4,110 nucleotides of DNA from the IMG/VR virus record IMGVR_UViG_2541047932_000006, positions 1 through 4,110 of that record. One strand, 5' to 3'. This DNA is from a virus (taxonomy: Duplodnaviria > Heunggongvirae > Uroviricota > Caudoviricetes). The position numbers and the translations under genes are program-made. Positions within the stretch are counted from its first letter, which is position 1. Every line of letters starts with the position of its first letter. Shown piece by piece: positions 1 through 4,110 of this stretch. The notes under the pieces were generated by a model that made no database searches, was not told the DNA's origin, and saw only the letters and a program-made list of their open reading frames with translations.

Positions 1-648
1 TTTGAGCCGCAGTCAGGCACCCTGAACAGCGTTATTCCACCGGCAGTGCAGCACCTGACGGTGGAGGTGAGCGCGGCTGACGGTCAGTATCTGGCACAGG
101 CGAAATGGGACACGCCGAGGGTGGTGAAGGGCGTGCGCTTCAGTCTGCGCCTGACCAGTGGAAGCGGTGAGAACAGCCGCCTGCTGACCACCGCCATCAC
201 TGCCGATACGGAGCACCGTTTCAGTGGCCTGCCTCTCGGGGAATACACCCTGACGGTCAGGGCGATTAACAGCTATGGCCAGCAGGGCGAACCCGCCACC
301 ACCACCTTCCGGATTAACGCACCGGCAGCGCCTGCCGGTGTTGAACTGACGCCGGGGTATTTTCAGATAACGGCAGTCCCGAAACTGACATTTATGACCC
401 GACGGTGCAGTTTGAGTTCTGGTTTTCGGAGGCAAAAATTGCAGACGCCGCACAGGTGGAAACCTCTGCCCGTTATCTGGGGACCGGCAGTCAGTGGAGT
501 GTATCCGGCCCGCACATTAAGCCCGGGAAGGATTTCTGGTTTTACGTGCGCAGCGTCAACCTGGTGGGGAAATCTGCGTTTGTGGAAGTCAGCGGGCAGC
601 CCAGCAATGATGCAGAAGGGTATCTGGGGCTGTTTCGGGAAAAAATAG
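1..648 (+). CDS. J: Tail-tip host-specificity protein J, internal portion (5'-truncated by the window edge). Frame 1 is open from nt 1 to the stop at 646-648, but J-like sequence in this frame ends at about 390; the remainder to 648 is out-of-frame read-through.
   Basis: Frame 1 has no stop from nt 1. Its translation ([39 protein letters not shown]...[16 protein letters not shown]) matches my recollection of the lambda J region upstream of the C-terminal receptor-binding part. The J-like sequence then continues in frame 3 ([13 protein letters not shown]...), so the frame-1 tail is probably not real protein. Confidence 0.6.
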
Positions 649-1661
649 GAAAACTGCATCTGGCTCAGGGGCTGTGGGAGCTGATAGACAACAGCCAGCT
701 TGCGGATGAGATGGCGGAGATGAAGACCACCATCACCGAAACCCGCAATGAAATCACACAGACGGTCAGTAAAACGCTGGAGGACCAGAGCGCCACCATA
801 CAGCAGATACAGCGCGTGCAGAAGGACACAAATGATGACCTTGCTGCACTTTACATGCTGAAGGTACAGAAAACAAAAAATGGCATACCCTATGTTGCCG
901 GTATTGGAGCGGGGATTGAGGATACTGATGGCCAGCCCCTGAGCAACATACTGCTGCTGGCTGACCGTATTGCGATGATTAACCCGGAGGACGGCAACAC
1001 CACGCCGTTATTTGTGGCGCAGGGGAATCAGCTGTTCATGAACGATGTGTTCCTGAAGCGGCTGTTTGCGGTGAGTATCACCTCGTCCGGCAATCCCCCG
1101 ACGTTTTCCCTGACGCCGGAGGGCAGGCTGACCGCAAGAAATGCTGATATCAGCGGTAACGTGAATGCGAATTCCGGGACGCTCAACAACGTCACGATTA
1201 ACGAGAACTGTCGGGTTCTGGGAAAACTGTCCGCGAACCAGATTGAAGGCGATCTCGTTAAAACAGTGGGCAAAGCTTTCCCCCGGGATTCCCGTGCACC
1301 GGAGCGGTGGCCATCAGGGACCATTACCGTCAGGGTTTATGACGATCAGCCGTTTGACCGGCAAATTGTTATTCCGGCGGTGGCATTCAGCGGCGCTAAA
1401 CATGAGAGAGAGCATACTGATATTTACTCCTCATGCCGTCTGATAGTGCGGAAAAACGGTGCTGAAATTTATAACCGTACCGCGCTGGATAATACGCTGA
1501 TTTACAGTGGCGTTATTGATATGCCTGCCGGTCATGGTCACATGACGCTGGAGTTTTCGGTGTCAGCATGGCTGGTAAATAACTGGTATCCCACAGCAAG
1601 TATCAGCGATCTGCTGGTTGTGGTGATGAAAAAATCCACAGCAGGTATCAGTATCAGCTGA
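405..1661 (+). CDS. J: Tail-tip host-specificity protein J, C-terminal portion. Frame 3 is open from 345; J-like translation starts at about 393 ([13 protein letters not shown]...), and 405 is only the first in-frame ATG.
   Basis: The 418-aa ORF from the track contains motifs I recall from the lambda J C-terminal region ([63 protein letters not shown], ...KK...GIS at the end). It lies directly upstream of lom, as in lambda. Stop TGA at 1659-1661. Confidence 0.85.
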
Positions 1662-1677
1662 ATTTTATAACCCAGAA

Positions 1678-1706
1678 CGGGCGTCAGAAATGACGCCTTT
1701 TTTATT
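1678..1706 (+). terminator. Rho-independent terminator downstream of J
   Basis: GC-rich hairpin GGCGTCA(1680-1686) / loop GAAA / TGACGCC(1691-1697), followed directly by TTTTTTATT (1698-1706). Confidence 0.7.
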
Positions 1707-1727
1707 GCAGAAAAGCGAGAGGTAATT

Positions 1728-2327
1728 ATGCGTAAACTTTATGCAGCCATTTTGTCCGCAGCCATTTGTCTGACCGTATCCGGTGCGCCTGCATGGGCGT
1801 CTGAGCAGCAGGCCACGCTGAGCGCGGGGTATCTTCATGCCCGGACGAACGCTCCCGGTAGCGATAATCTTAACGGGATTAACGTGAAATACCGTTATGA
1901 GTTTACGGACACACTGGGGATGGTGACGTCGTTCAGCTATGCAGGAGACAGGAATCGCCAGCTGACCCATTACAGCGATACCCGCTGGCATGAAGATTCC
2001 GTTCGTAACCGCTGGTTCAGCGTAATGGCGGGGCCGTCTGTGCGCGTGAATGAATGGTTCAGCGCGTATGCGATGGCGGGTGTGGCTTACAGCCGTGTGT
2101 CGACTTTCTCCGGGGATTATCTCCGCGTAACTGACAACAAGGGGAAAACGCACGACGTGCTGACCGGAAGTGATGACGGTCGCCACAGCGACACCTCTCT
2201 GGCGTGGGGAGCTGGCGTGCAGTTTAACCCGACCGAATCCGTGGCCATTGATATTGCTTATGAAGGCTCCGGCAGTGGCGACTGGCGCACTGACGGTTTC
2301 ATCGTGGGTGTCGGTTATAAATTCTGA
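1728..2327 (+). CDS. lom: Lom outer-membrane beta-barrel protein (Ail/Lom/OmpX family), a lysogenic-conversion 'moron'
   Basis: 199-aa ORF. RBS GAGAGG at 1717-1722, 5 nt before the ATG. N-terminal signal peptide MRKLYAAILSAAICLTVSGAPAWA|SE. C-terminal aromatic beta-signal ...VGVGYKF. The protein is near-identical to lambda Lom as I recall it. Position between J and stf matches lambda. Confidence 0.92.
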   Translation: MRKLYAAILSAAICLTVSGAPAWASEQQATLSAGYLHARTNAPGSDNLNGINVKYRYEFTDTLGMVTSFSYAGDRNRQLTHYSDTRWHEDSVRNRWFSVMAGPSVRVNEWFSAYAMAGVAYSRVSTFSGDYLRVTDNKGKTHDVLTGSDDGRHSDTSLAWGAGVQFNPTESVAIDIAYEGSGSGDWRTDGFIVGVGYKF

Positions 2328-2353
2328 TTAGCCAGGTAACACAGTGTTATGAC

Positions 2354-2381
2354 AGTCCGCCGGTTCAGGCGGGCTTTTTTG
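2354..2381 (+). terminator. Rho-independent terminator downstream of lom
   Basis: Imperfect hairpin AGTCCGCC(2354-2361) / loop GGTTCA / GGCGGGCT(2368-2375) with one mismatch, then a run of six T (2375-2380). Confidence 0.65.
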
Positions 2382-2391
2382 TGAGGTGAAT

Positions 2392-3705
2392 ATGGCAGTA
2401 AAGATTTCAGGTGTACTGAAAGACGGCACAGGAAAACCGGTACAGAACTGCACAATCCAGCTGAAAGCAAAACGTAACAGTACCACGGTGGTGGTGAACA
2501 CGGTGGCCTCTGAAAATCCGGATGAAGCCGGTCGTTACAGCATGGACGTTGAGTACGGTCAGTACAGCGTCATTCTGTTGGTGGAGGGCTTCCCGCCGTC
2601 ACATGCCGGGACCATCACCGTGTATGAAGATTCTCAACCGGGGACGCTGAATGATTTTCTCGGTGCCATGTCGGAGGATGACGTCCGTCCGGAGGCACTG
2701 CGTCGTTTTGAACTGATGGTGGAAGAAGCAGCGCGTCACGCAGAGGAGGCGAAGAAGAATGCCGGAGAAGCAGAGACGTCCGCGAGGAATGCCGGCATAT
2801 CAGCCAGTAAGGCGGAAGCGAGCGCGGCAAATGCTGACACTTCAGCAGGGGATGCATCGGAGTCAGCCCGGCAGGCGGCAGAAAGTGCAGCCGCTGCAAA
2901 GCAGTCAGAGGAGGCGTCCTCGTCCTCGGCCTCTGCGGCCGCTCAAAAAGCCAGTGAGTCATCACAAAGTGCAGCAGAAGCTGAATTGTCAAGAAAGACG
3001 GCAGAAAGTGCAGCCGGTAATGCAGCCAGGGATGCAACGACCGCAGCAGAAAAAGCCCGGGAGTCAGCAGAAAGCGCACAGTCAGCGGAACAAAGCAGGA
3101 TAGCGGCGGAAGAAGCCGTAAACCGAATCCCCACCGTGGTGGGACCTCCCGGGCCAAAGGGGGAACAGGGGCCCGCGGGTCCTCAGGGGCCGAAGGGTGA
3201 TAAGGGAGAGCGCGGAGACACCGGCCCTGTCGGGGCAACCGGCGAACGGGGACCGGCAGGTGATGCTGGTCCGGCAGGCCCGCAGGGGCCGAAAGGTGAC
3301 AGGGGAGAGCGGGGAGAGACCGGTCTGACAGGAAGTACAGGTCCACAGGGTCCAAAGGGAGACACCGGGGCAGCAGGCCCGGCAGGCCCACAGGGACCGA
3401 AAGGAGAAACAGGTGTGGCTGGCCCGGTAGGGGCAACCGGACCTCAGGGACCAAAGGGCGCCCCGGGGGAGACGCAAATACGGTTCCGTCTGGGGCCGGG
3501 AAACATTATTGAGACAAACAGCAATGGCTGGTTCCCGGATACAGATGGCGCACTCATCACCGGACTGACCTTTCTTGACCCCAAAGATGCCACACGGGTT
3601 CAGGGTTTTTTTCAGCATTTGCAGGTCAGGTTTGGTGACGGGCCGTGGCAGGATGTTAAGGGGCTGGATGAAGTGGGCAGTGATACAGGCAGAACAGGAG
3701 AATGA
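2392..3705 (+). CDS. stf: Side tail fibre protein (Stf-like): lambda-type N-terminal domain, Ala/Ser/Glu-rich shaft, collagen-like triple-helix repeat region, short C-terminal tip
   Basis: ATG at 2392 preceded by GAGG (2383-2386); the track's GTG at 2386 is an in-frame alternative. The N-terminus [37 protein letters not shown]...[47 protein letters not shown] matches my recollection of the lambda Stf (orf-401) N-terminus. Residues ~251-361 are 37 consecutive G-X-Y triplets. Stop TGA at 3703-3705. Confidence 0.88.
2722..3129 (+). repeat. Low-complexity Ala/Ser/Glu-rich repetitive shaft segment within stf, with internal DNA direct repeats
   Basis: Translation [133 protein letters not shown] perfect 18-bp direct repeat CGGCAGAAAGTGCAGCCG occurs at 2876-2893 and 2999-3016 (123 bp = 41 codons apart), with a related copy near 3065-3080. 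Confidence 0.7.
3142..3474 (+). repeat. Collagen-like G-X-Y repeat region: 37 uninterrupted triplets, 333 nt, inside stf
   Basis: Translation [111 protein letters not shown] has Gly at every third residue without exception. GPQGPKG recurs five times. Larger units [11 protein letters not shown](K/R)GERG(D/E)TG recur at 3169-3225 and 3268-3324. Confidence 0.9.
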
Positions 3706-3706
3706 C

Positions 3707-3976
3707 ATGAACATACTAAAAAAACTTATGCAGCGTCTGTGCGGTTGCGGAAAGCATGATGGCCGAGAACACGGGCAGTCGCTTACAGTACAACTGCGAC
3801 TGGGGCCGGCAGACATCCTGGAGTCAGATGAGAATGGTATTATCCCGGAGCAGGACAGGGTAATCACGCAGGTGGTGATACTGGATGCGGATAAAAAGCA
3901 GATACAGTGTGTGGTAAGACCGCTGCAAATCCTGCGTGCTGACGGGAGGTGGGAAAATATTGGCGGAATGAAATAG
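3707..3976 (+). CDS. Small hypothetical protein (89 aa) whose C-terminal ~60 residues are paralogous to the Stf C-terminal tip domain; function unknown (candidate fibre-tip accessory protein, chaperone or alternative tip)
   Basis: ATG at 3707 lies 1 nt after the stf stop (TGAcATG). RBS AGGAG at 3695-3699, 7 nt upstream. Translation MNILKKLMQRLCGCGKHDGREHGQSLTVQLRLGPADILESDENGIIPEQDRVITQVVILDADKKQIQCVVRPLQILRADGRWENIGGMK. It is followed by a strong terminator. The track's longer ORF from 3575 is an out-of-frame overlap with the stf 3' end and is unlikely to be real. Confidence 0.7.
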   Translation: MNILKKLMQRLCGCGKHDGREHGQSLTVQLRLGPADILESDENGIIPEQDRVITQVVILDADKKQIQCVVRPLQILRADGRWENIGGMK

Positions 3977-3990
3977 CCGACAGCTTCACA

Positions 3991-4017
3991 AAACCGGAGT
4001 CCGGCTCCGGTTTTTTG
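3991..4017 (+). terminator. Rho-independent terminator ending the stf / small-ORF transcription unit
   Basis: Perfect 6-bp GC-rich stem CCGGAG(3994-3999) / loop TCCGG / CTCCGG(4005-4010), followed by TTTTTTG (4011-4017). Confidence 0.8.
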
Positions 4018-4030
4018 TTGGTTAGATGTA

Positions 4031-4070
4031 ATCTGACAGATACCTGTATAAATAACCGGTAACTGTCAGG
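4031..4070. promoter_or_regulatory. Imperfect inverted repeat (candidate protein-binding site or operator) in an AT-rich intergenic stretch
   Basis: tCTGACAGaTACC (4032-4044) and GGTAaCTGTCAGg (4058-4070) are reverse complements with two mismatches, flanking an AT-rich centre TGTATAAATAACC. Function not determinable from sequence. Confidence 0.3.
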
Positions 4071-4110
4071 TCAGAGCTAATACAGGTAATTATATTATAA
4101 TCACGAGCGC

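Follow-up and report, generated by a model that had tools for sequence, protein, structure and literature searches.

A probable heritable single-base deletion in the lambda-type J gene of an Escherichia coli prophage

The window, which is the whole 4,110-nucleotide stretch of DNA analysed here, carried the 3′ 1.66 kb of a lambda-type gpJ gene, and a genuine, heritable loss of one C at codon Thr734 (ACC ATT to AC ATT) has very probably inactivated this gene. The window J showed no other lesion, and the deletion was present at the same exact position in three sequences from two independent genome projects.

Source and gene layout of the window

An exact look-up of a 418-residue open reading frame (ORF) of the window was used to identify its source. 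The only record and the only scaffold matched was KE702272.1 of GCA_000461135.1, the draft assembly of E. coli UMEA 3292-1. The window corresponds to scaffold positions 1-4110 and is followed by 1,036 N (positions 4111-5146 of the fetched locus, L007), so that it represents one entire 4,110-bp contig whose left edge is the end of the scaffold. Because the scaffold ends there, J is truncated at codon 605 and its 5′ 1,812 nt (nucleotides 1-1812 of the gene), where the N-terminal hub domains FNIII-A_GpJ and Phage-tail_3 would be encoded, lie off the contig. On the right-hand side, the sequence beyond the N run matched 141-bp tandem repeats that belong, in O145:H28 and O157:H7 relatives, to a tccP2/EspF-like effector gene, and these tandem repeats explain the gap. 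Past the end of the prophage, we found a tRNA-Ser gene (anticodon tga) at L007 6104-6191 and the hyaABCDEF operon from L007 6618. The tccP2 prophage of O145:H28 strain RM12581 (L003) has the same chromosomal neighbourhood. The features of the window are as follows.

1-389, plus strand: in-frame 5′ part of the J fragment; frame 1, codons 605-734 (the last incomplete), with Ig-like domain 1 (PF24421) and the first ~20 residues of domain 2 (PF24489)
382-393, plus strand: multi-allelic patch holding the lesion; window allele AAACTGAC-ATT
389-390, plus strand: deletion site; one C of ACC (Thr734) is gone between these bases, which places the downstream gene in the -1 frame (window frame 3)
391-648, plus strand: out-of-frame tail of the predicted truncated product; 85 codons ending ...GCFGKK, stop TAG at 646-648
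390-1661, plus strand: stranded 3′ part of J; frame 3, codons 735-1157, open throughout, with the rest of Ig-like domain 2, PF09327 and PF12421; stop TGA at 1659-1661
405-1661, plus strand: 418-residue ORF from GTG 405, GenBank "hypothetical protein G960_01029" (ERB38622.1); gene-calling by-product of the frameshift, with no Shine-Dalgarno-like motif upstream
1728-2327, plus strand: lom (Ail/Lom outer-membrane beta-barrel); intact, 199 residues, lambda-type synteny
2392-3705, plus strand: side-tail-fibre-like gene (prophage tail fiber N-terminal domain protein); intact, 437 residues, collagen-like G-X-Y repeats
3707-3976, plus strand: phage tail fiber C-terminal domain protein; intact, 89 residues, PF06820

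The order of J, lom, the stf-like gene and the fibre C-terminal gene was that of the tail module in lambda and in annotated relatives. The side-fibre-like protein contained a long collagen-like G-X-Y run after an Ala/Ser/Glu-rich stretch, especially at ~3133-3470. Additionally, terminator-like GC hairpins followed by T runs were located at 1679-1698, 2354-2375 and 3990-4014, directly 3′ of J, lom and the fibre C-terminal gene, respectively; over the whole window, seven such hairpins were counted against a shuffle mean of 4.2, which is little above expectation.

Position of the break in J

The original prediction had placed J in two reading frames separated by the apparent loss of one nucleotide, and all of its coordinates proved right. 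Frame 1 was open from nucleotide 1 to the TAG at 646-648 and encoded J-like sequence up to the ACA at 388-390, followed by 85 unrelated codons. Frame 3 opened after the TGA at 342-344 and encoded J-like sequence from 390/393 to the TGA at 1659-1661. A tblastn comparison with lambda J had been named as a check on this arrangement; we ran it against the window with five intact J proteins, namely lambda J and four prophage or phage J proteins. Each of the five gave one high-scoring pair (HSP) in frame +1 and one in frame +3, which abutted at J residues ~723-735 (~734), and the best pairs (E = 4e-75 and E = 0) were far past chance. The +3 HSP of lambda J covered lambda residues 725-1131 with E = 3e-127, and the +1 HSP of O145:H28 RM12581 J showed 97.7% identity with E = 4e-75.

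Comparison with seven relatives revealed that one missing base at the break was the sole indel over 1,661 nt of J coding sequence. In the alignment, the sequence of intact genes sharing the local allele is CCG AAA CTG ACC ATT TAT GAC (P-K-L-T-I-Y-D), whereas the window reads CTG AC ATT TAT. On this alignment, codon Thr734 (of 1,157 in J) has lost one of its two Cs, the gap falling between 389 and 390. The original prediction was thus correct in that a single inserted base restores one continuous J frame, but it had assigned the loss to the T run at 391-393. Since its proposed repair (aca-Ntt-tat with N = A) gives the same T-I-Y-D, this error of one nucleotide leaves the conclusion unchanged.

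Restoring the C gave an unbroken run of 553 codons ending at the normal stop; 546 of these were identical to those of the closest intact J (strain 05_3471), and comparison of the repaired gene with intact relatives revealed no further lesion. A lambda-type gpJ gene is one uninterrupted ORF of ~1,130-1,160 codons; in the window we found a frame change at 389/390 and a premature stop at 646-648, and window J is therefore filed as a gpJ pseudogene and not as a functional member. Synonymous and non-synonymous differences numbered 5 and 0 upstream of the break and 11 and 7 downstream of it, although these counts are few and confounded by mosaic patches.

The local allele and its intact relatives

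The lesion lies inside a 12-nt patch (window 382-393) with at least four alleles, encoding PKLTI, PRLAV, PVLAV and, in lambda, HLAV, which differ at up to 9 of the 12 bases. The intact alleles read AAACTGACCATT (PKLTI), CGTCTTGCGGTG (PRLAV), GTGCTGGCGGTG (PVLAV) and, in lambda, CATCTTGCCGTT (HLAV). Outside the patch, genes with the PKLTI and PRLAV alleles match exactly for over 40 nt in each direction. When the window sequence (AAACTGAC-ATT) was set against the nearest full-length relatives (CGTCTTGCGGTG), the difference seemed more complex; a short query at the site resolved it into the loss of a single base.

The same 121-nt context with one extra base was present in 83 complete E. coli genome records and 35 phage records (99.2% identity, 122 versus 121 nt). 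None of these 83 and 35 records had the single-C deletion of the window, and the deletion allele was found in none of 5,426 complete genomes. The intact PKLTI-allele genes include those of strain 05_3471 (WP_419772538.1), which showed 98.5% nucleotide identity to the window over 1,700 nt, of O55:H7 CB9615 (WP_000514730.1) and of the Stx2a phage JNE082642, whose 121-nt contexts are otherwise the same as that of the window. In contrast to the AC ATT of the window, the PKLTI-allele gpJ genes of E. coli lambdoid prophages and Stx phages read ACC ATT and form a single ORF of 1,157-1,158 codons. A recombination junction or chimeric join was considered as the cause of the break and rejected, as these intact genes share both the flanks and the patch allele and have one more C. 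At the level of reads, the two forms of the junction would be ACATTTATGAC, with a single C, and ACCATTTATGAC, with two. An exact 38-mer across the junction gave 0 matches among species-representative genome contigs and 0 among metagenome contigs; neither collection yielded the window's own sequence, whose source assembly is evidently not among the contigs scanned, and this search was therefore uninformative.

Further copies of the deletion

Independent copies were sought by exact-sequence look-up of the neighbouring Lom and tail-fibre proteins, and the junction was read in every locus fetched. This approach revealed the same single-C deletion in two further sequences. The first is a paralogous J at the end of scaffold KE702283.1 in the same assembly (L011), and the second is contig JOQE01000101.1 (L021) of GCA_000713935.1, which comes from another strain, E. 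coli 3-475-03_S3_C2, and another project. The paralogue L011 extends back to the Phage-tail_3 domain, and its J, when repaired, could be read through 829 codons with 98.1% identity to intact J and no other lesion. Between L021 and L011, there were 4 mismatches over 3,666 nt. Contig L021 stops at window 3113, just short of the side-fibre G-X-Y repeats.

The window and L011 were identical over 1-612 and 1001-3644 and showed 46 mismatches and 2 gaps in total; 36 substitutions all fell within 613-1000, and the two sequences diverged from 3645 onward. This mosaic pattern of a 36-substitution patch and a divergent right end suggests recombination between resident prophages. Locus L011 (1-8535) holds a second J-lom-fibre module, whose Lom and 437-residue fibre proteins are identical to those of the window and which adjoins NleG, SopA-like and M85-peptidase effector genes. 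Three 2024-era assemblies (L018-L020) contained the tccP2/EspF-adjacent module as in the window, with one mismatch over 601-4110 and an intact junction; their J allele left of ~600 differs from that of the window and is intact. Since these loci match the window to the right of ~600 but not to the left, window J looks recombinant, with a crossover near 601-612.

The same deletion in a non-identical paralogue and in an independent assembly makes a one-off sequencing error unlikely, and the reading of CC in more than 115 assemblies with the same context excludes a systematic context error. From these comparisons, we infer that the deletion allele is real and inherited. Of the readings offered originally (pseudogene, sequencing error or genuine inactivation), the recurrence in L011 and L021, at a CC pair and not in a long homopolymer, favours genuine inactivation or a pseudogene over sequencing error. 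In terms of method, exact-sequence look-up of neighbouring proteins can decide between error and mutation without reads.

Other routes to the junction yielded less. Among five contigs with the 329-residue downstream ORF (P0020), four begin 1-102 nt upstream of that ORF, short of the junction. A protein search with the junction and its out-of-frame tail as the query gave four matches (P0001-P0004), in none of which the junction PKLT|FMTRRCS was present; all four were J frameshifts elsewhere. These J products enter the same wrong frame after shifts at other nearby positions, for example in E. coli DEC8A after ...SARYLG, and apparent breaks in the same part of J recur across public assemblies. 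The literature on strains UMEA 3292-1 and 3-475-03_S3_C2 was searched, and nothing relevant was found.

Which copy in UMEA 3292-1 carries the deletion

Whether the deletion belongs to the window's own copy is not wholly settled, since window 1-612 is a repeat common to the paralogue. It is conceivable, though rather unlikely, that the allele is real only in the L011-type paralogue and that the window copy is intact, in which case the assembler would have written the shared 612-nt repeat once, collapsing C and CC, and placed it at both scaffold ends. Assemblers of that era may flag a difference between the copies of a repeat as ambiguous and write out the first choice only. The window begins at a scaffold end, its first 612 nt are identical to L011, and the lesion lies 389 nt from that end. 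Furthermore, L018-L020, with the same tccP2-adjacent module, have an intact junction, and the deletion lies ~190 nt to the left of the linked bases at 578-600. L021 is the single independent assembly covering the junction.

However, the window has the deletion-type bases at 578-600, unlike L018-L020, and these bases lie within 13-35 nt of the variants at 613-635 that mark this copy, a spacing at which single reads must join them. There was also neither a contig break nor an ambiguity at 389, and an indel between copies of equal coverage more often breaks a contig than vanishes silently. We therefore favour the reading in which both resident prophages carry the heritable one-C deletion. The lesion would be recent, as suggested by the lack of secondary decay, and it may have spread between the two prophages of UMEA 3292-1 by recombination or descent, given that the two copies do not differ over the flanking 612 nt.

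Domains lost and predicted consequence

Pfam analysis of the two frame products revealed the domain order Ig_J, Ig_J_second, Phage_Tail_Tip and Ig_GpJ_C, the last being the receptor-binding domain, with E-values from 2e-42 to 2e-23. The break lies at residue 734, ~20 residues into the second Ig-like domain PF24489 (714-814), and both the tail-tip fibre domain PF09327 (871-998) and the C-terminal receptor-binding domain PF12421 (1027-1157) are located downstream of it. [quoted passage not shown]

A ribosome that begins at the J start codon would make residues 1-733 plus Thr, followed by the 85 out-of-frame codons up to the TAG at 646-648. The predicted product of ~819 residues, 734 of them native, would keep the hub domains and the first Ig-like domain, and it would be devoid of most of the second Ig-like/FNIII domain, the helical shaft, the straight fibre and the C-terminal receptor-binding domain. 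With those domains missing, truncated J could not form the central tail fibre or bind the receptor. The other 423 codons lack their own ribosome-binding site and are probably not expressed. Loss of J function and adsorption is strongly suggested by the domain map together with the structural work on lambda, and the functional consequence drawn in the original prediction appears reasonable, since the break removes the tip-fibre and receptor-binding domains. The remainder of the prophage lies off the contig, and other J genes in this genome might complement the defect.

Alternative readings of the allele

Two prophages of one genome and a second strain share the frameshift allele, which shows no secondary decay over 2.5 kb, and the allele might for this reason be retained as useful and not just tolerated. 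We consider this highly improbable. If it were so, the fibre-less truncated J could give rise to defective, non-adsorbing particles or tail-like structures; a low-level -1 shift at ACA-UUU could supply a small dose of full-length J; or the stranded C-terminal receptor-binding fragment could be expressed and mask the receptor against superinfection.

Even less credence can be given to the production of full-length J by -1 ribosomal frameshifting or transcriptional slippage at the site, or to a division of J into two halves that work as separate proteins. The lambda tail genes G and GT use -1 frameshifting, and T5-type phages split tail-tip functions among separate proteins. The G/GT shift likewise belongs to a lambda-type tail cluster, and -1 is the direction that window J would need; a -1 shift after ACA gives exactly T-I-Y-D, and the allele persists in three sequences without secondary decay. 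Against recoding, no X XXY YYZ heptamer is present at CUG ACA UUU AUG, and the only two in the overlap zone, at 522 and 567, would be reached 44-59 codons after entry into the wrong frame. No homopolymer at the site exceeds 3 nt, and the minimum free energy of the downstream RNA was -24 kcal/mol against a shuffle mean of -24.8 (z = 0.24), so that there was no extra stability. Moreover, every other carrier of the local allele in the complete-genome and phage records has J in one frame, which means that the two-frame layout is not conserved. A functional split is further opposed by the position of the break inside a folded Ig-like domain and by the first frame-3 start, GTG 405, which is without a Shine-Dalgarno-like motif; translational coupling at this start is impossible because the upstream ORF ends 240 nt past it. 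Recoding and a deliberate split were accordingly rejected: the break has no slippery heptamer, stimulatory structure or usable start, its two-frame layout is not conserved in homologues, and it does not belong to the class of lambda G/GT.

A pure sequencing or assembly error, with no DNA molecule carrying the deletion, is just as hard to credit: the assembly is a short-read draft, the site lies near a contig end in a repeated prophage region and the allele is in no complete genome, but in place of the single assembly and long homopolymer of an artefact, we found the same deletion in two non-identical copies and in another strain's assembly from another project, at what is a CC pair in more than 115 further assemblies with this local sequence.

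Comparison with known prophages

To place the heritable deletion among known systems, we compared window J with lambda gpJ (NP_040600.1), the tip attachment and host specificity protein that forms the central tail fibre. Over the part present, the domain order was the same, with ~49% amino-acid identity; unlike in lambda, the window frame is interrupted at the equivalent of residue 734 and the 5′ 1.8 kb is off the contig. At ~49% identity, the receptor specificity of window J is probably different from that of lambda J.

Of the 11 lambdoid prophages of O157 Sakai, 4 have a host-specificity fault: the function is defective in three (Sp12, Sp14 and Sp15) and missing from Sp6 (PMC2669165 Table 1). 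Sakai prophages with such defects can still be mobilised with the help of others (PMC2669165). The gpJ of the second-closest relative, AAF93_RS12600 of strain 2014C-3050 (L010 3189-6662), is annotated as a pseudogene with an "internal stop". The expectation that J defects are common in cryptic prophages was borne out for E. coli. In 2014C-3050 and in Sp12, Sp14 and Sp15, as in the window, the same gene is inactivated by a small lesion while the tail module is otherwise conserved; the lesion and its position differ.

The window J is an ordinary prophage pseudogene of a type that is routine in multi-prophage E. coli genomes and already known in kind, and the significance of the finding beyond annotation is little. 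The present analysis adds the identity of the lost base, the setting of the lesion in a draft contig, a further broken copy in this genome and an independent strain that carries the allele. Should both copies of J be defective, the effector prophages (tccP2/EspF-like, NleG and SopA-like) would need the tail tip of another prophage for transmission, a dependence already described for the pool of defective prophages in O157 Sakai. In GenBank, both stranded 3′ parts of J are called "hypothetical protein" and not pseudogene, namely G960_01029 (418 residues, window 405-1661) and G960_01721 (343 residues, L011 1460-2491). These two entries are fragments of frameshifted gpJ and should carry a pseudogene flag. 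Related prophages also have annotated lesions of their own, including a frameshifted C40 peptidase (gpK-like) in RM12581 (L004 801-1543) and a frameshifted espJ in F3113 (L002 9440-10094).

Follow-up and report, generated by a model that had tools for sequence, protein, structure and literature searches.

A probable collagen-containing side tail fibre of EPclA type in a lambdoid prophage of Escherichia coli, its mosaic gene and the small ORF downstream

Described collagen-like fibres and the gene under study

Among the closest described relatives of the fibre considered here is EPclA, a protein of 437 amino acids reported by Ghosh et al. in 2012, which comprises a 116-residue PCoil and a 111-residue collagen domain (PMC3368898). 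EPclA is a trimer, and circular dichroism reveals collagen in it that melts with a Tm of 42 °C; experiments on the Sakai protein established that its PCoil is a trimeric coiled coil, a hinge is visible by rotary-shadowing electron microscopy, and the PfC domain acts as a trimerisation and refolding module that re-nucleates the collagen helix (PMC3368898). Examples of EPclA include ECs2717, ECs2941 (VT1-Sakai H0004) and Z0982 (PMC3368898). Phage 434, which is viable, carries the same cassette.

The stretch of DNA analysed here (the window; 4,110 nt, positions 1 to 4,110 of IMG/VR record IMGVR_UViG_2541047932_000006) holds an intact open reading frame, stf (2392..3705, + strand), that runs from an ATG at 2392 to a TGA at 3703-3705 and encodes 437 amino acids plus the stop codon. 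The product shares with EPclA its length, the PfN-PCoil-Col-PfC order and the respective lengths of the PCoil and collagen domains, the 116 residues between PfN and Col being residues 134-249, and differs from it merely by scattered substitutions. It is 96.1% identical to VT1-Sakai H0004 over all 437 residues, which exceeds the 90% expected of EPclA copies from O157 prophages; it is also collinear with, and 97.5% identical to, the fibre of Stx2_KH16-043, and collinear with the 437-residue side tail fibre of phage 434 (UMO75288.1, OL657226), to which it is 94.5% identical. The PHROG families phrog_366 (E 7e-147) and phrog_3279, both termed 'tail fiber protein', match the product, and the assignment as an stf gene of EPclA type draws on the ORF itself, Pfam, phrog_366 and the collinearity with phage 434. 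The ORF is thus very probably the gene for a collagen-containing side tail fibre (Stf), borne by a long-tailed lambdoid prophage of E. coli that is related to phage 434 and to Stx prophages, and its product would be a homotrimer built of five modules.

An in-frame GTG at 2386 provides an alternative start, which is less favoured than the ATG at 2392 because a Shine-Dalgarno-like GAGGTG (2383..2388, + strand), read from the sequence, places its GAGG core 5 nt before that ATG, and because the product then begins with MAVKISGVL, exactly as lambda Stf does; the record of phage 434 has a ribosome binding site annotated at the equivalent place. Three contigs from two assemblies hold exactly this stf allele, and a pN/pS of approximately 0.1-0.3 against phage 434 in all fibre modules indicates purifying selection. 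Two antisense ORFs (2615-3454, 279 aa, and 3082-3867, 261 aa) were rejected as genes because they lie opposite GCN-/GGN-CCN-rich coding sequence, which is poor in stops on the reverse strand, and because all homology sits in the sense frame. An Rfam scan of the window yielded no match, and a promoter scan found no sigma-70-like site, an absence that fits read-through transcription of the late operon, in which stf directly follows J and lom, as lambda stf does.

Modules, breakpoints and spread of the fibre gene

The N-terminal module is the StfN collar, or virion attachment, domain (residues 1-91; 2392..2664, + strand), whose limits are taken from the description of the lambda fibre (PMC12617516). 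Residues 1-93 match the gpStfN chain of Ur-lambda (PDB 9e7m, chain 9e7m_Ta; E 8e-53), and PF08400 (PfN) covers residues 1-133 with 232 bits against a cut-off of 26.6 (E 2e-69). Identity to lambda orf-401 amounts to 93% over residues 1-100 (100/90/100/90/85% in consecutive blocks of 20 residues), falls to 70% over residues 101-120 and to 30-55% beyond, and protein alignment reveals no similarity past residue 240 or so. The initial annotation, which had recognised the lambda Stf anchor in this N-terminus, is therefore borne out. The anchor is followed by a linker of about 10 residues (2665..2694, + strand; limits also from PMC12617516), located in the block of 85% identity with lambda.

The third module is an Ala/Ser coiled coil of 145 residues (102-246; 2695..3129, + strand), in which a heptad a/d periodicity of 3.5 residues is kept in a single register over about 20 heptads, with a power that was matched by none of 2000 shuffles; its assignment also draws on the trimeric coiled coil of EPclA (PMC3368898). 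This region had been described as a 136-residue low-complexity segment rich in Ala, Ser and Glu: the composition holds (34% Ala, 17% Ser and 15% Glu over residues 111-250), the length is counted as 140, and the strong heptad periodicity replaces the notion of low complexity. Likewise, the suggestion that everything after the anchor is different from lambda is correct for the collagen and tip, but not for the Ala/Ser segment, since lambda Stf has a coiled coil of the same sort at residues 102-393 (PMC12617516), with which the 30-55% identity is found.

A short PTVV junction or hinge (residues 247-250; 3130..3141, + strand), proposed from the sequence and from the EPclA hinge seen by electron microscopy (PMC3368898), separates the coiled coil from the collagen-like domain (residues 251-361; 3142..3474, + strand). 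The latter consists of exactly 37 uninterrupted G-X-Y triplets, with Gly in phase in 37 of 37, Pro at 18 of the 37 X positions and five copies of GPQGPKG, and is matched by PF01391 (Collagen) over residues 251-361 with 65.8 bits against a cut-off of 27.2, so that the perfect periodicity over 111 residues, with its many GPQGPKG units, was rightly recognised. By our own arithmetic, with a Gly frequency near 0.08, the probability of 37 in-phase Gly residues is approximately 1e-41, which rules out chance; internal duplicated units are present at 45- and 99-nt spacing. The 76 residues that follow the last triplet, in accordance with the short tip initially noted, constitute the PfC tip domain (residues 362-437; 3475..3702, + strand), a trimerisation knob (PMC3368898) and presumed cell-binding end, recognised by PF06820 at residues 363-426 (120 bits against a cut-off of 25; E 5e-35). 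The domain search that had been proposed as a check thus returned PF08400, PF01391 and PF06820, all far above their cut-offs.

The breakpoints of the gene were located by blastn. DNA homology to lambda is confined to positions 2193-2741 of the window (88% identity) and its end defines a proximal recombination boundary at 2741 (2741..2741, + strand; residue 117 or thereabouts), which is also where the sampled partial matches in E. coli genomes place it. The distal cassette (3156..4020, + strand; blastn against PA2 and protein alignment) encompasses most of the collagen domain, the tip, a downstream ORF of 89 residues and a terminator, and is 94.5% identical at the DNA level to the fibre cassette of podovirus PA2, which is of the 933W type (PA2, 933W and phi24B being short-tailed Stx phages). 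In a set of 5,426 complete E. coli genomes, 4,659 match part of the query formed by stf and the downstream ORF, whereas coverage reaches 80% or more, the threshold at which the full cassette was counted, in only 693; the partial matches that were sampled, such as stfR of K-12, are all limited to the first ~350 nt of stf. These observations sustain the view that distal parts have been exchanged with the anchor kept, and the comparison of stf alleles does map a breakpoint after the N-terminal domain. The gene recombines module by module: the anchor (to nt 2741) is common to nearly all lambdoid stf genes, and the unit formed by collagen, tip and downstream ORF (from nt 3156) moves as one, reaching even podoviral Stx phages. 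Collinearity with a single known fibre type, which had been put forward as an argument against a mosaic, is present (phage 434 Stf, EPclA), and the mosaic breakpoints are nevertheless real; since the whole protein is collinear with a described fibre type, the mosaic is ancient and widespread rather than particular to this locus. The domain content, homologies and breakpoints of the fibre gene are direct observations.

The downstream ORF and the role of the tip

That such fibres trimerise, that their collagen and coiled-coil segments adopt these conformations and that the collar has the structure described here has been demonstrated in published work on proteins with 93-96% identity to the corresponding parts of this fibre. 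In Ur-lambda, twelve StfN copies (four trimers) surround the gpV/gpM ring junction at the tail tip (PMC12617516). In the structure proposed here, StfN residues 1-91 would form a beta-sheet 'collar' that fixes the fibre to the virion, and the linker of approximately 10 residues would lead into the coiled coil and, after a short hinge, into a 111-residue collagen triple helix without hydroxyproline, which would owe its stability to charged residues and to Pro at X positions. The 76-residue PfC knob would self-trimerise and align the three chains, with the collagen helix zipping from its C-terminus. The distal end is presumed to make a reversible first contact with the cell surface, leading to a higher adsorption rate before J engages its receptor. 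The Stf of Ur-lambda raises the adsorption rate through OmpC, and the related fibres of lambda_2B8 reportedly do not recognise BamA.

Both receptor binding by PfC and the role of the fibre in adsorption are what we infer, and PfC may chiefly nucleate folding instead of binding the receptor, since it is small (a 64-residue core) and unusually invariant. An exhaustive HMMER search with the tip against 1.84 billion representative proteins produced only 48 matches at E ≤0.001, 34 of which are fragments from the same family with at least 84% identity; the distant ones are motif-level matches to Big_7 Ig repeats and to tandem units in giant proteins that resemble fibres, which suggest a small beta structure and are not proof of homology.

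The question of the tip is tied to that of the 89-residue ORF (ORF89; 3707..3976, + strand), which begins 1 nt past the fibre stop codon and holds a second PfC domain at its residues 28-89 (PF06820, E 1.4e-36; phrog_576), being ~31-35% identical to the fibre tip. A terminator-like hairpin followed by a T run (3990..4014, + strand) ends the unit formed by stf and ORF89; the corresponding site of phage 434 carries a terminator annotation. A search of PDB sequences with ORF89 gave no meaningful match, and an AlphaFold2 monomer built from a 24-sequence alignment is a low-confidence model (mean pLDDT 58, pTM 0.40) with six short strands.

It could be imagined that the PfC knob serves only trimerisation and registration, and that the host is recognised by ORF89, which as an adaptor or adhesin would dock onto the tip or exchange into it (cf. 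T4 gp38), or by the collagen/coiled-coil shaft. PfC alone does trimerise and nucleate collagen refolding (PMC3368898), it is near-invariant over hundreds of prophages and two virion morphotypes, which is unusual for a receptor-binding tip, and ORF89 is translationally coupled to stf, always travels with it and is under purifying selection (pN/pS of 0.014/0.18 for its PfC part against phage 434). We consider this scheme unlikely, however, since ORF68 of Sp5, the homologue of ORF89, is dispensable, being listed as non-essential (PMC5155283), ORF89 has PF06820 as its sole Pfam match and none to the Tfa chaperone family, and the cryo-EM and proteomics paper on phi24B contains no occurrence of 'gp60', the name inferred for the small protein.

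Slightly less likely still is the suggestion that ORF89 is a silent spare tip, which recombination or deletion would swap for the fibre PfC, thereby changing specificity. This was already proposed for ORF68 of Sp5 (PMC5155283), and a contig of GCA_038404665.1 (L008, recorded for two samples) displays an in-frame fusion in which a 7-nt microhomology (CCGGCAG) links collagen triplet 13 to residue 35 of ORF89, albeit on a partial gene, as the contig begins inside the fibre gene. ORF89, however, starts at a codon of its own behind a separate AGGAG ribosome site and shows a pN far below its pS, which indicates expression as a protein in its own right; in addition, no convincing inverted repeats or invertase were found around it, and the ten best matches to the fusion junction in complete E. 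coli genomes are all in two pieces, that is, in the normal arrangement. A further, equally doubtful proposal is that ORF89, rather than being a relic, acts as a working partner of the fibre, either as a co-assembling or capping subunit that modifies the tip (a minimal adhesin or chaperone derived from a copy of that very domain) or as a stand-by cassette, put in place of the tip through deletion between short homologies. The in-frame fusion on L008 hints at the stand-by option. If ORF89 were indeed a working partner, it would represent an undescribed way to diversify or mature a collagen-like fibre.

The integrity of the prophage bears on whether the fibre is assembled at all. Upstream of stf lie the 3' part of J, the central tail fibre or tip attachment protein (1..1661, + strand; Ig_J, Ig_J_second, Phage_Tail_Tip and Ig_GpJ_C in Pfam), and lom, which encodes an Ail/Lom outer-membrane protein and is the upstream neighbour as in lambda (1728..2327, + strand; PF06316, E 4e-118); a terminator-like hairpin between lom and stf (2354..2375, + strand) is annotated as a terminator in phage 434. 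J carries a 1-nt deletion at 392/393, a single gap relative to O157 F3113, and because of this frameshift the prophage may be unable to build tails, so that the fibre may never assemble from this copy. That stf is a relic of defective prophages here, and that its collagen-like product, if made, is of use to the bacterium rather than to a virion, for instance in adhesion, as with streptococcal Scl, is highly improbable: both prophage copies in the draft genome have a frameshifted J, Ghosh et al. left a host role for EPclA proteins open (PMC3368898) and collagen repeats give weak NCBIfam similarity to the Scl and Lcl adhesins, but the adhesin scores are far below cut-offs (78 versus 325 bits) and stem from G-X-Y repeats only, no signal peptide, LPXTG motif or lipobox is seen in the fibre sequence, the stf ORF is intact and under purifying selection, its architecture is identical to that of the fibre of a viable phage, 434, and an error in the assembly could account for the frameshift in J.

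Comparison with known fibre systems

The side tail fibre proposed above belongs to a very common type, borne by phages that disseminate Shiga toxin and type III effector genes; the host E. coli strain carries type III effector genes. Since Pfam, PHROGs and RefSeq already label its parts, the gene has little value as a discovery, and its residual value lies in the receptor of this fibre type and in the function of the conserved 89-residue tip paralogue.

The systems to which the fibre can be compared include the bacterial surface proteins Streptococcus Scl1/Scl2, Legionella Lcl and Bacillus BclA, with which it shares uninterrupted G-X-Y repeats that form triple helices free of hydroxyproline, a globular domain for trimerisation acting as the nucleus. 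These proteins are adhesins, either secreted or anchored to the wall, whose flanking domains are unrelated, and the similarity is restricted to the repeats; an Scl/Lcl adhesin assignment was rejected because its NCBIfam scores lie far below the family cut-offs.

The Stf of lambda and Ur-lambda (orf-401 + orf-314; PDB 9e7m) resembles the present fibre in its collar, linker and Ala/Ser trimeric coiled coil, and in the position of its gene after lom. In lambda, however, a coiled coil of ~290 residues is followed by a hinge, Pf2 repeats, a distal rod resembling T4 gp37 and an OmpC-binding domain, and the Tfa chaperone is needed; here, a 145-residue coil is followed by collagen and PfC, the downstream ORF is a PfC domain, and the Pfam search yielded no match to PF03406 (Pf2) or to the Tfa family at E ≤0.1.

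EPclB (933W L0121, Sp5 ORF67/ECs1228, phi24B gp61 and PA2 gp63) is the lateral fibre of short-tailed Stx phages. In Sp5, an anti-ORF67 antibody labels the tail ends (PMC5155283), and in phi24B the six lateral fibres are made of gp61, their shaft being collagen-like and ending in a small globule at the C-terminus. Over the last ~183 residues, which comprise collagen and PfC, EPclB shows at least 94% identity to the fibre described here, and the 89-residue ORF and the terminator are shared. EPclB is longer, however (645 residues), its N-terminal domain, which docks on a podovirus tail adaptor, is only 25-40% identical, and it has two collagen segments with a Pf2-type motif between them, whereas the present fibre has one.

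The order J-lom-stf-ORF89 is identical to that in O157 prophages and in phage 434, whose layout of J, lom, stf, 89-residue ORF and terminator, then type III effector genes, is shared. The differences from phage 434 consist of ~24 substitutions in Stf and of a more diverged J and lom, DNA homology starting at position 1502 of the window. The architecture, the trimeric collagen and coiled-coil nature and the modular shuffling among EHEC prophages are all already published. The fibre gene is therefore a mosaic as initially described, but one that is already known and ordinary, because a protein of this architecture had been purified and characterised by 2012, and phage 434 and many Shiga-toxin prophages have it too.

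Genomic setting of the fibre gene

The window corresponds exactly to bases 1-4110 of its source scaffold, KE702272.1 (GCA_000461135.1), and represents the distal part of a lambdoid late operon, with a gene order common to phage 434 and to many O157/O145 prophages. It contains the 3' part of J (1-1661; Pfam Ig_J, Ig_J_second, Phage_Tail_Tip and Ig_GpJ_C), followed by lom (PF06316), the 437-aa fibre ORF (2392-3705), and an 89-aa ORF (ORF89, 3707-3976) that carries a second copy of the C-terminal tip domain, PfC. Terminator-like hairpins with T runs are found 3' of J, lom and ORF89 (at 1679-1698, 2354-2375 and 3990-4014, respectively), and terminators are likewise annotated after J, lom and the 89-aa ORF in the phage 434 record. 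A promoter scan across the whole window revealed no sigma-70-like promoter, which fits anti-terminated late transcription, while an Rfam scan of the window gave no match.

At its downstream end, positions 4101-4110 (minus strand) are the last codons of a convergent type III effector gene of the EspF-repeat, TccP2-like type, located at 4090-5502 of the source scaffold, where its proline-rich repeats appear as an unresolved run of N. The hya hydrogenase operon lies beyond this gene, and thus the prophage terminates with an effector locus next to the fibre cassette. Two long antisense ORFs across the fibre gene, on the minus strand (2615-3454, 279 aa, and 3082-3867, 261 aa), owe their lack of stop codons to a codon composition rich in Ala and Gly-Pro, with no sign that they are genes; a comparable antisense ORF, ‘orf206b’, is annotated in lambda.

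The J reading frame is split into two parts (46..648 and 405..1661) by a 1-nt deletion at 392/393, the window reading ACA-TTTAT vs ACAGTTTAT in O157 F3113. The same deletion recurs in another prophage of this draft genome, which has an identical fibre protein and shares 98.8% identity with the window across 4,020 nt. It was found in none of the complete E. coli genomes, where the best matches are 99.1% identical and span 112 nt vs 111 nt in the window. The deletion reflects either a real pseudogenisation, passed from one prophage to the other by copying, or an error of assembly.

Modules of a known fibre and their boundaries

The fibre ORF runs from ATG 2392 to TGA 3703-3705, as initially annotated, and is preceded by GAGGTG. 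Three Pfam families, all scoring far over their cut-offs, match its product: PF08400 (prophage tail fibre N-terminal; residues 1-133, 232 bits), PF01391 (collagen; 65.8 bits, starting at residue 251 and covering the G-X-Y triplets), and PF06820 (prophage tail fibre C-terminus; residues 363-426, 120 bits). In addition, PHROGs 366 and 3279, both described as ‘tail fiber protein’, match the fibre with E values of 7e-147 and 4e-138. The collagen-like region of 111 residues was borne out as exactly 37 uninterrupted triplets (aa 251-361, nt 3142-3474), with Pro in 18 of the 37 X positions and five GPQGPKG units, and 76 residues of tip follow it, as had been estimated. Within the collagen-coding DNA, positions 3166-3431 include duplicated 56-nt units (99-nt spacing, 82% identical) as well as a 45-nt period of 2.1 copies; such internal duplications probably explain why alleles are reported to differ in frame in the length of their collagen (27-144 aa).

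The segment that precedes the collagen had been described as Ala/Ser/Glu-rich and of low complexity. The composition was confirmed (34% Ala, 17% Ser and 15% Glu in residues 111-250), but the low-complexity description did not hold, since residues 102-246 carry a regular heptad repeat (SAxxAxx) in a single register of approximately 20 heptads, and its 3.5-residue periodicity was equalled in none of 2000 shuffles. Judged from its sequence, this segment is a predicted coiled-coil shaft, rather than unstructured low complexity.

Comparison with orf-401, which encodes the N-terminal portion of lambda Stf, substantiates the lambda-type anchor, with identities of 100, 90, 100, 90 and 85% in successive 20-aa blocks to residue 100, 70% at residues 101-120, and 30-55% through the Ala/Ser region; protein alignment detected no similarity past approximately residue 240. 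The initial annotation had considered everything beyond the anchor to be different from lambda, which is correct for the collagen and the tip but not for the shaft, whose coiled coil is of the same kind as lambda's. At the DNA level, the lambda match (2193-2741, 88%) spans the lom end, the spacer and stf codons 1-117. The fibre is only 25-45% identical to the protein of PA2, a short-tailed Stx phage of the 933W/phi24B type, up to approximately residue 200, vs 90-100% from approximately residue 261 to the end, and the PA2 DNA match (3156-4020, 94.5%) takes in ORF89 and the terminator. Some part of the stf-ORF89 query is matched in 4,659 of 5,426 complete E. coli genomes, but at least 80% of the unit in only 693, and the partial matches sampled are confined to the first ~350 nt of the query (e.g. 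stfR of K-12). These alignments confirm the proposed modular exchange, in which a conserved virion-proximal anchor is paired with exchangeable distal parts, and map its boundaries to approximately nt 2741 and nt 3156.

Taken as a whole, the protein nonetheless represents one well-known type of fibre. Over its full length it is collinear with the phage 434 ‘side tail fiber’, also of 437 aa (94.5% identity, with no 20-aa block below 85%), VT1-Sakai H0004 (96.1%), Stx2_KH16-043 (97.5%) and Stx2 phage 1717 (95.0%). This architecture, in the order PfN-PCoil-Col-PfC, is precisely what has been named EPclA, in which the PCoil takes up 116 and the collagen domain 111 of 437 aa (Ghosh et al. 2012, PMC3368898), and the finding is thus already known, as is the modular shuffling among prophages discussed by the same authors, who reported up to eight such prophages per O157 genome (PMC3368898). 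Their work on EPclA also provides an experimental answer to the question of triple-helix formation: recombinant Sakai EPclA is a trimer that dissociates upon denaturation, its G-X-Y region has the CD spectrum of collagen and melts at 42 C, its PfC trimerises alone and quickly re-nucleates the collagen helix, and electron microscopy reveals a hinged dumbbell (PMC3368898).

The companion ORF89

The leads of remaining value at this locus are the receptor of the fibre and the role of the PfC-only ORF89. The ATG of ORF89 comes 1 nt after the stop of the fibre gene and has AGGAG 6 nt in front of it; the two genes are coupled in translation. The product consists of a 27-aa Cys-containing leader (MNILKKLMQRLCGCGKHDGREHGQS...) and a PfC domain (PF06820, E 1.4e-36; phrog_576) that shares ~31-35% identity with the tip of the fibre itself; an AlphaFold2 monomer model is all-beta and of low confidence (pLDDT 58). 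ORF89 always accompanies the cassette, be it in phage 434, PA2 or O157 prophages, and it is under purifying selection, with a pN of 0.014 vs a pS of 0.18 in its PfC part. The phage 434 record labels it ‘tail fiber assembly chaperone’, which we take to rest on gene position; the RefSeq label is ‘phage tail fiber C-terminal domain-containing protein’. The Sp5 homologue, ORF68, is among the non-essential genes and has been suggested as a reservoir for tip variation (Mondal et al., PMC5155283).

On one contig of GCA_038404665.1 (JAYDZQ010000147.1, positions 1-300), collagen triplet 13 is naturally fused in frame to residue 35 of ORF89, with the junction after GERGPA at the 7-nt microhomology CCGGCAG, equivalent to joining window positions ~3256 and ~3809. 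This deletion leaves the fibre end with 13 triplets plus an alternative tip, on a contig that starts inside the gene. The best ten matches to the junction in complete genomes all display the normal two-piece arrangement, and a search for inverted repeats at ORF89 found none indicative of an invertase switch.

Proposed working of the fibre

Residues 1-93 match the gpStfN chain of Ur-lambda (PDB 9e7m, E 8e-53), whose residues 1-94 form a six-stranded antiparallel sheet and a helix in a 3.3-A cryo-EM structure; twelve copies (four trimers) encircle the tail tip as a collar where gpV meets gpM, joined to a trimeric coiled coil by flexible ~10-residue linkers (PMC12617516). The same attachment at the gpV/gpM collar is assumed for the present fibre, in view of the 93% identity to the lambda-type anchor. 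From there, the shaft would proceed from the coiled coil through a hinge to the collagen helix, capped by the PfC knob.

The tip (3475-3702) is the presumed end of contact with the cell. An exhaustive HMMER search with PfC among 1.84 billion representative proteins yielded only 48 matches with E up to 0.001, which are mainly near-identical fragments, and pN in the domain is 0.006-0.037. This narrowness and invariance fit either a conserved receptor or a domain that serves mainly for chain registration. The distant matches are short motifs, GNIIxxxxNGxxPxxDGxLITGL and a second, 14-letter sub-motif, which recur in tandem in large proteins of fibre-like type, and the sub-motif units overlap Big_7 Ig repeats (proteins P0155, P0156, P0157 and P0162); such recurrence suggests a small beta structure, and nothing more.

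By analogy with Ur-lambda Stf, which acts via OmpC, the fibre may speed adsorption; for related fibres of lambda_2B8, BamA is reportedly not the receptor. Phage phi24B carries six lateral fibres made of gp61, which has a shaft of collagen-like type and, at its C-terminus, a small globule described as ‘potentially involved in recognition of a receptor’. Sp5 ORF67, a related fibre of a short-tailed Stx phage, is needed for infectivity, and antibody against it labels the tail end (PMC5155283).

Follow-up and report, generated by a model that had tools for sequence, protein, structure and literature searches.

A free-standing paralogue of the side tail fibre knob, encoded directly after the collagen-like fibre gene of lambdoid and Shiga-toxin phages

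Directly after the side tail fibre gene (stf) of a lambdoid prophage lies a small open reading frame (ORF) that, judged by sequence comparison, derives from an old duplication of the fibre's terminal knob. The gene has already been catalogued and named and is in print, including the hypothesis that it acts as a reservoir of fibre tips; what we add here to the published descriptions is evidence of selection, the invariance of its start signals, the age of the duplication, and the occurrence of its peptides in the virion proteome of phage phi24B. We propose tentatively, at a probability of roughly 40%, that the product is a non-essential accessory knob that is associated with the fibre or the virion and is made together with the fibre.

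Gene layout of the distal tail region

The window, by which we mean the whole 4,110-nucleotide stretch of DNA that was analysed, covers the distal part of the tail genes in a lambdoid prophage of EHEC/EPEC type, as determined from its ORF list and Pfam matches. Its features are as follows.

To 1661: 3′ end of gene J (Pfam Ig_GpJ_C and Phage_Tail_Tip)
1728-2327: lom (Ail_Lom, 393 bits)
2392..3705, + strand: stf, the side tail fibre gene, of the collagen-like EPclA type, 437 residues (ORF list and Pfam)
3478..3669, + strand: PfC knob of the fibre (residues 363-426), paralogue of the small ORF (PF06820 and BLASTP)
3696..3700, + strand: Shine-Dalgarno sequence AGGAG of the small ORF, within the last stf codons and 6 nt ahead of the ATG (sequence)
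3703..3705, + strand: stf stop codon TGA, with 1-nt spacing to the ATG of the small ORF (sequence)
3707..3976, + strand: small ORF, ATG start, 89 codons and stop, encoding a free-standing PfC protein
3707..3787, + strand: N-terminal 27 codons, found in the small protein only, predicted to form a basic amphipathic helix (residues 2-12) and a charged linker
3788..3973, + strand: PfC knob of the small protein (residues 28-89; PF06820, 125 bits)
3987..4022, + strand: hairpin with a T tract resembling an intrinsic terminator, at the end of the stf-ORF unit (sequence)

In the fibre, Pfam identifies PF08400 at residues 1-133, Collagen (PF01391) and PF06820 at residues 363-426, and the parts run in the order N-terminal fibre domain, coiled coil, collagen repeats and C-terminal knob. 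This is exactly the architecture of EPclA, with PfN, a coiled coil, a 111-residue collagen segment and PfC in 437 residues total (PMC3368898). The closest complete genomes are 97-98% identical over positions 3400-4110, and the genes there are labelled, in order, 'prophage tail fiber N-terminal domain-containing protein', 'phage tail fiber C-terminal domain-containing protein' and tccP/tccP2, the last of which is a type III effector. There is no tfa-like gene downstream of the small ORF, which is followed instead by the terminator and then by the type III effector locus; phi24B and the Salmonella loci have equivalent hairpins in this place.

Similarity of the small ORF to the fibre knob

BLASTP aligns residues 28-88 of the small protein with residues 363-425 of the fibre, with 22 of 63 positions identical (35%), 62% positives and E = 1e-11, a value that refers to a single comparison against the 437-residue fibre protein. 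The resemblance to the Stf tip, which the preliminary description had drawn by eye, is therefore far above chance. Both sequences also match Phage_fiber_C (PF06820) above its gathering score of 25 and over the whole model, which is what we take as membership: the small ORF scores 125.1 bits (E 1.4e-36; residues 28-89, model positions 1-64 of 64), and the fibre 120 bits (E 4.9e-35; residues 363-426). The two share the fold-defining residues of PfC, namely G-P, N-G, P, T, L-Q and D-G-x-W. At the DNA level the regions encoding the two knobs agree at about 51% of positions, and the longest uninterrupted match, CTGGGGCCGG, measures 10 nt; the DNA likeness quoted earlier is thus real but minor. With the BLASTP alignment and the shared Pfam domain, the description of the 89-residue ORF as a diverged, free-standing copy of the Stf tip is borne out.

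A Pfam search of the small protein at E <= 1 returned no family besides PF06820, and it is thus not a member of Tfa/Caudo_TAP; an NCBIfam search gave no match. The ORF does occupy the position that tfa has in lambda, and the earlier observation that no canonical tfa is present agrees with these searches, since neither the ORF itself nor anything downstream of it is Tfa-like. The statement that the protein belongs to no named family has to be withdrawn, as it is a member of both PF06820 and PHROG 576 and its orthologues have been published as Sp5 ORF68 (PMC5155283); the confident Pfam match alone places it in a family that was already named, and on that count it is known rather than novel.

Start signals and selection

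The signals for initiation at the small ORF are invariant. A comparison of 82 sequences (81 loci and the window) shows the core junction GAATGACATGAA unchanged throughout, and the full CAGGAGAATGACATGAA is present in 80. Wherever stf itself is intact (68 loci), its stop codon and the ATG are separated by 1 nt, a distance compatible with translational coupling of the ORF to stf. The RNA at the junction folds no more stably than shuffled sequence does (z = +1.3), in keeping with an open initiation site.

Values of pN/pS were calculated from 61 unique ORF and 41 unique fibre-tip sequences taken from the best 80 matches; the pairs are non-independent and the following values are indicative.

Small ORF, whole: pS 0.117, pN 0.017, pN/pS 0.146
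Small ORF, knob: pS 0.127, pN 0.013, pN/pS 0.10
Small ORF, N-terminal 27 codons: pS 0.091, pN 0.027, pN/pS 0.30
Fibre's own knob: pS 0.120, pN 0.027, pN/pS 0.23

The small ORF is under purifying selection, and selection is tighter on its knob (0.10) than on the knob of the fibre (0.23). Even as indicative figures, these values exclude a decaying copy.

Prior descriptions and spread

PHROG 576, a family of small 'tail fiber protein' from Stx and lambdoid phages, matches the small ORF end to end (E 1.7e-59, positions 1-89 of 89), and at NCBI the ORF product is named 'phage tail fiber C-terminal domain-containing protein'. Sp5 ORF68, phi24B gp59, the phage 434 and AU6Stx1 (atfT) copies and PHROG 576 all represent the same gene, which lies directly after a collagen-like fibre gene. 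The phi24B orthologue, gp59 (ADN68460), is likewise 89 residues long, 7 of them being different in the window ORF (about 92% identity); its locus has the same junction, GGAGAATGACATGAA, and the same terminator as the window, and the notes on it in the phi24B record of 2010 read 'phage fiber C superfamily; contains a RLGP motif similar to phage side tail fiber'. The J-lom-stf(437)-ORF(89) module recurs in phage 434, where the ORF is CPT_434B_24 and its product is labelled 'tail fiber assembly chaperone', and in the AU6Stx1 record the ORF is named atfT and a +1 frameshift is predicted. Sp5-like phages match the small ORF at 92%, and the window ORF is an orthologue of Sp5 ORF68, the Sp5 copy itself having been compared by its published description (89 residues, fibre C-terminus). 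Mondal et al. (2016) described ORF68 as an 89-residue polypeptide corresponding to the fibre C-terminus, grouped it with the non-essential late genes, and had already proposed for it the role of an 'intragenomic reservoir' (PMC5155283). The window copy differs in its setting, a long-tailed prophage (J-lom-stf) beside tccP/tccP2 as compared with a short-tailed Stx phage. Searching the literature by locus tag for the long-tailed prophage copies revealed no functional study, and a search for L0121/L0122 and 'RLGP' revealed nothing relevant.

The small ORF is present in 697 of 5,426 complete E. coli genomes, at 6,801 places and with a median of 11 per genome, a copy number reached by few other phage genes there. 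The fibre tip is likewise found in 697 of the 5,426, at 6,160 places. Among phage records, 296 contain the small ORF, phage 434 being one of them, and 296 the fibre tip, long- and short-tailed Stx phages being included, so that the ORF and the PfC-tipped fibre co-occur with equal counts in both genomes and phage records. Protein clusters that are 92-98% identical to the ORF have thousands of members, from E. coli and E. albertii, and some copies are truncated or rearranged. Only two loci were found in species-representative genomes, one in E. albertii and the other on a 725-bp contig labelled 'Xanthomonas pisi', which is probably contamination. A profile search of 1.84 billion representative proteins gave 81 hits, nearly all of them Escherichia fragments or mis-called fusions.

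Salmonella orthologues and the age of the duplication

Prophages of Salmonella enterica, including those of subsp. salamae, encode an orthologue of 79 residues that is 62-63% identical to the E. coli protein. It is located directly after a gene for a PfC-tipped fibre, which it overlaps by 14-23 nt, and is preceded by an AGGAGG site and followed by a terminator. The fibres upstream of it have differing shafts and are of two types, with 468 and 212 residues; the 468-residue fibre is composed of PfN, a Phage_fiber_2 repeat and PfC, and is without collagen. When the Salmonella fibre tip was the query of a word-indexed homology search, one protein was recovered.

In a neighbour-joining tree of knob domains the free-standing copies all fall in one clade, the E. 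coli and Salmonella members of which are 62-63% identical, whereas the fibre tips from the same E. coli and Salmonella loci are only 34-35% identical. The single clade indicates that the duplication is older than the split between E. coli and Salmonella, and the difference in identity indicates that the small protein has evolved more slowly than the tip it accompanies.

The N-terminal region and structural predictions

The N-terminal motif M-x-I-x-K-K...L of the small protein is kept in the Salmonella orthologues, but the charged linker and the cysteine pair are not. The CxC pair pointed out in the preliminary description is indeed present in the window ORF, but it is not a conserved feature of the protein, as the Salmonella orthologues have either LFGCDK or LSGGDK in its place. 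A metal-binding role for the CxC motif was considered and rejected because the pair is not conserved in orthologues, and we also rejected a reading of the LCGC N-terminus as that of a lipoprotein or a signal peptide, since a hydrophobic core is absent by eye and the cysteine is not conserved in Salmonella. The N-terminal helix has a hydrophobic moment of 0.67 and a net charge of +3, and the C-terminal tail of the fibre is acidic, with a charge of -1 to -3; these opposite charges suggest a way in which the helix might dock on the fibre tail.

AF2 models of the monomer are of low confidence, with a pLDDT of 51 from a 7-sequence alignment and 58 from a 13-sequence alignment. They contain a helix at residues 3-11, itself of low confidence, and a disordered linker, and reach a pLDDT of about 70 in the C-terminal beta strands only. 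A Foldseek comparison of the low-confidence model with the PDB gave nothing below E = 2, and searching the PDB by sequence and by profile gave chance hits only.

Published experimental evidence

Three sets of published experiments bear on the role of the small protein. In EPclA, the PfC of the fibre (residues 363-426) trimerises by itself, and the recombinant fibre trimerises in E. coli without the small protein (PMC3368898, Ghosh et al. 2012). Heated Col-PfC also refolds fast, which indicates that PfC nucleates the collagen helix (PMC3368898). In Sp5, the fibre gene ORF67 is essential on K-12 for both plaque formation and lysogeny; nine genes are essential in all, and ORF68 is not among them (PMC5155283). 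Any structural role of ORF68 is thus dispensable on K-12.

The third set concerns phi24B. The proteome of gradient-purified virions, in the supplement to a preprint, lists the peptides VITQVVILDADKK and ADGTWENIGGMK (bioRxiv 10.64898/2026.04.10.717836), both of which are present in the phi24B small ORF; on the strength of these two listed peptides, the orthologue in phi24B is made and co-purifies with virions. In the listed rows of the supplement the two peptides map solely to gp59 or to hypothetical gp61-gp59 fusions, and the protein group that contains both of them was labelled 'Spike or just gp59?' by the authors, who also report that the preparation held contaminating non-structural proteins (bioRxiv 10.64898/2026.04.10.717836). 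The main text of this cryo-EM preprint (2026) is silent on gp59, and the distal domain of the fibre is unresolved in it. We note separately that in the supplementary rows for a low-molecular-weight band, EA1829, the 'fusion' group is one spectrum above the fibre, a difference that agrees with a free protein of about 10 kDa but is too slight to count as evidence.

A putative accessory knob and its alternatives

The small ORF, as the orthologue of Sp5 ORF68 and phi24B gp59, is a real late gene of lambdoid and Stx phages, both translated and conserved, and its product consists of a single PfC (PF06820) knob preceded by a short helix, predicted to be basic and amphipathic, and a linker that is flexible. 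The gene shares a transcript with the fibre gene and has its own ribosome-binding site inside the last fibre codons. Because the PfC of the fibre trimerises by itself, the small protein would most likely form a small trimeric knob. This knob would accompany the fibre or the virion as a non-essential partner of the fibre tip, which it may bind, with possible effects either in stabilising the tip or in modulating adsorption on natural hosts. Among the readings discussed here we regard an accessory knob of this kind as the most likely, with a non-structural, non-essential folding helper second.

A further proposal, which we consider possible but doubtful, is that the protein represents a new type of fibre partner: a paralogue of the knob that docks on the tip or co-assembles with it, is retained in the virion, and tunes adsorption on natural hosts. 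Docking could be through the basic N-terminal helix or through knob-knob contacts. If this is true, there would be a tip accessory unrelated to the Tfa/gp38 families that is distributed across EHEC, EPEC and Salmonella prophages and phage 434.

A non-structural helper acting in trans, in which the free knob would transiently template or speed the trimerisation and chain registration of the fibre knob, seems to us unlikely. It would be a stand-in for Tfa that raises the yield of fibres without being required, with traces of it co-purifying with virions. The location of the ORF at the tfa position directly after stf, its translational coupling, and the fact that the gene always accompanies PfC-tipped fibres (the genome and phage-record counts being equal) are all in keeping with such a helper, as are the 'tail fiber assembly chaperone' annotation in the phage 434 record and the nucleation of collagen-helix refolding by PfC (PMC3368898). 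However, neither the recombinant fibre nor the isolated PfC needs the small protein to trimerise in E. coli (PMC3368898), in Sp5 it is the fibre gene that is essential and ORF68 is grouped with the non-essential genes (PMC5155283), and Pfam finds no similarity to the Tfa family. Moreover, known Tfa proteins co-vary with the tips that they serve, whereas the small protein is 62-63% identical between loci whose tips are 34-35% identical. The earlier suggestion of a chaperone replacing Tfa is, in an obligate form, contradicted by the Sp5 genetics (PMC5155283) and by the trimers of recombinant fibre (PMC3368898).

It is improbable that the product is a soluble mimic of the tip, released at lysis to occupy receptors on debris or on neighbouring cells and thereby reduce wasteful adsorption or superinfection. 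As a free copy of the distal fibre domain that is expressed late with the fibre, the protein has attributes expected of a mimic, and an ecological role of this sort is compatible with non-essentiality in plaque and lysogeny assays. A mimic, however, should track the specificity of the tip, and the small protein is about 33-35% identical to the tip and yet is the more conserved of the two. The gene also lies in the late operon, it matches no PADLOC family at E <= 1, and the protein has no signal peptide (by eye) and would thus be unable to reach the surface of a lysogenic cell. A role in superinfection exclusion, put forward earlier as one hypothesis, finds no support, given the absence of a PADLOC profile match and a conservation pattern that does not fit.

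The annotation of AU6Stx1 raises the idea of a programmed +1 frameshift, in which some of the ribosomes would shift near the end of stf and continue into the ORF to give a longer fibre with a second knob; we regard this as highly improbable. The AU6Stx1 record predicts a slippery sequence and a pseudoknot, E. coli and Salmonella alike have the ORF in frame +1 of stf, 64 of the 82 sequences (81 loci and the window) keep this frame open over the 46 codons ahead of the ORF, and there is a run of seven T residues in the window at 3606-3612; the phi24B authors also placed fusion sequences in their search database (bioRxiv 10.64898/2026.04.10.717836). However, a T run of six or more is present in just 30 of 70 unique loci, and a shift at that run would halve the knob of the fibre itself. 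In Salmonella the +1 frame closes 1-5 codons before the ATG, in 12 E. coli loci it does so 13 codons before it, and the junction RNA, with its z of +1.3, offers no more structure than shuffled sequence. Mondal et al. found no frameshift signal for Sp5 ORF68 (PMC5155283), and the rows listed for the phi24B proteome include neither junction nor out-of-frame peptides (bioRxiv 10.64898/2026.04.10.717836). No frameshift is needed to account for expression, given the canonical ribosome-binding site and ATG. With neither a conserved slippery site, nor a stimulatory structure, nor a frame that is open across the family, a frameshift extension is not supported.

Less probable still is a silent reservoir, as speculated in print for Sp5 ORF68 (PMC5155283), in which the ORF would be an alternative tip that can be recombined into stf and so change the host range. 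Rare chimeric entries do resemble products of such an exchange, one (P0060) combining collagen with an ORF-type knob and another (P0121) the ORF N-terminus with a fibre-type knob. P0060 was rejected as evidence of a tip swap, however, as it lies at a contig edge, and the best 10-15 matches per search of the 5,426 genomes are all of the normal two-piece form. The DNA of the two knobs is only about 51% identical with a longest common run of 10 nt, no inverted repeats flank the ORF, and the annotated neighbours, all of them lom, stf or effector genes, include neither an invertase nor a reverse transcriptase. Among the matches listed from 5.8 billion protein clusters none to the ORF is longer than 131 residues, and the sole long fibre among the 81 hits listed from the 1.84 billion proteins (P0127, 374 residues) has a fibre-type tip. 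The ORF's own ribosome-binding site and ATG, its conserved N-terminus and a pN/pS of 0.15 point to selection on a free protein. The exchangeable tip cassette of the preliminary description is therefore unsupported by the DNA identity, by the neighbouring genes or by any swapped fibre among the matches listed.

That the ORF is a decaying duplicate without function, to which its non-essentiality in Sp5 (PMC5155283) and the truncated or rearranged copies might point, is effectively refuted by a pN/pS of 0.15 at a pS of 0.12, by the invariant start signals, by its retention in Salmonella and in both short- and long-tailed phages, and by the detection of orthologue peptides.

Significance and relation to other systems

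Collagen-like fibres are carried by Shiga-toxin phages and by effector-carrying EHEC/EPEC prophages, and the composition of the fibre tip bears on the spread of toxin and effector genes between strains. Phage 434 is a convenient, non-pathogenic model for the small protein as a putative virion-bound partner of the tip.

The PfC of the EPclA fibre belongs to the same domain family as the small protein and is an independent trimerisation module (PMC3368898). The ORF copy differs from it in being free-standing, in having an N-terminal helix of its own, and in being without the acidic C-terminal tail of the fibre; the two are about 33-35% identical, and the ORF copies constitute a separate and more conserved clade.

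The lambda Tfa, P2 gpG and Mu U proteins (Caudo_TAP) are similar to the small protein in their small size and in the position of their genes directly 3′ of a fibre gene, and some Tfa proteins remain bound to the fibre tip. The small protein, in contrast, has no sequence similarity to them and is homologous to the tip itself rather than to the chaperone family; it also differs in that ORF68 is non-essential where the Sp5 fibre is essential (PMC5155283).

A second tip-coding copy just 3′ of the fibre gene is likewise found in the invertible S-U segments of Mu and P1 and in the templates of diversity-generating retroelements. Unlike these, the small ORF is in the same orientation as stf and has its own start signals, is without flanking inverted repeats and has no invertase or reverse transcriptase among its annotated neighbours, and its knob-coding DNA is 51% identical to that of the fibre. 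The intramolecular chaperones of the Peptidase_S74 type in tailspikes and fibres share with PfC the concept of a C-terminal module that drives trimerisation of the fibre, but these domains act in cis and are cleaved off, whereas the small ORF encodes a separate gene product that has no homology to them in Pfam.

Distribution of the small ORF and its boundary with effector genes

The small ORF is found in prophages of Escherichia coli, E. albertii, Citrobacter rodentium and Salmonella enterica (subsp. salamae among them). A megablast comparison with 5,426 complete E. coli genomes places it at 6,801 positions, versus 6,160 for the fibre tip; the excess of about 640 suggests that either some degraded prophages retain an orphan small ORF, or megablast misses some strongly diverged fibre tips. 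One further copy, 92% identical, is in a 725 bp contig of a 'Xanthomonas pisi' assembly (NZ_JPLE01000138.1), where this E. coli prophage ORF is probably a contaminant.

A reduced form of the arrangement is present in C. rodentium:

L084-L086, 5479-6237: prophage remnant, surrounded by chromosomal genes

In these three loci the fibre gene encodes only 161–166 residues, with PfN, the N-terminal fibre domain, fused directly to PfC, the C-terminal knob, and is followed by a shortened small ORF of 78 residues; in L084 an nleG effector gene is called downstream of it. More generally, the small ORF and its terminator form the border with type III effector cargo, both in the window (3977–4110) and in the comparison loci L001, L082, L083, L089 and L093, with tccP/tccP2, nleG and SopA/NleL-like genes lying beyond it; in phage 434, which carries an orthologue of the small ORF, the corresponding cargo is nleB/nleC.

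Unusual PfC proteins

PfC-like sequence also occurs in a quite different architecture in a metagenome (run SRR17035117):

L091, 3505-5202: P0142, a 565-residue protein

In P0142 a motif similar to the C-terminal half of PfC (VVVLDAD...LQVRRADGTWxEIPxxKG) is repeated four times in tandem ahead of a collagen-repeat region, which shows that PfC-like modules can be found both in tandem and outside the enterobacteria. Two other database proteins are chimeras of the fibre and the small ORF. In P0060 (L082, 4–291, at a contig edge) the collagen region of the fibre is in-frame with an ORF-type knob, joined across the microhomology CCGGCAG, and P0121 has the N-terminus of the small ORF with a fibre-type knob and tail; these could be genuine rearrangements or assembly artefacts. 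Chimeric entries of this type are rare.

Sequence features in and around stf

Per-site diversity is low from approximately position 3670 to 3760 of the window, and among the best 80 matches the last 11 codons of stf (3673–3705) are nearly devoid of synonymous diversity, with a pS of 0.009 compared with about 0.12 in the remainder of the tip. This may reflect constraint on the region in which the small ORF is initiated, or recent gene conversion among prophage copies. Four other features of the window are as follows:

2354-2375: terminator-like hairpin between lom and stf
2615-3454, minus strand: antisense ORF of 279 residues, opposite the collagen-repeat part of stf
3082-3867, minus strand: antisense ORF of 261 residues, opposite the collagen-repeat part of stf
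3606-3612, plus strand: run of seven T within the fibre knob, in the codons GGT TTT TTT

The T run is polymorphic, with at least six T in 30 of the 70 unique loci, and its variation matches that of F, L and M in the fibre-knob motif QG[FLM]FQ. If the hairpin is functional, transcription of stf and the small ORF from the late promoter would need read-through or antitermination. Both long antisense ORFs most probably arise as a side effect of the G+C-rich GXY repeats; we note that a comparable antisense CDS (vb_24B_37c) is annotated within the fibre gene in the phi24B record.
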